From: Candidatus Micrarchaeota archaeon
Lineage (GTDB): Archaea; Micrarchaeota; Micrarchaeia; Micrarchaeales; CABMGC01
Direction of reading: 5' to 3'
Length of the DNA stretch: 64,000 nucleotides
Assembly: GCA_021802765.1 (NCBI GenBank)
Contig: JAJZRI010000002.1
Location: 91,348 to 155,347 of the forward strand
The position numbers and the translations under genes were made by a program. The notes under the pieces were generated by a model. The model searched no databases. It worked only from the letters and a program-made list of their open reading frames with translations, and had not been told where the DNA came from. Positions 1 through 64,000 of the stretch are shown piece by piece. Numbering within the stretch: position 1 is the first letter of the stretch; each line of letters begins with the position of its first letter.

Positions 1-264
1 TCTCTGAACAGACAGACGAAGAAAGAGTCAAGGTGCTCGAGACGAAACTGGACAGCAGATCCTCACGCAAACGGCGATAAAGCAGCATTCACTACAAACG
101 AATAAATGAAAGTCGCATTTGTGGCATAGGACTGCATGCTAAAGTGGGAATTGGAGTTTGTATATCAAAGTATATACAAAATCAATCGACTACTCCTTCT
201 GGTTTTTCTCCTTTTGGAATATTTTTGTCATTATCTGTATTTGGGGTTTTTGTTGCTGCTACCT

Positions 265-693
265 TCAAATTTTTCCAGCATTTTTATCTACAATTGCAGC
301 TATCTCTTTATTTTTAGGTGTGTATATTACTGCAGTAGTATCTATAAAACCAATATACTTATAGTGAAGTTTTATACACCCGTCTGCAACTTCATATTTT
401 GTTATTAGCCAATTGTTACCAAATTTTTTATGATCGTTAAAATATCCATCATTATAATAGAAGTTGAATGCATTTGTAAAACTCTGCTTGACGAGCCAAG
501 TATACGAAATCAATATCCTTCTATTTGTGACAATTAGCTCTTTGTCCAATGTACTAAACTCAATTGAGCCAACATTAGATTGAGAATATCCAACTTTCGG
601 AAGGTAAAATTCTATTTTCTCATCAGGAAATAGTTCAATCTCTGGGATTTTTTGCTTTTCCTGTTGGTTGTCATCTAAAGTTTTATCTTGCAT
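265..693 (-). CDS. hypothetical protein (possibly a PH-like fold)
   Basis: 142-aa ORF in an AT-rich stretch. 'ELIVTNRRILIS' resembles the strand motif of bacterial PH-like domains. No catalytic motif recognised. Confidence 0.35.
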   Translation of the reverse strand: MQDKTLDDNQQEKQKIPEIELFPDEKIEFYLPKVGYSQSNVGSIEFSTLDKELIVTNRRILISYTWLVKQSFTNAFNFYYNDGYFNDHKKFGNNWLITKYEVADGCIKLHYKYIGFIDTTAVIYTPKNKEIAAIVDKNAGKI

Positions 694-724
694 AAATATT
701 ACTCATGTAATTAAGTTAATAGTC

Positions 725-943
725 TTATGGCTTTATCATTTTTGTACTGGCCGAATACCACTTGACCGGATTTCTTCCCTTCAGCATTGCACCTGCAACA
801 CTAAAAACTGCAAGTAGAATAAAAGCAATTATGGTTAGTGTTGTATTATGAAGGAAAAATAAGCTCGCTATAAATGCAATTGCCGCCAAAACAGATAATA
901 CTTGAAATAGTAAAAGCAACTGTTCCTTTCCCATGTTAAGCAT
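725..943 (-). CDS. small membrane protein, 2 predicted TM helices
   Basis: 72-aa ORF with two hydrophobic stretches (LLLLFQVLSVLAAIAFIASLFF and LTIIAFILLAVFSVAGAML). Confidence 0.35.
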   Translation of the reverse strand: MLNMGKEQLLLLFQVLSVLAAIAFIASLFFLHNTTLTIIAFILLAVFSVAGAMLKGRNPVKWYSASTKMIKP

Positions 944-1022
944 TTTTATATTGGTTAGTTAACCATATATTCCTTCCCAACAATATGTAAAATGCTTCAA
1001 TTCCATATTTCTGAAAAGTATA

Positions 1023-1034
1023 GGAATTGAACCC
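1023..1034. repeat. 12-nt direct copy (ggaattgaaccc) of the tRNA-Val T-arm segment at 1109-1120
   Basis: The exact 12-mer occurs at 1023-1034 and 1109-1120. An inverted partial copy (cttcaattcc, 1004-1013) forms a hairpin with it. Confidence 0.6.
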
Positions 1035-1097
1035 CAACTTTTTGTCTATGATATTGATACTTATGCAAAAACACACTTCGACTACAAATTCTGGTAA

Positions 1098-1168
1098 TGG
1101 AGGCACAGGGAATTGAACCCAGGCCCGCGCCGTGTAAAGGCGCTATCCTACCACTAGACGATGCCTCC
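1098..1168 (-). tRNA. tRNA-Val (anticodon UAC)
   Basis: The reverse complement reads GGAGGCA-TC-GTCT-AGTGGTA-GGAT-A-GCGCC-TTTACAC-GGCGC-GGGC-CTGGG-TTCAATT-CCCTG-TGCCTCC-A. This folds as a cloverleaf with a 7-bp acceptor stem, anticodon loop TT-TAC-AC and a TTCAATT T-loop. There is one U-U mismatch in the T stem. No CCA is encoded. The 5' end abuts the stop codon of the aminotransferase gene. Confidence 0.8.
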
Positions 1169-2380
1169 TTACTTAGAATGCTTCACAAAGAATTTATCTA
1201 TCTTTCTGATTGCTAGTTCTAATATGTCTTCTGGTGCAAGGGCAACTATCCTTATGTGATCAGGAGCGCCGAATCCCGATCCCCTGCTGACCTGTACACC
1301 TTCCTCAAGAAGAAGTTTTTGGACCACATCAAAATCGTTCTTCAGCCTCAGGTTTTTCATGTCAATCTTTGGGAGCAGATAGAATGCCCCGTTTGGCTGC
1401 ACTACCTGCATATGCTTTCCTTCATTTATTACCTCGCAAGATCTATTGACTCTGTCCTTTATCTTATCCACCATTCCACGTATTGCTTTTTCATGCTCCT
1501 TTCTATTCTCGAGGGCGCTTGCGAATGCATATTGCGCAGTAGTATTTGACGACAACCTCATCTTTGCATAATCACGTATCTTCCTGTTCACGTCTATCGA
1601 AGTCTTGTCTTTTTCAGGCACAATCATGTAGCCGATCCTAAATCCAGTGGCATCAAAGTTCTTTGAAGCACCACCAATTATTGCATATTTGGTTCCTTTT
1701 GCAACCTCCGATATGCTGGTGAATTTGGCCCCATTGAAGACTATCTCATCGTATATCTCATCGCTTATAAGGAATATTCCATGGTCATTCATTATGTCGA
1801 CTACTTCCTTGAGCTCGTCTCTGCGCATGACTGTGCCGGTCGGATTGCATGGATTTGAGAATATCATGAACTTGGGCATCTTCCTCTCCTTTTTGAGAGC
1901 TTTTTCGAGGCTATCCGGATTGAACTTGAAGCCTTCCTTCTCGGAATAATCGGCAAAGAGCGGCACTCCGCCAACTGTCTTAAGGAAGGTGAGATAGGTG
2001 GGATAGTAGGGCCTAAGAAGCACTGCCCTGCTCCCAGGATCCACGAACGTCGAGTTTATGAAGGATATCGACTCGCTAACTCCCTGGGTTATTATCACGT
2101 CTTCAAGGCCGAAATCTGCATCGTAAAGTCGATTCTGTCTATCGGCAACTGCCTGGCGCAATTCGGGTATGCCTGCATGAAATGAATATCCTGTTTTGCC
2201 CTCCTTGAGGGCGCTTACGTAGGCATCTATGATGTACTTCGGGGTTGGAAATATCGCCGTTGGATTGCCCTGGTTTAGCTTTATTATCTTCCTGCCTTCC
2301 TTCTTGAGTTTTGCCGCAAGCTCGTCGGTATCCTCTATCGGGTTACCTGCATAAGCGCTTAATCTCGAAAGAACTGGCAT
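1169..2380 (-). CDS. class I/II pyridoxal-phosphate aminotransferase (aspartate/alanine aminotransferase-like)
   Basis: 403 aa. Contains 'FSNPCNPTG' and 'GGASKNFDATGFRIGY' (PLP-lysine SxxK region), typical of fold-type I aminotransferases. Confidence 0.85.
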   Translation of the reverse strand: MPVLSRLSAYAGNPIEDTDELAAKLKKEGRKIIKLNQGNPTAIFPTPKYIIDAYVSALKEGKTGYSFHAGIPELRQAVADRQNRLYDADFGLEDVIITQGVSESISFINSTFVDPGSRAVLLRPYYPTYLTFLKTVGGVPLFADYSEKEGFKFNPDSLEKALKKERKMPKFMIFSNPCNPTGTVMRRDELKEVVDIMNDHGIFLISDEIYDEIVFNGAKFTSISEVAKGTKYAIIGGASKNFDATGFRIGYMIVPEKDKTSIDVNRKIRDYAKMRLSSNTTAQYAFASALENRKEHEKAIRGMVDKIKDRVNRSCEVINEGKHMQVVQPNGAFYLLPKIDMKNLRLKNDFDVVQKLLLEEGVQVSRGSGFGAPDHIRIVALAPEDILELAIRKIDKFFVKHSK

Positions 2381-2501
2381 CTAAACAAGAATATCATGCC
2401 CATAAAAGCTTTTATTCCTGTTTGGATCCAGCATTAACTTTGAAGTAAAGTTGGAAAAATAAAAAGAAGAAAAGGAAAAGAAAAAAGCAAGATATTAGAT
2501 C

Positions 2502-2924
2502 TTACTTTGCGCAGTTGCACTCCATGCACTGGCATCCTGCCATGTTGCCCATCATAGGTCCGTGCTTTGAGCCGAAAAATACAGCTAGGAATCCTATCAA
2601 TGTTGCAAGGAATAATGTTCCATTTGATGCCGTGAGTAATGCCAGTGTGAATCCGGCCATCATTGCCCTCTTCTTCACCATCCATCCGCCCATCCCCTTC
2701 AGGCTTCCGAAGAACACCGCAAGGCTGCTCAATACCGCTACTGCATAGAAGACGGTTGCGAACAGAGCGCTTCCGATCAATCCTCCAGTCCAGTTTATAG
2801 GAGACGAAGCAACGCCCCAAAGCTCCCATGCGACCGCGAGGAACAGAAGTCCTCCGAGTAGCTGCAGTACAGAAACGTTTGTGACATCCATCACATTTCC
2901 TTTTGTTGTAGTTGTCTTTGGCAT
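2502..2924 (-). CDS. membrane protein (about 4 TM) with Met/Cys-rich C-terminal tail
   Basis: 140 aa with four hydrophobic segments. The C-terminus is 'HGPMMGNMAGCQCMECNCAK'. The overlapping ORFs 2434..2829(-) and 2515..2748(+) look like frame shadows. Confidence 0.5.
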   Translation of the reverse strand: MPKTTTTKGNVMDVTNVSVLQLLGGLLFLAVAWELWGVASSPINWTGGLIGSALFATVFYAVAVLSSLAVFFGSLKGMGGWMVKKRAMMAGFTLALLTASNGTLFLATLIGFLAVFFGSKHGPMMGNMAGCQCMECNCAK

Positions 2925-3111
2925 ATATTCTACCTACATAATATTGGCTCCTTTCTCTTAATAAAGTTGACTGTCATGCATATTTTGATGTAGTTTTGCA
3001 TGAAAAATGCCTGTAAATAATTAATTCTAATATTATTTTAGTTATTCCAATATAGTTCTTACATATGGCAAAATTTGACAGTATGCTGGTGAAAATTGCA
3101 AAAAGACCCAC

Positions 3112-3119
3112 TTTATATA
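3112..3119 (+). promoter_or_regulatory. candidate archaeal TATA box (tttatata) for the GGDEF gene
   Basis: The TATA-like octamer ends 31 nt upstream of the ATG at 3151. That spacing fits a leaderless or short-leader archaeal transcript. Confidence 0.4.
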
Positions 3120-3150
3120 CCAGAAAATACACTATTATTGCAGATACTAT

Positions 3151-3801
3151 ATGGCACTATTCGGACCGTCAAAGAGAATACTCAAGAATGAATTGGCAGA
3201 GATGAGGATGCAAAGAGATGCCGCGTTGTCGCTTGCGCATGAGGATCCACTTACTGGATTGAATAACAGGAGGGCCCTTGATTTAGAGATCCATAAGCAT
3301 GAGAGCAGGCTAAAAAGAGAGGCCACAGAGAAAGTATATCGGGACGTCGCATTCATAGTAATCGATGTCAACAATCTAAAGCTGATAAACGACAATTACG
3401 GCCATGAAGCTGGAGACAGCATGATAATGGCAGTCGCCGGAGTGCTTAACGATCTTACAAGGCACGGAACAGATACCGTGGCAAGAACTGGAGGAGACGA
3501 ATTTGTAGTCGTGCTTCCTGTGGATGTTTCCCATTCAAATCCAATAATGGCATCACATTTCGCAACAAGAGTGGCTAATGTATTCGCAAACAGGGTAATT
3601 AACAACCTTGAGAAGATAACGGTAAGCGGAACCAACGAGCCCATTACAGTCTCACTTGGGGTCGCAACATACCATTCATCTGAGGATTCGATGCAGAAGG
3701 CACTTGCAATGGCGGATGCAAGGATGTACAACATGAAGAACTCGATGAAGGTTGATGGCAACAAGCCACACGATGCATTCTTCGAAGCGCACAGGAATTA
3801 A
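3151..3801 (+). CDS. GGDEF-domain diguanylate cyclase, stand-alone (short coiled N-terminus, no sensor domain)
   Basis: 216 aa carrying the full set of GGDEF hallmarks: 'DPLTGLNNRRAL', 'DVNNLKLINDNYGHEAGD', 'ARTGGDEFVVVLP', 'SLGVA' and 'ADARMYNMKN'. There is no RxxD I-site five residues upstream of GGDEF (sequence there is HGTDTVAR). Confidence 0.85.
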   Translation: MALFGPSKRILKNELAEMRMQRDAALSLAHEDPLTGLNNRRALDLEIHKHESRLKREATEKVYRDVAFIVIDVNNLKLINDNYGHEAGDSMIMAVAGVLNDLTRHGTDTVARTGGDEFVVVLPVDVSHSNPIMASHFATRVANVFANRVINNLEKITVSGTNEPITVSLGVATYHSSEDSMQKALAMADARMYNMKNSMKVDGNKPHDAFFEAHRN

Positions 3802-4280
3802 CCAATAATCTCTTAGTTTTTCCCAAATAATCTTCACATTCGTTTGCTGCTTCACATTTGCATTTGCAGGGCAGATTTTGGCTGGCTTATAATTACACTA
3901 AAAGAAAACGATGTGTTGTTTAAGGCTGGTTTCTGTGAGCGGTTTTTCCGAGGTAAAGCCTTGTTTTTCGCTCTTCCACTATTTTTCATGGACTGGAAAT
4001 ATGCGCCAAAGTGCGTTCCATATTTTTAATTTATTTTTCAGCACTTCCATAATACTGGCTCAAAAATTGCCCGCACGAATAAAACAATCTTTTCAGGCCT
4101 CTTTTGGCGCTCAATAGGGGTGGCATCACCAAAGACTGCCATCTTCCAAAAATCAGAAACAGGCAGCTTTAAGGAAATGCTTTTTCATTCTAAAAAAATG
4201 AAAGACAGCGATCTCATCAAATAAAAAGTATTTGTTTGAGTTTTATGGAATTATGTCGTATATGTCTTAGATCTCTTAGT

Positions 4281-4889
4281 TCAGATCAGATGATCTAGGT
4301 GATCTGCACTCCTGCGCAGTTCCTTGAGCGCTTCCTGGTCAAACTTCCGACTTATCTCCATGCTCTTGAGACGTAGAGGATCTATAATCTTGAATGTCCC
4401 ATCCGCATCGACCATTATGTTGGTATCGCTTATGTCCCCATGAGCTATTCCTTTTTCATGCAGAGTGTTAACCGCAGCTTCAACACCACGAACAATCATC
4501 ACATAATCAACGGCAAGCTGTTGATCCATAGCAGCCAAAGCCCCAGTATATACCTCCTTGAGAGTCTTGCCTTCTATGAACTCTGTCAGATAGCCAGCAA
4601 CATAGCCATAATCATTTGAAACCACCATTGCAACTGGAACTACTGTGTTTTGTGGAAGTGCGGCATATATTTCGCGCAGATTATTGAAGTCCCATTCCAC
4701 ATATTTTCCTGGATCGTCAGAAAGTTTGCCTATGAATGGCGCGTATATATCATAGAAATTCTTATTGCATTTAAAGAACAGGTTATTAAGTTCGTATCCG
4801 CGGCGTTTAAGACCTAAGAGGAGATCTGATCTATCCTTGGCCTTTATCCTAATCGGATCATCATTTAATGCGACTATCATAATCATCAT
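4281..4889 (-). CDS. minimal protein-kinase-like (Bud32/RIO/Kdo-kinase-like) protein, paralog 1
   Basis: 202 aa. Motifs: 'LKRRGYELNNLFFK' (shared N-terminal motif with candidate beta3 Lys), 'GYLTEFIEG' hinge, 'GIAHGDISDTNIMV' catalytic loop (HGDxxxxN) and 'KIIDP' metal-binding Asp. Confidence 0.6.
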   Translation of the reverse strand: MMIMIVALNDDPIRIKAKDRSDLLLGLKRRGYELNNLFFKCNKNFYDIYAPFIGKLSDDPGKYVEWDFNNLREIYAALPQNTVVPVAMVVSNDYGYVAGYLTEFIEGKTLKEVYTGALAAMDQQLAVDYVMIVRGVEAAVNTLHEKGIAHGDISDTNIMVDADGTFKIIDPLRLKSMEISRKFDQEALKELRRSADHLDHLI

Positions 4890-4953
4890 TGATTTTATAA
4901 TATCTAGATATTATAGCCAAACAAATTGAGAATTTCCAACAACATTTTGGTAT

Positions 4954-5688
4954 TCACTTCCTTTTGAGCGACCTTAATTCACTTTTAAGTATTCTATTTA
5001 TCTCTGTCTCAATATCTGCGGATCCAAAAATCTTTACAAGATCCTTTATGACATCGATTGTATCCGAGCGCATAATAATACCCAGTTCGCGCTCCGGATC
5101 AAAATCCTTGGATAGGCATTTTGCAATTGATATATTGTAGGAAACTGAATATACTGTATTTCTTACACTTGGCGCTTCTATTCTTCTAAATTCGCGCGCG
5201 ATATCCTTGACCTCATTCAAATAGCTGCCATATCCGTATATATAAATATATGAAAGAGAGCCAAGAACTGCCAAATATTCCTCTGCCTGCAAATATAGAT
5301 ACTCGCCCTGAAGGCTTGACATTTTATGCTGCAGGCCATTTAGCCACCTGAACCTGTGCATATTCTCATGTGCTATAACCTCACTTACCTTTAATCCGAA
5401 TCCGCCCTCCTTGGGACCAAATACGCCCTCGCTTACAAGATAGTCGAGCAGGTGACTTGATAGCCTGATTGTGTCTGGCGGGTTGTACACGCCAATCGTG
5501 CTTTGGCGGCCAAGGTCCGTTGCTATCATTATTTTTGGAAGATTGAGCTTTGTAGCCGAGAATCTGTTAAAGCAGGACGTAGACTCTATTATCTCTCCGC
5601 GTATTGCATCCCTAGCCCATTCGCTGTAGCCTGGATCAAACGAGCGCTGAATCCCTTTTACTGCCCTGTAGCTCATTTGCTGCTGCAT
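4954..5688 (-). CDS. HExxH-motif protein, putative zinc metallopeptidase
   Basis: 244 aa. A single 'VIAHENMHRF' HExxH motif is followed by acidic residues ('GEY', 'AEEY') 19-27 aa downstream. The gene sits inside the kinase-like array. Confidence 0.4.
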   Translation of the reverse strand: MQQQMSYRAVKGIQRSFDPGYSEWARDAIRGEIIESTSCFNRFSATKLNLPKIMIATDLGRQSTIGVYNPPDTIRLSSHLLDYLVSEGVFGPKEGGFGLKVSEVIAHENMHRFRWLNGLQHKMSSLQGEYLYLQAEEYLAVLGSLSYIYIYGYGSYLNEVKDIAREFRRIEAPSVRNTVYSVSYNISIAKCLSKDFDPERELGIIMRSDTIDVIKDLVKIFGSADIETEINRILKSELRSLKRK

Positions 5689-5765
5689 GAAAAAAACTTG
5701 CGATTTAGTGATATAATAACCTTTCTAGAATTTTCTGCTAAAAATTATTTAGACATTCTAAGAAT

Positions 5766-6560
5766 CTATTCTCCACGCTTTAGCTGCATTATCTCAGCCT
5801 TCATGCCTTTTATGGCTCCCTTGTCGTTTCTAATGTTTAGCTCCATGTTCTTTCCAAATCCGCGCCATCTTCTTATGGCCGGATTGAATAACACAAATCT
5901 TCCGTCGACTACCCTGACATTAACATAAAATGGGGCATACATGTAAAGGTCGAAATATTGGTGACCAAAGTTTCCGTGTCCAAGTCCAACGCTATTGAGC
6001 TTCTCTATGGCGCCTATGAATTCCTCCACTGCATTTATGTATGTCTTTGGAGTTACCCTGGATTGCCATTCCTCTGGAAACATCCTGCCCAGGTATTCCA
6101 TCAGGTAACCGCTACTTACTTCCCTAGTCTTCATGCTGAAATTACCGTTACGCGGGATTTTTTTGAGATTGGCTAGCTCAACTCTGGATACTGCAGCTAT
6201 GGGTGTTACAGAATGCTCCGGTATTACGGAATGAATCATATTGAGAAGTGAGAATTGCGAGCGCAGATCGACCAAGTTGACATTTGAGCAAGTATAATTA
6301 GCAGATATCCCTATTGAGGTGTTTAACTCTCCTGTCTCATATATGAAACGCATCTTTCCAAAATTATCCTCGAAAACGGGGTCTGGAATCTTGTATGTTT
6401 TAAGGAATACCTGATCTGGTTCAAATCCCCTCTGCTTTAACTTCCTAGGAAGATCATCTGCCCTTACCACAACAATCCTGTCTCTTTGAGTATCACACAG
6501 GTTCTCCCTGAACATTTCGGAAACCTGTTTTTTTATCAGTTTTTGCATATAAATAATCAC
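5766..6560 (-). CDS. kinase-like paralog 2, predicted catalytically dead (pseudokinase)
   Basis: 264 aa. It shares 'LKQRGFEPDQVFLK' and 'GYLMEYLG' with its neighbours. The catalytic loop is 'GLGHGNFGHQYF' (D->N, Asn lost) and the metal site is 'LFNP' (D->N). Confidence 0.5.
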   Translation of the reverse strand: MIIYMQKLIKKQVSEMFRENLCDTQRDRIVVVRADDLPRKLKQRGFEPDQVFLKTYKIPDPVFEDNFGKMRFIYETGELNTSIGISANYTCSNVNLVDLRSQFSLLNMIHSVIPEHSVTPIAAVSRVELANLKKIPRNGNFSMKTREVSSGYLMEYLGRMFPEEWQSRVTPKTYINAVEEFIGAIEKLNSVGLGHGNFGHQYFDLYMYAPFYVNVRVVDGRFVLFNPAIRRWRGFGKNMELNIRNDKGAIKGMKAEIMQLKRGE

Positions 6561-6584
6561 TTTTGCGACGACATAACTTCATTT

Positions 6585-7244
6585 TCAAGTGAATCCGCCA
6601 GATAGCGGTTCGAGGCATGCTCTGTCCGCTTCATAGCTCACGCTGCCTTTTAGCGTATCGTAAAATTTACGGTATTCTTCAATTGACATCCTGTCCATCT
6701 TGATTGCATCTTCGACGTCATACGCAGGATCAATCAACTGCACTGCTGCAGCTGCGCCTATGAATATGTTGTTGTACACCAAGAGATCGCCATGGCCGAC
6801 GCCTTTGGCGTTAAGTCTTGTGACGACGACATCAAGACTTTCTATGCCAAGCAGTATCATCTCCTTTGACTCGGTTTTTTCGACTTCGGTGCGTGCGGAA
6901 TGCGCATAATATTGCAGGAGGATTCCAAGGCTCTGCCCTCTGGCCCGCTCCATTACGTATCCCAGCACCTTTGCATTGGGTTCTTCACTCATTACCAGAG
7001 CAATTGGCCTGACAACGTGCCGGGGATCTGCGTCGTACATCCTGTATAAGTGTTTGTACTCTTCGACTATGCTGCCTTCAGTTCCAGGATGACACTTGGT
7101 AATGACTTCGTGGGTCTCGCCGCAATTATTGAATGTAATTTTTGAGTCTCTCTTGAAGAAGACAGTTTTAGGATCATGGCCCATGCTCTTCAGGGCAGAG
7201 TCTAGCCTTTCGCCGCTGTTAGCAGTTATTATTTTTCCCTTCAT
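6585..7244 (-). CDS. minimal protein-kinase-like protein, paralog 3
   Basis: 219 aa. Motifs: 'LKSMGHDPKTVFFKRD', 'VVRPIA', 'GYVMERARG', 'GVGHGDLLVYNNIFI' and 'QLIDP'. Confidence 0.6.
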   Translation of the reverse strand: MKGKIITANSGERLDSALKSMGHDPKTVFFKRDSKITFNNCGETHEVITKCHPGTEGSIVEEYKHLYRMYDADPRHVVRPIALVMSEEPNAKVLGYVMERARGQSLGILLQYYAHSARTEVEKTESKEMILLGIESLDVVVTRLNAKGVGHGDLLVYNNIFIGAAAAVQLIDPAYDVEDAIKMDRMSIEEYRKFYDTLKGSVSYEADRACLEPLSGGFT

Positions 7245-7271
7245 TTGGATCCCAATATTTCTTTATACTAA

Positions 7272-7880
7272 TCATTCCCTAAGTAACGACTTTACATGCT
7301 CTAGTTTCTTTTCGTAGGATGCAATCCTGATTACGTCATCCAATCTTGCGTCGTCAGAATCCATCACGTAAGGATCTATCAATTTTATCCTTCCACGTCT
7401 GTTTACTATTATATTGAAGTAATTCAAATCACCATGATACAGTCCCTTGTTATGCAGTCCGTTGACTGCTGAGATAAGGTCTTCGAGGGCAGATACGAAT
7501 TTGATCCTATTTCTCCTTATTTCCGCATTTGATTTTTCAGAGTAATATGAATCGTAATCAAGATAACCCAGTCCGTCACCATTCGCCGCTTCCATCACAA
7601 AACCGACGAAAAGAGCATTTTTGTGAGCACTGTTTTTAACCTCCGCAATTGGTCTTACCACGTGCACCGGATCCGCAGCATAAAGTGCAGATAGCTTAGT
7701 GTATTCCGAACGAGGCGTAGCGCTCTCGAAAAGGCCCCTGGTCTCACCCTCATATTCGAAGAATAGTCGCGGATCTCTCTTGAAGTATATTGTCTTTGGA
7801 TCGTAACCCATCTTTCTGAGCGCTTCGTCTACCTCTGCACCGTTCTTTGCGATTATGGGTTCTTTTTCAACGTATCGCAC
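7272..7880 (-). CDS. minimal protein-kinase-like protein, paralog 4
   Basis: 202 aa. Motifs: 'LRKMGYDPKTIYFKRD', 'VVRPIA', 'GFVMEAANG', 'GLYHGDLNYFNIIV' and 'KLIDP'. The GTG start overlaps the TAG stop of the upstream paralog by 1 nt (TAGTG). Confidence 0.6.
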   Translation of the reverse strand: MRYVEKEPIIAKNGAEVDEALRKMGYDPKTIYFKRDPRLFFEYEGETRGLFESATPRSEYTKLSALYAADPVHVVRPIAEVKNSAHKNALFVGFVMEAANGDGLGYLDYDSYYSEKSNAEIRRNRIKFVSALEDLISAVNGLHNKGLYHGDLNYFNIIVNRRGRIKLIDPYVMDSDDARLDDVIRIASYEKKLEHVKSLLRE

Positions 7881-8572
7881 TATGCACCACGCATTAATTT
7901 TTTAATTTCAATTTCCAGCTGAAGTTTCCTCATGTTGTCAATTTGGATGGCAAATTCCATATCTGTTTTTGGATCTTTGTGGAAAGCTGCAACCGCCGGA
8001 TCTATGAGCACGGCCCTTCCATCTGAAACCATCACATTGCATGGAAAGAAATCGCCGTGTGCGACGCTGTTTTCGTTGAGCGCATTTACCAGATCTATCG
8101 CTTGTTTTGCCATTGACACGAAAGTATCTAAGTAGTACTCCCAGCTGGGGCTATTGCGGTTTATTTTGAGTCTTTCTTGATAATAGGACAGCATGGTTCC
8201 TTCCACATATTCCATTAGATAACCGAAGTTACCATTTGCGCTTCTGTCTCCCTGAAAGAGTGGACGGGTGCCTTCGGGCAGCTTTAGTATTGCAATTGGC
8301 TTTACCGAATTGCTTGGAAGAATACTATGTATTACTTCGAGGTGCTCCATCTGACCATCTTCAAGTTCACCGAAGGACATAACTCCGCGTATTCCACGTG
8401 AAATAAACATGGCTCCTGATCCGCCCTGCTCGACTGATGTCGATCTACCTATGAACTTGGCGCTTCTGGCGCCTCGGGCAAGCTTGAGGAAGACCTCGTC
8501 GGCATTGTAGCCTAACTCATTAAGCTGACCTGAAAGTTCCCTGATGTTTTTTGATTCTATTGTCAATACCAT
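7880..8572 (-). CDS. minimal protein-kinase-like protein, paralog 5
   Basis: 230 aa. Motifs: 'LNELGYNADEVFLK', Gly-rich 'VEQGGSGAMF', 'VKPIA', 'GYLMEYVEG', 'SVAHGDFFPCNVMV' and 'VLIDP'. An SD-like GGGAGTGAT lies just upstream of the ATG. Confidence 0.6.
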   Translation of the reverse strand: MVLTIESKNIRELSGQLNELGYNADEVFLKLARGARSAKFIGRSTSVEQGGSGAMFISRGIRGVMSFGELEDGQMEHLEVIHSILPSNSVKPIAILKLPEGTRPLFQGDRSANGNFGYLMEYVEGTMLSYYQERLKINRNSPSWEYYLDTFVSMAKQAIDLVNALNENSVAHGDFFPCNVMVSDGRAVLIDPAVAAFHKDPKTDMEFAIQIDNMRKLQLEIEIKKLMRGA

Positions 8573-8576
8573 TATA

Positions 8577-9254
8577 TCACTCCCTTAGGCAGATCTCCAT
8601 CGCGTTGAGAATGTCCATCTCGTAGACATCTATGTTCTGCCGGTCCGAATCCATCGCGCTTCTCAGGCTGCCCTTGTGCATCGGATCTATGAATATCGGC
8701 TTGCTTCCCGATACAAGAATGTTCTCATAGTGCGCATCTCCGTGCGCCACGCCGTTCAAATTGAATGTTCTGAGCACGTCTATAGCCTTGGAGACAAGTT
8801 TCACGTAATGACCTACCTTGTTTGGGTTTGTTGTCATTTCAAGCTTGATTTTGTAATCGAAAATTCCCACCCCCTCGACGAGCTCTATCACGTATGCCAT
8901 CTTCCTCACGCCATTTGCATTGGGTTCCCTCATGAAGACCTCTGCCACAGGTTTAACGACATTTTCTGGGGCTATTGCATGAAGCCGGGATAGAAGCATC
9001 ATCTCATACGGATCAAGCCCCCCATAGTACGTGCTGGTTGTGGTGCCCTCCACGCCGCTAGAGGTCAGGAATATATTTCCATATTTATCAATTACCTGAT
9101 TGAGGAAATGTGAATTAAGGTCTCTGTTGCATTCGCCTATCTTCACAAATAACTGATCTGGAGAGTATTTCGGGAGCTGCCTTAACATGTCATTTATGTC
9201 CTCGCAGACAAGCTTTTGCACTTTGGTTTGTGGCATTTTTGTGGCGACACCCAT
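8577..9254 (-). CDS. minimal protein-kinase-like protein, paralog 6
   Basis: 225 aa. Motifs: 'PKYSPDQLFVK', 'VVKPVA', 'AYVIELVEG', 'GVAHGDAHYENILV' and 'IFIDP'. The ATG overlaps the TGA of the upstream ORF (TGATG). Confidence 0.6.
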   Translation of the reverse strand: MGVATKMPQTKVQKLVCEDINDMLRQLPKYSPDQLFVKIGECNRDLNSHFLNQVIDKYGNIFLTSSGVEGTTTSTYYGGLDPYEMMLLSRLHAIAPENVVKPVAEVFMREPNANGVRKMAYVIELVEGVGIFDYKIKLEMTTNPNKVGHYVKLVSKAIDVLRTFNLNGVAHGDAHYENILVSGSKPIFIDPMHKGSLRSAMDSDRQNIDVYEMDILNAMEICLRE

Positions 9255-9841
9255 CAGAATAACCTTCCCCTGCTCAGGGAACTCCTATTTATCAGTATCC
9301 TTACAATCGGATGTTTGCTTGAACTTTCGTAGTCGCTTACTGCCCGTACATGGACTTCTCTGACATTCTCGTCGTTTATCGAGAATATGCCTGCCTTGTT
9401 CATGCTGTTTGCGGCGAGTACTCCGAAGAGGGCCTTGTCATCTATGTTGGTGGCGCCGTCCCTTGCTGCCATGTAGCTCTTTGCAGCCTCTTCTGACATG
9501 CTGCGCTGCCTTGTCTTGTTGCCTGCCTTCTCGGCATCCTCTGCGGCCTTTGCGAACTCGTATGCCGCATGCCTTTGGTCTCCGCTCTCAAGAAGCTTCG
9601 CAGCGCACAGCTCCCTGCGGTCCGATGCGTCAGAGAATATGATCTTGGCCTGGTACCTCTTGCCTATTCTTAGGGATATGCTCCCAGCCTCCTCCAGGAG
9701 CTCGGCTCTTCTTCCTATCTCAAAATATCTGTCGCCGATCCTGTCGGCCTCGAGGTCGAGCTTGCGTGACGTTGCCTCGTATCTCATGCTCGTCTCTATC
9801 CTGTCTCTGTGCAATGACGCCAGATGCTCCCTAGAAACCAT
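9254..9841 (-). CDS. hypothetical alpha-helical protein, translationally coupled to the kinase-like array
   Basis: 195 aa, charged and Ala-rich, helix-prone. No motif recognised. Its stop overlaps the start of paralog 6. Confidence 0.45.
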   Translation of the reverse strand: MVSREHLASLHRDRIETSMRYEATSRKLDLEADRIGDRYFEIGRRAELLEEAGSISLRIGKRYQAKIIFSDASDRRELCAAKLLESGDQRHAAYEFAKAAEDAEKAGNKTRQRSMSEEAAKSYMAARDGATNIDDKALFGVLAANSMNKAGIFSINDENVREVHVRAVSDYESSSKHPIVRILINRSSLSRGRLF

Positions 9842-9870
9842 TCGGCCAACAACCCCGCACTATATCCAGA

Positions 9871-10245
9871 TTATACTCTGCCTTCGTACCTGCGCTGGTG
9901 ATAATCGCTAATTCTATCCCTTAGCTCTCTTGCAAAGGCAAGATAATTGTCCTTCTTGTCAAGATTGACTGCCGTTGCGCTTCCAGTAGCCAGCGCGGCA
10001 ACCAGGCTCACTACCTGACCTGCGTTTGAGTAGTTTCCATGGTCAGGCTGGAAGGTCAATCCCACCACTGTAAAGGCACTAAAGCCAGCCGTAGCCGCCC
10101 CGTATGCCCAGGCCCTGAACCTGTGCGCGTTGCCCTTATTTGTGAAATCGTTCTCAAGTCTTGCGACGCTTTTGAATTCGCGCGCATTTGTTATCCTTTC
10201 AGGAGCTGAATTCATCTGGGCATCTATACGCTTGCGCAATACCAT
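9871..10245 (-). CDS. small 2-TM membrane protein (helix - TM - TM - helix architecture)
   Basis: 124 aa. Two hydrophobic segments ('AWAYGAATAGFSAFTVVGL' and 'AGQVVSLVAALATGSATAV') are flanked by charged helices. Its stop lies 29 nt upstream of the start of the next gene in the cluster. Confidence 0.45.
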   Translation of the reverse strand: MVLRKRIDAQMNSAPERITNAREFKSVARLENDFTNKGNAHRFRAWAYGAATAGFSAFTVVGLTFQPDHGNYSNAGQVVSLVAALATGSATAVNLDKKDNYLAFARELRDRISDYHQRRYEGRV

Positions 10246-10332
10246 ATTTATCGGTATAAATAGCGTCGTTCCTTATATTTAAAGGTGGCCCAAATTGGCA
10301 AAATTAGGAATTTTTTTGTTATTATGATAGTA

Positions 10333-11025
10333 CTAAATTCTTATACCCGGTTTGAGTCCGACGATGCTTGTTCCGTGTTCCCTGAGCTTCTCGGTCTCGC
10401 GCTCTATATACCCAGATATCCTTTTGGATCTAGAGAAGAGCAGGTTTCCTGCTATCTTTATATCTATTGCATCTTTTGACTCTCCGATTTTATTCAAAAC
10501 CTCGTCCTTTAGCGAAAGTATCTCTTTATGCAATAAGGTCATGTGCATGTCTGCCATCCTGTTTGCTAGAGATGACGGCATCTGCCTTCCCATAGCCGAA
10601 TTTACAGCGGTAAGCTCGTTCATGAACTCCTCGAAGCTCTCCTTTATTGCCGCCTTGAATGTGTCGGATATTGTAACATTAAAATCATCTATTGCTCCAG
10701 CACCGATCCTGGCTGACCTGACAACCATCTTAGGATCGCTGCGTTTTAGAGATATATAGTGATGATCTCCTCTAAGGAGCCTTTCGTCGGATATTTTTGG
10801 TATCTCCCCGCGCACCGAGCTGATTCCTGATCTAAAAGCCGCCCCCATCTCCATCGAAGCGGAATCGACGAGCTCGAATATCGTCTTTATCCTCATCTCC
10901 TTCCATATGCTCTCAAGGCTCATATCCACTTCGTGGTGTCTAACTACTGCGCGGATTGGCAGAAAATCGCTCTTTCCTCCTTCGATTAGTTTAAGCTCTA
11001 CTCCGTTTGATGTTTTTCTTTGCAC
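10333..11025 (-). CDS. hypothetical protein, first gene of the co-directional cluster
   Basis: 230-aa ORF with a GTG start and no recognised motif. The antisense ORF 10352..10759(+) is judged a shadow. Confidence 0.4.
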   Translation of the reverse strand: MQRKTSNGVELKLIEGGKSDFLPIRAVVRHHEVDMSLESIWKEMRIKTIFELVDSASMEMGAAFRSGISSVRGEIPKISDERLLRGDHHYISLKRSDPKMVVRSARIGAGAIDDFNVTISDTFKAAIKESFEEFMNELTAVNSAMGRQMPSSLANRMADMHMTLLHKEILSLKDEVLNKIGESKDAIDIKIAGNLLFSRSKRISGYIERETEKLREHGTSIVGLKPGIRI

Positions 11026-11361
11026 GAAGCCACCCTAATTTCATTGGCCATCGATGACCGATGCGTTTTATCGCTTGCAACATGCTTGTAAACTGAATAG
11101 TATATAAACGGTTGTCATTATCGGAAGTGTGGGACAAAAACCTGTCGTCGTAGGTAAAAATTACTTGTAGAAAAGATTTAAATATGGGTATAATTATTAG
11201 AATTAGTAAGTGTCAAAGTGGCTAGCGGAAATCAGGATGTAAGATTTGCGGCATGCGTAATGCCAACATCAAGGCTAGCCTCAACTATATGGATGATATT
11301 GAATAAGTATCCCATATTTGTTGTGTAAGAGCGATAAAAAACTTCTTTTTCGGTGGCTCTT

Positions 11362-11694
11362 ATGCAACTATCAACAAATACTAGTGGGAAGGAATTCGGT
11401 GTCAGGGTTACGGACAAGGAACTCACGATACTCTACGAGATTGGACTTGAGCTAATACCTACTGCAACCGAATTCGTGGAAAACGTGGCTTATAAGTATC
11501 AGGTCTCGCAGAGCGGCGTATGGTACACGCTCAAGAAGCTAAAGGCTACGGGCTTTGTTGACTTTGCGGAGAAGGGAGCTGAGCACAGGCCCCTCGCTCT
11601 AACTGATAGCGGAACAAAAGCGATAAGGAGCAGGATCGTCGATGTAGAGAACCGGCGCTACCACTACGTAAGCGTAGCCCCTATTAAAAGATGA
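11362..11694 (+). CDS. winged-helix DNA-binding protein (MarR/ArsR-like)
   Basis: 'YQVSQSGVWYTLKKLKATGFVDF' is a typical recognition-helix-plus-wing segment. The start could be GTG 11353 or ATG 11362. Confidence 0.5.
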   Translation: MQLSTNTSGKEFGVRVTDKELTILYEIGLELIPTATEFVENVAYKYQVSQSGVWYTLKKLKATGFVDFAEKGAEHRPLALTDSGTKAIRSRIVDVENRRYHYVSVAPIKR

Positions 11695-11698
11695 TTTT

Positions 11699-12241
11699 AT
11701 GGGTTTTAGTGTTAACTTTGACAGACTGCCATCCAAGCAGGCTCTGGCATTTCCTGTCAGAAAAGGAAGTGAAGACGTGGTATTAAAGCCAAAACTGGAC
11801 AAGAATGCAAAAGCGAGCGCAATTGAATTTGCCGTGGCAAACAACGATTATCAGAGTATTAAGCAGCTTGCCCCGAAGATGGGAACTAAGGAGCTTACCG
11901 CGATGCTCTTCCTTGCAAGCGCACTGCGCACTACAAATGCCCAGACCATCCATATGCTTGTGGATTTCGGCGCAGATGTGAAGGTCAGGGATTCATATGG
12001 AAGAACATGCTTGCACGAAGCTGCCGCATTTGGGAATGCGGAGACGTCAATTGAGTTGGTGAAGGTTGGAGTGGAAGTGGATGCCGTGAGTCGGGATGGC
12101 AGCACCGCTGCAGTAGAGGCAGGCAAGTTCAGGCACTATGAAGTTGTCAGTGCACTTGAGGGCATGCACACCAATATGGGAATAAAAAACAGGTATGGCA
12201 GGAGCGCAGACTCCTATCTTAAAGATCTGCGGAGGAAATGA
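11699..12241 (+). CDS. ankyrin-repeat protein
   Basis: 180 aa with repeats such as 'IHMLVDFGADVKVRDSYGRTCLHEAAAFGNAETSIELVKVGVEVDAVSRDGSTAA'. It starts 5 nt after the wHTH gene. Confidence 0.7.
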   Translation: MGFSVNFDRLPSKQALAFPVRKGSEDVVLKPKLDKNAKASAIEFAVANNDYQSIKQLAPKMGTKELTAMLFLASALRTTNAQTIHMLVDFGADVKVRDSYGRTCLHEAAAFGNAETSIELVKVGVEVDAVSRDGSTAAVEAGKFRHYEVVSALEGMHTNMGIKNRYGRSADSYLKDLRRK

Positions 12242-12318
12242 TGGGGATAACAAATTTATTGCGAAAAAGGGTTAATTTTGCCGCGATTTCTCCGCGGCTT
12301 TTACTTCTATTTGTTATT

Positions 12319-12657
12319 TTACCTCTGTTTTAGGCCTTCTGTTCCTCCATGCAGGCTATATGCCCTTATCCCGAGCTCCTTGAGTGCGGTTGCGAATCTT
12401 AGCGAAGTGCGACCGTGCGGGCAGACTATTATCGCATCCTTGAACTGTACGACCATTTTTTCTATAGCCTTCTTATCCTGGTTAAATATTATCTCCCTTG
12501 CAATAGCTATATCCATGTTATGCACGTCTTTTGCACCTAGCGATTCGCTTACGAAGTCGAGTTCACCATAATCGTTGATGAATACATACACACTCTTGCC
12601 ATCCTGCGCGAGTACCTTGGCCTGCTGCGCGTCTATCTCTATTTCACTCATATCCAT
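12319..12657 (-). CDS. rhodanese-like domain protein
   Basis: 112 aa. The active-site-loop-like 'IIVCPHGRTSLRFA' is followed by 'LGIRAYSLHGG'. Confidence 0.55.
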   Translation of the reverse strand: MDMSEIEIDAQQAKVLAQDGKSVYVFINDYGELDFVSESLGAKDVHNMDIAIAREIIFNQDKKAIEKMVVQFKDAIIVCPHGRTSLRFATALKELGIRAYSLHGGTEGLKQR

Positions 12658-12866
12658 CCCATCTGCAACGCAACTATAAGTGCAATAACCAACACGGCCA
12701 GAAGCACGAACAGCAGGTGCGCTTTCACCCTAAGGCCCAGCTTCGGCCTCCTTGCTGCTCCAAAGTTTCCAGGATCGACAAAATTGATTTTCTCATGCAA
12801 TGCCGATTCTTCATCACTGGCTATTCTGCTCGGACTGTTTGGCATGAATAAATTGTTCACCAACAT
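12648..12866 (-). CDS. small single-TM protein
   Basis: 72 aa with a C-terminal hydrophobic helix 'LLFVLLAVLVIALIVAL'. It overlaps the rhodanese start by 10 nt. Confidence 0.3.
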   Translation of the reverse strand: MLVNNLFMPNSPSRIASDEESALHEKINFVDPGNFGAARRPKLGLRVKAHLLFVLLAVLVIALIVALQMGWI

Positions 12867-13068
12867 AATAAAAAAACAGCATGTCCAACTTCAATTTAAG
12901 GCCAACTAAAATTTAATGCCATCCGTTAATGGCCTAACGGTATCCAAATAGCTAGCAATTAAATACTTCTTGGGGAATCGCCATGACAAAATAACAGATT
13001 TATGTGCTAAAATGTGAAAACCAATTTGTTTTATATAGGAGAAAATCCAGAATAAAAATGATAAAATT

Positions 13069-13854
13069 ATGTTCTTCAGAAAAAGCACAGATAAACCACT
13101 TGAAGGTGCGGCCGGGAAAAACATGGCGGAGTACAGCGCGCTAATGTCAAAGGCTAAAGAGTATTCACTCAACGGAGAACATCGTATGGCATGGAAGACG
13201 GCCAATGAGGCAGCAAGAATAGAGGAGATATCTCACCATATGAAGTCGGCTGCTTATGCCATGGGAGATTTAGAATATGGCAAACAGGGGTGGGTATTAT
13301 CGCAAAAAAAGTATGAAGTCGTTCCGGAGTTATACGTTGAAACACCACTTTCGCCTGGGATGGAGAAATTTCAAACGCTTTCTACAGTTGTGGATATAAA
13401 CAGCGAACTTGTGAAGCGCATTTATGGCAATGTAATAAAGAATGCAGCCAAAATGCAACCCGTCACCGAGGAAAAACTGCTAGTAACTGTTGCAGATTTA
13501 ATTCATAATGGCATCGCATATAACGATCGCGATTATAGCATATATGACAGGGAGGGGATGCTGTTAACACTGCCACTTGACTACTTTATAGAAAATGGGG
13601 GCGTATGTCGCAACCAGGCGGCAGCCGTTCTTGCTTTATTGCAAAAACTAAGGAGTAATGGATACATAAATGGTGAGATGAGGATTAATGCAGGTATTAT
13701 GCCTAATGGCGACGGACATGCATATGCAGAGTACGTGGACCAAAATAGGCGCATCTGGACCATAGATGCTACTAATCTAGTAGTTTCGATTAATGGATAT
13801 GTAAAACTCTCAAGCAGACCAGATAATGCCCTACTACATGCCAAAAGAACGTAA
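13069..13854 (+). CDS. transglutaminase-like cysteine-protease-fold protein
   Basis: 261 aa. A Cys-His-Asp triad appears in the expected order and context: 'NGGVCRNQAAAVLALL', 'GDGHAYAEYV' and 'IWTIDATN'. Confidence 0.55.
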   Translation: MFFRKSTDKPLEGAAGKNMAEYSALMSKAKEYSLNGEHRMAWKTANEAARIEEISHHMKSAAYAMGDLEYGKQGWVLSQKKYEVVPELYVETPLSPGMEKFQTLSTVVDINSELVKRIYGNVIKNAAKMQPVTEEKLLVTVADLIHNGIAYNDRDYSIYDREGMLLTLPLDYFIENGGVCRNQAAAVLALLQKLRSNGYINGEMRINAGIMPNGDGHAYAEYVDQNRRIWTIDATNLVVSINGYVKLSSRPDNALLHAKRT

Positions 13855-13896
13855 GCAATACATCCTTATTTAATATTTGTAAGTTTAAAACGTATC

Positions 13897-14751
13897 ATGG
13901 GAAAGCTCGGGGCGCTATTTAGACTAACGCGGTTTGAACACAGCATACTCCTGATAATAGCCGTTATAGGTGCTGAGATTCTCGCTGGAGGCCTGCCAAG
14001 TGCGCAGGTTGCTGCATTGAGCATAATAACTCCAATATTTCTAAGCATGAGCGCTTTTGCGATTAACGATTATTTCGACGTCAACGTTGATAGGGCTAAC
14101 AAGAAGAAAAGGCCGCTGGTAACCCGGGAGCTTAGGCCATCTGACGCGCTAGCCGTGGCCTCAGTTTCCATGGTGATAGGGATTGCTGGGGGCCTGCTGC
14201 TTAACGCGTACTGCTTTATAATAGCAGTAATATTTGGCGTGCTTTCTATACTGTATAGTTATAAGCTAAAGGACGTGCCGCTGATCGGCAATTCGTATGT
14301 CGCCTTCTCCATGGCGATACCATTTGTGTTTGGCAACTATGTTATGACCTACAGGCTCCTTGATAGCGTGGTATTGATATTCTTCCTCATATTCATAAGT
14401 GGCCTGGGGCGTGAGATATATGGCACGATAAGGGACTTTGATGGAGATAAGAAGCGCGGAGCCATGACTGTGCCGATGCTAATAGGTAAAAAGGCGTCAG
14501 CGTACCTAGGATTGCTGCTCTATCTGGCTGCGGTTGCAATATCTGTTTATCTCTTTTTACACGTGCTGCCATTTGCTGGGAACATACTGTACGTCTCTTT
14601 GATATTAATATCTGATTTTATGTTGGTCCTATCAAGCATTCCGTTCATGCTGGCTAATAGAAATTGGTATGGCTATGCCAGAAACCTATCCCTTGGGGCT
14701 ATGGGACTGGCGCTTTTATGCATACTACTTTCGGCTGTAATATATGTTTAA
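13897..14751 (+). CDS. UbiA-family prenyltransferase (likely digeranylgeranylglyceryl phosphate synthase)
   Basis: 284 aa and polytopic. Contains the first Asp-rich motif 'NDYFDVNVDRANKKKRP' and the second region 'RDFDGDKKRG'. Confidence 0.7.
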   Translation: MGKLGALFRLTRFEHSILLIIAVIGAEILAGGLPSAQVAALSIITPIFLSMSAFAINDYFDVNVDRANKKKRPLVTRELRPSDALAVASVSMVIGIAGGLLLNAYCFIIAVIFGVLSILYSYKLKDVPLIGNSYVAFSMAIPFVFGNYVMTYRLLDSVVLIFFLIFISGLGREIYGTIRDFDGDKKRGAMTVPMLIGKKASAYLGLLLYLAAVAISVYLFLHVLPFAGNILYVSLILISDFMLVLSSIPFMLANRNWYGYARNLSLGAMGLALLCILLSAVIYV

Positions 14752-16565
14752 CGCGACCTTCTCCTTTTTGGCATAGATTTCTTTGGTACCTGCAGCGCCT
14801 GCTTTGGTGGAATTGATTGCGCAGTCTCAGATTGCTTCGGCCTGTTCACGATAAGAAATATGAGTATTGCAAATACCACCATGAGGAGTATTATGACAAG
14901 CATGAGCATGTAGGTAAGCGTCTGGACCTGGGCAGAGAGGCCGTTTATCTGCGCCTCTTCTGTATCAATATATGTATGAGAGGGAGTCAATCCGGCATAT
15001 ATCTCTGAATTAAGGCTTCCTAGAGCAAGGGAGAGTCTTGCAGTTGAATATATGTCTGGCGCATATGCTGACGTGCTGTTGCTTGCATTTGCCTCGTTAA
15101 GATAGAATGCGCTCTGCAATGCAAACTGCGTTGGCCATATTCCAGTTGCCCTTGAGAGGGCCGTTGAGACGGTTGATGCAATAGTATTGTATGCCGGAAC
15201 GGTTGAATTGTAGAACACGTTTGCATATGTGAGTGAATAAAGTGCAGTTGCATAGTCATTATTAGCGATGCTGTAATTGGCGGCCTGAACATAGAGCTGG
15301 TTACCATATACTTTCTGTGCATAGGCAAGCTCGCTAAGAGCCTGGCTTCTTAGATTGCTTGATTGCGTAACTGGATATCCCCCCATTCCTGCGGAGATGT
15401 TGTACATCTCACTTGTCGCCGCGCACCATGCCTGCGCAGGTGCTGCAACCTGCAGCGCCTGCATTATCTCGTCACTAGTCTGCGAGGAATTCAGGAACGA
15501 GGATGCTGATTTAAGTGTCATTAGCGCCCATGAGAGTCGCAATTTCCCTCCGATTATGAACTCGTAGTTCTGTGAAGTCATATTGGGAGTGTAGTTAAGC
15601 GCATTGCAGTATGCTGACATATTTGCTATTATCTGTCCCGCTTGTAGCTTTGACACATTCGCATATCTTAGCATCAATGCGGTTGGATCCTCTATGAATG
15701 CAAAGTCTGCCCCGGTGTAGTAATAACCCTTGGAAGATATCTGTCGGTATTGCTGAAGCTGCGAATCGAGCTGGAGCTTTGCGCTTCCAAAAAGAGTGCC
15801 GTTTATCTGGTCTATCTGGTTTTGAGTGAAGTTGAATGTGAACGCAGTAAGAGGACCGAATGTGCTCTCGTTGCACAGCGGGCATAGGGTGCTCACATTG
15901 GGAATCATTCCTGCGTGATAGTTGGTTGTTATGTTAAATGAAAGGTTCTGCGGCTCTTTTACGCCAAATGTATATGGAAGGCCCTGTGAGACATTGCTTA
16001 TTTCTACCACAGGTATTTTGTATACTTGCTGCGCCATATAATAAAGCAGATACTCTGATGAGAACCTGTCAACTGAAGGCACCAAAATAAATTCCGAATC
16101 TACTGCATTTGCTGCGCCTACCTTGTCAAAAACCCCTCCGACAGGCCCTACTGAACCGTCAGGAGAGATCGTACCTGTAACAGTAAAATTGCCAAGAAGA
16201 GGCCTCTTCTCCAAGGCAGATATTGTAAGTAGCGTGAATGCAAATCCGCCGCTGGGCCCGGAGATGTTCGGATTGTTATTTCCTATCTGAAAGGCAAAAT
16301 TATACTTTTTCTCGCTGAAATTCAGATATTGCGTTGCATATGAAACTGCAGTGTGTATTGAAGATATTGTATCGTTGCCGACATTGGGGCTGCCGCGGTT
16401 TACGATTATTGTTCCATTTCCTGGAGTTACTGCTAGCGAGATGTTAGTCATCTCTCCACGGTCAAGGCCGATGAGAACCGCTGGTGCTGTGAAATGGGCA
16501 GTGTATGCAAATGAGACCGGTCCGAGTAAAAGTAGCACGAGTGCTATGGTGCGATAATAATTCAT
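14748..16565 (-). CDS. secreted, C-terminally anchored protein with an N-terminal Lon-protease-like (S16) domain
   Basis: 605 aa. An N-terminal signal-like helix is followed by 'ISGPSGGFAFTL' (Lon GPSAG Ser motif) and 'GTISPDGSVGPVGGVFDKVGAA' (Lon catalytic Lys region). The C-terminus has a TM helix plus the basic tail 'PKRRRSR'. I counted about 23 N-x-S/T sequons by hand. Confidence 0.55.
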   Translation of the reverse strand: MNYYRTIALVLLLLGPVSFAYTAHFTAPAVLIGLDRGEMTNISLAVTPGNGTIIVNRGSPNVGNDTISSIHTAVSYATQYLNFSEKKYNFAFQIGNNNPNISGPSGGFAFTLLTISALEKRPLLGNFTVTGTISPDGSVGPVGGVFDKVGAANAVDSEFILVPSVDRFSSEYLLYYMAQQVYKIPVVEISNVSQGLPYTFGVKEPQNLSFNITTNYHAGMIPNVSTLCPLCNESTFGPLTAFTFNFTQNQIDQINGTLFGSAKLQLDSQLQQYRQISSKGYYYTGADFAFIEDPTALMLRYANVSKLQAGQIIANMSAYCNALNYTPNMTSQNYEFIIGGKLRLSWALMTLKSASSFLNSSQTSDEIMQALQVAAPAQAWCAATSEMYNISAGMGGYPVTQSSNLRSQALSELAYAQKVYGNQLYVQAANYSIANNDYATALYSLTYANVFYNSTVPAYNTIASTVSTALSRATGIWPTQFALQSAFYLNEANASNSTSAYAPDIYSTARLSLALGSLNSEIYAGLTPSHTYIDTEEAQINGLSAQVQTLTYMLMLVIILLMVVFAILIFLIVNRPKQSETAQSIPPKQALQVPKKSMPKRRRSR

Positions 16566-16600
16566 GCTAAAAGTATTGAATGAAAGGTATAAAATCCTTT

Positions 16601-17872
16601 TTAGAATTCTGTTATCCTCTTCTGCATGCCTTCCGACTTTTCCTGCTTTACCTCATTGAATATGTCTATTATGCCAAATACTCCGTCATATCCAGGAATT
16701 ACGTGCGCCTTGTCCTCCCTTATTCTCCTTATTCCTTCTGCCAGCTTCTTGTCGACTTCCGCTATGCTATCGGGATCTGCCTTCATAAGTACATTAAATT
16801 CGGTCCCAAATCTCTGAATTATCCTTGAGTAGGTGCTCTTGACCTGCATTGAATATGTAGCCTTTCCAGTCACGTGCGCTATAACCTCCTGCAGGGGGAT
16901 TGCATGCACATAAGGAACTGCGCCATTGGGAATGAATCCTGCCTCCCTGTCTGCAAGGTCGTCGATTCTATGCATGACGCCTATCGTCAATTTCTTGCCG
17001 CACTTTGGGCACCTGTTGCCGAATTTCTTTGACTTATCAGGGGAAAGTGATACTGAGCAGTTCCTGTGCCCGTCGAAATGATACTTGCCCTCCTCAGGAT
17101 AGAATTCGATGGTCAATTTCATCTCCTTCTTCTTTATGCGTCCGGTAATATCGGTAAAGTCGGTCTTATCTTCAACGTCGAATATTATGGCTTCCCTTCC
17201 CATCTTTGGCAGTGAGTGCGCATCGCTTCCAGAGATCGGAGTATATCTATCAAGCTTTGATAGTCTCCAATTCATTGGCGGGTCGCTGCTCAGACCGGTC
17301 TCGTACGCATATATATGCATCGCCTGATCCTCATAGGCTTCCTCTATAGAGTTGAACCCTGAATGCTCACCCAAAGCCCCGAACCACGGAGTCCACAGGT
17401 GCGCAGGAAAGACGAACATCTCGGGATCTATCCCAATCAGGTCTTCGACAAGCTGTGCTGGACTTATCCTGTTTAGTAGCGGCCGTCCATCGCTTGATAG
17501 GTCTCCAAACCTGGACAGATGCTCGTTGGCCTGCTCCGCGGCCTCTATACTTGGCGCAAGTATGCAATGGTGTATTCTCCTTGATCTGCCAAGTCTGTCC
17601 TCAAATACTGTGCATACCTCTGTTCCGATAACAAACTGCGTACTTTTAGAAGATCCCTTTATCTTATAAATTCCGGTCCCATGCTCTTCCAATGTCTTTT
17701 TTATCTCTGACATATGTTTTGGGTGGGTGAAATCCCCAGTACTGACAAGGCCTATTCCCTTCTCCCTTGCAGACTCCGCAATATTGTCAATCGTCAGCTG
17801 CTCGCTGCAAGCCATTGCGTATTTCGAGTGCACATGAAGGTCCGCTATGCACTCCATAATATCATCGCGCAA
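16601..17872 (-). CDS. PHP-domain nuclease, endonuclease Q-like
   Basis: 423 aa. Contains the N-terminal PHP motif 'DLHVHSKYA', then 'GSDAHS', 'GKYHFDGH', the zinc ribbon 'CPKCGKKLTIGV' and a C-terminal 'PGYDGVFG'. The architecture matches archaeal EndoQ. Confidence 0.65.
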   Translation of the reverse strand: MRDDIMECIADLHVHSKYAMACSEQLTIDNIAESAREKGIGLVSTGDFTHPKHMSEIKKTLEEHGTGIYKIKGSSKSTQFVIGTEVCTVFEDRLGRSRRIHHCILAPSIEAAEQANEHLSRFGDLSSDGRPLLNRISPAQLVEDLIGIDPEMFVFPAHLWTPWFGALGEHSGFNSIEEAYEDQAMHIYAYETGLSSDPPMNWRLSKLDRYTPISGSDAHSLPKMGREAIIFDVEDKTDFTDITGRIKKKEMKLTIEFYPEEGKYHFDGHRNCSVSLSPDKSKKFGNRCPKCGKKLTIGVMHRIDDLADREAGFIPNGAVPYVHAIPLQEVIAHVTGKATYSMQVKSTYSRIIQRFGTEFNVLMKADPDSIAEVDKKLAEGIRRIREDKAHVIPGYDGVFGIIDIFNEVKQEKSEGMQKRITEF

Positions 17873-17878
17873 AAGATG

Positions 17879-18364
17879 CTAGAGCTTATATCCCAGGTCC
17901 CGCAGGAACTTCTTCCTCTTTGCCTTATCTTCCGTACCCTCCACACCCTTAGGAGAGCTGCCGTCTACCACCCCAAGTATCCCTCTCCCCTGCGTCGTAG
18001 CCCCGACGAGAACCTGCACTGGATTAGCGGTGGAGCAGAAGATGCTTATAACCTCTGGGACGCTTTGGACAGCATTGTTCACGTTTATTGGAAATGCATT
18101 CCTGAAGACTATTACGAAGCTGTGCCCTGCTGCTATGTCCGATGATATTTTTTCTGCCCTGCTGCGCAGCTCGGCGTCATTGCCCTCGCTCCTTATCAGG
18201 CATGGGCCGCTGGCCTCAGAGAATGCCAGTCCGAACTTTATCTCAGGCGATACGCCCATGAGCGCTTCGTATAGGTCCTCTGCAGTCTTTATGAAGCCCG
18301 CCTGACCTATCATAACCTGATTTCCGTCCCCAGGATCAGTACTGACTGCTTTTATATCAATCAT
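17879..18364 (-). CDS. adenosine-specific-kinase family protein (PF04008-like)
   Basis: 161 aa. 'VMIGQAGFIKTAEDLYEALMGVSPEIKFGLAFSEASGPCLIRSEGND' matches my memory of this small archaeal family. Confidence 0.5.
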   Translation of the reverse strand: MIDIKAVSTDPGDGNQVMIGQAGFIKTAEDLYEALMGVSPEIKFGLAFSEASGPCLIRSEGNDAELRSRAEKISSDIAAGHSFVIVFRNAFPINVNNAVQSVPEVISIFCSTANPVQVLVGATTQGRGILGVVDGSSPKGVEGTEDKAKRKKFLRDLGYKL

Positions 18365-18370
18365 AAATAA

Positions 18371-19690
18371 TCACGGCTTGAGTCTAACGCGATCCCTTGG
18401 GAACATGCAACATTCCCTTATGTTCTGCATCCCGGTCATCTTCATTGTGAGCCTTTCAAGCCCAAGGCTCCATCCGGCATGTGGAGGGGCCCCCCTCTTG
18501 AAGGCATTTATGTAGAAATCAAAGTCACTTGGATTCAGGCCACGTTCTGTTATCGACTTTACAAGCACTTCAGGAATGTGTATCCTCTGGGCGCCGCTAG
18601 ATACCTCGAGCCCCTTGAAGAGAAGGTCAAAGCTGTTGCAGACCTGTCCGTCCTTTTCGTTTGGCATACTATAAAACGCCCTTACGCTCCTAGGGTACTC
18701 CTTTACAAGAACAAGGTCTCCTAGGAGCCTGCAGAGTGCATCCTCCTGTTCCCTGTTGAAATCCTCTCCAAATTCCATCTTCTGACCGTTGGCGTTCAAA
18801 AGTGATATCGCCTTCTTGTAGGTTATCTCCTTGACTATCGGTTTGCTTAATGTTACGTTCAGACGCTTGAGGTCATCCCCGTTCTTCTTCGAGACGTCGT
18901 TTATTATATTCTTGACTGCTTTCTTTAGCAGTTTCATTGCGTCGTTGTGGTCTGCAAACCCCAGTTCGGCGTCCATCTGCGTTATCTCGTTGAGATGAAA
19001 CACCGTATTGTGCTTTTCCGCCCTGAAGACTGGAACGACCATGAAGACCCGATCCATACCTCCGATCACAGCGAGCTGCTTGTAGAGCTGCGGCGATTGT
19101 GCAAGAAATGCCTTCTTCTCGAAGTATTCCACTTGGAAGAGGTCTGCGCCGCCTTCTGTGGCAGCTTCCACCAAAGCAGGAGTCCTTATCTCCGTAAGCC
19201 CCTCCTTTAGCATAGTGTTCCTAAAAGAGTTGAGAATTGTTGACTGTATGTTGAATATTGAAGTTGTCTCAAGTCTCCTAAGGTCAATATATCTGTTATC
19301 AAGCCGTACGTCTATGTCTGCTGGAACTTTTCCAGTTACCTCGAAAGGTATGCCCGCCTCTAGTGGATTAAGATTCTTTATCTCTGAGGGCACTATCTCA
19401 AATCCTAGCCTGCTCTCTGTGCTCTTTCTTACCTTCCCCCTGATCATAACAACGCTCTCCTTGGGCAGGTTCATTGAGGATATCACTTCTGTTGGTGTTA
19501 TCCCCTCCTTTCCTATCACCTGCACTATGCCGCTGTGGTCCCTTAGGAGTATGAAGACTATCTTGCCTATATTCCTGACCTCATGGACCCATCCTCCGAG
19601 AGTGACCTCGGCACCGTCCATCTCTGGACTTAGCTGTGCAATGTAATGGGTCCTATATGCGCTTGACAAAACAACACCGGATATTATCAC
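18371..19690 (-). CDS. aspS: aspartyl-tRNA synthetase, archaeal/eukaryal type
   Basis: 439 aa, class IIb. Motifs: 'FRAEKHNTVFHLNEITQMDAE' and 'GAPPHAGWSLGLERL'. There is no GAD insertion. Confidence 0.85.
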   Translation of the reverse strand: MIISGVVLSSAYRTHYIAQLSPEMDGAEVTLGGWVHEVRNIGKIVFILLRDHSGIVQVIGKEGITPTEVISSMNLPKESVVMIRGKVRKSTESRLGFEIVPSEIKNLNPLEAGIPFEVTGKVPADIDVRLDNRYIDLRRLETTSIFNIQSTILNSFRNTMLKEGLTEIRTPALVEAATEGGADLFQVEYFEKKAFLAQSPQLYKQLAVIGGMDRVFMVVPVFRAEKHNTVFHLNEITQMDAELGFADHNDAMKLLKKAVKNIINDVSKKNGDDLKRLNVTLSKPIVKEITYKKAISLLNANGQKMEFGEDFNREQEDALCRLLGDLVLVKEYPRSVRAFYSMPNEKDGQVCNSFDLLFKGLEVSSGAQRIHIPEVLVKSITERGLNPSDFDFYINAFKRGAPPHAGWSLGLERLTMKMTGMQNIRECCMFPRDRVRLKP

Positions 19691-19730
19691 GCTGCATAAA
19701 ATTTTAAACCTTGGCAGCCATTATATATCG

Positions 19731-20102
19731 TTGAGCATGGTGGCCGTAAAGGATTTCATGCAAAAGCAGTTCGTTGGAGTTTCAAGAACAACTAAGGCTG
19801 GCTCTGCGCTTAAGCTAGCGGAAGCCGCAAAAGTCGATCTCATGCCGGTAGTGGAGGATGAGAGGCTCTGCGGCATAATCACTTCGGCAAACCTTGAGAA
19901 AAAACTGGTCGAGGAAACCGAAGTCGGCAAGATCATGGACAGACCTATTTTCATAGAGGCAGATGCAAGACTCGAGGATGCCGCTGAAGTCATGATAGAA
20001 TATGGTGTGGGAAGAGTGCCAGTGGTTGAAAACAAGTACTCAATGATATGCATAGGAGTGGTTACTTCTACGGATATAGTAAACGCATATAAAAAGAGTT
20101 GA
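19731..20102 (+). CDS. CBS-domain pair protein
   Basis: 123 aa with two CBS-like units ('LMPVVEDERLCGIITSANL' and 'RVPVVENKYSMICIGVVTSTDIV'). The antisense ORF 19721..20134 is rejected. Confidence 0.75.
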   Translation: MSMVAVKDFMQKQFVGVSRTTKAGSALKLAEAAKVDLMPVVEDERLCGIITSANLEKKLVEETEVGKIMDRPIFIEADARLEDAAEVMIEYGVGRVPVVENKYSMICIGVVTSTDIVNAYKKS

Positions 20103-20138
20103 CTCCGGGAATCTCTCCCAGAGTCAGAAAGCAATAGA

Positions 20139-20447
20139 TTACTTTGCCAGGGTTATCTCTATCGAGCTGACCTTGGACTTTGTGCCGTCCTCGTTTGCTA
20201 TCTCCTCAGAGCCGATATTTATCTCGTCGACTTTTGCATCTGTGACAAATCTGTGCCGTGATATCTCAGCCACATCAACAGCTCTTGATATGGAATTTCC
20301 TCTCGCCCTGATCTTTACGCGATTTACACCGTTGTTGAATTGCGTTACCACTGCAAGCACATAGTTCATGGGCGGCTTCTTTCCGACCAGCACTATGTTT
20401 CCAGGCATGCCCTCAGCTTGTACTTCGTCTTCGTATTGTTCTGCCAT
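20139..20447 (-). CDS. albA: Alba DNA/RNA-binding protein
   Basis: 102 aa. '[46 protein letters not shown]' is a canonical Alba core. Confidence 0.85.
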
Positions 20448-20712
20448 TTTAATCCCTTGTATTGTTTAAGTGTAAACTGACTTAAGCTAAATCAACTGAA
20501 TTTAATTGATGGCTTCTTTATTTAAAGCTTCTGAATTTGAAATAAAACTTCCAGATAACTAATCAATTTTGACCGCTTCCTTATCGGCCATAAAAATCTG
20601 GCATTCAGGAAATAGCTATGCAGGACATGACAAAGGAACAACGTTTTATGTTGAATTTAGTAAAATAATAGAGCTTAAATAGCAGAAAATTATAGGTTAT
20701 TATATATGTCAG

Positions 20713-21408
20713 GTGCAGGGCGTGAGGACTAGAATACCCATCAGGGTCGAAGATGGCATGGGCGCAATGAATATAGCCAATTTGCTGCGCGCAAACGAAA
20801 AACTTGCAGTAGTATATGAGAAGGATGCCATAGCCTTTGGCGGCGTTGCCGTGTGGCTAATGACTGGCACCCCTAGAGCGCCGTCTACAGGACCCTACGA
20901 GAGGCGAACCGACATGGACTTCTTTGTGCCGGCAATGACAAAGGAGTATGCACTAAGGATGAAGGAGCAGGATCTTAATATCTCGAACAGCCTAGACAGG
21001 CATTGCTATGTCTACTACAAGGCCTCTGCCTCAGAGAAGGTACCAATAGACCTGGTATCATTTGATGTAAGCTTCTTTGACATACCTTATCGCGTGATAG
21101 AGAGCAATACATTGAGGCTGCATCTGGAAGCAGATGGCAAATTAAATGAAGGATCTGGACAGGCAGGCGAACTCACAGTAGTCAATGCTCCAGTTCTGGT
21201 TATATTGAAGACCCGATCTCTTGGCAGAAATAGACCTAGCGATGCAGAAGACCTTGGGAGGCTTCTTGATTTTCATTGGGGAGGATCGGCACAAAGATTC
21301 ATCGATGAGAATAAAGAGATAATAAGTATGGCATCGAATGGCAATGCAAGCGATGTGAGTTCATTGAAGTATTCACTAAATAATTTTAGCAAGGAACGCA
21401 GAAAGTAG
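20713..21408 (+). CDS. hypothetical protein, possible minimal nucleotidyltransferase fold
   Basis: 231 aa. 'FGGVAVWLM...RRTDMDFFVP' resembles the G[GS]...DxD signature of minimal nucleotidyltransferases. The resemblance is weak. Confidence 0.3.
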   Translation: MQGVRTRIPIRVEDGMGAMNIANLLRANEKLAVVYEKDAIAFGGVAVWLMTGTPRAPSTGPYERRTDMDFFVPAMTKEYALRMKEQDLNISNSLDRHCYVYYKASASEKVPIDLVSFDVSFFDIPYRVIESNTLRLHLEADGKLNEGSGQAGELTVVNAPVLVILKTRSLGRNRPSDAEDLGRLLDFHWGGSAQRFIDENKEIISMASNGNASDVSSLKYSLNNFSKERRK

Positions 21409-21522
21409 TGCTTAATTGCTTATCTAAAATAAAATAAGCGCATAGCGTGAAGGGTGAATGGAGAAGGGAAAGTTTTGCCTTCCATGCTCCAAGTCCCTTA
21501 TGGCGTATGCGCCCAGAATAGG

Positions 21523-22032
21523 CTATTTCACAGATATCTTAACGAACCTGCTTACCACAAGATTGTATAGCAGCACGAAGATAAGTCCAAAGATAAAGCC
21601 CCCTATGAATCCTGTTATAAGCCCTACAACTATTCCTATTATGTTCAAGCTGATAAGTGAGAGTATAGCGCTTATTACTCCGCTCATCACTCCGAATACC
21701 ACTCCGGCGCTTACGTAGTCAAGACTCGTTAGTGGATTCCCATTTCCAGACAGCATTACCCACCTAGAGAATACATAATTGTAAAGTAGGGCGAATATTA
21801 TGCCGTCTATGAAGCCACCTATAAGGGCCACTATTATAATCACTATTGCAAAGACCAGCCCAGCTCCAGGAAGAATCGATGAAAAGCTCGCTGGAAGCAG
21901 TGATTGAAGCAGGCTTCCAAAAATCGAGCCGAGCGCAATGGCAAGTAAACCAATTACCAGCCCGATTATCCCATATGCCAAACCGTAAGCAAGACCTGTG
22001 CTTACGAAGTCCAAGCTCTTTATCTGCGCCAT
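21523..22032 (-). CDS. membrane protein with an internal duplication
   Basis: 169 aa in two similar halves: 'LDFVSTGLAYGLAYG...LLYNYVFSRWV' and 'LDYVSAGVVFGVMSG...LLYNLVVSRFV'. Confidence 0.5.
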   Translation of the reverse strand: MAQIKSLDFVSTGLAYGLAYGIIGLVIGLLAIALGSIFGSLLQSLLPASFSSILPGAGLVFAIVIIIVALIGGFIDGIIFALLYNYVFSRWVMLSGNGNPLTSLDYVSAGVVFGVMSGVISAILSLISLNIIGIVVGLITGFIGGFIFGLIFVLLYNLVVSRFVKISVK

Positions 22033-22313
22033 TTAATACCCAACAAATTTAAGCGTGGGATAAGTATATAAACACCCAATAATGCCAGGCTTGGTACGAC
22101 TTTGAGAGTATAGCAACGGATTTAATGCCCCTAAAAGCCCCTAGAAAAACATGCTTATTCTGTCCATTTTATGATGTGATAGCCGAACTGAAAGCTTGGC
22201 TAAAATCTAAGCTCGTGTAGTCTCTTAGTAAGCTCCTCAAAAACCAAATGTTTCTTTTCAGGATTTAAGTGAAAGGATTTTTAAATTGCCACAGCCATAG
22301 ATTAGAGGATAAG

Positions 22314-22697
22314 ATGAATGCGAAGGAACGGCTTATACTTCTAGGCGTAATCGCCTTGGTAACCGTTATAATGTTTGCTTTGAATCTTGTAGGGCCTGGC
22401 ATCATATTATTGCTCTTCTTCCTCGCTCTGTCCGGGATAATCGTTGTCTGGTATATATTCCTGATCCTGCTCGTTGCGCTTGGTATACTATTCTTAGTCG
22501 CGGCATATACAATTCCCGGAGTAGTTGCTGCTTGGCCCGCCGTGCCGACATTGGCTGCAATAATAACCATATATGAGATGTATAGAATTGGCAAAAACCC
22601 ATCAGGAATCTTTCTTTCTAAGAAAGATAGCGCGAGGGAAGAGCGCGCACGCAAGTACGCAGAAGGCGTGCTCAAAGAAGCGAATAAGCAGCGATAG
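22314..22697 (+). CDS. membrane protein (3 TM) with a charged C-terminal tail
   Basis: ATG at 22314 ('MNAKERLILLGVIAL...'). The hydrophobic segments and Lys/Glu-rich tail look more protein-like than the antisense ORF 22265..22729. Confidence 0.45.
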   Translation: MNAKERLILLGVIALVTVIMFALNLVGPGIILLLFFLALSGIIVVWYIFLILLVALGILFLVAAYTIPGVVAAWPAVPTLAAIITIYEMYRIGKNPSGIFLSKKDSAREERARKYAEGVLKEANKQR

Positions 22698-22767
22698 TTA
22701 GGTGTATTTGGACATAAAACCATCTGCATCCACGCCGGAAAAGAAGGCTTTGATCACCATTTGGAGT

Positions 22768-22968
22768 TCAGCCGTACATCTTTTTCCTTATCCAGAAACC
22801 GTATACTACATAGCCCGCTATGAAAATTATAAACACAACTACAAAGGTTCCCCCGCTTATTACCTTGGCTGTGACGCCTAAAAGATCAAACACAATAAGG
22901 AGGAGCCATATGAAATAAAAATAGTTTATGAATACTTTCTTTATGTCTACCATGGAGTTGCGCACCAA
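22768..22968 (-). CDS. small 2-TM protein
   Basis: 66 aa with two hydrophobic helices. Confidence 0.3.
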   Translation of the reverse strand: MVRNSMVDIKKVFINYFYFIWLLLIVFDLLGVTAKVISGGTFVVVFIIFIAGYVVYGFWIRKKMYG

Positions 22969-23035
22969 TCCCGTACTAATACTTAGTACATGAACTCTTA
23001 TATTTTTAAACGTTACTGAAGATGTTTATATGTAG

Positions 23036-23875
23036 GGGGGGTTGACATCTACATACAACCACCATCGTCAACGCTCATGACACATCACATCAAATAAGTC
23101 ATGAGGTATGCAATCAGGCACGAATAGATGCGAATTGACACCTTTTTCATACCCATGAACCTGTTCTTTGAAAGACCAAATACTTCTTTCAGTCTTGGAA
23201 AAAATCCTCTCTATTGCGCATCTTTTCACATATTCAGGATCCTTCGGAGTTTCTGGCTTTCTATGTCCTCTTCCATTTATTGCAATAACATCTTTTATTC
23301 TGTGATAATGCAGATATTCGTGTATGTCGGTAGAGTCATACGCAGAGTCTCCTAGATATTTTGTACCAAACGCAAGTCGGAATTTCCTATTCACCTGCCC
23401 TATCAATTCACCGAAGAAAATCTTATCGTTCCTGTTTCCAGGTGCAATATAGAACCCTATCGTAACCTCATTTTCTGCATCTGCAATTGCATGAAGTTTA
23501 TATCCGAAGAACATGTCATTCACATTTCCATCTGCATCTTCTTGTTCCCTCTTCGATGGGATTCTATGCCCAGTTCTCGCATACTTGTCCATGCGCGAAA
23601 ATGCGGGCACGTCAGTACTGCCCTGTGCTATTAGCCGTATTTGCCTTCCGTTAAGTCTATCCTGTAGGATCCAGTTGTTCAGTTCTTCGAATATTTCTGG
23701 TTCTGCACGTTTTCTGACCTTAGAGAAGATGGAATAATCGGGCCTTTTCCTGTAACCAATTATTCTTCCAATCTTCGTACCGACGATATCCACGAGTTCT
23801 ACATCGGTCAATCGAAAAGAGAACCATGCATTTAAGGTAATATTGATTAGAAAGATTTAAGATTTGTCAAGTCCC
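23036..23875 (-). mobile_element. small IS5-family-like insertion sequence (about 840 bp)
   Basis: The imperfect terminal inverted repeats are GGGGGGGTTGACA (23036-) and TGTCAAGTCCC (-23875). TAG occurs immediately outside both ends (23033-23035 and 23876-23878). A single DDE transposase ORF fills the element. Confidence 0.6.
23068..23811 (-). CDS. DDE transposase, IS4/IS5 superfamily
   Basis: 247 aa. Motifs: 'FGYKLHAIADAENEV', 'YLGDSAYDSTDIHEYL' and 'RCAIERIFSK', typical of DDE_Tnp_1 transposases. Confidence 0.75.
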   Translation of the reverse strand: MTDVELVDIVGTKIGRIIGYRKRPDYSIFSKVRKRAEPEIFEELNNWILQDRLNGRQIRLIAQGSTDVPAFSRMDKYARTGHRIPSKREQEDADGNVNDMFFGYKLHAIADAENEVTIGFYIAPGNRNDKIFFGELIGQVNRKFRLAFGTKYLGDSAYDSTDIHEYLHYHRIKDVIAINGRGHRKPETPKDPEYVKRCAIERIFSKTERSIWSFKEQVHGYEKGVNSHLFVPDCIPHDLFDVMCHER

Positions 23876-23896
23876 TAGTTTATATGGGCAGGACCC

Positions 23897-24175
23897 ATGG
23901 CAAAAGTCATAAGCGAGGAAAAGGCAAAGGAGATAGCCCTGGAGTGGGCTAGCTCAGCTATCGAAGCCATTAATGCGGAAAAAAATGCAGGCTGCAAGGA
24001 TCCAAAGGTTTCATCGAAAGCAGTATATGACGAAGATCTGCTAATTTATGATGTCGTGGTGGAATTCTGGTGCAGATCAATCATATTCAGCAGCAAATAC
24101 ATGTACCGGCTTAGCATAGGTGCGAACGGCGAAGTGAAAGACTCAAAATACATAAACGAAGGCGTAGACGTCTAA
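23897..24175 (+). CDS. hypothetical protein
   Basis: 92-aa ORF next to the IS. No motif recognised. Confidence 0.3.
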   Translation: MAKVISEEKAKEIALEWASSAIEAINAEKNAGCKDPKVSSKAVYDEDLLIYDVVVEFWCRSIIFSSKYMYRLSIGANGEVKDSKYINEGVDV

Positions 24176-24267
24176 CCTCAGCAGGCCGGTAGGCCCAGGG
24201 TCACGCACACAAGAATTTTAAGCCTTCTGATAGTAATAAACGTGTCCTAAAGGACTAGTGGATCAAT

Positions 24268-24960
24268 ATGGGTGGGTTAGAAAACGTAAAGAAGTGGATG
24301 GAGCCAAATGAGAAAATTCTTTTTTTCTCGGCTGCAGCTGTTGAGGGACATGTGAACAAGTTCGGTGAAAACCCTTTTCCGAATCCAAACGGGCAGGGAG
24401 GTGCAGTTTTTGGAGATGTTGCTATAACTGATCTCCGCATATTTGGAACATCAACGATCCTGTTCAGTGGCGGAAGAATGGCGTTTGAGTGGATAACAGA
24501 TCCTGATTATGCCAAATCCAGGGTCAAGGGCGGCTTGCAGTACGAAGGCAGGGCGCTTCCAAATGGAAAATCGCCAAAAGATCTCGGTGCAATCAAAAGT
24601 CCATTTTCCGAAACTAACATGGCTGCCACCATCCATGTGGCGAGCGACGCGGAGCTCATAACTAGGAAATCTCTTCTATCAACAGCATATACTATAGGTA
24701 TCAAGGTGAGCAGACTGCATACCGGCCTTGCCGAAACGAAGGCAAAACACCAACTATTGTCAAAACTTGGAGCTTTGGACAAACGCTTCTATGAATTGCA
24801 CGAACTGAAATTCAATAAGCCTGTTATGAAAGAAACAGGATCGGCTGAGGAGAAGGTAGAGGATCACTACAATGTGGTGCTGGCCGTTATACAGAAGCAA
24901 CTTAGGTCAATGACTACTGAAAAGATAAACAACCTATACGACCTTGCAGAATCGGAGTAG
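24268..24960 (+). CDS. hypothetical protein
   Basis: 230-aa ORF. No motif recognised. Confidence 0.35.
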   Translation: MGGLENVKKWMEPNEKILFFSAAAVEGHVNKFGENPFPNPNGQGGAVFGDVAITDLRIFGTSTILFSGGRMAFEWITDPDYAKSRVKGGLQYEGRALPNGKSPKDLGAIKSPFSETNMAATIHVASDAELITRKSLLSTAYTIGIKVSRLHTGLAETKAKHQLLSKLGALDKRFYELHELKFNKPVMKETGSAEEKVEDHYNVVLAVIQKQLRSMTTEKINNLYDLAESE

Positions 24961-25601
24961 TGAGTTTAAGCCTGATCCGATTAAAACCTGTGACCTCCAG
25001 CGCGCAGCGAGCAGATACATAAAAGACTGGTTGTCGAATATAAAGATAGGCATGTCTCTTGAAATAGCGACAACGCTTGGAGACATTTGGGGGTCTCTTA
25101 TTGCGGCGTACATCTACTCGATAGACCTTTTCCAAGTCATTTTCATTATATTCGGGATAGTTCTATGCATCAATCGTTCCTACCTTCATAGAATACAAGA
25201 AAACGAGGAGAAACAGGATAAATGTAGATTGGACCGCTAAGGCGTTCCAACTCGAAGGTAGATATTATGATAAGGCAAGAAGAAGGGCAATAAGGTATTC
25301 TGGCTTCAGGTGGTGGTTTGGAGAGGCAGTGATGGGTGTGGCTGGAATAGCCTCTGGACCGCTTGAAATAAGCTCTGGCGTACTCAAAGTCCCCATATTC
25401 TTTAGTGATGCAAGGCTCTATGCCCTTCAAAGTGAAGAACAAGTCGTCTGTTATTGACTACCTAGTCTTATAGTAGAGATACATGCTTTCATCTTGTGTT
25501 GCCATAGAAGCCACTCGTTAAAGATTTTGGTTGTACTAAAAAGTATATTGCCCAATGCACAGAAAGATATTTTGTCGATAGCGCGGTTTAATAAACCCAA
25601 A

Positions 25602-25874
25602 TCAAAGACGTTTTATGATATGATAGCCGAACTGAGTCTTGACAAGACCAGAGACCTGTCCTTTCTCAAGTGCAAAGGCCGCTTCTTCAAATGGCTTAAC
25701 CATCATTCCCTTGCCGAAAAAACCAAGGTCGCCGCCTCTTCGCCTGGATCCGTCTGTAGAATACTGCTCCGCAAGCTTTGCAAATGACTCTCCCTTCTTT
25801 ATCCGCTCAAGAATCTCTTTGGCTAGAGACTCCTTCTCTACCAATATGTGCGCGCATCTTATCTGATTTGCCAT
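25602..25874 (-). CDS. parvulin-type peptidyl-prolyl cis-trans isomerase
   Basis: 'IRCAHILV...[39 protein letters not shown]...[13 protein letters not shown]'. The start is taken at the internal Met (MANQ) to avoid overlap with the ABC permease. The ORF extends to 25904. Confidence 0.8.
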
Positions 25875-25888
25875 AAAACCACTCAGCG

Positions 25889-26635
25889 TCAGTCCTCCCT
25901 CCATTTTGATCTTTTTACTGCGAGGGTAAGGATTATTATTGTGACTATTATGATCACTACCCAGTCAATCTCTATGGTTGTAGGGCTAAAAGAGGTAAGT
26001 CCGGTGACGTTCTGCACTATCTGCGCGGCATAGGTTGCAGGGGAGAGGTAAGCTATTATCTGGAAAGGCTTTGGTATGTATGTAATTGGATAGTAGACTG
26101 GCGGAAGCGCAGAGAGCACAGTTGAGACTATCCCGGAAAATGCCCAGCCCTGCACAACGTCTGACGATAGGGTGGAGAGAAGAAAGCCCAAAGAGCATGC
26201 AAACGTGAACATAACAAGCATCACTCCCATTATGGAAAGATATCCGAATGCGCTGGTGTGCACGTACAGGGCTGCAAGCACCGTGAGCACCACGAGCGCT
26301 GGAAGTGCATAGACCAGTTCGGATATTGACATGCCCAGTAGGTATATCCATGCAGTCACCGGAGAGCTCACGACCATGTCCTGCACCTTGAAATCGTTCT
26401 TGAGGTGAGAAAGGTCCTGCTGCAGCGAAGTGCCGGAGGATATCATTGTCATTATCAGCGCCCCGCCGATTGCTATCGGAGTGAGGGCGCCCCTGCTTAT
26501 GAAGGTTATAACAAGAAGCAGCGAGAATGGAGCCAGTATGGTACTTACTAGCACTATCGGATAATTGATCATCGCATATATTGCATTGACCATTATCGAT
26601 GCCTTTAACTGGCTAATAATACTCCTGCTGGTCAT
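25889..26635 (-). CDS. ABC-2 type transporter permease
   Basis: 248 aa, about 6 TM, immediately downstream of and overlapping an ABC ATPase gene. Confidence 0.65.
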
Positions 26636-27566
26636 AATTTTCAGCCTCTATAGGTTTCCTCACTATGTAATAGAATATGTCATCAAGGGTGAGCGGATTC
26701 ATCGAGAATTTAACTCCGCGGTTTATGAGCTGCTTTGATATCCTACCTGCCTCCTTCTCCGTGGTGACTATCTGATAATGGCCATCGACACCCTTTATCA
26801 ATTCGCCCCGTCTTGGCTTTATTACGGTGTGATCCGAAAGTATCTTCACGCTGTAAGGATACTTCACCTTCCTCCTAAGTTCGGCCATGGTCCCAAGCGC
26901 CATCAATTTTCCGTCCTCGACTACCCCTATCTTGTCCGCTAGCTTTTCGGCCTCTTCCAGATAGTGTGTTGTAAGGAATATGAAGTGGTCCTTCTTTAGC
27001 TTGACAAGCGTCCTCCACAACTCGTCCCTTGAGATCGGATCAAGGCCCGTTGTCGGTTCGTCCAAGAATATCACCTTTGCACCTGAGGCCATTACCATGC
27101 CCACCAAGACCTTCCTCTTTGTACCCCCTGAGAGCAGCCGGTTAAGCGTATCGGCATATTTCTTTATGCCCAATTCGTCAAGCGACTTCTCGAGCAGGAG
27201 ATTTGCCTCTTTAGAGGTAAATCCGCGCCACATCAGGTACGAAGATAGGAATTGCCTTGGAGTGAGCCATCCGACCGCGCGGCCTTCCTGGGGCACGCAG
27301 GCAATTATTTCCCTAAGCGCGTCGGTGTCCTTTAGTATGTCCAGCCCGGATATCTGCGCGGTTCCGGAGGTTGGAGAGAGCTGCGTGGAGAGTATTCGGA
27401 TAAGAGTGGTCTTTCCGGCGCCGTTACGCCCTATCAGTGCAAATATGCCCTTGGCGGGAACTGCAAGAGAGAAGGACTTTAAGGCCCTCTTTCCCTTCTC
27501 GTACTCCTTTGTGAGCCCCTTCACAGTAAGCTGCTCCATATTTGTCATTATTGATATCTGTATCAC
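26613..27566 (-). CDS. ABC transporter ATP-binding protein
   Basis: Walker A 'GRNGAGKTT', signature 'LSGGTKRKV' and Walker B 'IFLDEPTTGLD'. The exact start is uncertain because there are several Met codons near the N-terminus. Confidence 0.85.
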   Translation of the reverse strand: MIQISIMTNMEQLTVKGLTKEYEKGKRALKSFSLAVPAKGIFALIGRNGAGKTTLIRILSTQLSPTSGTAQISGLDILKDTDALREIIACVPQEGRAVGWLTPRQFLSSYLMWRGFTSKEANLLLEKSLDELGIKKYADTLNRLLSGGTKRKVLVGMVMASGAKVIFLDEPTTGLDPISRDELWRTLVKLKKDHFIFLTTHYLEEAEKLADKIGVVEDGKLMALGTMAELRRKVKYPYSVKILSDHTVIKPRRGELIKGVDGHYQIVTTEKEAGRISKQLINRGVKFSMNPLTLDDIFYYIVRKPIEAENYDQQEYY

Positions 27567-27567
27567 G

Positions 27568-27575
27568 TTTATATA
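27568..27575 (+). promoter_or_regulatory. candidate TATA box (tttatata) in the divergent ABC/valS intergenic region
   Basis: It ends 23 nt upstream of the ATG at 27599, which fits a leaderless valS transcript. Confidence 0.4.
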
Positions 27576-27598
27576 AATAAATGCTCAATAGTGCACTT

Positions 27599-29956
27599 AT
27601 GAAGGATAGATTAGACCACAAAGAGCTTGAGGGGCGCATCTCCAAGTTCTGGTCTGACAATGATATTTACAAGTTCGATGAGGATTCTAAGGCAGAGGTT
27701 TATGCAATAGACACCCCTCCGCCTACGATCTCGGGTCTCATCCATCTGGGCCATGCCTTCTCCTACTCGCAGGCAGACTTCGTAGCGCGGTACAAGAGGA
27801 TGAAGGGGTTTAACGTTTTCTATCCGTTTGGTTTTGACAACAACGGGATACCGACCGAGCTGCTAGTTGAGAAGATACATAACACCACAGCAGAGAAGGA
27901 GGGGAGGGAGAAGTTCGTACAGCTTGTGGAGAGCGAGACCAAGAATTTCGAGAAGATGTATAAGGAAGTCTGGAGAAGCATAGGCATATCTGTGGACTGG
28001 TCCCTGCTTTATACGACAATAGGTAAGAAGGCGCAAAGGACATCGCAGCTTTCATTCGTTGAGCTAAATAAGATGGGAAGGGCCTACAGGAAGGAGCTCC
28101 CGACCATCTGGTGCCCGAAGGAGGGCACAGCACTCTCGCAGATGGAGCTCAAGGACAAGGTGCTAAAGTCAAAGTTTGTAACGATAAGATTCTCGGATGA
28201 CATCGTAATAGCAACAACCAGGCCGGAGCTCATGCCGGCATGCGTTGCAATAATAGTGAATCCCCAAGACCAGAAGAACAGGCACCTGATAGGTAAGAAA
28301 GTGAAGGTGCCGATATTCGGGCAGGAGGTGAAGGTCATAGGCGATGACCGGGTCGACCCCGCTAAAGGGACTGGAGTGGTGATGTGCTGCACGTTTGGCG
28401 ATCTCACCGATATAGAGTGGTACAAGGCCTACAACCTTGACTTAAGGATAGTCATAGATAAGCACGGCCGAATGCTTCCAGAGTACTTTCAAGGAAAAAA
28501 GGTACGGGAGGCAAGGGAATTCATCATAAATGACCTGAAGGAGAAGGGATACGTTCTTGCAGAGAAGGAGATAGAACATAATGTGAATGTGCATGAGCGC
28601 TGCAACACGGAGATAGAATTCCTGGTAAAGAAGCAGTGGTTCATAAGGTATCTGGACATGAAGGATGAACTACTTGAGCTTGGAAGAAAACTAAATTGGC
28701 ATCCTGAGCACATGGCAGTAAGGTACGAGAACTGGGTCAAGGGACTCCAGTGGGACTGGTCAATATCGAGGCAGAGATATTACGGCATACCCTTCCCGGT
28801 ATGGTATTGCAAGAAGTGCGATGAGCCGATAATTGCAGAAGAGAAAGATCTGCCGGTGAACCCGCTTGTTGATAAGCCAAAGACGCCGTGCCCGAAGTGC
28901 GGCGGGACCGAAGTCGTGCCGGAGGAAGACATATTTGACACATGGGCAACGTCTTCACTTACGCCTCTGATAAATGCAAATTGGGCAACTGACAGAAAAT
29001 ACATGGACCGGATCTATCCGATGTCACTTAGGCCGCAGGCTCATGATATAATATCGTTCTGGCTATTCACGACTGTGGTAAAGTGTTACCTGCATACGAA
29101 CAAGCTTCCCTGGAAGGATGTGCTCATATCTGGACATGGGCTGGACTCCAAGGGGCAGGCAATGCACAAATCCACAGGTAATGTCATAGAGCCCAAAGTT
29201 GTCATAGAGAAATTCGGAGCGGATTCGCTAAGACACTGGGCAAGCCTGTCAAGATTAGGCGACGATGCGTCGTTCCAGGAAAAGGACGTGATGACTGGCG
29301 CAAAGCTTGCCAACAAATTATGGAACGTGGCAAGATTCGTTAGCATGAACGCGGATGAGACTAGAACCGAATCGACAAATCCTATTGACAGGTGGATCAT
29401 GGCAAGACTGCATGCAACGATAAAGGAAGCTACGGGAATGTTCGACGAGTACAATTATGCAGGCGCAAAACGTCTCATAGACGAGTTTTTCTGGTTCTTC
29501 TGCGACAACTACCTCGAGTTCATAAAGTACAGGACATACAATGGGGACAAAAGCGCAAATAAGACATTAAATGAGGTGTTCTTGTCCGTAGTGAAGATGC
29601 TCGCCCCATTTATGCCATATATAACCGAGGAGATATACCTAGAGCTTTACGCGCGCTCTGACGGAGCAAGGTCGGTGCACCTCTCCAAATGGCCTGCGCT
29701 ATCGGATAGGGCCATTGACGAAAAGGCGCTTGCAGATGGAGACGTTGCGTGGAGAGTAATAACATTCATCAGGCAGTGGAAGCACGACAACAAGAGAGCC
29801 CTCAATTCGGAGATCATGCAGCTGACAATTAGCAGGGACGTCGGAGTTCTTGCTCAGGACATAAAAGGTGCAATGAACATAAAGGACATGCAAGTTGGTG
29901 AGGGCACATTGAAGGTTCCGGATACCGACATATCATTAGAGATAAGGGCAGAATAA
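27599..29956 (+). CDS. valS: valyl-tRNA synthetase (archaeal type)
   Basis: Class Ia enzyme. Motifs: 'DTPPPTISGLIHLGHA' (HIGH region), 'TTRPELMPACVAIIVNP', 'GTGVVMCCTFGD' and 'AMHKSTGNV' (KMSKS-like). The ORF opens at 27581, but ATG 27599 is preferred from the TATA spacing. Confidence 0.8.
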   Translation: MKDRLDHKELEGRISKFWSDNDIYKFDEDSKAEVYAIDTPPPTISGLIHLGHAFSYSQADFVARYKRMKGFNVFYPFGFDNNGIPTELLVEKIHNTTAEKEGREKFVQLVESETKNFEKMYKEVWRSIGISVDWSLLYTTIGKKAQRTSQLSFVELNKMGRAYRKELPTIWCPKEGTALSQMELKDKVLKSKFVTIRFSDDIVIATTRPELMPACVAIIVNPQDQKNRHLIGKKVKVPIFGQEVKVIGDDRVDPAKGTGVVMCCTFGDLTDIEWYKAYNLDLRIVIDKHGRMLPEYFQGKKVREAREFIINDLKEKGYVLAEKEIEHNVNVHERCNTEIEFLVKKQWFIRYLDMKDELLELGRKLNWHPEHMAVRYENWVKGLQWDWSISRQRYYGIPFPVWYCKKCDEPIIAEEKDLPVNPLVDKPKTPCPKCGGTEVVPEEDIFDTWATSSLTPLINANWATDRKYMDRIYPMSLRPQAHDIISFWLFTTVVKCYLHTNKLPWKDVLISGHGLDSKGQAMHKSTGNVIEPKVVIEKFGADSLRHWASLSRLGDDASFQEKDVMTGAKLANKLWNVARFVSMNADETRTESTNPIDRWIMARLHATIKEATGMFDEYNYAGAKRLIDEFFWFFCDNYLEFIKYRTYNGDKSANKTLNEVFLSVVKMLAPFMPYITEEIYLELYARSDGARSVHLSKWPALSDRAIDEKALADGDVAWRVITFIRQWKHDNKRALNSEIMQLTISRDVGVLAQDIKGAMNIKDMQVGEGTLKVPDTDISLEIRAE

Positions 29957-30037
29957 ATTGACAATAGGATTATAAACGTTATTGATAGATATTAAGAATG
30001 CAAAAGCTTTTGCTTCTGCTGAATTTATAGTGTTTTA

Positions 30038-30502
30038 ATGGCAAGAATGCACACTGGAAAACATGGCAAGTCAAAGTCTAGAAAGCCAGACGTACCTATG
30101 GGCACAAGACCAGAGGGACTTGAGCTTAACGACGAACAGATAGTGAAGCTCGTTGTTGACTATGCAAAGCAGGGAATGCACCAGGCGCAGATAGGCCAAA
30201 AGCTCAAGACCGAACATTCTGTACCGTACATAAAACAGGTATTCGGAAAACGGCTCACGAACATACTAAATGAGAATGGCTTCAAGCAGGAGATACCGCA
30301 GGACATGATGGACCTTCTTACAAAGGCGATAAACCTGAGGAGGCATATCGAAAGGAACCACAATGACGTCCACAACAAGACAAGCCTTCACAGGGTAGAG
30401 GCAAAGATCTGGAGGCTTAGCAATTACTACAAGGACAACGGAAGGCTTCCAAGCGATTGGAAGTATGACCCGGTGAAGGTCGCACTCATAATCAAGAGCT
30501 GA
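30038..30502 (+). CDS. rps15: 30S ribosomal protein uS15 (S15/S13e)
   Basis: 'MARMHTGKHGKSKSRKP...' is the typical archaeal S15 N-terminus. 154 aa. Confidence 0.9.
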   Translation: MARMHTGKHGKSKSRKPDVPMGTRPEGLELNDEQIVKLVVDYAKQGMHQAQIGQKLKTEHSVPYIKQVFGKRLTNILNENGFKQEIPQDMMDLLTKAINLRRHIERNHNDVHNKTSLHRVEAKIWRLSNYYKDNGRLPSDWKYDPVKVALIIKS

Positions 30503-30506
30503 ATAG

Positions 30507-31070
30507 ATGGCTACGAAATCTGCAGACAAGTGGAAGAACAAGGTGTGGTTCAATGTATACCCGCCAAAGCTCCTAGGGGAGTCTGCAATAGGGGAGATAC
30601 CTGCCAATGACGAGAAAGGCGTCCTTGGGCGCGTGATAAAGGTCAGCATGTCATGGATAACCCACAGGCCCGAACATTCATTCATGCTCGTCGGGCTGCG
30701 TGTCAAGTCCGCAAGCGGAAGCACGGCTAACACAGACATAGATTACATGGAGCAGACGTTCAGCTACATCCACTCTCTTGTGAAGAGGCATTCAAGCGCG
30801 ATATACACCGTTGACAGCCTTACGGACAAGAACGGGAAGAAATTCGTGCTCAAGCTCCTTGCAGTTACATCAAGCAAGATAAGGACGCCAAAGAAGAAGG
30901 CGATAAGGAAGTCGATATCAGATTTCACAAAGGAGTTCTCTGCAGCGCACTCGGTAGACGAGCTGCTTACAGGAATGCTTGACAACAGCTTCCAATCGGA
31001 GGCGGTAAAGAGAATAATGAACATAGCGCAAGTTAGCAAGCTCGAACTCAAGAAGATAGAGCTTGCCTGA
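30507..31070 (+). CDS. rps3ae: 30S ribosomal protein eS1 (S3Ae)
   Basis: 187 aa. 'KWKNKVWFNVYPPKLLGE...' matches the S3Ae N-terminal signature. The gene directly follows rps15. Confidence 0.8.
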   Translation: MATKSADKWKNKVWFNVYPPKLLGESAIGEIPANDEKGVLGRVIKVSMSWITHRPEHSFMLVGLRVKSASGSTANTDIDYMEQTFSYIHSLVKRHSSAIYTVDSLTDKNGKKFVLKLLAVTSSKIRTPKKKAIRKSISDFTKEFSAAHSVDELLTGMLDNSFQSEAVKRIMNIAQVSKLELKKIELA

Positions 31071-31110
31071 TCCTTTACTTTTGCAGCTACAAAAAGTCAG
31101 CCGGACTCCT

Positions 31111-31461
31111 TTACTTAAGGTTCTTCTTCAAAACCTCTTCAAGAACAACTGCGCCGTTATGTTCGTGGTCCTTTGACGAGTAGAGTATGGTTATGTCGGT
31201 GCTTCGTATCATCGCCACAAGCTCTAGCAGGTGCTTGTTTGATGAAAGTTCCTTCAGGTACCTTTTCTTGAACTCGCCCCACTTGTCCGAATTGAAGACA
31301 AACCACTGCCTAAGCTCATCGCTCGGAGCTATGTCTTTCATCCAGAGGTCTATGTTCGCGGTACTCCTCTTCACCCCGCGAGGCCAGAGCCTCTCAACGA
31401 ATACCCGCTTCCCATCGGTTATGCTTGGTTTGTCAAATATCAGCTTTAGGCCAATTAGCAT
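31111..31461 (-). CDS. DUF488 (YeaO-like) family protein
   Basis: 116 aa. 'RVFVERLWPRGVKR...IDLWMKDIAPSDELRQWF...WGEFKKRYLKEL' is the characteristic DUF488 pattern. Confidence 0.6.
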   Translation of the reverse strand: MLIGLKLIFDKPSITDGKRVFVERLWPRGVKRSTANIDLWMKDIAPSDELRQWFVFNSDKWGEFKKRYLKELSSNKHLLELVAMIRSTDITILYSSKDHEHNGAVVLEEVLKKNLK

Positions 31462-31595
31462 CTAAGCACACGTGTATTTTATTGGTATATGCCTATTTAA
31501 TCATTTTCATCCGGTCCATCAAAATAGCAGCTTGCCGTCATCTTTGCAGCGAGGTCTGTCCCGTGTAGCTGCAGAGTAAGCCGGAATGAGACTGG

Positions 31596-31603
31596 TTTAT
31601 AAA
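31596..31603 (+). promoter_or_regulatory. candidate TATA box (tttataaa) of the 16S rRNA transcription unit
   Basis: A consensus-like archaeal TATA octamer about 80 nt upstream of the 5' arm of the processing stem. Confidence 0.4.
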
Positions 31604-31681
31604 CCTTTCCATGCTATGATATAGTTTGCATTAGATTTAGCCTGAGCTAAACCTTGTGCTATGAAAATTCCTGATGGAATT

Positions 31682-31711
31682 GGATGTAGTCTTGAGTAGT
31701 GTAAAGAAGAC
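31682..31711 (+). other. 5' arm of the pre-16S rRNA processing stem
   Basis: GGATGTAGTCTTGAG...TAGTG...GAAGAC pairs with 33296-33326 (GTCTTC...CACTA...CTCAAGACTACATCC). The outer helix is 15 bp and perfect, with inner helices separated by bulges. This is the layout expected for a bulge-helix-bulge processing site. Confidence 0.7.
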
Positions 31712-31742
31712 CCGCAAGAACAATTGCGAAAGTAAGTTTATG

Positions 31743-33229
31743 ACTCCAGTCGATGCTGCTGGAGGATACTGCTATCAGATTTCGACAGCCATGCAAGTCA
31801 GCTCAACGGCCTCGTTGGGCGGCGTACGGCTCAGTAACGCGTGGTCAATCTACCGCAGAGAGGGGGATAACCTTGGGAAACTGAGGCTAACACCACATAG
31901 GTTAGGGACTCTGGAAAGAATCCTAATTTAAAAAGTTGCAAATTGCAGCATTACTGCTCTGCGATGAGACTGCGTCGGATCAGGCAGATGGCGGGGTAAC
32001 GGCCCACCATACCTTTGACCCGTATGGGATATGAGAGTAAGAGCCCAGAGAAGGGCACTGAGACAATGGCCCTAGTGCTACGGCATGCAGCAGGCGCGCA
32101 AACTCCACAATGCACATACGTGTGATGGGGGGAATCTGAGTGGTTGACTTCGGTTAACCTTTTGCCAAGTTTAGCAAGCTTGGAGAATAAGTGCTGGGTA
32201 AGACCGGTGGCAGCCGCCACGGTAATACCGGCGGCACAAGTGGTATTCACAATTATTGGGCTTAAAGCGTTAGTAGCCGGCTGAAACAGTCTTGTGTGAA
32301 ATGTCGGTGCATGACATCGACACGTGCATAGGATACCTTTCGGCTAGGGAGTGGGAGAGGTCAGGAGTATTCATGGGGTAAGGGTAAAATCTCGTAATCC
32401 TATGAAGACTACCGGTGGCGAAGGCGCCTGACCAGAACATATCCGACGGTGAGTGACGAAGGCCAGGAGAACGAATCGGATTAGATACCCGAGTAGCCCT
32501 GGCAGTAAATGATGCAGACTCTGGTGTTGCGTTTATCACGAATAAATGCAGTACCGTAGGACAACTGTTAAGTCTGCCGCCTGGGGAGTACGGCCGCAAG
32601 GTTGAAACTTAAAGCAATTGGCGGGGGAGCACACAAGGGGTGGATGCTACGGTTCAATTGAATTCAACGTCGGGAACTTTACCTGGAGCGACGGCAGTGT
32701 GAAGGTCAGACTAATGATCTTGCCTGACAAGCCGAGAGGTGGTGCATGGCGATCGTCAGTTCGTGGTGTGAACTCTCCGGTTAAGTCCGGTAACGAACGA
32801 GATCCTCGTTGACAGTTGCTACTGGTCCAGAGATGGGCTAGGCACTCTGTCGAGACCGCCTACGTTTAAGTAGGAGGAAGGAGAGGGCGACGGTACGTCA
32901 GTATGCCCCGAATCTCCAGGGCTACACGCGGCATACAGAGGTTGGTACAATGGGTCGCTACCCAGAGATGGGACGCTAATCCCCTAAAACCAATCTAGGT
33001 CTGAATTGAGGGTTGAAACTCACCCTCATGAAACTGGAATCCCTAGTAATCGCGTGTCACCAACGCGCGGTGAATATGTCCCCGCTCCTTGCACACACCG
33101 CCTGCCAAGTCATCCAAGTGGGGCCTTAGTGACGCAGCATCCTCGTGATGCTTTCGAACTAAGGTTCCGTGAGGGGGGCTAAGGCATAACAAGGTATCCG
33201 TAGGGGAACCTGTGGATAGATCACCTCAA
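31743..33229 (+). rRNA. 16S (SSU) ribosomal RNA, archaeal, divergent
   Basis: The 5' end 'TCCAGTCGATGCTGCTGGAGGATACTGCTATCAG' corresponds to the archaeal TCCGGTTGATCCTGCCGGAGG... start. Recognisable internal blocks include GGTGGCAGCCGCCACGGTAATACCGGC, GGATTAGATACCCG, TTAAAGCAATTGGCGGGGGAGCAC and TGCACACACCGCC. The 3' end is GTAGGGGAACCTGTGGATAGATCACCTCA. At about 1487 nt, no intron is indicated. Confidence 0.9.
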
Positions 33230-33295
33230 AACTTTACGAAGTTTTGGATCAATAAAATAAAATTAGTGTGCGTTAAAGTTGCAAAAGTATTGCGT

Positions 33296-33326
33296 GTCTT
33301 CTCACTAAAACCTCAAGACTACATCC
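33296..33326 (+). other. 3' arm of the pre-16S rRNA processing stem
   Basis: Complementary to 31682-31711 (see the 5' arm entry). Confidence 0.7.
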
Positions 33327-33411
33327 TTCTTTTATTTGACCCCTAGCTTTGCTGCCGCGCAGCAAGGATTTAATACTGCTTTGAAGGTATCTATTCATAT
33401 ACGGGAAGACC

Positions 33412-33903
33412 ATGAAGACCAAGCTGACTTCGCACATGTGCTATATGGCTGGACTCTACAGCAAGGCCGCCAAGCAGGAGAAGAATTTTGTCTCTGTGAA
33501 TACTAGCATCGAAGAACTCAAAGACCGTTTTGTTGAGCTATCCGTAAAGGAGCTTGGAATACTACCAAACAAGATAATCTTCGGACGTGGATCTGAGAGA
33601 AGCGTGGGGTTCTATCATTCAAGAGTGGCAAAGCAGCTAATCGACATTACAAATAGGGAGACATACATCTTCAAGGTTCCCAATGAACTCTCAAGCAGCT
33701 ACGTTGCAGGCATGTTTGATGCATCAGGGCACTTCAGTGCTGGCGGACTTGAGATAAGACATGTAACGCCAAAGGATGCAATGATGCTAGAGAACCTTAG
33801 CATACACACCAAAGGAGACAAGGTGCTCAACATAGGGAGGTTCATGGAACTGATAAAAGGCAGGAGCATAGTGCTGGACAGACTGAAGCTCCGCAGTGAC
33901 TAA
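33412..33903 (+). CDS. LAGLIDADG-family homing-endonuclease-like protein, free-standing
   Basis: 163 aa with two LAGLIDADG-type motifs about 86 aa apart. 'CYMAGLYSKAA' (aa 10-20) has no acidic residue. 'YVAGMFDASGHF' (aa 97-108) retains the Asp. Confidence 0.55.
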   Translation: MKTKLTSHMCYMAGLYSKAAKQEKNFVSVNTSIEELKDRFVELSVKELGILPNKIIFGRGSERSVGFYHSRVAKQLIDITNRETYIFKVPNELSSSYVAGMFDASGHFSAGGLEIRHVTPKDAMMLENLSIHTKGDKVLNIGRFMELIKGRSIVLDRLKLRSD

Positions 33904-33923
33904 GCTATCCGTAAGCAGATGGA

Positions 33924-35072
33924 TCAGAGATACTGCCCTATTCCTTGCTCCGGAGGCGGCCTCAATGACATTTGCATATCTATCTTAAGTGCAAACTCAA
34001 GGAGATTTGCCTGCACATCTGTGAACCCATGCTCGCCATAATTCTTTGCCGCACTTAGCAGCGGGTCGAGTGTCTCCGTGTGCGAGTGGCTAAGATCCCT
34101 GGATATTGTCGCCGCTTTTGACCTGAACCATAGCGCAGTGTTAAGATAATCCGCCTCAACCTTTCCGTTGAATACGGCATTGTCCAGATGCATTGCAGTG
34201 TCAAGGCACCCTTCGAAAGCAAGTTCAAGGAGCTTGTGCTGATTCACGACGCCGTCCTGAGTGTTTTTGGCCATCCCTATAGTAGTCTCCACAAGCCAGC
34301 TCATTAGACTTTCTGCTCCACCAATCTTTGAATTTAGATATTTGTCAACAGATCCGAGCACAAGATCAAATGCCCCATCATAATTGCCCATCTCGACCAT
34401 TAGTGACACTGCAGCCTTCTTCATGTTTATCGCCTGGTTCGCAGAAGATGATGCCAAATCAGTGTTTATCTTGTCCTGAATGCCAAAGCCATTTATTATC
34501 TGCTTTAGTTCATTGTATCTTGGAACCATTTTCTCTTTTGCCTCGGTCTCTGCATCTTTTATCCCGGATTCAAGGGCTGCGCGCTCCTGGGATCCTTCTG
34601 GTAGCTTGGCAAGATCTGCCCTTCTCTGCTCCAGTTCCTTAGAGATTGAAACAACCTTGCCGTGAAGATCCTTATACTCTGCAAGAAGTGTCGACCTGGA
34701 TTCGTCGCCTACCGCGCCGTTGAGCTGACCTGCTGCAGTAAATGCCACAGTTTCAAGCTGATCGGCTTTCTCTGTAAATACGTGGATTGCATCCTTTCTT
34801 AGGTGATTTGCTTCCAGCTCCTTTCCGCTCTCCGAGAGGTGGTGCGCAAGCGCGCTCACATCATTAAACGATGCAAGCAGCTCGTTTGGAGTAAGGGTAC
34901 TTAGAACGACATCCTTTAGCCTCCCGCGATAAATATCAATAAGGTCTGAACGTATCCTATTGCCTTCTACTACGCTCTCTACCACTCTGCTAACTGGCTT
35001 TCTAGCCGGACCACTTGACTTTTCTAGACCCATAATACCAAGAATAATCACTGTTAATTGATTTAAAAGCAT
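33924..35072 (-). CDS. hypothetical alpha-helical protein
   Basis: 382-aa ORF, Ala/Leu/Glu-rich, no motif recognised. The true start is possibly the internal Met 'MGLEKSS'. Confidence 0.4.
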   Translation of the reverse strand: MLLNQLTVIILGIMGLEKSSGPARKPVSRVVESVVEGNRIRSDLIDIYRGRLKDVVLSTLTPNELLASFNDVSALAHHLSESGKELEANHLRKDAIHVFTEKADQLETVAFTAAGQLNGAVGDESRSTLLAEYKDLHGKVVSISKELEQRRADLAKLPEGSQERAALESGIKDAETEAKEKMVPRYNELKQIINGFGIQDKINTDLASSSANQAINMKKAAVSLMVEMGNYDGAFDLVLGSVDKYLNSKIGGAESLMSWLVETTIGMAKNTQDGVVNQHKLLELAFEGCLDTAMHLDNAVFNGKVEADYLNTALWFRSKAATISRDLSHSHTETLDPLLSAAKNYGEHGFTDVQANLLEFALKIDMQMSLRPPPEQGIGQYL

Positions 35073-35094
35073 TTTCTACAACTTGTCGCGATAA

Positions 35095-35679
35095 TTGACC
35101 AAAGTATATATAATTTCCATGCAAGATTTTTCCATGGAGCCGATATTCATAACATCAAATAAAAACAAGTTACGGGAGGCCCGCGATATTCTCGGATTCA
35201 GGATAAAGCATAGGATAATTGACATCGAAGAGATACAGTCGACGAACACCAAGGAAGTCGCCATAAGCAAGGCCAAAGCTGCATATGAGAAATTGGATAC
35301 GCCGGTTGTAGTTGAGGATACTGGACTGCATATATTAGGGTTTGGGGGATTTCCTGGCGCACTGGTCAAGTGGATGACAGAAGGACTTGGCTATGAAAAG
35401 ATGTGCAGAGTAGTTGACCTTTGCAAGAGCAGAGCCGCGTACGCTGAGACGTGCATCGCATATTACGACGGAGAGAATATGCATACGTTCACAGGCCATA
35501 TTAACGGATCCATATCTGAAATACCGCGCGGTAGCAGCAATTTTGGATGGGACTGCATATTCATACCTGAAGGATTTGACAAGACGTTCGCGCAGATGCA
35601 CCCTTCGGAGAAGAACTCCATCTCCATGCGAAGAGAGGCATTTACCAAGCTTGGCAAATTCATGGCGTCGCGCCGATGA
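35095..35679 (+). CDS. non-canonical purine NTP pyrophosphatase (Ham1/RdgB/ITPase)
   Basis: 194 aa. Motifs: 'IFITSNKNKLREA', 'VEDTGLHILGFGGFPGALVKW', 'FGWDCIFIPEG' and 'KNSISMRREA'. Confidence 0.85.
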   Translation: MTKVYIISMQDFSMEPIFITSNKNKLREARDILGFRIKHRIIDIEEIQSTNTKEVAISKAKAAYEKLDTPVVVEDTGLHILGFGGFPGALVKWMTEGLGYEKMCRVVDLCKSRAAYAETCIAYYDGENMHTFTGHINGSISEIPRGSSNFGWDCIFIPEGFDKTFAQMHPSEKNSISMRREAFTKLGKFMASRR

Positions 35680-35722
35680 ACCGGGTTTTTATAATTTTGG
35701 TGAGAGTTACCATCGTGATGCT

Positions 35723-36592
35723 TTGCTACCAGAATGGCTCTCAATTAAACCTGCTTCTACAAAGAAATATGATGGGATAAAGAATACGGTAAAATCACTT
35801 GGACTGCACACCGTGTGCGCCGAAGCCCACTGCCCAAATATAAGCGAATGCTGGAGCGGCGGCACGGCAACATTCATGGTTCTCGGAGAATTATGCACAA
35901 GAGGATGCACTTTCTGCGCAGTCCACAAAAGCGCAAAGGGTACTGCGCTTGACCTTGGAGAGCCTAGCAAACTTGCCATGGCGATAAAAGAATGGGGACT
36001 TAGTTATGTTGTAATAACCTCGGTTGCGCGTGATGACCTTCCGGACCAGGGATCGATGCATTTTGCAGAATGCATATCCGAGGTGAAAAAAATGAATCCT
36101 AACACGCTCGTAGAGGTGCTAATACCAGATTTCCAGGGGAATGCGGAATTGCTAAGCAACATAATAAAGGCCCATCCGGATGTCATAGGCCATAATATAG
36201 AGACGGTTGAGAGACTGTCTGCGCGGGCTCGTGACAGAAGGGCCAATTATGCGCAGTCTCTTGCGCTCTTGAGGAAGTCTAAGGAGCTTGACAAGAGCAT
36301 ATACACCAAATCTGCCATGATGCTAGGACTTGGAGAATCTGAAGAGGAAGTAATAAAGGCAATGGAGGACCTTCGCGCGTCGGAGGTGGACTTCCTTGCC
36401 ATAGGACAGTATCTAAGACCAAGCCAGCACCATCTTGCAGTAAATGAGTACATAAAGCCGGAGAGGTTCGATTCTCTTCGGGAGAAGGGAATGAGGATGG
36501 GCTTTAAGTATGTGGCTTCTGGGCCATTTGTCAGGAGTTCTTATAAGGCAGGGGAATTCTTCATAGGCTCGATGATAAAAGTCGGTAGATAG
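35723..36592 (+). CDS. lipA: lipoyl synthase (radical SAM)
   Basis: Motifs: 'PEWLSIKP', 'VCAEAHCPNISECW' and 'LGELCTRGCTFCAV' (CxxxCxxC). There is no in-frame ATG between the Ham1 stop and the conserved N-terminus. TTG 35723 is the only plausible start. The long ORF from 35414 overlaps Ham1 and is rejected. Confidence 0.8.
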   Translation: MLPEWLSIKPASTKKYDGIKNTVKSLGLHTVCAEAHCPNISECWSGGTATFMVLGELCTRGCTFCAVHKSAKGTALDLGEPSKLAMAIKEWGLSYVVITSVARDDLPDQGSMHFAECISEVKKMNPNTLVEVLIPDFQGNAELLSNIIKAHPDVIGHNIETVERLSARARDRRANYAQSLALLRKSKELDKSIYTKSAMMLGLGESEEEVIKAMEDLRASEVDFLAIGQYLRPSQHHLAVNEYIKPERFDSLREKGMRMGFKYVASGPFVRSSYKAGEFFIGSMIKVGR

Positions 36593-36600
36593 TTCTATTG

Positions 36601-37347
36601 CTATCTTGAGAAGTTCCAGTCACTTGACGAGTAGGTCTTACGAAGCTCGCTTGCCCTTCTTGCCTCTGAAGAGCTAATGACGCCGATGTCATATTCCCTG
36701 AATTCGGTCATGCCAAGCATTATTGCACCATATAGCTCCTGGAAGGACACGCCACTTTCGGCATAAACGGACGTTACGCGCTCCTCAACGCTCTTTATCA
36801 TCTTGTCCGATATCTTCTCCTTGCTGACATTGAGATAAGAGAACATCTTTGAAACATCTGTCTTGTATAGTATCGTGCCGTGTTGCAGAAGAATGCCTTC
36901 CTTCCTCGTTTGCGCATTTCCAGAGATTTTCTTGCCATTTATCACTATGTCATTTATAGGGGCGAACTGGGCGTCTATCTTCAACTGCTTTAGCCCATTA
37001 ATTATCCTGCCGCATATCATGCGATAGCTCTCCCATATGCTTTTTGGAAACATGCTCTCCTGCCCGATTATGCTGTACGTAAGTTCTCCATCATAATCAT
37101 GATACACTGCCCCTCCGCCCGTTATCCTCCTTACAAAGTCTATCCCGTCTGATCTGCACTTCTCTATGTTGACCTCGTCTTCCATGCTCTGGAACCTGCC
37201 TATTGATACCGCGCTTGGCTTCCACCTGTAGAACCTTATCGTCGGATTTGATCTTTCGTCCTTTATGTGTTCCAGTATTGACTCATCTATGGACATGTTG
37301 TCGTATGCATCGTGCTCCTCAAGTTGTATGACTCTCCAGTTAGTCAT
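36601..37347 (-). CDS. lplA: lipoate-protein ligase A, catalytic domain
   Basis: 248 aa. Motifs: 'RRITGGGAVYHDYDGELTYS', 'KKISGNAQ' and 'LQHGTILY'. Confidence 0.8.
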   Translation of the reverse strand: MTNWRVIQLEEHDAYDNMSIDESILEHIKDERSNPTIRFYRWKPSAVSIGRFQSMEDEVNIEKCRSDGIDFVRRITGGGAVYHDYDGELTYSIIGQESMFPKSIWESYRMICGRIINGLKQLKIDAQFAPINDIVINGKKISGNAQTRKEGILLQHGTILYKTDVSKMFSYLNVSKEKISDKMIKSVEERVTSVYAESGVSFQELYGAIMLGMTEFREYDIGVISSSEARRASELRKTYSSSDWNFSR

Positions 37348-37625
37348 TTCATCGCCATCTTTAGTGCCATCGCAATGGACTGCGCAGTCACTCCCACAAG
37401 GGTAATGTCGTGGCCATCAAAGAATGACTGCAGCCTTGATGATATCTCCTGCTCGCTGGCCTTTGTGCTTGTGCCAACAAGGGTCCTTTCTATCTCCAGA
37501 ATCGACTCCTCAGGATAGATGAAGAAGTCGCCAAGTATCTGGACCGAATCTATGCTATCCCAGTAAGTCACTTTTACTGATATGAGCTTTCCACCTGGAA
37601 CTTTGAGCTTGGCAGTCCCGTACAA
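37344..37625 (-). CDS. lipoate-protein ligase C-terminal accessory domain protein (LplB-like)
   Basis: 93 aa. 'KLKVPGGKLISVKVTY...ILGDFFIYPEE' is typical of the LplA C-terminal domain. The gene overlaps the lplA start by 4 nt. Confidence 0.6.
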   Translation of the reverse strand: MYGTAKLKVPGGKLISVKVTYWDSIDSVQILGDFFIYPEESILEIERTLVGTSTKASEQEISSRLQSFFDGHDITLVGVTAQSIAMALKMAMK

Positions 37626-37634
37626 AAGAGCACC

Positions 37635-38900
37635 TTAGCTTATCACTACCCTGTCTGGTAGTATGTCGGTTATCCTATCTACACCGTAGGTCACAGGATT
37701 TCCAAAGCTTGTGTTTATCAGTATCTTTCCGTGCCTGACATCAACCTTTGATATCCTGCCTATTAAAGCACCAAGCTCATTTACGACCTGCTTGTCCTTA
37801 AGCCGCTTTGAGAGTAGTACCTGCCTCCTTAGGAATCCGGCTCCAACGGATATCCCTATTCCGAAAACTATTGCAAGAAGCGTGAATTCCAGAAGCTGGC
37901 CAAAGTATATCTGCCCGTTTAGCCACTCTGTGAATGAATATAAGAGTACCCAGAGAATGAGGGACGACCCCATATATATTCCGTACTTGAAAGTTCTAAA
38001 GACGTGCCTTGTCGCCCTTACGTCGACTACCCTACCTATAAGGAAGAGCAGCATGGCTATTGGGAGAACGATTAAGAATCCCTCTATTGAATTGGCAACA
38101 GCCAATGACTGCACTCCGGTTATCCTCATTGATGACGTATAATTTCCATAAGCTATGAACAGTCCAGCGACCAAAAAAAGCAGGCAACTAAGATAGAAGG
38201 CAAAGCTCATCCTGTCCGCGCTAAAGCCAAAGCCCTTGAATGAGTTTATGAAGGCCTCCTCAAGTCCGAAGCCTTTTATCAGCAGATAAAGACCTATTAG
38301 TCCCACAGGAAGCTGCCAGCCTGTGCCAATGGCATAACTTATGGCGAAAAGCAGCAACAGTACGGCCGGAAGGCCAAATACGATTCTTGCATAGTGCGGC
38401 TCTTTGAGCTTTTCAAGCACAGTAAAGTAAGTATTCTCAAGATTTTCAGCCTGTTTGAGCGTGACTACCTGTACGCTGTTTATCTTGAGCCTTGATTCAA
38501 CTATCGGAAATACTCTCTGGTCGCTTGCACCGTCAGTTATGAGCACACATGCATCGCTCTTGTTGGACTCGAGCACCAACTCGAGCTGCCTTGCAATCTC
38601 CCGGTCGGCATGATATCCTTCAAGCTCAGAGCCGGTGATGGTTGCCACATTTACAAGATATCCCTCATCCTTGAGCTTGTCGTGGAATTTCACGGCGTAG
38701 AACATAGTGTTGGAGTCGGGATCCTGCGGGTCAGCAAGAGCTAGTTCCTTTGCAGCATTGAGTATCTGCGATCTGCCGGTGAGCGGTCCGCTTATCTTTG
38801 TCTTGCGGTAGAGGTCATTATCCACATCTATTGCAAGAACCAGAAGTCTCTCTTCCTTGTCCTTACTGCCGCTTTTAGTAATAGCCATCCTTATCTGCAT
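37635..38900 (-). CDS. archaeal integral membrane protein (DUF373-like)
   Basis: 421 aa. A soluble N-terminal domain ('LVLAIDVDNDL...') is followed by about 7 TM helices and a small C-terminal domain. Confidence 0.4.
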   Translation of the reverse strand: MQIRMAITKSGSKDKEERLLVLAIDVDNDLYRKTKISGPLTGRSQILNAAKELALADPQDPDSNTMFYAVKFHDKLKDEGYLVNVATITGSELEGYHADREIARQLELVLESNKSDACVLITDGASDQRVFPIVESRLKINSVQVVTLKQAENLENTYFTVLEKLKEPHYARIVFGLPAVLLLLFAISYAIGTGWQLPVGLIGLYLLIKGFGLEEAFINSFKGFGFSADRMSFAFYLSCLLFLVAGLFIAYGNYTSSMRITGVQSLAVANSIEGFLIVLPIAMLLFLIGRVVDVRATRHVFRTFKYGIYMGSSLILWVLLYSFTEWLNGQIYFGQLLEFTLLAIVFGIGISVGAGFLRRQVLLSKRLKDKQVVNELGALIGRISKVDVRHGKILINTSFGNPVTYGVDRITDILPDRVVIS

Positions 38901-39007
38901 AGAAGTAGTAATTTAAGGTTTATATTACTTATAGGAGGATTTGGCGCCCACATCGACTTTTGGAGATTAAGTATTAAAAGGTATATTAACAATCAGATAG
39001 TGTTAAC

Positions 39008-39670
39008 ATGATGAAGCTGCTTCTAAAGGGATACATAAAACTTTACCACGAGTTCATGTCTCAGCGCAAGTACGACAGGGCCACTTTTCTGGCATACAAG
39101 AAGCAGCTTGGCAACGACAAAGTGGCGGAAGCAGCAAGAAAGTGGTACGACCAGCTGCTTGAGTCGAGATCCACGAATGTGGCCTGCGCAGTGGCCATAA
39201 AGTTCAACCTTCCGCCAGACTATCTCAGATACGCAATTGCAGAGGAGCTTAGGCTCAAGGCAAACGACGTTGAGGAAGCGGCATATAAGTTCATGCAAGA
39301 TGCAATAGAGCTAAGGGCGCAGGCGAAGGAGATAGAGCAGGGATCCGCACTTAACGACGCTTCCAAGGATGGATTTAGGTTAGAAAAGGATGACGTGCAT
39401 GCACTGCACAGCACCGGAGAGAGATTTATCGCGGAAGCAATAGAGAGCGGCTCATTCTTTAAAGACATGAAGAACGGAAAGAGATTCGGACTTGAGGAGG
39501 ATGTATTCTACAGGATAGGACTTGCAATTTTTGAAAACGAATTGATACTTGGTAACAAGAAGTACGCCGACCTGATAGCAAAGAGCTACAGGATAAGCGA
39601 TGAAGACAAAAAGATAGCCATAGAATCAGTGAAGAGCAGGGAAAGCAATAACAGAAATAATGGAGCCTAA
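39008..39670 (+). CDS. hypothetical alpha-helical protein
   Basis: 220-aa ORF. No motif recognised. Confidence 0.4.
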   Translation: MMKLLLKGYIKLYHEFMSQRKYDRATFLAYKKQLGNDKVAEAARKWYDQLLESRSTNVACAVAIKFNLPPDYLRYAIAEELRLKANDVEEAAYKFMQDAIELRAQAKEIEQGSALNDASKDGFRLEKDDVHALHSTGERFIAEAIESGSFFKDMKNGKRFGLEEDVFYRIGLAIFENELILGNKKYADLIAKSYRISDEDKKIAIESVKSRESNNRNNGA

Positions 39671-39750
39671 TCCTTTGCTGCTAAAGCAAAATCTCCATAA
39701 AGCGCCTGGAAAAGCTGCGGTAAAAAAGCAATTAAATGAGTTAATTATGG

Positions 39751-41529
39751 TTACTGTTCCTTGAATTCAAGGCCGTAGTCGTTCTTGAGCCTCTTTGCAT
39801 CTATCTTCGTGGGCGAAAGGTCCACTGCAGACTCGAATCTCTTGTTCTTCGGAAAGAGTATGAAGTCGCGTATGTTGTCCGCACCGCCGAGTAGTGCGCA
39901 TATCCTATCAAGACCCAGGCCCATTCCCCCTTCCACCGGAGTGCCGTAGGATAGGGCCTCTATGAAAAATCCGAAGTTCTTCTCTATCAGATCATCGTCC
40001 ATGCCGAACATCTTCATTATCTTCCTCTGCAGTTTTGGATCATTTATCCTTATGGCGCCGCTGCCAAGCTCGGTGCCGTTGAGCACTAGATCATACTGCC
40101 TTCCTACTACCTTCTCCGGAGCATTATCAAGGAACCCTATAGTAGATTCTGTGGGGCAGGTGAACGGATTGTGAGCCGGAACAGCCTTCCCAGAGACCTC
40201 ATTTATCTCAAATAGCGGGAACTCTTCAACCCACAGGAATGAGTACTCGGAGTTGTACACTCCGATCTTGTCTCCCATAGTCTTCCTTATCCTTCCAAGG
40301 GCGTCAAGGAGTATCTTCTCGGAGAGGTCTGCGCCTATGACTATGATATCACCATCCTTGGCGTCAAGCTTCTTTCTTATTGAATCTTCGCAGTTCTTGA
40401 GGGACTCGGCTATGCTTTCGGGCTCCGAATGTATCGCTCCATCTTTCACATAAAGCCAAGTCAGGCCGCGCAGGCCGAAAAGCTTGGCAAGATCTATCAT
40501 CCTGAGCATGTAGTTCTTGTCAAGCCTTGCAGAACCTGTACCGAACTGGGCATCAAAGGATATGGCTTTTATGTGGCCGCTGGTGTCAGCAACGCGCCTT
40601 AGTATGTTATACTGGGTATTTGCGAGCTCCTTGGTTATGTCTATTATCTTATTGTCGAACCTAAGATCGGGCTTGTCGCTTCCATACATCCTTACCGCAT
40701 CAACGTATTTCATCCTTGCAAAAGGCGTCTTGAGCGGCTTTGATAAGACCTCCTTGAACACTCTTGTGAACATGCGCTCGACTGTCTCCTGTATGTAACG
40801 TTCATCCTTAAATGAGACCTCGAAATCTATCTGTGTGTGCTCAAGCTGCCTGTCCTCCCTTGGATCCTCGTCCCTGAAACATCGCGCTATCTGGAAGTAC
40901 CTGTCAACTCCGGCTACCATCAATATTTGCTTGTATATTTGCGGGGATTGCGCAAGCGCGTAGAAGCTGCCCTTGGATATCCTTGAGGGCACGAGAAGGG
41001 TTCTTGAGCCTGTCTCGTAGTTGTCCTTGACCAAATAGGGAGTCTCAAGCTCTAGGAAACTGTTCTCCCAGAAGAATTTTCTAACTGTCTTAGTTATCCT
41101 ATCCCTGAAGAGAACATTTGCCATCATGCCCTTTCTTCTCAGGTCCAGATACCGGTATTTTAACCTGAGATCCTCGTTTGCAAGGAACTTCTCCTTCTCT
41201 TCTATGAGTTCGAACGGCGGCACGGCGGATTGGCTTATCACATCGATTGAGTTTACGTAAAGTTCCACCTTGCCAGTAGGATTCGCAGAGTCTATCGTGT
41301 CTGGCGCTCTCTTCTCAACAGTTCCGTTTACAGATATAACAAATTCTTTCCCGAGTCTGTCTGCCTTTTCCTTTGCCTCTTTCTCAAAGACGAGCTGGGT
41401 TGAACCGTGCATGTCGGAAAGATCTATGAACAGCTTTCCTCCGTGGTCCCGTATGTACCTGCACCAGCCCTGAAGTGTGACCTCTTTGCCTATGTGCTCC
41501 TCGCTTATGGCGCCGCAGTTAAGCTCCAT
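39751..41529 (-). CDS. aspS: aspartyl-tRNA synthetase, bacterial type (with GAD insertion domain)
   Basis: 592 aa. Motifs: 'YFQIARCFRDEDPREDRQLEHTQIDFEVSF' and 'GTPVEGGMGLGLDRI'. The length and the about 130-aa insertion between motifs 2 and 3 are characteristic of bacterial AspRS. Confidence 0.85.
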   Translation of the reverse strand: MELNCGAISEEHIGKEVTLQGWCRYIRDHGGKLFIDLSDMHGSTQLVFEKEAKEKADRLGKEFVISVNGTVEKRAPDTIDSANPTGKVELYVNSIDVISQSAVPPFELIEEKEKFLANEDLRLKYRYLDLRRKGMMANVLFRDRITKTVRKFFWENSFLELETPYLVKDNYETGSRTLLVPSRISKGSFYALAQSPQIYKQILMVAGVDRYFQIARCFRDEDPREDRQLEHTQIDFEVSFKDERYIQETVERMFTRVFKEVLSKPLKTPFARMKYVDAVRMYGSDKPDLRFDNKIIDITKELANTQYNILRRVADTSGHIKAISFDAQFGTGSARLDKNYMLRMIDLAKLFGLRGLTWLYVKDGAIHSEPESIAESLKNCEDSIRKKLDAKDGDIIVIGADLSEKILLDALGRIRKTMGDKIGVYNSEYSFLWVEEFPLFEINEVSGKAVPAHNPFTCPTESTIGFLDNAPEKVVGRQYDLVLNGTELGSGAIRINDPKLQRKIMKMFGMDDDLIEKNFGFFIEALSYGTPVEGGMGLGLDRICALLGGADNIRDFILFPKNKRFESAVDLSPTKIDAKRLKNDYGLEFKEQ

Positions 41530-41563
41530 TAAAAACCAGATAAAGACTGCCCTGACTAATTAT

Positions 41564-42853
41564 TTAAGCCTTATCTTTGAGTATCTCGGCGAGACGCTCA
41601 GATATGTATTTTGGATTGACCTTGTGCTTCTTTAGCACCATGCCCACTATGAAATTGAAGGCCTTGCTGTTGCTCTTGTACTCTTTGACAAGATCTGGCC
41701 GTTGCGATACTATCTCATTTATTTCCCTGTCTATCTCTTCTGTCTTCACGGTGCTTCTTTCCGCAGAGAATTCGCGATTCTCCTGCAGCGCCTTGATCGC
41801 ATCATCGTTAAGCAGAAGACCCTTGTCAAGATATGAAAGCATCTTGTCGAAGTTCTGCTCTGAAATAGTAATTGCCCCCTGCCTCTTTAGAAGCTCTATG
41901 GCGTTGAGCACGGTGCCACTCTTGCTTCCCTTGATGCCGTGAAGTACGAGCTCGAGGGATTTCTTATCGAACATTGTCAACTCTTTTAATGCAACCTGAT
42001 TGAATCCATATTTTACTGAAAGTTCCTTTGCCACTTCGCTTGCTATTATGACATTTGGTGTCTGCACGTTACCGGTCGGATAAACCGCAAGATCTGGCTC
42101 GTATATGAAGCCATATTCCTCATCGCTCTCCTTCTCTCTTGAAGAGACTGTCGATATCGTCTCCGCATTGTACGACCTTGTCTCCTTCTGTATCTTTTGG
42201 TTGGCAGATATAAGTTCGGTCTGCCGTTTCACCTCAAATCTTTCTGCATCCACCAAGTTCTTTATTCCAGTCACGTTCTTTATCTCAACACGCACATCAG
42301 ACAATGATATGTTTAGATCTGCCTTCATCTCTTTGTTGATGTCAACTCCCGCATAATACAATATGCTTCGCAGCTCGTTGAAGAACAGCCTAAGTTCATC
42401 CTCTGTTTCTATGTCCGGCTCAGTCACTATCTCATTGAGAGGTATTCCGGACCGGTTGAAATCAAGAAGCGAATATTCGTCCTCGCGTATTATCTTTGCC
42501 GGATCCTCTTCAAGCTGCACCCGCCTTATCCGTATCTTCTTATGGCCTATGTCAACGTATCCGTCATGCCCAATGGCCCCGTCAAGTTGTGTTATCTGGT
42601 AGGACTTTGGCAAATCTGGATAGAAATAAACCTTCCTGAGGAAGTATGTCTCTGGATTTATCTTGCAATGCAGCGCCTTGGCAACAGTGAGCGCGGATTT
42701 GAGAGCGTCTTCGTTGAGCATCGGCTTGGATCCGGGAAATCCTAGGCAAATAGGGCATATCGCCGTGTTTGGCTCCTCTGCATCCGCACTGCAACTGCAG
42801 AAGAGTTTCGACCTTGTTGGCAGCGCTACGTGAACTTCCAACCCTATCTTCAT
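41564..42853 (-). CDS. gatB: aspartyl/glutamyl-tRNA amidotransferase subunit B
   Basis: 'MKIGLEVHVALPTRSKLFCSC...' is a canonical GatB N-terminus. ATG 42853 overlaps the gatA stop (ATGA). The ORF-track start at 42901 is rejected. Confidence 0.85.
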   Translation of the reverse strand: MKIGLEVHVALPTRSKLFCSCSADAEEPNTAICPICLGFPGSKPMLNEDALKSALTVAKALHCKINPETYFLRKVYFYPDLPKSYQITQLDGAIGHDGYVDIGHKKIRIRRVQLEEDPAKIIREDEYSLLDFNRSGIPLNEIVTEPDIETEDELRLFFNELRSILYYAGVDINKEMKADLNISLSDVRVEIKNVTGIKNLVDAERFEVKRQTELISANQKIQKETRSYNAETISTVSSREKESDEEYGFIYEPDLAVYPTGNVQTPNVIIASEVAKELSVKYGFNQVALKELTMFDKKSLELVLHGIKGSKSGTVLNAIELLKRQGAITISEQNFDKMLSYLDKGLLLNDDAIKALQENREFSAERSTVKTEEIDREINEIVSQRPDLVKEYKSNSKAFNFIVGMVLKKHKVNPKYISERLAEILKDKA

Positions 42854-44199
42854 AGCGCACCAACCTCGTACTTGAACTTGTATTTGAAAGACTTCTCCCA
42901 TTCCGCTACCGCATCAAGAATCGCATAGTCATTGAAATGATTGGTGACGAGCTGCGTTCCTACAGGCATGCCGCCAATATAATCTGATGGGAAAGATACG
43001 TGTGGAAGGCCTGCAAGGTTTGGCGGTATGGTAAGGTAATCTATCTTGTAAGCCTTAACAGGATCCATCTCCATGGCTTCTTCCACCTTAGGCACTTTTA
43101 TCGGCATTGATGGAGATATTATGAACGCATCCTTGAGGACATCATTGAGCGTGGCTATGAGCATGGCCCTAAGCCTAAGCGCCTTCTCATAATACCTGCT
43201 CTTCACGCTCGCACTCCTTACGAAGGTACCAAGAACAACCCTTCTCTTAGTCTCAATGCCGAAGCTTGACCTTGCCTCGGTGAAGAAGTCGTTGTACGGC
43301 TTGGAGAAGTCGCCGACTTTGAGGCCATACTTGAATCCAGTATATTTTGCGAGGTTTGTGGACGCCTCAGCCATGGATATTATATAATATGCAGGTATTG
43401 CCTTCTCTATGAATGGGATGCTTTTGTGTTCTACAGAGTAGTCCATACCCTCGAATTTTGATACTGTACGGTCAAATGAGCCTAGTATTTCAGAATCTAT
43501 CCCATTGACAAGCTGGTCTATTATCACGAGCTTTTTCTTGTTCAGACTAGATACCCCATGGTCTACGCAGGTAGTATCATAATTGTCGCTTCCTTTCATC
43601 TTATCGAACACGTAGCGCGCGTCAGAAGCGCTTCTTGCCATCACCCCTATCTTGTCAAGAGAGTTGGCATAATCTATTAGACCATATCGTGACACAGTGC
43701 CATACGAAGGCGTAAATCCAACAACCCCGCAAAAAGACGATGGTGAGGATATAGATCCACCAGTAGATTCGGCAATTGAAACATGATGCTTCAGTATTGC
43801 TGTTGCAACCGCAGAACCGGAGCTTGAACCACCGGCGACGTACCTTTCATCAAATGGGTTTAATGGGTGTTCGGGGCAGTTTATCCCAAATGTGCCAAAG
43901 CCAAATTCATCCATCTTTGTCTTTCCCAAAAATCCGAATTCGTCGGTAGAAAGACGGTCAACTGCAGTCGCATTGAATGGTGGTAAATAACCGCTAAGTA
44001 TCTTGGATGAAGCAGTTGACTCGACGTCCTTGACGCATATGTTGTCCTTTACACTAAATGGAAGGCCGAAGCTTATGTCCTGATTTATGTTGCTAAACAT
44101 TCTGAACTTCTGGTTGAGCTCGCCTACCTTCTTGACCAGTTCGGAATAGTAGTTATCAGGTTTTGGCCTTTTTGCAAATTCGCTTATGTTCTGGCTCAT
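42850..44199 (-). CDS. gatA: aspartyl/glutamyl-tRNA amidotransferase subunit A (amidase signature)
   Basis: 449 aa. Contains the amidase signature 'VAGGSSSGSAVA'. Its start overlaps the gatC stop (ATGA). Confidence 0.85.
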   Translation of the reverse strand: MSQNISEFAKRPKPDNYYSELVKKVGELNQKFRMFSNINQDISFGLPFSVKDNICVKDVESTASSKILSGYLPPFNATAVDRLSTDEFGFLGKTKMDEFGFGTFGINCPEHPLNPFDERYVAGGSSSGSAVATAILKHHVSIAESTGGSISSPSSFCGVVGFTPSYGTVSRYGLIDYANSLDKIGVMARSASDARYVFDKMKGSDNYDTTCVDHGVSSLNKKKLVIIDQLVNGIDSEILGSFDRTVSKFEGMDYSVEHKSIPFIEKAIPAYYIISMAEASTNLAKYTGFKYGLKVGDFSKPYNDFFTEARSSFGIETKRRVVLGTFVRSASVKSRYYEKALRLRAMLIATLNDVLKDAFIISPSMPIKVPKVEEAMEMDPVKAYKIDYLTIPPNLAGLPHVSFPSDYIGGMPVGTQLVTNHFNDYAILDAVAEWEKSFKYKFKYEVGAL

Positions 44200-44471
44200 A
44201 TCTTAGGACCCACTATGAAGAATCGGTATATCTTTGAGTTTTTCAGGAGCTTGCCAGTCTCTTTGAAGTGCTCGACAGCATCCTTGCGGCGCCTTGGCGG
44301 CACCTTTATTGGCTGATACGCAGGCGCGTAGTCATCACATTTGGCATCGGATAGAGTATTGAAGTATTCGATGATATTGTCTATGTCCTTTTTTATCTGG
44401 GCTTTCTCTTCTGGTGCAAGACTAAGCCTGCAGGTCTTAAGCAGCCTGTCAAATTCATTTTCATCCATCAA
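44196..44471 (-). CDS. gatC: aspartyl/glutamyl-tRNA amidotransferase subunit C
   Basis: 91 aa. 'LAPEEKAQIKKDIDNIIEYFNTL' is GatC-like. It is the first gene of the gatCAB unit. Confidence 0.7.
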   Translation of the reverse strand: MMDENEFDRLLKTCRLSLAPEEKAQIKKDIDNIIEYFNTLSDAKCDDYAPAYQPIKVPPRRRKDAVEHFKETGKLLKNSKIYRFFIVGPKI

Positions 44472-44516
44472 AATCCCGAAAATAAAGGCTCTTCTAGATA
44501 AAAGACTGCATCAAGC

Positions 44517-44524
44517 TTTATAAA
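44517..44524 (+). promoter_or_regulatory. candidate TATA box (tttataaa) for tRNA-Ser
   Basis: The octamer ends 23 nt upstream of tRNA position 1 (44548), which is canonical archaeal promoter spacing. Confidence 0.5.
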
Positions 44525-44547
44525 GTTAGTTTGTAATAACCTTCTGT

Positions 44548-44670
44548 GCCAAGGTTGCAGAATCCGGTTAATGCGCCGGTCTTGAGTTTACCTCAAGAGC
44601 TGATCTCGTGATGCAAAAAGCAAACCGGTTCCTCGCAAGGGGAGTTAGGGTTCAAATCCCTACCTTGGCG
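44548..44670 (+). tRNA. tRNA-Ser (anticodon UGA) with a about 36-nt intron at the canonical 37/38 position
   Basis: Elements read from the sequence:
- acceptor stem GCCAAGG/CCTTGGC with discriminator G
- D arm GCA-GAATCCGGTTAA-TGC
- anticodon stem CCGGT/ACCGG, with loop CT-TGA-G then the intron (44587-44622) then A
- the intron contains CTCAAG, complementary to the anticodon-loop CTTGAG
- long variable arm TCCTCGCAAGGGGA
- T arm TAGGG-TTCAAAT-CCCTA. Confidence 0.75.
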
Positions 44671-44671
44671 T
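44660..44671 (+). repeat. direct repeat copy 1 (ctaccttggcgt) at the 3' end of tRNA-Ser; candidate attL
   Basis: An exact 12-mer recurs at 47406-47417. Both copies are followed by (c)atg. Confidence 0.5.
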
Positions 44672-44713
44672 CATGCTTCAAGGTACAACACCCATGCCTA
44701 TCAGCTTAAAGAA

Positions 44714-45019
44714 GTGGCTAAAGGCCACATAAAGAGCATGCCAAAAGATTATCTCCGCATGGGAGACTACAAGCTCAGCATTGAGCTTAGAAAGTGGTTA
44801 GAAGTGCCTAATCCCAATAGGCAGTATGGATTAGACTATAAGCAGTATCTTGAAGCCAATAGCCGTAAATCGCTTACAACGTACAGAAGGCTCTCAGAAC
44901 TCAGATATGTCTTTCTTTTGATAGGAAAGACAGATGCTAAGACGCTAACCAGAAAAGACTCTGAAGATATAGTCAGAGTGCTTTCTTTAGAATCGCAAAG
45001 GATAACCAATGCATATTGA
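44714..45019 (+). pseudogene. tyrosine-recombinase (integrase) N-terminal fragment
   Basis: 101 aa. 'YKQYLEANSRKSLTTYRRLSELRYVFLLIGKTDAKTLTRKDSEDIVRVL' resembles the SAM-like N-terminal domain of phage/archaeal integrases. No catalytic domain follows. The ORF starts 43 nt after the tRNA. Confidence 0.4.
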
Positions 45020-45640
45020 TAGATGAAGCTGAGCCTAACTCTAAAGAAAAATAGTTTGCCTTTGTCTGGAGGAACAAGCTGTCTATCCCTTTATCCAGTG
45101 TATATTTCCTTTCATCAAAGGCATCGCAGTCTGCAGCATCTTGACACATTATATCTATATATTTTGAAGGTTTTAGTCCCTGTTCATTCTTGCCGACTAT
45201 AAGGTCCTTGCAGGCGATACTAATACCGCGACTTTTATTATCATCTAAGCCTTCTTCCTTTCCTATAAGTGGAATTAAAAAGTGTCTGTATCCATTTGCA
45301 TCTATTCCTGCAAGAAAATGTTCAGAAATCTACGGAAACGCAGGTCTGGCTGTAATTATCTCCCCTTTTGGAACAGCACCAAGTTTATTCCATATATTAT
45401 TATCCTGACTGCGCATGTTATTCATCCATTGGTCTCCACGATGTCCCTACAAGATATGCTTGAATTGGCTGTGAAAGATTGCTTACGATCCTTATTTTGA
45501 ACGCATTTTGCGGATAAACTACAGTAAGTGTCAAATTTCCAAGGTACTTTTTGAGTAACTTGAAATTCTTGACGTCGGGATCCTTGCAAGAGTTAAGTGT
45601 CAAATTTATCATGGCAGTAGCAAGGAAACAGATGAACAAC
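45020..45640 (-). pseudogene. disrupted gene of unknown function (frameshift plus in-frame TAG)
   Basis: My manual minus-strand translation gives '...SWRPMDE*', a +1 shift, 'MNNMRSQDNNIWNKLGAVPKGEIITARPAFP', TAG, then 'ISEHFLAGIDANGYRHFLIPLIGKEEG...KANYFSLELG'. This reads as one ORF broken at two points. Confidence 0.35.
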
Positions 45641-45891
45641 GCAGATATTCGACTTGTTTCACAAGCTTTTCAATCCTTTTGTCTTTTCTTTTCCGTCTTT
45701 CTGTAACTGTTGTACAATTTCCAACAATTCGTCGTATGTCTTCACCGTCTGATCTCCGAGAATCCAATAAACTGTAGATATTGAATATCTTTAGGAAAAG
45801 GTACGAATAGTGGAATTCCCATCAGTCCGCGAAGTCATCGTAACGTTTTTAGACTCTTACATTTAATCTCTAATTATTCACGTGAGTTCTT

Positions 45892-46581
45892 ATGAAAACT
45901 GTAGGGATTATTGGTGGTCTTGGACCAAAAACAACCGCCGAATTTTACATTGGTTTAATATCAGAGTGTTACAATGAGAACAAGGAACGAAGGCCATCTA
46001 TACTAATCTGGAATGTTCCCATAAACTACGCAGAAGAGGCCAATTTCTTGAAATTTGGCACAGGCAAGGAGAAATACCTTCCATATTTAATAGACGCTGC
46101 AAGACATCTGGAGAAAGGGGGCGCAGACTTTATTGTTATACCATGCAATTCAGTACATATATTCATAAATGAAATACGTGAGTCAGTTAAAATACCGTTG
46201 TTCAGTATAGTCGAAGAAACCATAAAATTCCTTAAAGACAAAAAGATAGAGCAGGTGGGTATACTTGCAACATCCACCACCCTGAACATGAAGCTGTACG
46301 AAAATGGACTTGCGAGAGAGGGTATAAGACAGATCTCTCCAACAAAGGCACAACAGTGGAGTCTCAATTTGTTAATCAACAATTTGGTGCTCGGGACGAA
46401 GACTGAAAATGACAGAAAAACACTAAACGAGATAATCGATTCCTTTTCTGATAAAAGTATAAGTGATGTGTTACTAGCCTGCACCGACCTTCAACTTATC
46501 GTAAAGGACCATCCAAAGTTAAAGGTGCATGATACAATGGCCATTCTTATGAAGGCAACGGTAAAAGAAATACTTTCTTGA
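45892..46581 (+). CDS. aspartate/glutamate racemase family protein (aspartate racemase-like)
   Basis: 229 aa. Contains 'VGIIGGLGPKTTAEFY' and the two catalytic-Cys contexts 'IVIPCNSVH' and 'VLLACTDL'. Confidence 0.75.
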   Translation: MKTVGIIGGLGPKTTAEFYIGLISECYNENKERRPSILIWNVPINYAEEANFLKFGTGKEKYLPYLIDAARHLEKGGADFIVIPCNSVHIFINEIRESVKIPLFSIVEETIKFLKDKKIEQVGILATSTTLNMKLYENGLAREGIRQISPTKAQQWSLNLLINNLVLGTKTENDRKTLNEIIDSFSDKSISDVLLACTDLQLIVKDHPKLKVHDTMAILMKATVKEILS

Positions 46582-47109
46582 GCGATCAATTTGCATGCAT
46601 GAGTTGAACATTGAGCCGGATTTTATCATTAACCTTATAGATTTAGGTATAAGGATTTGGAGGGCTACTATCTTTAATAACACCAGTTCCAGTTGCATTG
46701 ATATAATCTACATAGGATATTGTAGGGGGAATATTATTAATGAAATTGTCGCATAACCATTGAGTATATCGGTTGCCTGCAAAAGTATAATTTGCGGAAC
46801 GAACGAAGGGGTCCTCTTGCTCGCTGTGCGAGCCGACGCATTCTTGGCTGACCTTCTTCCTAAGAAGGTCGAAGTGTAGGCACAAGAGGGGCGAACGACG
46901 TGAGGGGTGAATTGGGCCGGAGCTTCACGTTGTCAGTTGGCTTATTTTCAGCTGCTTTTGGCCTGACTCAAGTCTTTTCTTTATGGCTGCAACCATCGCC
47001 TTTATGGTCCTGTTCTCCGTAGCCTCTGGATGTTCCATAAAGAAGACTATGGCCTCAGCATATCGCCTAAGCTTCTTGTACTCTTCAGTTTGCTCTGCCA
47101 TGTTCAAGC

Positions 47110-47250
47110 CTACTTTTGAGCCTCGGACTTCTTGTACTCCAACAGAACGCGCCGAATCAGCGTGGACCGCTTATATCCTTCAGAGGCCTTAGCGTCAAGC
47201 TAAGATGCAAGGTCGTTGCTAAGGAATACTACAATTTTCCTGCTTTTCAT
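47110..47250 (-). pseudogene. possible degraded ribbon-helix-helix (CopG-like) gene
   Basis: The manual translation ends '...LDAKASEGYKRSTLIRRVLLEYKKSEAQK*', which is RHH-like. The N-terminal part ('MKSRKIVVFL') is separated from it by a frameshift and a stop. Confidence 0.25.
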
Positions 47251-47405
47251 AATGTTTTCCCTATGTATCCATTTTGTTCCATAATACTATCTTTTACCTT
47301 AGTATATGATTATATAGCTGGATAAATATATAAAGGTGTTAGAGTTAATGGAAGTTTGAGTATAGTCAGACGCATAATAGGATTTGCAACAACCAGCCAG
47401 CCGCT

Positions 47406-47417
47406 CTACCTTGGCGT
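47406..47417 (+). repeat. direct repeat copy 2 (ctaccttggcgt); candidate attR
   Basis: Exact copy of tRNA-Ser 3'-end positions 44660-44671. Confidence 0.5.
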
Positions 47418-47575
47418 ATGTTTTATCTAAGTATTGACGTAAATGCGCAGTTGTTTCAAATACCGTTATTAGATAAATTTCCCAATTCATTATGGATTGA
47501 ATAAAAAAGACGCGCATTAACCGTTGAATATTTACAGATAACACTTTTAACCTTTATTTTGAGAAAGATATTGAT

Positions 47576-48886
47576 ATGTTGCCTAAATTTAGATATAGTA
47601 AACCTATCAACCAAGAATTGCGGGAGGTTTACATGGACAGACTGATAGAAGAGACCTACGTGAAAGCCATAGAGATTCTTAGGCGAAATTCTACAGAAAA
47701 AGGGATAAAGGCTGCAGACGTAGGATACAATCAGATATGGGCCCGGGACTCCTTTATCACATTTATAGGATCCAACATGATTGAAGATCCAGTTCTCTTG
47801 AAGGCCGCAAAGAATACTCTTCTTACTCTAGGAAGATCAAAATCAAAGCTTGGGCAGATATTAATAAATTATGAGCTGGACCTCAAAGAACCCAGATCCT
47901 TCCATGCTGGTGGCGCGGATGCGTCCCTATGGTACATAATCGGGCTGGCCAATTTATACGATGTGACAAAGGATAAAGATCTTCTTGGTGAAGCGCTTAA
48001 TCATGCAATGGCAGCGTATAAGTGGGTAAGGTACCAGGATACAAGAAACATACTCTTAATAGACAGCCAGCCGGCAGCTGACTGGATGGACAATACTGTC
48101 GAAAGAGCTGAGATAACACTCTATAACAATGTACTTATGCTGGCCGCAACAAAATGCATAAACAAGCTCTGTGATATTTCAGGAAAGCATCTGGAGCCCA
48201 ATGTCAAGCTAGAATATGATGAACTTAAGGGCCAGTTCGATAGGATGTTTAATCCTACAGATGAGGCCAGGAAGAGCGGCTATTGGCCACACATAGGCGA
48301 TAGCGAAAAGGACATTTTTACAGATCCTCCAACGGGGAAGATGAGATTTTATCCGCAATTCATAGCCTTTAACCGCGTTGACATGCATTTTGATTCATTT
48401 TCAAACTTTATGGCAGTTGTATTTGGCATAAGTGACAGGGAGAAATCAAGGGACATAATAGAATATTCAAATGAAAACAATATTTCAAAGCCATACCCTG
48501 TGAAGACCATACATCCGATTTACAAAAAGGGAGACAAATACTTTGACTATGATTATAATAAATTAAAACCGGCACGCTGGAGAAATGACTCATATCGCTA
48601 CCATAATGGGGGCATTTGGCCGTTTGTTGGAGGATTTTATGTTCTTTCCCTTAAGGAGACAAATAGCGACAGGTTCAAGGAGGAACTATTCAACCTTGCA
48701 AGAGCCAACTCCATTGTAGGAAAGACTTTCTATGGCGAAGAATGCACTAGAGGCTTTAATGAGTGGATAGACGGAAAAACCGGTGAGCTTGGAGGCCAGG
48801 ATGGCCAATCATGGAGCGCAGGCATGTTCATTGCAGCTTATATGGCATACAAAGGAAAGGATCCGTTCGCATTCCTCAAGAATTAA
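47576..48886 (+). CDS. (alpha/alpha)6-barrel glycoside hydrolase (amylo-alpha-1,6-glucosidase / neutral-invertase-like)
   Basis: 436 aa. Motifs: 'NQIWARDSFITFIG', 'GGADASLWYIIGL', 'PAADWMDN' and 'YRYHNGGIWPFVGGFY'. The start may be the internal Met 'MDRLIEE'. Confidence 0.5.
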   Translation: MLPKFRYSKPINQELREVYMDRLIEETYVKAIEILRRNSTEKGIKAADVGYNQIWARDSFITFIGSNMIEDPVLLKAAKNTLLTLGRSKSKLGQILINYELDLKEPRSFHAGGADASLWYIIGLANLYDVTKDKDLLGEALNHAMAAYKWVRYQDTRNILLIDSQPAADWMDNTVERAEITLYNNVLMLAATKCINKLCDISGKHLEPNVKLEYDELKGQFDRMFNPTDEARKSGYWPHIGDSEKDIFTDPPTGKMRFYPQFIAFNRVDMHFDSFSNFMAVVFGISDREKSRDIIEYSNENNISKPYPVKTIHPIYKKGDKYFDYDYNKLKPARWRNDSYRYHNGGIWPFVGGFYVLSLKETNSDRFKEELFNLARANSIVGKTFYGEECTRGFNEWIDGKTGELGGQDGQSWSAGMFIAAYMAYKGKDPFAFLKN

Positions 48887-48938
48887 GCAGCTAATTGTAA
48901 AAGTTATTAATCCTGAACATTCAATTATTTCTGATTGA

Positions 48939-49496
48939 ATGGATGGAATAAGAATACCTAAAGGCGCAAAGATGGTCTTCCATGGTATGCGCGTGAATGT
49001 TTACCATGCCAAAATAAAATTACTTAACGGAACTTACAAGACCTTTGAGATGACGGAAAGGCCTGATAGCGTAGTGATAATACCAGTATTCGAAAAAAGG
49101 ATAATGGCCATAAATGAATGGTACCCAATCTCAAAGAAGTGGGTTCATTGCCTTCCGGCCGGAGCAGTAGATGAAGGAGAGCACCCTAAAGAAGCCGCAA
49201 AGAGAGAGCTGCAGGAAGAGACAGGACTGTTCTCAAATGATATAAAACTCCTATTTCATACTGGCACGTCAAAGAGCATGCAGGGAGAGGACTATGTCTT
49301 CATAGCAAAGAACTGCATCATGAAGGAAAAGATAAACCACGATCCTGCCGAGGAGATACGTCCTTTGCTTGTTGATTTTGACAGATTCATGGATATAGCA
49401 AAAAAGAGCCTGAATGGAAATGCCGGAAAGCGTTTCTATGAAATTACAAATACACCGTCAAAGCGGAAGGCTCTTCGCAATAGGCTCTTCTCCTAG
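48939..49496 (+). CDS. Nudix hydrolase
   Basis: Contains the Nudix box 'GAVDEGEHPKEAAKRELQEETGL'. Confidence 0.8.
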   Translation: MDGIRIPKGAKMVFHGMRVNVYHAKIKLLNGTYKTFEMTERPDSVVIIPVFEKRIMAINEWYPISKKWVHCLPAGAVDEGEHPKEAAKRELQEETGLFSNDIKLLFHTGTSKSMQGEDYVFIAKNCIMKEKINHDPAEEIRPLLVDFDRFMDIAKKSLNGNAGKRFYEITNTPSKRKALRNRLFS

Positions 49497-50216
49497 TTAC
49501 CTGCTCACGGCAGTGACTTTGGCAGCAGCGAGATAGTCTTGGCTCTTCAGTACATTAACATCGCTATCCATTATGGCGTTGTTTAGCTTGCTTTCTGATA
49601 TAAGTCTTATGTCGCTTATGTGTAACGCAGTTGCTGCTATCTCTATGTCTGGAAGGACGTCTCTTATGCCTCTTGCTTGTATGAAATATGAATCGAACAT
49701 GCCAACATTATCAGAATATCTTCGTATCAGGTCAAGGTACATGGTCTTGCTTGGCTTTACGAGCGTGAGTATGTGCCTTCCTGTGTCCGCAGGTATATCC
49801 AAGGTGCTAAGGTCTATGAGTTTTATATCCAAACTAGCGCCTATCGACCTTGCAAACGGGCTAATGGAGGCCTCTTGAACATCGCAGTTGATCCTACTTT
49901 CAAGCTCCTTCCTGTCTGCGAACTTATTGATCTTGAATTGAGAGACAAGATATTTATCAATCTGCGCACTGGTCTTTGTTCTGCCATTTATTGCAGCTTC
50001 AACTAGCCCCATTGCACCGCAGTCGGTGTGCGGCGCTATAACTATACTCTTTATCGGATGCTCTATTGATAGCTGCTTTACGGTGTTGAGAACTGTTAAG
50101 ACGTTTGCTCCGGCATTTCTGACAAAAACCGTACTTCCGTCATTATACTCGGAGTCTAGAAAAGCACTTAGCCTTCTGTCCATGCATGATATCAGGATTC
50201 TACTTGTGTCTGACAT
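49497..50216 (-). CDS. Cab-type beta-carbonic-anhydrase-like protein with C-terminal extension, paralog 1
   Basis: 239 aa. 'ISCMDRRL' (CxDxR), 'VRNAGANV' and 'APHTDCGAMG' (HxxC) reproduce the zinc-ligand pattern of archaeal Cab-type beta-CAs. About 110 extra C-terminal residues follow. Confidence 0.55.
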   Translation of the reverse strand: MSDTSRILISCMDRRLSAFLDSEYNDGSTVFVRNAGANVLTVLNTVKQLSIEHPIKSIVIAPHTDCGAMGLVEAAINGRTKTSAQIDKYLVSQFKINKFADRKELESRINCDVQEASISPFARSIGASLDIKLIDLSTLDIPADTGRHILTLVKPSKTMYLDLIRRYSDNVGMFDSYFIQARGIRDVLPDIEIAATALHISDIRLISESKLNNAIMDSDVNVLKSQDYLAAAKVTAVSR

Positions 50217-50255
50217 AGGCGCACCGGCATTTTATAGGATAGGAATGCTAGCTAT

Positions 50256-51215
50256 TTATTTGTTATGAATGACTTTGCGTATCCCAGGAGTTATGGATAT
50301 TCCCTCCGACCTTAGAAGATTTGCAAATGCTTTATCAAAATATACTGGGGTTATCTTAACTTCTTTAAGGAATTCCCGCTGCGGATCGTGTTTTGCAAGA
50401 TTGTTTAGCATGGTGATGCGCTCTCTGACACGTTTGTCATCGGCATCTCCAAGTGAGACGAGCCGGAGTTCTTTTATTCCAAGTTGGAATGCAAGCTCAA
50501 AATCTAGCAGGGCATTTAGTACTGTTATCCGCTTTACTTGATATGCTCTCTTCTGCTCTGTGCCCAATCCCATTATGGATATCTGCTCCGGAGTATAGAC
50601 ATTGGTTGGGGGTATAAATATTACGGCCGCATCTCCATGAACATTGGGGTCGTGCCAGTCTGGTCTTTTTGCTAGGCTGTTGATTCCTACCAGTTCCGCC
50701 TCATGGACCTTAACTCTTCCCTTGAAATAAACATCCAATATGCCTTTCTTGAAATCCCTGTTGAAATTCTCTATCTCATTGACCGTCATAGTTGTTATAT
50801 CCAAATCAGCAAGTGTACTTAGCCTTCTTAGCATATGGCTTACCATCTTTTTCTCAAGTTCTGAGGAGGGATCTATCTTTCCAGTTATAACCTTATGGCA
50901 GTAGTCCATTGCGCCGCAGTTTTCATGTGTATAAACCTTTATGTGTTTTATTGAAGGAAGAGCTTGAAGGATAAGATCTATTTCTCCGAGCATTTCAGAA
51001 ACCATTCCGCCGCCGTTTCTCAACGCTATTACGTTATTTCCCTTTTGCAGGTCAGTGAATATCTTCCAAAAACGGTCGTCCATGCATCCTATTGCAAGAG
51101 TATCTATGTTTTTAGACGGGTCTATCCACATTCCACTTATGTTTCTTGCACTAGATACGGACTGTAGGAGTATCAGTTGTTCTGGAGATAGGTTAGTAGT
51201 CTGGTCAATATTCAT
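50256..51215 (-). CDS. Cab-type beta-carbonic-anhydrase-like protein with N- and C-terminal extensions, paralog 2
   Basis: 319 aa. Motifs: 'IGCMDDRF', 'LRNGGGMV' and 'YTHENCGAMDY'. The C-terminal region is similar in layout to paralog 1. Confidence 0.5.
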   Translation of the reverse strand: MNIDQTTNLSPEQLILLQSVSSARNISGMWIDPSKNIDTLAIGCMDDRFWKIFTDLQKGNNVIALRNGGGMVSEMLGEIDLILQALPSIKHIKVYTHENCGAMDYCHKVITGKIDPSSELEKKMVSHMLRRLSTLADLDITTMTVNEIENFNRDFKKGILDVYFKGRVKVHEAELVGINSLAKRPDWHDPNVHGDAAVIFIPPTNVYTPEQISIMGLGTEQKRAYQVKRITVLNALLDFELAFQLGIKELRLVSLGDADDKRVRERITMLNNLAKHDPQREFLKEVKITPVYFDKAFANLLRSEGISITPGIRKVIHNK

Positions 51216-51308
51216 ATATGGTCAATATTAATTGGTTATTTCCTTATATTTAAACTTATCTCATTCTGCAATTTTTATTCACAAATATTGTTTAATTGCA
51301 ATCACTAC

Positions 51309-52121
51309 TTAATGCGCCGCACGGGACCTGCCAACCAGATACAGGCGTGCATTGCTACCTCGTATAAAATCGTCTTTTGATAGATCCCTTAAGAGTTTCT
51401 TCATCTCGATGGCATCATCGCTCCCGTGTGCGTAAAAAACTACGTCCCTGAGTCCCTTCTCGCGCATAATGAACTTTATTGAGGTGATATCGGGAGGCTC
51501 AAGAACATAGGTACTGTCCATTGTGAGTGCCCTTCCCAGAAGATCGGAAGCATCTCCAAGAAGATGCTCGTAGTGCCATCTGGAAGGGTTGAGAGCAAGA
51601 ATAGTGCTGCGCGCTCTTGACTCGTAATTTTCTGCGCTAGCGTGATTGACCATCTTTATTATTCTACGCATATTCCTAGCAGACTCTCCGCGCTCGGCCT
51701 GCCAAGTCATTATTATTTGACCAAGAAGCAAGGACTGCAACTTCGGATTTGCATCAGTCTCTAGGTGCCTTTTATCTCCAACGGTTATGTGGTTTGCCTT
51801 GAATGGCGCGGCAAACAGCGAATAAATTTGAGGATCGATGCTTCTTCCGGAGTGTATCGACCGGTATACGACTTCTGATGCAAGGCAGTCCGTGTGGTTT
51901 ATTAGCATTATTTCGCGTATTGGATTTTCATTTAATAGATTGATCACTGCCTGTGTTATCTTATTTGAAGCAACGTTTGCTCCTAGAGAACTTAGCATTA
52001 TCGCATTTCCGGTGTTCTCTGCATCCACTGCCTGGTTGCTTGCGGGCTCAGGACATGAAATTATGAGCTTCTCGATAGGCTGCGGTCTGCTGCCAAACAT
52101 GTAGAATTCGTCTACCATCAA
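51309..52121 (-). CDS. beta-carbonic-anhydrase-like paralog 3, degenerate active site
   Basis: 270 aa. 'ISCPEPAS' replaces CxDxR (Asp->Glu, Arg lost), 'SSLGANV' replaces RNAGxN, and 'NHTDCLAS' retains HxxC. Confidence 0.45.
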   Translation of the reverse strand: MMVDEFYMFGSRPQPIEKLIISCPEPASNQAVDAENTGNAIMLSSLGANVASNKITQAVINLLNENPIREIMLINHTDCLASEVVYRSIHSGRSIDPQIYSLFAAPFKANHITVGDKRHLETDANPKLQSLLLGQIIMTWQAERGESARNMRRIIKMVNHASAENYESRARSTILALNPSRWHYEHLLGDASDLLGRALTMDSTYVLEPPDITSIKFIMREKGLRDVVFYAHGSDDAIEMKKLLRDLSKDDFIRGSNARLYLVGRSRAAH

Positions 52122-52156
52122 ACCAAAAACGTCTGAACTTGCCTGATATTAATGTC

Positions 52157-53464
52157 TTATGGTTCAAGGCGATTGGACATCCTTGGAAATGGTATTGCAT
52201 CGCGTATGTGGTCCAAATTCAATAGCCATTTTATTACGCGCTCTATTCCCAGACCAAAGCCCGAGTGCGGAGCCGAGCCATATCGCCTTAAGTCTATCCA
52301 CCACTGGTAATTATCCATGTTGAACTTGATGCCCTTTTGCATCTCTACCTCCTTCATCCTTGAAAGCAGTTTGTCTAGCTCCCATATCCTTTCGCTGCCC
52401 CCAATTATCTCTCCGTGACCATGAGGTGCTTGCATGTCCGAGCAGAGAACAGTGCGCTCGTCTTTAGGATTTATCGGCATATAAAACGGCTTTATCTCTT
52501 TTGGCCAGTTGTAGACAAACAGCGGCTTGTCCTCTGCTTCAGTAAGGGCCTTTTCATGCTCCACTCCGAAGTCGTCGCCCCATTTTAACTGGAATCCCTT
52601 TTCATTCAGAAGACCCAAGGCCTCCTCGTAGCTAAGTCTCTTGAACGGAGGACGTATCCTGCTCAAATCATCTCCGTTGATTTGAAGTTCCTTGAGTAGG
52701 TCTTGATTATTTGATGCGAGCCTGGTGGCTATGTGCGAAACCAGCCTTTCTTGCAGCGCCATGCTCTTTTTGTTGTCGAAGTAGAGCATCTCTGGCTCAA
52801 GGTGCCAGTACTCTGCAAGATGTTTTGTCGTCCTTGAGTTCTCTGCCCTGAAAGATGGTGCGAATGAATAAACTTTTTCAAGTGGGAAAGCCATTGCCTC
52901 GGCATAGAGCTGCGATGATTCGGTAAGATATGCCTTTGACCCGAAGAAGTCAGTCTCAAAGAGATTTGCACCAGTCTCACCTGCAGCCTTTGTCAATATT
53001 GGAGGGGTTATCTCGAAGAATCCGCTCTTGTCAAGGAACTCTCGTGCATACCTGAAAACATACGACCTTGCCTTCATTACTGAAATCATCTTCTGGCTCC
53101 TAAGCCATAAGTGCCGCTTATCAAGAAGGAGCTCTGTACTCTGGTACTCGGTTATCGGAAACGGCTCTGACAGCGCAGTGTTCCTAAAATCAGTAGCAGT
53201 AAGTTCATAGCCTGTCGGAGACCTAGGATCCTGCTTGATTGTTCCAGATATGCTAACATTTGATTCTATTGTGGAAGACAACGCAGCATTCCAGGCATCG
53301 GCGCTGATGGCATCCTTTTTTATTGCTACCTGCACCAGACCCGAAACGTCCCTTAGCACAACAAATATGATACCGCCACTCTGCCTCTTCCTGTGAATCC
53401 ATCCAGACAGGACCACGTTCTTTCCAGGTGACTTTACCGCGTCAGATATGTGGATTGTGCGCAT
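52157..53464 (-). CDS. asnS: asparaginyl-tRNA synthetase
   Basis: 435 aa, class IIb. Motifs: 'FRAENSRTTKHLAEYWHLEPEM' and 'GSAPHSGFGLGIERV'. Confidence 0.8.
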   Translation of the reverse strand: MRTIHISDAVKSPGKNVVLSGWIHRKRQSGGIIFVVLRDVSGLVQVAIKKDAISADAWNAALSSTIESNVSISGTIKQDPRSPTGYELTATDFRNTALSEPFPITEYQSTELLLDKRHLWLRSQKMISVMKARSYVFRYAREFLDKSGFFEITPPILTKAAGETGANLFETDFFGSKAYLTESSQLYAEAMAFPLEKVYSFAPSFRAENSRTTKHLAEYWHLEPEMLYFDNKKSMALQERLVSHIATRLASNNQDLLKELQINGDDLSRIRPPFKRLSYEEALGLLNEKGFQLKWGDDFGVEHEKALTEAEDKPLFVYNWPKEIKPFYMPINPKDERTVLCSDMQAPHGHGEIIGGSERIWELDKLLSRMKEVEMQKGIKFNMDNYQWWIDLRRYGSAPHSGFGLGIERVIKWLLNLDHIRDAIPFPRMSNRLEP

Positions 53465-53518
53465 AGTAGCCCGTAGAATAATTGGCAGTTAATGCTTAAA
53501 GCATTTTGCATGTAGCTG

Positions 53519-54844
53519 CTAGGAGTGCTTGAAGACATTCCTGATAGTTAGCATTACATCCTTGAATTTTTTCCTCTTCTCTGTTTCTTCTGGTTGGCTC
53601 TCAAGGAATTTTAATAGAAGAGGATTGAATTCGTTTGGAACTTGAAGGTGTGGCCCGTGGCCGCACTTAAACTCAGTAAGCGTGCAATGCTCAAAGTTCT
53701 TTGCCGCGGCCTTTACCAGAGGCAACTGGAAGACAAGGTCATTATCTCCATGAGCGATCCAATAGGGTATTCCTGCGCTGTTTAGAACTTCAAACCCATT
53801 CATGTAGACGTTCTTGAATCCCCTAAGCACCTCCTTGTGCTTCTTGTCCTTTCCCTTGCCGAATAAATCAGATAGAACTTCCTTTGGAGATGCGCTGAAT
53901 TGATCATTTAGGAACTCCATGAATGCTGGAGTCACATCCTCGCTCGAAAAGAACATATCTGTAAGCTCGAATACATTCTCAGGCACAGGAAGACCCCTGT
54001 TGAATTTCTTCGCGATTGTCGTAACAAGCTTCTTGTTCTTGTGAAGGCGAGTTAGAAGAAACTTGGCAACCTTTGGGAACATGGTAAGCTCCCTGATCGT
54101 TAGAGGAATTTCCCTGTCCGTAAGGCCGCCGCTGGCTGTGCCTACGAGTTTGTTTACCATGGATGGATTCTCAAGTGTGAATCCCAGACCTATCCATCCA
54201 CCCATAGAGCTGCTTATTATGTTTGCACTCTCTATTCCACGGTTAACCATAAAATCTTTTACAAACTTTACGTAGAAATTTAATGTACATTTATCATGTG
54301 GGTGGGGAGATTTGCCATATCCTGGAAGATCTGGAGAAATGACGTGGTATTTTTCTGAAAGCTCAAGGAACTGATACTTCCAGGACTTGTAGGATGAAGA
54401 GCCTACGCCTCCGTGGATGAATAGCACCGTCTCTTTGCCTGGGTCGCCTGCCGCAATATAGAAAGTATCTACTCCGTTTATCATTGCGCGATTCTCCCTA
54501 ACACCATTAAGTGTAAAGAGTTCCATGCATTGTTTAAGCGTTATTTTTTTCATCTTGTTGATGTCTGTTTCGGGATTTCCAGTGTTTAACTTAGCCTCAA
54601 TGCATGCTACCATTGATGGTGAAGTCAATATATCTTTTGCATCTTCGGCGTTCAACTGTCGATTTAGCACAAATTCGAGATCGCTTAGAAGGGATGCTGG
54701 AAGTTTCAAGCTCTTGGTAGTTCCGTCTTGAAGTGTCATTTGCAAAAGTTCTCTGCCGACCGTTTTTTGAACTGGAATTGAGATATTTTCTGCCTGATTG
54801 TAGGAGTGATGGTGATCATGATTATGAAATACTGGAACTGGCAT
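53519..54844 (-). CDS. alpha/beta-hydrolase fold protein with an N-terminal extension
   Basis: 441 aa. Contains 'VLFIHGGVGSS', the nucleophile elbow 'SSSMGGWIG', then 'AHGDNDLV' and 'GHGPHLQ'. Confidence 0.65.
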   Translation of the reverse strand: MPVPVFHNHDHHHSYNQAENISIPVQKTVGRELLQMTLQDGTTKSLKLPASLLSDLEFVLNRQLNAEDAKDILTSPSMVACIEAKLNTGNPETDINKMKKITLKQCMELFTLNGVRENRAMINGVDTFYIAAGDPGKETVLFIHGGVGSSSYKSWKYQFLELSEKYHVISPDLPGYGKSPHPHDKCTLNFYVKFVKDFMVNRGIESANIISSSMGGWIGLGFTLENPSMVNKLVGTASGGLTDREIPLTIRELTMFPKVAKFLLTRLHKNKKLVTTIAKKFNRGLPVPENVFELTDMFFSSEDVTPAFMEFLNDQFSASPKEVLSDLFGKGKDKKHKEVLRGFKNVYMNGFEVLNSAGIPYWIAHGDNDLVFQLPLVKAAAKNFEHCTLTEFKCGHGPHLQVPNEFNPLLLKFLESQPEETEKRKKFKDVMLTIRNVFKHS

Positions 54845-55096
54845 ACTACCCCATATTATATGATGTGCATTTTGATATTAAAAGATAATTTAAATGCACA
54901 ATATTGTACATTCTGATTGTTATTTTGTAACCTAAGATCGCCCAATCAATCAGATCCGTATCCATCTCCAATACCAACTATGATTCGTACTTCCGATTTG
55001 ATAGTATAAATATTTTTCCTGTGAATTCCCAAACCCACCACGTTGGCAGACTCACGATAGTCGTAATAAGCTTATCTTGGCATATATTATCTGAAA

Positions 55097-55675
55097 ATGG
55101 ACGACACCGATGCCCTTAAGGCGTATAACAATATCTACTTAGAAATAGTGATGCGCTACAAGGACCAGATAGAGGAACATGAAAGCCTCTATCTTGCGGA
55201 CCTTCCAAAACTGGTCACTCCTACTGACGAGAATGTAATTCTGCTTGCAAAGGATCTGAAGGGAAATTTCCCAGTCTTCAATTATGACGAAAACTTCCCC
55301 CAGGCGGCAGAGCTGGCGTATGGATACGTCAAGAATAACATAAAACAGATTTCATTGCCCATACAGTTTTGGCTAAGGCCAGCGCAGACAATAAAGTATG
55401 CAGCTGGAGATATTTTTGACAAAGCCGTGCTTCTGTGCAGTGTTCTAATTGCACTTGGCAACGTCTCCTCGAGGATCATAGTTGTGGCCAGAGAAACCAG
55501 CAGGAGGTTTATAGTCTATGCGGAGTTCAAAGGTAGGCTCATAACAATAGATCTCGACAAAGGAATTAGGGACATGGTCAGCATAGAAGATCTGCTCAAG
55601 GAACTAAATGTAAACAGCGATGAAGAAACCACTGCTTACGAGTTCAATGATAAGATGTACCGAGATATTTTTTAG
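55097..55675 (+). CDS. hypothetical protein (possibly an inactive transglutaminase-like fold)
   Basis: 192 aa. 'YAAGDIFDKAVLLCSVLIALG' resembles the transglutaminase-core helix but lacks the catalytic Cys at the expected position. The resemblance is weak. Confidence 0.3.
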   Translation: MDDTDALKAYNNIYLEIVMRYKDQIEEHESLYLADLPKLVTPTDENVILLAKDLKGNFPVFNYDENFPQAAELAYGYVKNNIKQISLPIQFWLRPAQTIKYAAGDIFDKAVLLCSVLIALGNVSSRIIVVARETSRRFIVYAEFKGRLITIDLDKGIRDMVSIEDLLKELNVNSDEETTAYEFNDKMYRDIF

Positions 55676-55803
55676 CGCCTTTGCCTTTTCAACTTTGCGC
55701 GTGCTGCCTTCTTGTGCCTTGAGGCAATTCTCTTTCGCGCCCCGTGCCCGATCTTTCTATGCTTCTTTTTTACTGTTTTTTGCATTCCAATCGAGTATTA
55801 GTC

Positions 55804-56862
55804 TTACATCCAATTATTTATTCCTTTTTGTCCTTTGACGCCCCTTAACTCCAACAGCTTGTCGGCAACTTTGCCAACTCTGTCACCTGAGAATTCATGT
55901 TCGTCGCACATGAAGTGCATTATCCCATTCTTGTCGGGTTTCGACTCTGAAAGGAGCTTATTGAATTCCTGACTTGTTATCTGATTTGTTTCTGGATGCT
56001 CAAAAAGTTCAAATACCTCCTTCGGATCTGAATCAAATTCTGCACTGTATTTTTGCCTTACGTAATCGATAACCTCACTAAGTGACTTGTGTTCCTTTAC
56101 TATCTTTAAAGCAGTCACAGGTCCAACCTTTTCTATGCCGCTGTTAAAGTCTGTGCCCATGAGCATACCTAGCATTATGAGCTGCTCTCGATTTATCTGT
56201 AGATTGGAGAGCAATTTTCTGAGCAATATGCGCTCCGGTTTTACGTCTATGTAAACATTCTTCTTTGGCAGCTTTCTCCTGCCACTTATCGTGACGTTTC
56301 TTATTACAACATCTGCCCCGAAAAGGAATGAGTCGTAGTCCTGGCTTGCACTTGCATACACAAGACCACCCTTAACCATCTCCGCAGCCTGTGCCTCCCC
56401 TTCACTGGGGGCCTGAAAGAACGGAATGCCCATGAGCTTTAGCAGCTCCTTTGAACTATCTATTATATCCTTGCTTATCTTGGTGCTTGCCATTGCATGC
56501 GTGCGCGCTTCTTCAAGCTGGCCTGCCTCCTTTGCCTTGGCCCATTCATTCATAGCGTTTGCGCGCCTGTTGGCTCTTGCCTCAAGAGTGCGTCTCTTCA
56601 GTAGCGGTGGCATTCCGTCGAACACATAAACCGGAGTTATCCCATAGTCAAGAAGATTCGATGTCCTGTAAAGTATTCCAGAAAGATGGCTCGTGACCCT
56701 GTTCTTGGAATCAACAAGCGGGCTGCCGTCCGGCTGCCTTATTATTGAAAGGAACTGATAGATGGTGTTGTACGCATCGACGGCAAGTATCCTATTTGAT
56801 ATGTCGCTGAATTCTATCTGCTCCTTGACATCTGCAACAAGCTTGCCAAGCGCTACGGCCAA
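55804..56862 (-). CDS. fen: flap endonuclease 1
   Basis: 352 aa. The sequence starting '(M)AVALGKLV...ILAVDAYNTIYQFL...YVFDGMPP...' contains the XPG-N/XPG-I motifs. An apparent TTG start lies 1 nt after the upstream stop. Confidence 0.85.
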   Translation of the reverse strand: MAVALGKLVADVKEQIEFSDISNRILAVDAYNTIYQFLSIIRQPDGSPLVDSKNRVTSHLSGILYRTSNLLDYGITPVYVFDGMPPLLKRRTLEARANRRANAMNEWAKAKEAGQLEEARTHAMASTKISKDIIDSSKELLKLMGIPFFQAPSEGEAQAAEMVKGGLVYASASQDYDSFLFGADVVIRNVTISGRRKLPKKNVYIDVKPERILLRKLLSNLQINREQLIMLGMLMGTDFNSGIEKVGPVTALKIVKEHKSLSEVIDYVRQKYSAEFDSDPKEVFELFEHPETNQITSQEFNKLLSESKPDKNGIMHFMCDEHEFSGDRVGKVADKLLELRGVKGQKGINNWM

Positions 56863-56863
56863 A

Positions 56864-57346
56864 TCAATTACCCTTGTCCTTCTTGCCCTTGCCCTTTATT
56901 ACTACAGAGTCGCCAAAAGTAACACTATCTGGTTTTGACGATGAGAATCGTTTACCTTCCGGAGCTTCCTGAACTAGGAGCCTTATGCCCAGCTCCTTCT
57001 CAAGTTTCCTTGCCAATCGGTCGTCAGGTAGGTGTTCTCCCTTCTCAACACGTATTATCGTGCTCTCGCGCTCATTTATCCGCTCTGCCAAGACTTTATG
57101 TGAAAAGCCAAGGGACTCCCTAGAATGCTTTATGAGATTACCGAAATTATCGACAATATGGAGCTCTTCCTTCTGCTTCTTTGAAATGATCTTTGGCTTT
57201 TGCTCTTCCCTATTCGAGAACTCTGCCGTTACCTTCTTACCGCGGCCGCATGACGCACAAACGATCATCTCTGCCCCTTCTATGCTCACCTGAAATAGCT
57301 GATCAGACTTTCTTCCGCAGACTTCGCATTCATCCATGGAACTCAT
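56864..57346 (-). CDS. archaeal MBF1-type transcription factor (zinc ribbon + HTH)
   Basis: 160 aa. 'CEVCGRK...CASCGRGK' forms a zinc ribbon. It is followed by the Cro/C1-type HTH 'RESLGFSHKVLAERINERESTIIRVEKGEHLP'. Confidence 0.7.
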   Translation of the reverse strand: MSSMDECEVCGRKSDQLFQVSIEGAEMIVCASCGRGKKVTAEFSNREEQKPKIISKKQKEELHIVDNFGNLIKHSRESLGFSHKVLAERINERESTIIRVEKGEHLPDDRLARKLEKELGIRLLVQEAPEGKRFSSSKPDSVTFGDSVVIKGKGKKDKGN

Positions 57347-57400
57347 CCCAAATTAATTGACCAACTAGTTTATTTATAGCTTGCTTGAGAATAATCAACT

Positions 57401-58873
57401 ATGCCAAAAACCTCTAAAATAGATACTGTGCAAGATTTCAAGCCGGCTGAAACGATTACTGCCATAATGCTTACTCTGATTCTGCTTGCAGGTCTGTGGT
57501 ATTCCGGAATTCCAAAAGTTTATGGCATACTTATTGCACTTGTCATACTGATAATAAGCGGGGAGGCGATACTAAGCCTCAACAATTTCCCAAGGGTATT
57601 TCGTGGAGCGTATATGGCAAGAAGCAATATAGGCCTTGGCCTCATGGACGGGTTGGCGAAGAATAATCGCTGGTTCTGGGAGGGACTTGCGGACTGGGGG
57701 CTTGTGCTTGGATTTGGCATCTTCTCGATATTTCTATTCAAAAAAGACATAAGCAAGAAGATGGTCGCTCTTGGAGTCTTTTCCATATTATTCATATTGA
57801 TATTCATATTGCCCTACACCGTGCTTCCATTTGCATATGTTAATATATACCAGATAACGGACAGGATACGCGGCCTCGCCCCTGCCTTACCGCTCAGTTC
57901 ACTGGATATCATGCAAGTTGGACTTTATGCACTGAGCGTTGCCGGCGGATTTGTACTATATACTATCGCAAGCCTATTCTATGGCGCTGCGCTTGCAGTT
58001 TATGGGATACTACTGGTGGCAGTGACTGCACTGACTTCCACTCCGAATTATTCTGGATTGGGGAACAGTATACCTGGAGTTGCGCCAATAATACCAGGAA
58101 TAACCATACCACTAATACCGGGCCTGCTTGCCTTCGCATTACTACTAATTGTGCATGAATTTTCACATGGGATACTTGCAAGGATAGAAAAAATAAAAGT
58201 GAAATCATCAGGCATTCTTGCCTTCGGCCTTATACCAATAGGGGCGTTTGTCGAGCCTGACGAGAAGGCGATAGGAAAGCTTAGCGGGAAGCTTCAGAAC
58301 AGGATATCCGCCGCGGGAATCTCCGCCAATATGCTCCTTTGCCTGATAATGTTCATACCGATGTTTATAATGTTCTATACAGTCATGCCACATACTCCGC
58401 AGAATTACACGTATATATCGTATGTTGTGCCAAACAGCCCAGCATATGCGGCAAATGTTGTACCTGGATCTGCAATTCTGAAATGGAACGGATATAACAT
58501 AAGCGGGCCTTCGGATATAGAGGTAGCTGCAAAGATGGACAAGCCGAATTCTGCTGTTGGATTAGTAACTAACACCAGCACTTATTCGATAATTGCAAAC
58601 AGTACTGGCAAGATAGGAGTCGGAATAGACGTCGCATCAAAACTCGTAGGGCCTAGTCCAGGACCGATTATATCTTTCCTTTATGCATTTTTCGCGCTGT
58701 CATTCCTATTGAATTTCCTCATAGCAGCAGTGAATCTTTTGCCGATACCGAGCTTTGACGGGTGGAGGATATTCAATACAAGCATAAAGAGCAAGAAGAT
58801 GATGTCACGCATCACATGGCTTGTAATATTGCTCTTTATACTTAATGCGCTGCCTTGGATCTGGAACTTGTAA
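57401..58873 (+). CDS. site-2 protease family (M50) intramembrane metalloprotease with PDZ-like insert
   Basis: 490 aa and polytopic. Contains 'HEFSHGILAR' (HExxH) and 'NLLPIPSFDGWRI' (NxxPxxxxDG). Confidence 0.75.
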   Translation: MPKTSKIDTVQDFKPAETITAIMLTLILLAGLWYSGIPKVYGILIALVILIISGEAILSLNNFPRVFRGAYMARSNIGLGLMDGLAKNNRWFWEGLADWGLVLGFGIFSIFLFKKDISKKMVALGVFSILFILIFILPYTVLPFAYVNIYQITDRIRGLAPALPLSSLDIMQVGLYALSVAGGFVLYTIASLFYGAALAVYGILLVAVTALTSTPNYSGLGNSIPGVAPIIPGITIPLIPGLLAFALLLIVHEFSHGILARIEKIKVKSSGILAFGLIPIGAFVEPDEKAIGKLSGKLQNRISAAGISANMLLCLIMFIPMFIMFYTVMPHTPQNYTYISYVVPNSPAYAANVVPGSAILKWNGYNISGPSDIEVAAKMDKPNSAVGLVTNTSTYSIIANSTGKIGVGIDVASKLVGPSPGPIISFLYAFFALSFLLNFLIAAVNLLPIPSFDGWRIFNTSIKSKKMMSRITWLVILLFILNALPWIWNL

Positions 58874-58883
58874 TCCTTTTGTT

Positions 58884-59393
58884 TTACCAGGGCACTTCCT
58901 TCAACTTAAGTGTGTGTGCAATAAGGTTTGTTAGTGGGTGCATTATTCCAGTCAATATGAATAGAAAGATTATCCCATAGATACTTGGCAAGTTTCCAAA
59001 TGGCATAGAGAAGAGCAGTGCCATTACGAGAAAAAAGTACTGATCCATTATTATGGACTTTTCACCCTCAGTATATCCTTTTTGACGCTTTATGAAGCTG
59101 CCTAGTAGATCTCCGGCATGTGCGCCAAAAGACTGTGCTGTACCAACAAGAAGCATGAACCCGTAACCTGGAAATAATGATTCTGCAAAAGCAATTATTA
59201 TGCCAGAGCATATTCCTGCTATCAGCCCTTTTACAGTTTTATGGTTACCAAATATCCTCTTCTTGCCAATCCGCCTGTTGAGGTCTAGTGGCATTCCGCC
59301 GCCAAATATGACTGGCGCCCCATTTGCAACGTATGCCGGAAATATGAATATTATTGGATATATAATAGTGAGATATAGCCAATCGTACATCAA
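58884..59393 (-). CDS. carS: CDP-archaeol synthase
   Basis: 169 aa membrane protein. 'FPAYVANGAPVIFGG' and 'NHKTVKGLIAG' match the CarS/DUF46 family. Confidence 0.65.
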   Translation of the reverse strand: MMYDWLYLTIIYPIIFIFPAYVANGAPVIFGGGMPLDLNRRIGKKRIFGNHKTVKGLIAGICSGIIIAFAESLFPGYGFMLLVGTAQSFGAHAGDLLGSFIKRQKGYTEGEKSIIMDQYFFLVMALLFSMPFGNLPSIYGIIFLFILTGIMHPLTNLIAHTLKLKEVPW

Positions 59394-59402
59394 ATCACTG
59401 GG

Positions 59403-62084
59403 TCAGGCAATCTTTCCTTCGGCAAACTTCGCGGATCCTCCGCCAACAAATTTCTTCCCTTTGGAATGCTCCTTTAGAAACTTCAGTGCATCGCCTCCGG
59501 ACTTCTCTCCTGCAACGCAAACGACCTCTCCATCCCTGTTCTTTAGAAGAACAATAGCACTACTATTAAGTGCGATTACCTTTGTTGCAATTATTCTGAG
59601 CATGTCCCTAGGCACGTCTATCTCTTTCTCCACACTGTCGGATTCTGACAATGCCCTTGCCGCCTGGTCTGCCATGGTCTCCCTGAACTCCTGAAGCTGC
59701 TTCCTCATCTTCCTGCCCTCTTCCTCGGCGAAGGATATCTTATCAAGTATCTTGAACTGGTCTGAGTTCAATTTCTGCGCAGCTTGCAATAGAGTGTTGC
59801 TTACTGCCCTGAACCTGTCAAGCGCAGCCTCTCCTGCAACGAACTCTATTCGGTTTATTCCGTCATGAAGCCTATAAGAACTTATTATCTTTATCAATGC
59901 AACCGCACTCTCGGTTTTCACTGCATGCAGACCGCCACATGCCTCTGCATCTATGAATTTGCCATCCTTTGACTCTATGAGCACTATGCGCATCTTCTTT
60001 GAAGGTACACCGTGACCCTGATATATCTCAAAGCCATACTTTGATTCGGCATTTCCCCTGTCCATGATATTAACATCTACTTTTATCCCGGCCCGTAACC
60101 ATTGATTTACCTGGTCTTCGATCTCATTGAGCTGCTCATCGCTGAACCTCTCGAAGTGCGCCACATCTATGTGCGCTTTGTCTGGCTCCTTCTTTGCGCC
60201 TTCCTGCCACGCATGTTTTCCTATTATCTTCCTTGCAGCTGCGCTTATCAAGTGAGTTGCCGTATGGTGCGCTATTAGCCTATACCGTATGCCAAGGTCC
60301 ACATCAGCTTCAACTGTAGAGCCTTCAGCTAATTCTCTTACCTGATCAATTGACTTTTCTAGGGTGTGAACTATGACGCCATTGTATTTCTGCACGTCGG
60401 TCACCTTTATCCCAGAGATAGTACCTTGATCTGCAGCCTGCCCACCACCTTCTGGATAGAATGGGGTCTTGTCAAGTATGATATATCTGTCCTTTGACAT
60501 TAGCACTTTTGACCTTGAGCTGCTCTCAAAATCGTAATATAGCTGCTTAGTTTCTGGGATTGTTGACGGCACATTTATCCCAGGTCCTTTTTGCTTGTCC
60601 TTTTTCACAAGATCTCCAACTATTATCCCTTCGTATATGTTATCAGGCATGTCTATTTTCACGTGCCTTTCTGCTGCAACTGACTTTATGAACTCAGGCG
60701 TTACTCCATTACTTTCGTAAAGGATCCTTAGCTTCTTATCGTCAAGTTTTTCGCCCTTTTCGATTATTGCATCGACTACCTTTCCGGAGTTCTCTCGGCT
60801 CTTTAGGTATCGCTTTTCCTCTATATCTATCACCGCTGCAAATTCCCCGTTGTCTACGCACTTTTGCAATTCTGGATAAAGAGGGCTAAGCTCCCTGGCC
60901 TGCAGGGCGGCGATGTCCTGCATGGTGATTCCAAGGCCATACTTCTCTATAAAATCTATCGACCTGCGCAGTATGATCCGTAGGTTGTACCCTCCGCCGA
61001 TGTTTGAGGGGAGAGAACCGTAGGCTATCCCAAAGAGAAGCGTTCGCGTGTGATCAAGGACAGCATATAACGCCTGGGAAGGCCTTACCCGCTTCTCATA
61101 GTCCTCCATAGTTATGCCTACAGATTTTAGGAGGTGCATCTCCTTCTGACGCGCGTTCTTTACCTCGTCAACGTCGAGCTCTCCGGCTATCTTTGCAAAC
61201 TTTTTGAACATGGCAGTATCGAGCTCAATTCCAAGTTTTGGCTTTAGCCGCTTTATTGTGTCGCTAAATACTGCATCATAGGCATTGTCATGCCCGGTGT
61301 AAAACCATAATAACCTCTCGAAGCCCCAACCCACATCAACTACCTTTCCTGCCAGTTCGCTTACTTTTCCATCAACGTATTCGAACTGGGTAAAGACGCT
61401 ATTCACCAGCTCTGCGCCTCCGGCAAAGCTCTCAAGCGAAGGGCCAAACTCCGAGAAGTCTGGCATGGCCCATACATCCTCATTGTAGACTAAATCGCTC
61501 TTCTTCACGCCCAGTGACTTGGTTAGGAAATTGTAATTGAGTTCTATTGTACGGTCCTTCCAGTATCCCTCATTTGGATAGTTGAATGCATGCTGCCCTG
61601 CCATCATGAAAGAAGTAAAATGCCTTCCAGTTACTCCGACATTCTCTATATCGCCAAATCTAAGACACATTTGCGGCACTATTAGGGGATTGCTATTGTA
61701 CTCGAAACTCATCATGCCGTTTTCTATTCTCTGGAAGTCTTGTATGCTTGCTATTGTGAAGTAAAGGTCCTGCCTCCAACGGCTCACTACGGGATAGCTG
61801 CTTATCTCTGCATGGCCATTCTCCTTGAAGAAGTCTGCGAACTTCTTCCAAAAATCTACGTAGCCTATGCTTCTAGGCTTTTCCCTGAAAAAAGAGTATT
61901 CAGTATGGGAGCTGTCTTCACAGGTGTCCCTGTTTTCTATGCTCCAGAAGTTCTTTCCGCAAATTTTGCACGTGTGCCTTGAAAAACCTTCTTCATCAAA
62001 TAGTTTTACCTTATAGTGCTCGTTGGCCCTCTTCGAGAATTCCTCCCTAAGTTTCGGCTTGCTTAGATTTTTTCCATCAATCAT
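59403..62084 (-). CDS. alaS: alanyl-tRNA synthetase (archaeal type)
   Basis: 893 aa. Contains the editing-domain motifs 'HHTATHL' and 'CGGLHV' and a C-terminal DHHA1-like region. Confidence 0.9.
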   Translation of the reverse strand: MIDGKNLSKPKLREEFSKRANEHYKVKLFDEEGFSRHTCKICGKNFWSIENRDTCEDSSHTEYSFFREKPRSIGYVDFWKKFADFFKENGHAEISSYPVVSRWRQDLYFTIASIQDFQRIENGMMSFEYNSNPLIVPQMCLRFGDIENVGVTGRHFTSFMMAGQHAFNYPNEGYWKDRTIELNYNFLTKSLGVKKSDLVYNEDVWAMPDFSEFGPSLESFAGGAELVNSVFTQFEYVDGKVSELAGKVVDVGWGFERLLWFYTGHDNAYDAVFSDTIKRLKPKLGIELDTAMFKKFAKIAGELDVDEVKNARQKEMHLLKSVGITMEDYEKRVRPSQALYAVLDHTRTLLFGIAYGSLPSNIGGGYNLRIILRRSIDFIEKYGLGITMQDIAALQARELSPLYPELQKCVDNGEFAAVIDIEEKRYLKSRENSGKVVDAIIEKGEKLDDKKLRILYESNGVTPEFIKSVAAERHVKIDMPDNIYEGIIVGDLVKKDKQKGPGINVPSTIPETKQLYYDFESSSRSKVLMSKDRYIILDKTPFYPEGGGQAADQGTISGIKVTDVQKYNGVIVHTLEKSIDQVRELAEGSTVEADVDLGIRYRLIAHHTATHLISAAARKIIGKHAWQEGAKKEPDKAHIDVAHFERFSDEQLNEIEDQVNQWLRAGIKVDVNIMDRGNAESKYGFEIYQGHGVPSKKMRIVLIESKDGKFIDAEACGGLHAVKTESAVALIKIISSYRLHDGINRIEFVAGEAALDRFRAVSNTLLQAAQKLNSDQFKILDKISFAEEEGRKMRKQLQEFRETMADQAARALSESDSVEKEIDVPRDMLRIIATKVIALNSSAIVLLKNRDGEVVCVAGEKSGGDALKFLKEHSKGKKFVGGGSAKFAEGKIA

Positions 62085-62090
62085 AAAATC

Positions 62091-63056
62091 TCATTTTTGA
62101 TACCATGTAAGGCATTTGTCTCCGAAGAATCTGCAGACGCGGCACTTCCATTTTTCAGCTTCTGGAACCGCATTTGCATCCCTTTCTCCATTCCAATATT
62201 TCATAGCATATATTAAATCCTTGTTGAGCGCGCCGATGTCGTACTTTACTGTAAGGTCAGCAACGACCTCATTATTGCTCCTGTTTACATAATGGATCAT
62301 TACATTGTCCGAAAGATCAGGCAGTCGACCCATCTTCTCAAACATACTAGTGTATATACCCCTAATAGAAAGCAATTCATCCTTTACACCTATGCTCTTG
62401 AGACCCGACACAAATTCTGCGGAGAGAGTAGACTGGCTGAGCTTATAGTAAACGTCAAGATTCTGGAAGTTGAAAAGCTGCTTTTTGAGCTCTTCTAATA
62501 GTTTTCGGTACAGCAGCGCCTGAACGAAGTGCGGACGGGTATATTCAGGTGACATTTTGCCTCCCCTGTCCCCGGTAGTCTTATTCTCGACTATGACTAT
62601 CTTCCCACCATCCATTCTTAGTTCATCGATCTGACCGACGACAAGAAATCCGTTTATTGCCCCATATATCTTAAGTTCTCTTGCAACGCCCTTTTCCATG
62701 AGGGTGCTCATGGTCAGTATATTCTCGTACGCTGTTTTGTACATCTTGTCCGGCCAGGTTAGCGCTTCTACCGTAAGTTCGCGGTATACCTGCACCTGCA
62801 TCTGCTGGTGTATAGCCGAGCCTTTGTCCATCGCTTTGTTTGTTTTGAAACCGTAGAGGTACGAGAGCTCCATTTGCTTCTCGCACCAGAACTGGGTCGC
62901 TATGTCCTTGGCAGATATGCTTTTTTTGTGCAATTTTTCAAGCACATTTGTTTTGGGTGTGGTTGTGTTGGACATATAATCAGACTGCCTACCGATCGTC
63001 ATCGCTTGCGCTCGGCGATCACCCTTATCATCATATCGATTTTTATGCGTTGTCAA
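62091..63056 (-). CDS. PD-(D/E)XK nuclease with a Cas4/EXO5-type 4-Cys cluster
   Basis: 321 aa. Contains an N-terminal Cys ('QFWCEKQ'), 'GQIDEL', 'IVENKT' (D...ExK), 'QALLYRKL' (QxxxY) and a C-terminal 'CRVCRFFGDKC' (CX2CX5C). Confidence 0.6.
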   Translation of the reverse strand: MTTHKNRYDDKGDRRAQAMTIGRQSDYMSNTTTPKTNVLEKLHKKSISAKDIATQFWCEKQMELSYLYGFKTNKAMDKGSAIHQQMQVQVYRELTVEALTWPDKMYKTAYENILTMSTLMEKGVARELKIYGAINGFLVVGQIDELRMDGGKIVIVENKTTGDRGGKMSPEYTRPHFVQALLYRKLLEELKKQLFNFQNLDVYYKLSQSTLSAEFVSGLKSIGVKDELLSIRGIYTSMFEKMGRLPDLSDNVMIHYVNRSNNEVVADLTVKYDIGALNKDLIYAMKYWNGERDANAVPEAEKWKCRVCRFFGDKCLTWYQK

Positions 63057-63070
63057 TAATTAATAACCTT

Positions 63071-63688
63071 ATGTTAATCGACAGGTACAGTTTATTTATT
63101 TTTGACTGGGACGGAACGCTAGCAACTTCTACAACGCTGGTTAAAGCGGCCAGACTGCTCCAGACAAGATACAAGATAGAAACCATTGACAAGCATGATT
63201 GGAAAAGCAGCGAAAGCAAGGCTAAGATAGAAGACGCGGTGAAGATAAATCGCTTTTATGCAATGATCTACGAGCTATATTCTACATTTTACAGGCCTCA
63301 GTTGAAACCAGGTGCTCTTGAGTTATTGAAATTGCTCAAGAGAAAAGGGAAGAAAATTGCGATATTTAGCGACGCCAACAAGCATAGGCTTTTCATAGAA
63401 ACCAAAAGACTTGGCGTAGACAAATACGTTGACTTTTCTCTAAGTGCTGCAAGCATTAAAAAGTACAAGCCAAATCCCATAGGAATAAAAGAGATAGTCA
63501 GGAGATTGGGCGTAAAAAACAAGCAGAGCCTTTACATAGGAGATATGGCAGTTGACGTGTACGTAGCCAGATTTGCCGGGATAGACTCCTGCGCCGTGAG
63601 TGACGGGGTTGACCCGCAAGATGTGCTGGAACGGGTAGGTCCTAACCATCTTGTAAAGAATCTCAAGGCGCTTACTGTGGCTAGATAA
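63071..63688 (+). CDS. HAD-superfamily hydrolase (phosphoglycolate-phosphatase-like)
   Basis: 'LFIFDWDGTLA' is motif I (DxDxT). 'IAIFSDANK' and 'YIGDMAVDV' are the later motifs. The start is taken at ATG 63071 rather than the ORF-track start at 62948. Confidence 0.75.
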   Translation: MLIDRYSLFIFDWDGTLATSTTLVKAARLLQTRYKIETIDKHDWKSSESKAKIEDAVKINRFYAMIYELYSTFYRPQLKPGALELLKLLKRKGKKIAIFSDANKHRLFIETKRLGVDKYVDFSLSAASIKKYKPNPIGIKEIVRRLGVKNKQSLYIGDMAVDVYVARFAGIDSCAVSDGVDPQDVLERVGPNHLVKNLKALTVAR

Positions 63689-63799
63689 GTACTTTTCGAC
63701 TGTCAAATTGGCATTTGACCGATAGCTTTATAAATGAAGGCACATATATCTTATTGAAGTAGGAAAGCGGAAATCGCTAATTCTACAGAGGAAAATAGA

Positions 63800-64000
63800 A
63801 TGCCAAGAGACTTTGGAAACGGACACGACGGAGAAGGAAGAGGAGGAGATAGGAGAGGAGGCGGAAGAGGCCTTAACCCTAATTATTTCCTGCCAAAACC
63901 TGTAAAGGTCGGAGATGAAGTGGAAGTAACCATAGATGCAACTGCATCTAAGGGAGACGGACTTGCAAAGAAGGACGGATTTGTCATCTTTGTGAAGGAC
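63800..64000 (+). CDS. TRAM-domain protein with Arg/Gly-rich N-terminus (partial, runs off the window)
   Basis: My manual translation is 'MPRDFGNGHDGEGRGGDRRGGGRGLNPNYFLPKPVKVGDEVEVTIDATASKGDGLAKKDGFVIFVKD'. This is typical of small archaeal TRAM proteins. Confidence 0.6.
   Translation, partial: MPRDFGNGHDGEGRGGDRRGGGRGLNPNYFLPKPVKVGDEVEVTIDATASKGDGLAKKDGFVIFVKD

Follow-up and report, generated by a model that had tools for sequence, protein, structure and literature searches.

Does any archaeon carry a diguanylate cyclase gene of its own? An open reading frame on a Micrarchaeota contig, analysed here within a stretch of 64,000 nucleotides (64 kb, the window), raises this question, as no archaeon has yet been found to contain c-di-GMP (PMC10249747, PMC8646023) and reviews to 2023 hold that GGDEF genes on archaeal contigs need confirmation (PMC10249747, PMC10086821, PMC5847659). 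Galperin et al. (2018) described a REC domain joined to an inactivated GGDEF domain in two 'Ca. Micrarchaeum acidiphilum' genomes, left the archaeal origin of these genes open and voiced a contamination concern for GGDEF contigs assigned to Micrarchaeum (PMC5847659). Braun et al. (2021) subsequently listed more than 300 GGDEF BLAST hits in archaeal MAGs, many of them from DPANN and Asgard (PMC8646023). Hits in DPANN and Asgard MAGs were known before, and none of them has been validated. An initial reading of this DNA, made from the sequence alone, had described GGDEF proteins as very rare in Archaea. The MAG hits and the Micrarchaeum REC-GGDEF proteins temper this statement, although the family to which the present protein belongs is itself rare, as 5.8 billion protein clusters yielded only five members.

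A stand-alone GGDEF protein with an intact catalytic domain

The gene and the features of its product are as follows:

3151..3801, + strand: coding sequence of the GGDEF protein, 216 aa, stand-alone, with one N-terminal helix and a GGDEF domain
3163..3240, + strand: N-terminal helix, putative dimerising coiled-coil stalk (aa 5-30, AF2 model)
3235..3747, + strand: GGDEF catalytic domain (aa 29-199, Pfam PF00990)
3460..3474, + strand: modified inhibitory site R104-H-G-T-D108, RxxxD and not RxxD
3490..3504, + strand: GGDEF active-site motif (aa 114-118)

The 216-aa protein matched PF00990 with an E-value of 3.1e-34 (118.5 bits against a cut-off of 23.8) and NCBIfam TIGR00254 with 110 bits (cut-off 37.4). 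Its translation contains DPLTGLNNRR (aa 32-41), DVNNLKLINDNYGHEAGD (aa 72-89), RTGGDEF (aa 112-118), SLGVA (aa 168-172) and ADARMYNMK (aa 188-196), so that all five hallmark motifs that the sequence-only reading had called intact are indeed there. In a 49-sequence alignment, D72, K77, N80, H85, D89, R112, G114, G115, E117 and K196 occupy invariant or near-invariant columns, and within R112-T-G114-G-D-E-F118 no variation occurs in the R, G, G and E columns. Comparison sequences carry D at the D72 column in 45/45 cases and K at the K77 column in 44/45; the columns of the guanine-contacting residues N80 and D89 are conserved in 45/45 and 44/45, and both residues are kept in all five family members, including the divergent type B described below. 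We take D72, K77, N80 and D89 to be the equivalents of PleD D327, K332, N335 and D344; the further PleD positions that we presume to correspond, namely H340, R366, GGEEF and K442, are likewise all conserved. K196, at the K442 position, lies in a column that is K in 45/45 comparison sequences. Departures from consensus are found towards the C-terminus, where the AKxxGRN motif reads MKNSMK, with G and N replaced by M and V, and where K200 stands at the position of PleD R446 (R in 30/45 and K in 9/45 comparison sequences). The residues that bind metal and guanine are intact, as are the GG[D/E]EF motif and the fold; one phosphate-contacting Arg is conservatively replaced by Lys. Assignment to the Cas10/type III CRISPR cyclase palm was also considered and rejected, given that PF22335 scored 19 bits, below its cut-off of 27, and that there are no cas genes nearby.

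The AF2 model of the protein (pLDDT 86.6) consists of a helix at residues 5-30 followed by a GGDEF fold. All of the top 50 Foldseek matches in the PDB were diguanylate cyclases or GGDEF-domain proteins (probability 1.00, E-values of ~1e-14 to 1e-11), with TM-scores, normalised by target, reaching 0.87. Together with the intact A-site, metal-binding and guanine-binding residues, these matches support the earlier view of a stand-alone, predicted catalytic GGDEF protein. A Pfam scan revealed no sensor, receiver or transmembrane domain in the 216 aa, which, with the modelled helix, agrees with the earlier description of a protein having only a helical N-terminus outside the catalytic domain.

The best full-length structural matches were constructs in which a coiled coil precedes the GGDEF domain, namely Caulobacter DgcB (6ttr, TMq 0.74), P. 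aeruginosa SiaD (7e6g) and the engineered GCN4-zipper-WspR (3i5c). These share the fold of the archaeal protein (E ~1e-13, TMq 0.63-0.74) and its catalytic, metal-binding and guanine-binding residues, and helix 5-30 superimposes on the DgcB coiled coil and the SiaD stalk. In addition, type B differs from type A in the helix region by a gap of exactly 7 residues, equal to one heptad. By analogy with these enzymes we infer that the protein dimerises via its N-terminal helix, and helix-mediated pairing is likely to be a common activation principle. Two subunits would pair through their helices, allowing two GTP-loaded domains to meet and form c-di-GMP. In contrast to the bacterial constructs, with which it shares only 24-31% identity, the archaeal protein has neither a sensor, receiver or membrane anchor nor anything else ahead of its helix, carries MKNSMK in place of AKxxGRN and RxxxD at the inhibitory site (I-site), and is encoded in an archaeal host behind an archaeal promoter.

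The sequence-only reading had further stated that the protein lacks the RxxD inhibitory site. The canonical spacing is absent, as claimed, but the site is not plainly missing, having become RxxxD by a one-residue insertion. The canonical position reads H105-G-T-D108 and the Arg is shifted by one residue to R104; R104 and D108 each match the position of an I-site residue in 40/45 other GGDEF proteins. RxxD lies five residues before GG[DE]EF in 36/42 other GGDEF proteins, and the insertion is found in 4/4 type-A orthologues. The insertion may weaken or change product inhibition, in which case a cyclase without a sensor domain would have its output governed chiefly by how strongly it is expressed or by a partner protein.

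The gene resides in an archaeal genome

Bacterial contamination, or a chimeric join within the metagenome assembly, would explain a GGDEF gene on this contig without any archaeal cyclase. Such an origin is in keeping with the concern of Galperin et al. (2018; PMC5847659) and with the finding that all named non-orthologous relatives of the protein are bacterial. Against it, an archaeal 16S gene (SSU_rRNA_archaea, 1347 bits) lies on the same contig at 31743-33229, 28 kb from the GGDEF gene, and the window also encodes Alba, LonB, CarS, FEN1 and MJ0043_C. The named FEN1 homologues are almost all from Micrarchaeota (DPANN), with one labelled Marsarchaeota, and the only GTDB genome that bears an orthologue of the GGDEF gene is labelled Micrarchaeota. 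An identical GGDEF protein is encoded on 9 contigs; six independent assemblies, drawn from four sources, show it among the same neighbours, and orthologues at 92, 87 and 76% identity sit in the same context. A 28.6-kb contig carries P0002 together with UbiA and LonB. The composition of the gene is host-like (GC 0.459, GC3 0.493, codon-usage rank 46/56), and its promoter resembles those of other genes in the window. Among type-A orthologues dN/dS is 0.07-0.11 overall (about 0.09) and 0.05-0.08 in the GGDEF domain; the gene is under strong purifying selection. Contamination or misassembly is effectively refuted, and the earlier claim that this is a genuine gene of an archaeal host is upheld by the 16S and marker genes, the six assemblies, the dN/dS values, and the GC content and codon usage. 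We are highly confident that an intact catalytic GGDEF domain is encoded in an archaeal genome.

A conserved promoter precedes the gene

Three elements lie upstream of the start codon:

3087..3104, + strand: invariant upstream block TGGTGAAAATTGCAAAAA, identical in four type-A loci and the type-B locus
3112..3119, + strand: TATA box TTTATATA, starting 39 nt and ending 31 nt before the ATG, invariant in all loci
3120..3130, + strand: conserved promoter-proximal block CCAGAAAATAC, where types A and B cease to be homologous

The plain TATA 8-mer alone is not rare, occurring 8 times in the window (3.4 expected), and it is meaningful because of its position and conservation, not because of its rarity. 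The box and its flanks are unchanged in four orthologue loci despite saturated synonymous sites (dS 0.5 to >1.5). In eight other ORFs of the window a TATA-like 8-mer precedes the start by 38-42 nt, and an extended motif, TTWAWATANNAGRAAAT, which was chosen post hoc, matches 4 times against 0.16 expected, each time 38-39 nt ahead of an ORF start. The invariant box and flanks, and a geometry common to eight other window genes, bear out the archaeal-type promoter proposed from the sequence. The upstream block is possibly a BRE-like element or a regulator site. Transcription would start ~7-10 nt upstream of the ATG, so that the mRNA would have no leader or a very short one.

Product and signalling partners

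Taken together, we consider it probable that the locus holds a genuine, host-adapted Micrarchaeota gene for a minimal diguanylate cyclase, made up of a stalk helix of ~26 residues and a catalytically complete GGDEF domain. On balance, c-di-GMP is also the physiological product that we favour. Specificity for GTP is argued from D89, since this residue and not Ser stands at the base-contact position; the Ser that defines Hypr enzymes, at the position of PleD D344, is absent from all five family members.

Alternatively, an active cyclase of the GGDEF fold might make mainly something else, such as a cyclic dinucleotide that is mixed or contains adenine, or linear pppGpG, or the protein might serve mainly as a GTP-binding regulator. 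A precedent is provided by Hypr GGDEF enzymes, whose fold is able to make cGAMP according to a passage of PMC10249747 that cites Hallberg 2016. The off-consensus C-terminal phosphate-binding motif (MKNSMK), the long branch on which the clade sits, with at most 43% identity to anything else, and the lack of visible c-di-GMP partners in the 64-kb window could be read in the same way. The conservation of N80 and D89 throughout the family, the missing Hypr Ser and the canonical metal-binding and GGDEF residues speak against another main product, which we regard as improbable.

As the sequence-only reading had noted, no EAL, HD-GYP or PilZ protein is encoded among the window proteins examined (all but a few ORFs of <100 aa), and the 64-kb window contains no c-di-GMP riboswitch. 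The missing partners in the window, together with the two-type polymorphism described below, raise the question of what role such a signal would play in a reduced-genome symbiont. Because a soluble protein of 216 aa is easy to express, archaeal c-di-GMP synthesis becomes directly testable.

Two further GGDEF proteins have been assigned to Archaea, the 'Ca. Micrarchaeum acidiphilum' REC-GGDEF protein, which is from the same phylum, and Methanocella arvoryzae CAJ37382 (PMC5847659). In contrast to the Micrarchaeum protein, which combines a receiver with an inactivated GGDEF domain and is compared here by description only, the present protein is stand-alone, intact and encoded on an archaeal contig. 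The locus amounts to confirmation of a GGDEF gene in one archaeal lineage, where it is intact, under selection and host-adapted, and lies on a 16S-bearing Micrarchaeota contig behind a native promoter.

Two types of the gene occupy one variable site

In searches of 5.8 billion protein clusters and of 1.84 billion representatives, the only specific relatives were P0001-3 and P0209, and an exhaustive HMMER search returned nothing outside the family above ~43% identity. A scan of GTDB gave 79 bacterial loci at 29-39% identity, distributed among Campylobacterota, Bacillota, Gammaproteobacteria, Spirochaetota, Planctomycetota and further groups, and no bacterial donor clade could be named. Matches in IMG/VR, where a viral vector was sought, were distant (26-38% over most of the protein length). 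P0394 and P0395 were rejected as further archaeal types, as both lack the clade-specific segment and the context of P0395 is bacterial. P0395, a stand-alone bacterial protein of 196 aa whose contig also carries YqeY and RmuC, nevertheless resembles the archaeal protein in its helix-plus-GGDEF layout, its similar length and the RHHYD (RxxxD) at its I-site; the two are 35% identical, and P0395 lacks both the HSNPxMAxxFA segment and the conserved C-terminal tail of the clade.

One contig carries type B (P0209), a second type only 36% identical to the first, in the same slot between flanks that are 97% identical. In the outgroup locus L094 the syntenic site holds three unrelated ORFs and no GGDEF gene; this is a single contig, and loss rather than gain is possible. 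The ultimate origin of the gene is presumably bacterial. Its arrival may date to the ancestor of a narrow Micrarchaeota sub-clade, in which it would have inserted at a variable site flanked by a small membrane-protein gene and a kinase-like array; it would since have split into two types, which are exchanged by recombination as a cassette.

The same variability could indicate that the protein generates the signal for a lineage-specific module of conflict or symbiosis, as opposed to a housekeeping circuit of the bacterial kind. Defence against viruses, competition between strains and interaction with the host cell are conceivable roles of this module, whose nucleotide product would act on an effector possibly encoded nearby or in a partner organism. 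The replacement of the gene by unrelated ORFs in the outgroup, an adjacent Ada-like gene that is present or absent between strains, and divergent types between near-identical flanks, a pattern common for conflict genes, are all consistent with this idea, as are the neighbouring kinase-like array, which weakly matches defence-kinase profiles, and the failure to see a phosphodiesterase or receptor in the window. However, the kinase matches amount to generic kinase-fold similarity, and the GGDEF protein matched no PADLOC defence family at E <=0.01. No effector is fused to this monocistronic, convergent gene or shares an operon with it, no close relative occurs on viral contigs in IMG/VR, and type A is under strong purifying selection. 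Synteny is uninformative on functional linkage because it was examined among close relatives only. We consider a conflict or symbiosis module unlikely. It is similarly doubtful that the gene represents the first c-di-GMP-type synthase native to an archaeon in the form of a rapidly exchanged, lineage-specific module directed toward host, competitors or viruses; were this so, two types at one locus would imply balancing or diversifying selection on the episymbiotic DPANN interaction.

The spacer and the neighbouring genes

Two features were found downstream of the gene:

3802..3822, + strand: single copy of a 21-nt repeat, CCAATAATCTCTTAGTTTTTC, marking a deletion of ~380 bp
3940..4209, no strand assigned: conserved non-coding element in the spacer, outside the GGDEF unit and going with the end of the kinase-like array

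Loci L089 and L092 contain two copies of the repeat and, between them, a 98-aa Ada_Zn_binding gene that is absent from the window. Part of the 480-bp spacer is a deletion scar from which the Ada-like gene has been lost. The conserved element shares 73% identity with outgroup L094 over 272 nt without indels, which is better than the flanking genes. Its + frame is open in three relatives, but its substitutions show no codon periodicity and the window copy contains a stop, and we rejected it as a protein gene. The spacer, earlier described as gene-free, is not featureless, containing both the scar and the element. Searching Rfam with the element at E <=1 gave only a spurious snoRNA match, and consensus folding of four sequences gave z-scores of -2.5 and -1.25, which is weak evidence for RNA structure. 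The GGDEF gene itself is monocistronic and convergent with its neighbours, and the kinase-like cluster is a tandem array of divergent paralogues with weak matches to defence-kinase profiles.

A stand-alone GGDEF protein with conserved catalytic residues

By profile, motifs and fold, the protein encoded by the following gene belongs to the GGDEF family.

3151-3801, + strand: GGDEF gene (ORF translation, 216 aa)

The Pfam GGDEF domain covers residues 29-199 of the 216-aa protein (E 3.1e-34, 118.5 bits) and the NCBIfam model TIGR00254 reaches 110 bits, with a cut-off of 37.4; none of the named equivalog models in the NCBIfam scan of this protein reached its cut-off. All five GGDEF motifs quoted in the sequence-only reading were found in the translation, and an existing JGI label for the exact protein is 'diguanylate cyclase (GGDEF)-like protein'. 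An AlphaFold2 model (mean pLDDT 86.6, pTM 0.82) consists of a helix at residues 5-30 followed by the GGDEF fold. In a Foldseek comparison with the PDB, each of the 50 top-ranked structures is a diguanylate cyclase or a GGDEF-domain protein, and full-length similarity is highest for constructs that join a coiled coil to a GGDEF domain, namely DgcB 6ttr (TMq 0.74), SiaD 7e6g and the GCN4-zipper-WspR fusion 3i5c. The protein lies outside the Hypr enzymes and the Cas10 palm domains.

Residue conservation was judged in a 49-sequence alignment that included diverse GGDEF proteins. D32, T35, N39, D72, N80, G84, G88, R112, G114, G115, E117, G170, D189 and K196 occupy invariant columns, and K77, H85, D89, F118 and Y193 nearly invariant ones. 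We take the conserved residues to include the equivalents of the metal-binding Asp, the two guanine-contacting residues, the Arg before GGDEF with the GGDEF motif itself, and the phosphate-binding Lys of the reference protein PleD. The C-terminal AKxxGRN motif reads MKNSMK, with the Lys retained and a Lys at the Arg position. In the most likely reading, homodimers held together by the helix would condense two GTP to c-di-GMP. A rival reading is that the product is a different nucleotide; because of N80 and D89, guanine specificity is predicted and the Hypr (cGAMP) subclass is excluded.

The protein had also been described as lacking the inhibitory RxxD site (I-site), which canonically lies five residues before GG[D/E]EF and is present at that spacing in 36 of 42 comparison sequences. 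It is indeed missing at that spacing from the window protein and its three orthologues (P0001, P0002 and P0003; together type A), which carry HGTD there. The site is not plainly absent, however, since an Arg directly precedes this tetrapeptide (R104-H-G-T-D108) and R104 and D108 align in the I-site Arg and Asp columns (40/45 each), so that the site is better described as RxxxD with a one-residue insertion than as simply missing. A short bacterial stand-alone GGDEF protein, P0395, has a similar RHHYD. As defined by spacing, the window protein falls outside the product-inhibited RxxD class. Given the altered I-site and the lack of a sensor domain, output would be set by expression or by some partner. 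Domain scans of window proteins bore out the earlier statement that no EAL, HD-GYP or PilZ gene is visible in the 64-kb window, and no c-di-GMP riboswitch was found there.

The GGDEF gene is native to its archaeal host

One archaeal GGDEF protein, from Methanocella arvoryzae, was known to Galperin et al. (2018; PMC5847659), who also listed a REC protein with an inactivated GGDEF domain in 'Ca. Micrarchaeum acidiphilum', flagged as possibly contaminant. Braun et al. (2021; PMC8646023) referred, without analysis, to over 300 BLAST hits for GGDEF in archaea, many in DPANN and Asgard; Römling (2022; PMC10086821) noted that archaeal GGDEF proteins require confirmation on archaeal contigs, and a 2023 review states that c-di-GMP is undetected in archaea (PMC10249747). 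The general phenomenon has been noticed before; the present gene has a minimal architecture, a modified I-site and an unexpected two-type polymorphism, and the locus offers a clean, testable entry to the question of c-di-GMP in Archaea.

The earlier proposal that the gene belongs to the host, rather than to contaminating DNA, is upheld by several lines of evidence, among them an archaeal rRNA gene in the same window.

31743-33229, + strand: complete archaeal SSU rRNA gene (1347 bits)

Other archaeal genes in the window encode Alba, a Lon_C-only LonB, MJ0043_C, a CarS-like CDP-archaeol synthase, FEN1, ribosomal proteins S15 and S3Ae, DUF373 and others. FEN1 homologues that carry a taxon name and share 60-64% identity come almost entirely from 'Candidatus Micrarchaeota / Micrarchaeales / Micrarchaeia archaeon', and one match at 71% carries a Marsarchaeota label. 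The exact 216-aa protein occurs on nine contigs; the six shown derive from Logan, NCBI, ENA and JGI assemblies and have a constant gene order of aminotransferase, 140-aa membrane protein, GGDEF and kinase-like array. Orthologues at 92, 87 and 76% identity share this context, the 87% orthologue on a 28.6-kb contig that also bears UbiA and LonB; a close orthologue (92%) was found in only one GTDB species genome, a 'Candidatus Micrarchaeota archaeon' MAG. The gene's GC (0.459), GC3 (0.493) and codon usage (rank 46/56) are typical of window genes. The archaeal neighbours, repeated synteny, orthologue contexts and host-typical composition effectively exclude contamination or chimerism, and contamination is refuted.

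Across the four type-A genes, dN/dS was 0.07-0.11 with dS from 0.48 to >1.5 (Nei-Gojobori), and values were 0.05-0.08 in the GGDEF domain and 0.13-0.28 in the N-terminal helix. Purifying selection has kept the protein in lineages that have diverged. As an archaeal GGDEF gene it is real and well supported: intact, selected and host-adapted, located in a Micrarchaeota genome and preceded by a native-type promoter.

A second type of GGDEF protein occupies the same locus

The best single-domain match of an exhaustive search, P0209 (211 aa, type B), is 36% identical by BLASTP and is encoded at the same locus on a 1480-bp ENA contig, L096, whose positions 1-1480 correspond to window 2528-3138 and beyond. 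Its first 610 nt, comprising the membrane-protein gene and promoter, match the P0002 locus at 97% identity and the window at 90%; similarity stops about 9 nt past the TATA box and returns at 82-85% in an Ada-like gene. Between them, the type-A and type-B coding sequences are alignable over only one 64-nt patch. P0209 is nonetheless a true relative, since it keeps all catalytic residues and has in common with type A the clade-specific segment HSNPxMAxxFA. Unlike type A, it has a canonical RATD, a 12-residue insertion before GGDEF and no C-terminal tail, and its N-terminal helix is shorter by exactly seven residues (one heptad), a difference that fits a coiled-coil stalk in which register matters. 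For a signalling enzyme, such apparent cassette-like replacement in a near-identical background, seen here on a single short contig, is unusual.

The promoter is conserved and of archaeal type

3112-3119, + strand: TATA box TTTATATA, with 31 nt between box and ATG
3112, 13030 and 20674, + strand, and 51254, - strand: matches to the extended motif TTWAWATANNAGRAAAT

The 8-mer TTTATATA alone is not rare (8 matches in the window against 3.4 expected). All four type-A loci agree at every base of 3087-3104, 3107-3123 (which spans the TATA box) and 3125-3130, even though some of them have diverged to saturation at synonymous sites, and the type-B locus retains most of these bases, its similarity stopping a few bases sooner. 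In eight other window ORFs a TATA-like 8-mer begins 38-42 nt before the start codon. TTWAWATANNAGRAAAT has 4 matches against 0.16 expected, a count that is partly circular because the motif was derived from the same sites; their positional agreement, with each copy 38-39 nt ahead of a correctly oriented ORF start, is not circular. Conservation, shared geometry and the extended motif make the TATA box credible, in agreement with the archaeal-style promoter read from sequence earlier, and TTWAWATANNAGRAAAT may be a local promoter consensus of the organism. Since the TATA box of archaeal promoters has its centre some 26-27 nt ahead of the transcription start, the transcript is predicted to start near 3141-3145, giving a leader of at most 10 nt and no Shine-Dalgarno sequence.

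Distribution and genomic neighbourhood

A word-indexed search of 5.8 billion clusters returned three orthologue clusters (92, 87 and 76%); past these, no match that covers the greater part of the query exceeded 37%. Exhaustive HMMER searching of 1.84 billion representatives returned the query's own cluster and then matches at about 43% or less, and a profile built from both types scored five members at 309-437 bits and the next match at 110 bits. In contrast, FEN1 from the window has an unbroken series of relatives from 97% to 60%, so the few GGDEF relatives place the gene in a narrow sub-clade. A GTDB scan yielded no nameable bacterial donor, and no viral carrier was found.

The surroundings of the gene comprise the following features.

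1098-1168, - strand: tRNA-Val, abutting the aminotransferase gene
2502-2924, - strand: 140-aa predicted membrane protein gene, divergent from the GGDEF promoter region
3802-3822: single remaining copy of the 21-nt repeat CCAATAATCTCYTAGTTTTTC (compared with L089 4307-4700 and L092 3542-3940)
3940-4209: conserved non-coding element in the spacer (identity to L094)
4281-9254, possibly to 11025, - strand: kinase-like tandem array of at least 6 related small ORFs

In the outgroup locus L094, with an aminotransferase at 70% identity, the membrane-protein gene, the conserved element and a kinase-like gene are present, and three unrelated ORFs with no Pfam matches fill the GGDEF slot. Comparison with this one outgroup, which does not polarise the direction, indicates that the GGDEF gene was gained in the sub-clade or replaced in the outgroup. 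The variable slot and the two types at the locus would also suit a conflict or symbiosis module, a rival against which stand the lack of a PADLOC match for the GGDEF protein and of an adjacent effector.

The 480-bp spacer downstream, previously taken as gene-free, proved to hold a deletion scar and the element at 3940-4209. In the P0001, P0002 and P0209 loci a convergent 98-aa Ada_Zn_binding gene directly follows the GGDEF gene; in L092 (P0001) and L089 (P0002) it lies between two copies of the direct repeat CCAATAATCTCYTAGTTTTTC, and in the window a clean deletion of some 380 bp has removed it. No other DNA is as well conserved between the window and L094, a distant relative, as the element, which aligns over 272 nt at 73% identity free of indels. 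Its substitutions show no codon periodicity, it has no Rfam match and evidence for RNA structure is weak; it accompanies the 3' end of the kinase-like array rather than the GGDEF gene. The array ORFs (200-264 aa, mutual identity 22-40%, with more, unassigned ORFs beyond) match protein kinase, Bud32, RIO and Kdo profiles only weakly. The 140-aa membrane protein belongs to neither a Pfam nor an NCBIfam family, its C-terminus is rich in Cys (CQCMECNC), and its conservation extends to the outgroup without the GGDEF gene. Just past the aminotransferase gene, at the position of the window's tRNA-Val, the P0002 lineage carries a phage-integrase gene (L089 362-1168), an arrangement that suggests an integration hot spot adjoining, not including, the GGDEF gene.

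Other genes in the window

23068-23811, - strand: DDE_Tnp_1 (IS4/IS5-type) transposase gene
39751-41529, 18371-19690 and 52157-53464, all - strand: three class-II aaRS genes of Asp/Asn/Lys type within 64 kb

The 16S rRNA gene (31743-33229, + strand) is solitary, with no adjacent 23S rRNA gene within the window. One of the aaRS genes carries a GAD domain and adjoins GatB and GatA; as this domain is typical of bacterial-type AspRS, the gene may be another bacterial acquisition.

Follow-up and report, generated by a model that had tools for sequence, protein, structure and literature searches.

Six tandem minimal protein-kinase-like paralogs, including a pseudokinase, in a variable locus of a Micrarchaeota genome

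In the genome of a member of the Micrarchaeota (DPANN), the 64-kb stretch of DNA analyzed here (the window) contains a block of ten co-directional minus-strand genes (4281-11025), in which six paralogs of a minimal protein-kinase-like protein, K1 to K6, are accompanied by four other genes. Our preferred explanation, held with moderate confidence, is that the block represents a lineage-specific tandem expansion, within a variable locus, of minimal atypical protein kinases that occur across DPANN. This would mean that a tiny symbiotic DPANN archaeon keeps six old tandem copies of an unusually small Bud32/RIO-like kinase, one of which is catalytically dead.

The block opens with U230 (10333-11025, 230 aa), followed on the same minus strand by TM124 (9871-10245, 124 aa), the predicted helical protein H195 (9254-9841, 195 aa), K6 (8577-9254, 225 aa), K5 (7880-8572, 230 aa), K4 (7272-7880, 202 aa), K3 (6585-7244, 219 aa), K2 (5766-6560, 264 aa), HEXXH244 (4954-5688, 244 aa), and K1 (4281-4889, 202 aa). 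The initial annotation had placed all six kinase ORFs at these same coordinates, but counted nine genes rather than ten. Its description of tight packing is correct for the two overlaps, in which the K5 stop overlaps the K4 GTG start (TAGTG, 7878-7882) and the H195 stop overlaps the K6 start (TGATG, 9252-9256), and the SD-like sequence GGGAGTGAT is indeed found directly before the K5 start codon (ATG); the other gaps, however, span 4-87 nt and not 4-30 nt. Upstream of TM124, HEXXH244, and K1, the gaps reach 64-87 nt and contain A/T-rich TATA-like boxes, so that one transcript for the whole block is not established. From the arrangement of the genes, it is plausible that H195-K6-K5-K4 constitute a single operon.

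The six paralogs (202-264 aa) are mutually homologous, with all pairs significant by BLASTP through orthologue comparisons (22-40% identity, with 40% for K3 versus K4), and the family HMM matched exactly these six ORFs and no other in the window. Of the six, K1 agreed best with curated kinase models, exceeding the Pfam Pkinase gathering score (34.1 versus 31.7 bits). K4, K5, and K6 produced sub-threshold matches to Pkinase, RIO1, Kdo, and APH, and K5 also matched NCBIfam LanL, arch_bud32, and LanKC at E-values of 1e-6 to 2e-5, far below the cut-offs. Only marginal matches were obtained for K3 (NCBIfam LanKC, E=0.011; PADLOC, E~0.05), and K2 had no kinase-family match in any library searched, including Pfam and NCBIfam, but was recognized by the family HMM (1.5e-64). 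K2 and K3 are tied to the kinase family by their homology to the other paralogs.

Comparison of the family profiles with the PDB matched PknB-like kinases, GCN2, Bud32 (8k20_B), PknG, LanKC, and RIO2, in a register that places HGD on HRD, Asn on Asn, and IDP on DFG, and that also aligns the hinge. The HGD...N...IDP pattern from which a kinase-like fold had originally been proposed thus falls on equivalent kinase positions, although the alignments begin downstream of the invariant Lys. An AlphaFold (AF2) model of K4 (pLDDT 88.7, pTM 0.84) was matched by Foldseek to eukaryotic-type protein kinases (ePKs), Rio2, and MLKL with a probability of 1.0; the TM-score against solved kinases is only ~0.4, because only 115-150 columns align. 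The Pfam, NCBIfam, and PDB profile searches agree with AF2 and Foldseek, and together these sequence comparisons and the model support the assignment of the K proteins to the protein-kinase-like superfamily, as minimal forms closest to Bud32, RIO, and Hanks-type kinases. Bud32 is the closest characterized architecture. Orthology to Bud32, RIO, Kdo, or APH was rejected for all six.

The paralogs carry an ordered skeleton of motifs, (L/V/I)(F/Y)(F/L/V)K, P..V..P(I/V)A, GY(V/L)ME, HGDxxxxN, and (L/I/F)IDP, and the Lys, HGD, Asn, and IDP are retained in every copy except K2 (5/6; LFFK40, HGD150, N157, and IIDP168 in K1; IYFK34, HGD149, N156, LIDP167, and D182 in K4; VFLK30, HGD172, N179, and LIDP189 in K5; LFVK38, HGD171, N178, and FIDP188 in K6). 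The common skeleton described previously is therefore ordered across the paralogs, but K2 deviates from it at both catalytic aspartates. The N-lobe has no glycine-rich loop; instead, a beta-alpha unit with 'GY.P' at its end leads into the strand bearing the invariant Lys, which is the candidate beta-3 ATP-binding Lys. Helices alpha-C, alpha-D, and alpha-E are present, and in the 'E...L' motif assigned to alpha-C, the Leu is invariant but the Glu varies. HGDxxxxN corresponds to the catalytic loop, and the Asp of IDP is the metal-binding residue equivalent to that of DFG. Following this Asp, the C-lobe is shortened to about 30-47 residues, essentially one helix, and both the activation segment and the alpha-G to alpha-I substrate-binding subdomain are absent. 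This sole C-terminal helix bears a near-invariant Asp, which the profile-to-PDB alignments place on a conserved Asp of Bud32 located after its DFG equivalent (within 'KAVDLYVLER').

A homologue search of 1.84 billion representatives at E<=1e-10 matched ~190 clusters or representatives to the K family, of which ~118 are 150-300 aa in length, nearly all with HGDxxxxN...IDP. The named members derive from Micrarchaeota and Parvarchaeota (MAGs), and across DPANN genomes the family is mostly single-copy. Among 96 family members, K34, H149, G150, D151, N156, D169, P170, and D182 are near-invariant. The Pfam matches of these 96 members are spread over Pkinase (54/96), Kdo (30/96), RIO1 (29/96), APH (21/96), and Fructosamin_kin (2/96), with no one Pfam family taking in the whole set, and the database names within the family are assorted or generic ('fructosamine-3-kinase', 'phosphotransferase', 'InaA family'). 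Judged by these similarities, the K proteins belong to an uncurated, uncharacterized DPANN kinase family of ~200 aa proteins that is not unique to this locus. The lack of a glycine-rich loop, the Kdo and APH matches, and the generic small-molecule-kinase names are features that count against reading the proteins as protein kinases.

We propose that in K1 and K3 to K6, the Lys, Asn, and IDP Asp would mediate ATP-Mg binding, with the HGD Asp transferring or hydrolyzing the gamma-phosphate. These five proteins would have no substrate-docking lobe of their own and, by analogy with Bud32 and RIO, would most likely be partner-dependent, each bound to a specific protein partner and serving as a kinase or an ATPase switch. 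Alternatively, the paralogs could be small-molecule kinases in the style of APH, Kdo/WaaP, or fructosamine kinases, forming a battery in which each phosphorylates a different sugar, lipid-linked glycan, antibiotic, or scavenged metabolite. Their HGDxxxxN sequence is a Brenner-type motif common to the APH, ChoK, Kdo, and FN3K families, DPANN organisms are reliant on scavenging, and K1 exceeds the Pfam Kdo gathering score (22.2 versus 21.3 bits); the Kdo, APH, and Fructosamin_kin matches and the database names noted above point in the same direction. We nevertheless consider such a battery rather unlikely. APH, ChoK, and FN3K enzymes typically have a helical substrate-binding C-terminal subdomain, which the K proteins must lack given how few residues follow the metal-binding Asp, and the best PDB profiles are those of protein kinases, Bud32, and RIO2, with APH-type enzymes absent from the best 60 matches. 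Furthermore, no linked biosynthetic or transport genes were found.

Within the expansion of protein-kinase-like paralogs that we favor, K2 stands apart. HGN195 replaces HGD and LFNP224 replaces IDP, eliminating both catalytic aspartates, and a 12-residue loop insertion lies ahead of the Asn (N214). The orthologue in L008 is 83% identical (dN 0.09, dS saturated), and by this measure of conservation K2 is a conserved pseudokinase. Purifying selection persists with both aspartates gone, and K2 may function as a non-catalytic scaffold or regulator. The loss of these residues might also be taken as a sign that the array is decaying and consists of non-functional duplicates or mis-called ORFs, whose motif likeness carries no current function. 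In accordance with this, strains L001-L006 do without K2 and K3, where deletion remnants of 35 nt and 51 nt are found, and these same two paralogs match no curated kinase models on their own. However, decay is strongly disfavored and, in our estimation, very improbable, as dN/dS is well below 1 in all tested genes, K2 included, the ORFs remain uninterrupted across many independent assemblies, the catalytic residues are near-invariant in the wider family, and the predicted structure of K4 is confident.

Returning to the tandem expansion, arrays in relatives contain one, three, four, or six copies, or at least four in an array that runs off its contig, and the same ten-gene cluster was found, identical, in independent samples. 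In the tree, every paralog has one-to-one orthologues in relatives, with clade bootstraps of 96-100%. Orthologues of K6 share 62% identity in L007 and 39% in L022/L023 (bootstrap 96%), those of K4 share 67% in L007, 95.5% in L001, and 44% in L023, and those of K1 share 66% in L008 and 55% in L023 (bootstrap 100%), while K3 is sister to the K4 clade (98%). This comparison among relatives shows K6, K4, and K1 to be a shared core, with K3 as a duplicate of K4 and K5 and K2 as additional copies. The K5 allele of strain L001 is only 70% identical and has a dS of 1.47, compared to 0.02-0.17 for its cluster neighbors K4, HEXXH244, and K1, indicating that it was recombined in. The one-to-one orthologues, together with dN/dS values of about 0.08-0.22 for the cluster genes, imply that the duplications are old, maintained, and not fast-evolving; of the old or fast diversification initially envisaged, only the former is upheld. 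The retention of the paralogs as distinct orthologous lines points to divided labor and not to an arms race.

None of the four accessory proteins has a match in Pfam, NCBIfam, PHROG, or PDB, aside from a sub-threshold SLATT_1 match for TM124, and a PADLOC match is likewise absent for U230. U230 shares 62% identity with its L007 orthologue (dN/dS 0.16) and does not occur in the syntenic L022/L023 variant. H195 is 65% identical to its L007 orthologue, which likewise overlaps its K6. TM124 had been labeled a '2-TM' protein, but its hydrophobic segments are only marginal, consisting of two Ala/Gly-rich, weakly hydrophobic stretches (Kyte-Doolittle 19-mer peak 1.47), and the L007 orthologue has no 19-mer of at least 1.4. 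TM124 gave a weak NCBIfam SLATT_1 match, far below the cut-off (E=0.01, 15.8 bits versus 41), and its L007 orthologue, at 46% identity, gave none. For HEXXH244, a search of 5.8 billion proteins yielded only 4 relatives, and in their alignment an invariant AHENxHRFR is followed downstream by an invariant Q-x2-E-Y, a candidate gluzincin-type metal site; its AF2 model is unreliable (pLDDT 41.8), and the gene is not in the L022/L023 or L007 arrays. In the syntenic L022/L023 locus, unrelated genes stand in place of the accessory genes. By these searches, the four accessory proteins are orphans restricted to close relatives. They would be recent, lineage-restricted additions, and candidate partners, substrates, or regulators of the kinases rather than defining components.

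These genes also figure in another explanation, a conflict, defense, or host-interaction module combining kinase sensors or effectors with HEXXH244 as a metalloprotease and TM124 as a membrane effector, directed at viruses of the Micrarchaeon or at proteins of its Thermoplasmatales host. Such a module would fit with the variation in copy number and accessory content among strains and species, the recombined K5 allele, the adjoining ankyrin-repeat gene, the weak SLATT_1 match, the presence of toxin-antitoxin or Abi-type genes (VapBC, HicB, AbiEii, HEPN/NTase) near K genes of relatives, and matches of K1, K4, and K5 to the PADLOC kinase models of PD-T4-6, MkoA, and mad6. The PADLOC matches, however, cover the generic kinase core only, and the other components of those systems are absent. 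The SLATT_1 match disappears in the orthologue of a barely hydrophobic protein, HEXXH244 has no reliably modeled fold, and beyond close relatives the accessory genes are not kept with the kinases. Moreover, purifying selection and stable one-to-one orthologues are unlike arms-race loci, no relatives were found on viral contigs, and K1 to K6 have no signal peptides or transmembrane segments. The defense or conflict role raised in the initial annotation is thus not borne out, and we regard it as unlikely; its statement that no described system has this composition agrees with our searches of PADLOC, Pfam, NCBIfam, PHROG, and PDB, which turned up no known defense system or operon of this kind.

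The block is flanked by plus-strand genes whose membership is not established. At 11353-12241, a divergently transcribed pair encodes a small HTH-like protein (113 aa), with weak MarR-, MntR-, and ArsR-type matches, and an ankyrin-repeat protein (180 aa; Ank_2, E=7e-17). The HTH-like gene keeps its syntenic position alongside the variable locus of L015, L022, and L014. For the ankyrin gene, counterparts occur in L015, L016, and L022, and none was found in L014. No partner protein was found, and across distant relatives the only recurrent neighbor of the K genes is a nearby GGDEF gene. Here, a stand-alone GGDEF protein of 216 aa (3151-3801; Pfam GGDEF, E=3e-34) with an intact GGDEF motif is encoded convergently with K1, and L014, L020, and L025 likewise have a GGDEF gene <5 kb from a K gene.

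The K array is real and well delimited: a new family-level variant within a very well-known superfamily, it has been tandemly expanded in one Micrarchaeota lineage and is accompanied by orphan genes; a categorically new mechanism is not suggested by any of the findings. On the minus strand, ten genes follow one another between 4281 and 11025 in the ORF listing: U230 (10333-11025), TM124 (9871-10245), H195 (9254-9841), K6 (8577-9254), K5 (7880-8572), K4 (7272-7880), K3 (6585-7244), K2 (5766-6560), HEXXH244 (4954-5688) and K1 (4281-4889), where K1-K6 are the small kinase-like paralogs and the other four are accessory genes. The initial annotation had counted nine co-directional genes, so its observation of shared direction holds while its count falls one short. 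Pairwise identity among K1-K6 is 22-40%, and a family HMM run over the 64 kb window matches exactly these six ORFs. Positions invariant in all six include a Lys in (V/L)F(F/L)K, Pro and Ala in P..V..P(I/V)A, the Glu of the hinge, His-Gly and Asn in the catalytic loop, and the IDP Pro. The homology and the common motif skeleton originally proposed for the six are borne out, with two exceptions: K2 departs from the skeleton in its catalytic loop, having HGN, a 12-residue insertion in that loop and FNP, and the alpha-C Glu is found in some paralogs only, so that its invariance is not upheld. No glycine-rich loop is found in the K proteins; the candidate for the ATP-binding beta-3 Lys, in (V/L)F(F/L)K, never varies among them, but the PDB alignments begin after it.

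Searches of the PDB with 9-sequence and 96-sequence family profiles returned Stk/PknB-like kinases, GCN2, PknG, PknA, LanKC, RIO2 and a 226 aa chain with the Bud32 signature, at E-values down to 3e-11. The proposed motifs map in register onto these kinases: HGD aligns with HRD, IDP with DFG, and the two Asn with each other; K2, with its HGN and FNP, is again the exception. The C-terminal helix is covered by the Bud32 and RIO2 alignments only, and in the Bud32 alignment the conserved Asp of 'KAVDLYVLER' is paired with an Asp that is near-invariant in the family, D182 in K4. An AlphaFold2 model of K4, built on a shallow family alignment, reached a pLDDT of 88.7 and a pTM of 0.84, with its elements in the order beta-alpha-beta(Lys)-beta-alphaC-beta4-beta5-alphaD-alphaE-catalytic loop-beta7-beta8-IDP-one long helix. 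The predicted fold is that of a bilobal kinase, with a beta-rich N-lobe bearing alpha-C and a helical C-lobe core. In agreement with the kinase fold first suggested from motifs, Foldseek matched this model to solved kinases at probability 1.0, including CDKs, BRAF, MLKL, GCN2 and Rio2, the TM-scores of ~0.4 arising because the alignments are confined to the shared core, 113-154 columns among the listed PDB hits. After the metal-binding Asp the chain runs for 32-47 residues only, and an activation segment, the alpha-G to alpha-I helices and a substrate-binding lobe are all missing. Profile alignments and the K4 model together indicate that K1-K6 are genuine proteins of the protein-kinase-like fold at near-minimal size, the nearest architectures being Bud32 and RIO.

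Curated models place the paralogs less clearly. With Pfam Pkinase (PF00069, gathering threshold 31.7 bits), K1 passes at 34.1 bits, K4 (25.2), K6 (12.9) and K5 (12.3) fall below, and K2 and K3 have no match. None of the six reaches the 22-bit threshold of RIO1 (PF01163; K4 21.4, K1 19.3, K5 18.8, K6 15.5), and for Kdo/WaaP (PF06293, 21.3 bits) K1 is marginally above at 22.2, with K4 (17.2), K6 (12.6) and K5 (11.2) below. The 125-bit cut-off of the Bud32 equivalog TIGR03724 in NCBIfam is far from the scores of K1 (30.1), K5 (26.9) and K4 (22.8). For K4, K5 and K6 the matches to Pkinase, RIO1, Kdo, APH and TCAD9 are sub-threshold, K3 has marginal matches only (NCBIfam LanKC, E=0.011; PADLOC, E~0.05), and K2, taken on its own, has no match in the curated kinase models of Pfam, NCBIfam and PADLOC. 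The best NCBIfam matches, namely PknB-type, LanKC/LanL kinase domains, Bud32 and Kdo kinase, all lie far below their cut-offs. Judged by these profile scores, membership in Bud32, RIO, Kdo or APH fails, marginal K1 scores apart.

The closest parallel is Bud32/PRPK, the kinase/ATPase subunit of KEOPS, which shares with the K proteins a size of ~200-226 aa, the N-lobe, HGDLxxxN, an Asp equivalent to that of DFG, a short C-terminal helix with a conserved Asp and the lack of an activation segment. The family profile aligns to the Bud32 chain 8k20_B from the hinge through the C-terminal helix (E=5e-11), and arch_bud32 is among the best NCBIfam matches of K1, K4 and K5. Unlike Bud32, however, the K proteins score no more than 30 bits against the cut-off of 125, have IDP in place of IDFG, begin with a beta-alpha 'L..LGY.P' unit rather than a glycine-rich-type loop, and occur as six tandem copies instead of one. 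No match to the KEOPS subunits Kae1, Cgi121 or Pcc1, whether as a neighbour or as a fusion, was found in the ten cluster genes, the scanned flanks or the genes called in related loci. RIO1 and RIO2, atypical kinases that act as ribosome-maturation ATPases, likewise have an HGDLxxxNI loop and no activation loop or substrate-binding subdomains; the RIO2 profile alignment runs through the post-DFG helix (E~6e-10), and Rio2 is also a Foldseek match, but the K proteins are shorter and have neither the RIO N-terminal helix nor its wHTH. In the related micrarchaeon Mia14, RIO kinases are reportedly missing altogether (PMC5498576). Hanks-type Ser/Thr kinases (PknB, Stk1, GCN2) are the best PDB and Pfam relatives over the hinge, alpha-D, alpha-E, catalytic loop and DFG, whereas the K proteins have no glycine-rich loop, HGD for HRD, no catalytic-loop Lys, and no activation segment, APE motif or alpha-G to alpha-I, at ~200 aa compared to ~270 aa. 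We consider it doubtful that the paralogs constitute a battery of small-molecule kinases. The HGDxxxxN loop, weak Pfam matches and some database names are shared with Kdo/WaaP/InaA and APH/FN3K enzymes, but the C-terminal substrate-binding helical subdomain of these enzymes is missing, they are not among the top PDB profile matches, and the K locus, in an archaeon, has no LPS or glycan gene context.

The extent of the family was revealed by an exhaustive HMMER search of 1.84 billion representatives, as a word-indexed homologue search with the paralog profiles had returned 5-6 clusters only. At E≤1e-10, 190 proteins were recovered, ~118 of them 150-300 aa long with a full-length match, and HGDxxxxN(I/V)...(L/I)IDP is borne by nearly all members. 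In a 96-member alignment numbered on K4, N156 is invariant, and K34, P71, P77, G93, G101, H149, G150, D151, D169, P170 and D182 each occur in ≥90% of members. None of the Pfam families covers all 96 (Pkinase 54 at E≤1e-3, Kdo 30, RIO1 29, APH 21), and database names are inconsistent, ranging over InaA family, protein kinase, phosphotransferase, fructosamine-3-kinase and hypothetical. The named relatives come from Micrarchaeota, Micrarchaeaceae and Parvarchaeota MAGs; with the archaeal 16S rRNA gene of the window and the Micrarchaeota match of an aminotransferase near the cluster, they assign the window to a DPANN archaeon of the Micrarchaeota. The K family is an uncurated, DPANN-enriched clade of atypical kinases, for which no paper on the family or the cluster was found in the literature. 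A scan of GTDB representative genomes for the K6 group found nothing, and IMG/VR scans with K4 and K1 returned no relatives. A viral origin of the K genes was rejected on these IMG/VR results and on the fold matches in BFVD, which are generic giant-virus and phage kinases.

We lean towards a model in which the array encodes partner-dependent kinases or ATPase switches accompanied by a regulatory K2. K1 and K3-K6 would bind ATP-Mg and transfer or hydrolyse the gamma-phosphate; by analogy with Bud32 and RIO, they may need a bound partner to set the substrate, or may act as ATPase switches, and the degenerate K2 would serve as a non-catalytic regulator. At ~200 aa, with a single helix after the metal-binding Asp, this is one of the smallest protein-kinase-like architectures found here. 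Since DPANN genomes are tiny, the retention of six old copies of a single enzyme implies a genuine investment in their function. No curated model covers the family, and its characterization would add an atypical-kinase branch beside Bud32 and RIO, could show how a minimal kinase core gains specificity, probably via partners and a dedicated pseudokinase, and would provide a handle on signalling in Micrarchaeota, which reportedly have no RIO kinases and almost no two-component systems (PMC5498576, PMC5847659).

The junctions described initially are all correct, including the TAGTG and TGATG overlaps and GGGAGTGAT ahead of K5. A single tight operon had been proposed from them; H195, K6, K5 and K4 are clearly coupled, by overlaps or a 4 nt gap, but gaps of 64-87 nt occur elsewhere. 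TM124, HEXXH244 and K1 are each preceded by such a gap, containing A/T-rich TATA-like boxes. A scan with bacterial-type promoter and terminator models, which are not applicable to an archaeon, gave counts close to the shuffled expectation. The start-stop overlap of H195 and K6 is also kept in the more distant relative L007, and in L022, another relative, an unrelated gene takes the place of H195 and sits 7 nt from the K6 orthologue; together these hint at coupled expression of whatever gene sits ahead of K6.

For the accessory proteins U230, TM124, H195 and HEXXH244, no match of note was found in Pfam, NCBIfam, PHROG, PADLOC or the PDB, and their genes track the kinases within close relatives only. 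When compared with the three genes in the same positions of L022/L023 by phmmer and hhalign, the accessory proteins of the window gave probabilities <1%, and remote homology to those genes was rejected. HEXXH244 has four relatives only among 5.8 billion proteins. Across four orthologues AHENxHRFR, with H107-E108-x-x-H111, and a downstream Q-x2-E-Y are invariant, and so is E137, ~26 residues beyond the HExxH; these motifs fit a candidate gluzincin-type site with E137 as a candidate ligand. The AlphaFold2 model of this protein, based on a 4-sequence alignment, is unusable (pLDDT 41.8). TM124 had been described as a 2-TM protein and turned out to be only marginally hydrophobic. Its reading as a SLATT pore-forming effector was rejected: its SLATT_1 score of 15.8 bits falls short of the cut-off of 41, Pfam has no SLATT match for it, the L007 orthologue matches no SLATT model either, and the hydropathy is marginal.

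Consistent with the initial view that no described system has this composition, the cluster matches none. Its kinase cores do resemble those of anti-phage systems: K1, K4 and K5 match PD-T4-6, MkoA and mad6/MADS, down to E=4e-12 for K1, but over the generic kinase core only, ~100 residues of models of 300-1600 aa. In PADLOC-DB searches the partner components of PD-T4-6, MkoA and mad6 were absent, and neither the four accessory proteins nor K2 had a match. We regard a module for conflict or host interaction as unlikely; viral or defence-island hallmarks are absent beyond the toxin-antitoxin genes near K genes in relatives. A single K gene is present in the fetched stretch of each of the loci L013, L014, L020, L024 and L026, and L025 has, besides one K gene, a truncated K-like ORF ~5.5 kb from it at the edge of the locus. 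Single-copy K genes of other DPANN genomes lie near genes of toxin-antitoxin or Abi type (VapBC, AbiEii, HicB-like, NTase/HEPN), at 9143-9750 in L014, 8520-9134 in L025, 4232-5014 and 13274-13474 in L020, and 9077-10062 in L026; the family therefore tends towards accessory, variable regions.

A wider joint reading, which we hold to be quite improbable, is that the K array and its companions form a new DPANN symbiont-host or conflict system, or that the kinases control an archaeal GGDEF cyclase. As a symbiont system, the companions would be U230, TM124, the HExxH protein and H195, whose translation is coupled to that of K6, and partner-specific minimal kinases with their pseudokinase might modify proteins of a Thermoplasmatales host across cell-cell contact; alternatively, the K proteins could gate a protease or membrane effector during conflict. 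As for the cyclase, a stand-alone GGDEF protein of 216 aa (3151-3801, plus strand; Pfam E=3e-34) with an intact GGDEF motif is encoded convergently to K1, 480 nt downstream of that gene. In four of the seven Micrarchaeota contexts examined, a GGDEF gene is found <5 kb from a K gene, the other three being at 11504-12148 in L014, 5020-5919 in L020 and 2873-3484 in L025, and this repeated proximity may partly come from shared synteny. GGDEF domains are reported to be almost absent from archaea (PMC5847659). If the K proteins do control the adjacent cyclase, this would represent phosphorylation-regulated cyclic-dinucleotide signalling in archaea. Apart from this reading, the repeated occurrence of K genes near a GGDEF gene, stand-alone and intact in the window, offers a lead of its own on archaeal cyclic-dinucleotide signalling.

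The history of the array was traced through related loci. The ten-gene cluster is identical in the independent assemblies L015 and L016 (99.9% nucleotide identity). Strains L001-L006 have lost K3 and K2 and keep short remnants of them, which marks them as deletion derivatives. L007 has the order U230-TM-H195-K6-K5-K4, followed by a PsiE-like membrane gene and a seventh, divergent K; the PsiE-like protein (3857-4303) is a 148 aa, four-TM protein (Pfam PsiE, E=1.6e-4). L008 carries K2-HEXXH-K1. L022 and L023 share their flanks with the window (Lon-like, UbiA, p72, p112, Ank and wHTH genes, 46-71% identity); there, three unrelated genes precede an array made up of the K6, K4 and K1 orthologues alone, with HEXXH absent. 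In a neighbour-joining tree, K1, K2, K4, K5 and K6 form orthologue clades at 96-100% bootstrap and K3 is sister to K4 at 98%; deeper nodes lack resolution.

Wherever dS is unsaturated, dN/dS is 0.08-0.22, the exception being HEXXH244 compared with L001, where a value of 0.6 rests on very few substitutions; for K2 against L008, dN is 0.09 and dS is saturated. Diversification had been called old or fast: it is old, but the paralogs are individually conserved at these ratios rather than fast-evolving. Paralogs that are old, individually conserved and partly dispensable bear the mark of a division of function rather than of an arms race or of decay, and despite the deletions in some strains it is very improbable that the K genes are non-functional remnants. 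The K5 of strains L001-L006 has 70% protein identity only; in L001 (2-691, against 7880-8572 in the window) it has a dS of 1.47 and a dN/dS of 0.14, compared to a dS of 0.02-0.17 for the nearby K4, HEXXH244 and K1 and 0.02-0.48 for other genes of the locus, which identifies it as a recombined old allele; strains carrying it are otherwise 94-95% identical to the window. Variation in dS along the locus points to mosaic recombination among Micrarchaeota strains. Positive selection or hypervariability was rejected, as the high dS of this allele comes with a dN/dS that is not adaptive, and all genes are under purifying selection.

Several further features of the surroundings were observed. A 98 aa Ada_Zn_binding-like gene lies between K1 and the GGDEF gene in strains L001-L004 and the more distant L008. 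In L001 (3360-3760) imperfect direct repeats of ~22 bp, GAAAAACTA(A/G)GAGATTATTGG, lie on either side of it; the window has a single copy of the repeat at ~3802-3822 and no such gene, which looks like loss by repeat-mediated deletion. Divergent from the cluster on its other side are plus-strand genes for a small HTH-like protein (11353-11694), with weak MarR, MntR and ArsR-type matches, and an ankyrin-repeat protein (11699-12241; Ank_2, E=7e-17). In archaea such repeats are uncommon, and in NCBIfam this protein is matched best by Legionella Ank effectors, with similarity at repeat level only. Both genes keep their syntenic place beside the variable locus in L015 and L022, and only the HTH-like gene was found in L014. 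At 14748-16565 (minus strand), a 605 aa protein with a Lon_C protease domain (from precomputed Pfam annotation in L015), a hydrophobic stretch at the N-terminus and numerous N-x-S/T sequons is 57% conserved in L022 and may be a secreted or membrane-bound Lon-like protease without an ATPase module. The window also contains one tRNA-Val and a complete archaeal 16S rRNA gene standing alone (31743-33229, plus strand); 23S and 5S rRNA have no match at gathering score anywhere in the 64 kb, indicating that the rRNA genes are unlinked. Finally, a scan of GTDB representative genomes with an aminotransferase near the cluster recovered MAG contigs that are all fragmentary: one, 98% identical, belongs to a MAG named 'Candidatus Micrarchaeota archaeon', and another, of 872 bp (DAIDJH010000318.1) and with 92% protein identity, sits in a MAG labelled 'Bdellovibrionales bacterium', where this contig is probably a binning contaminant.
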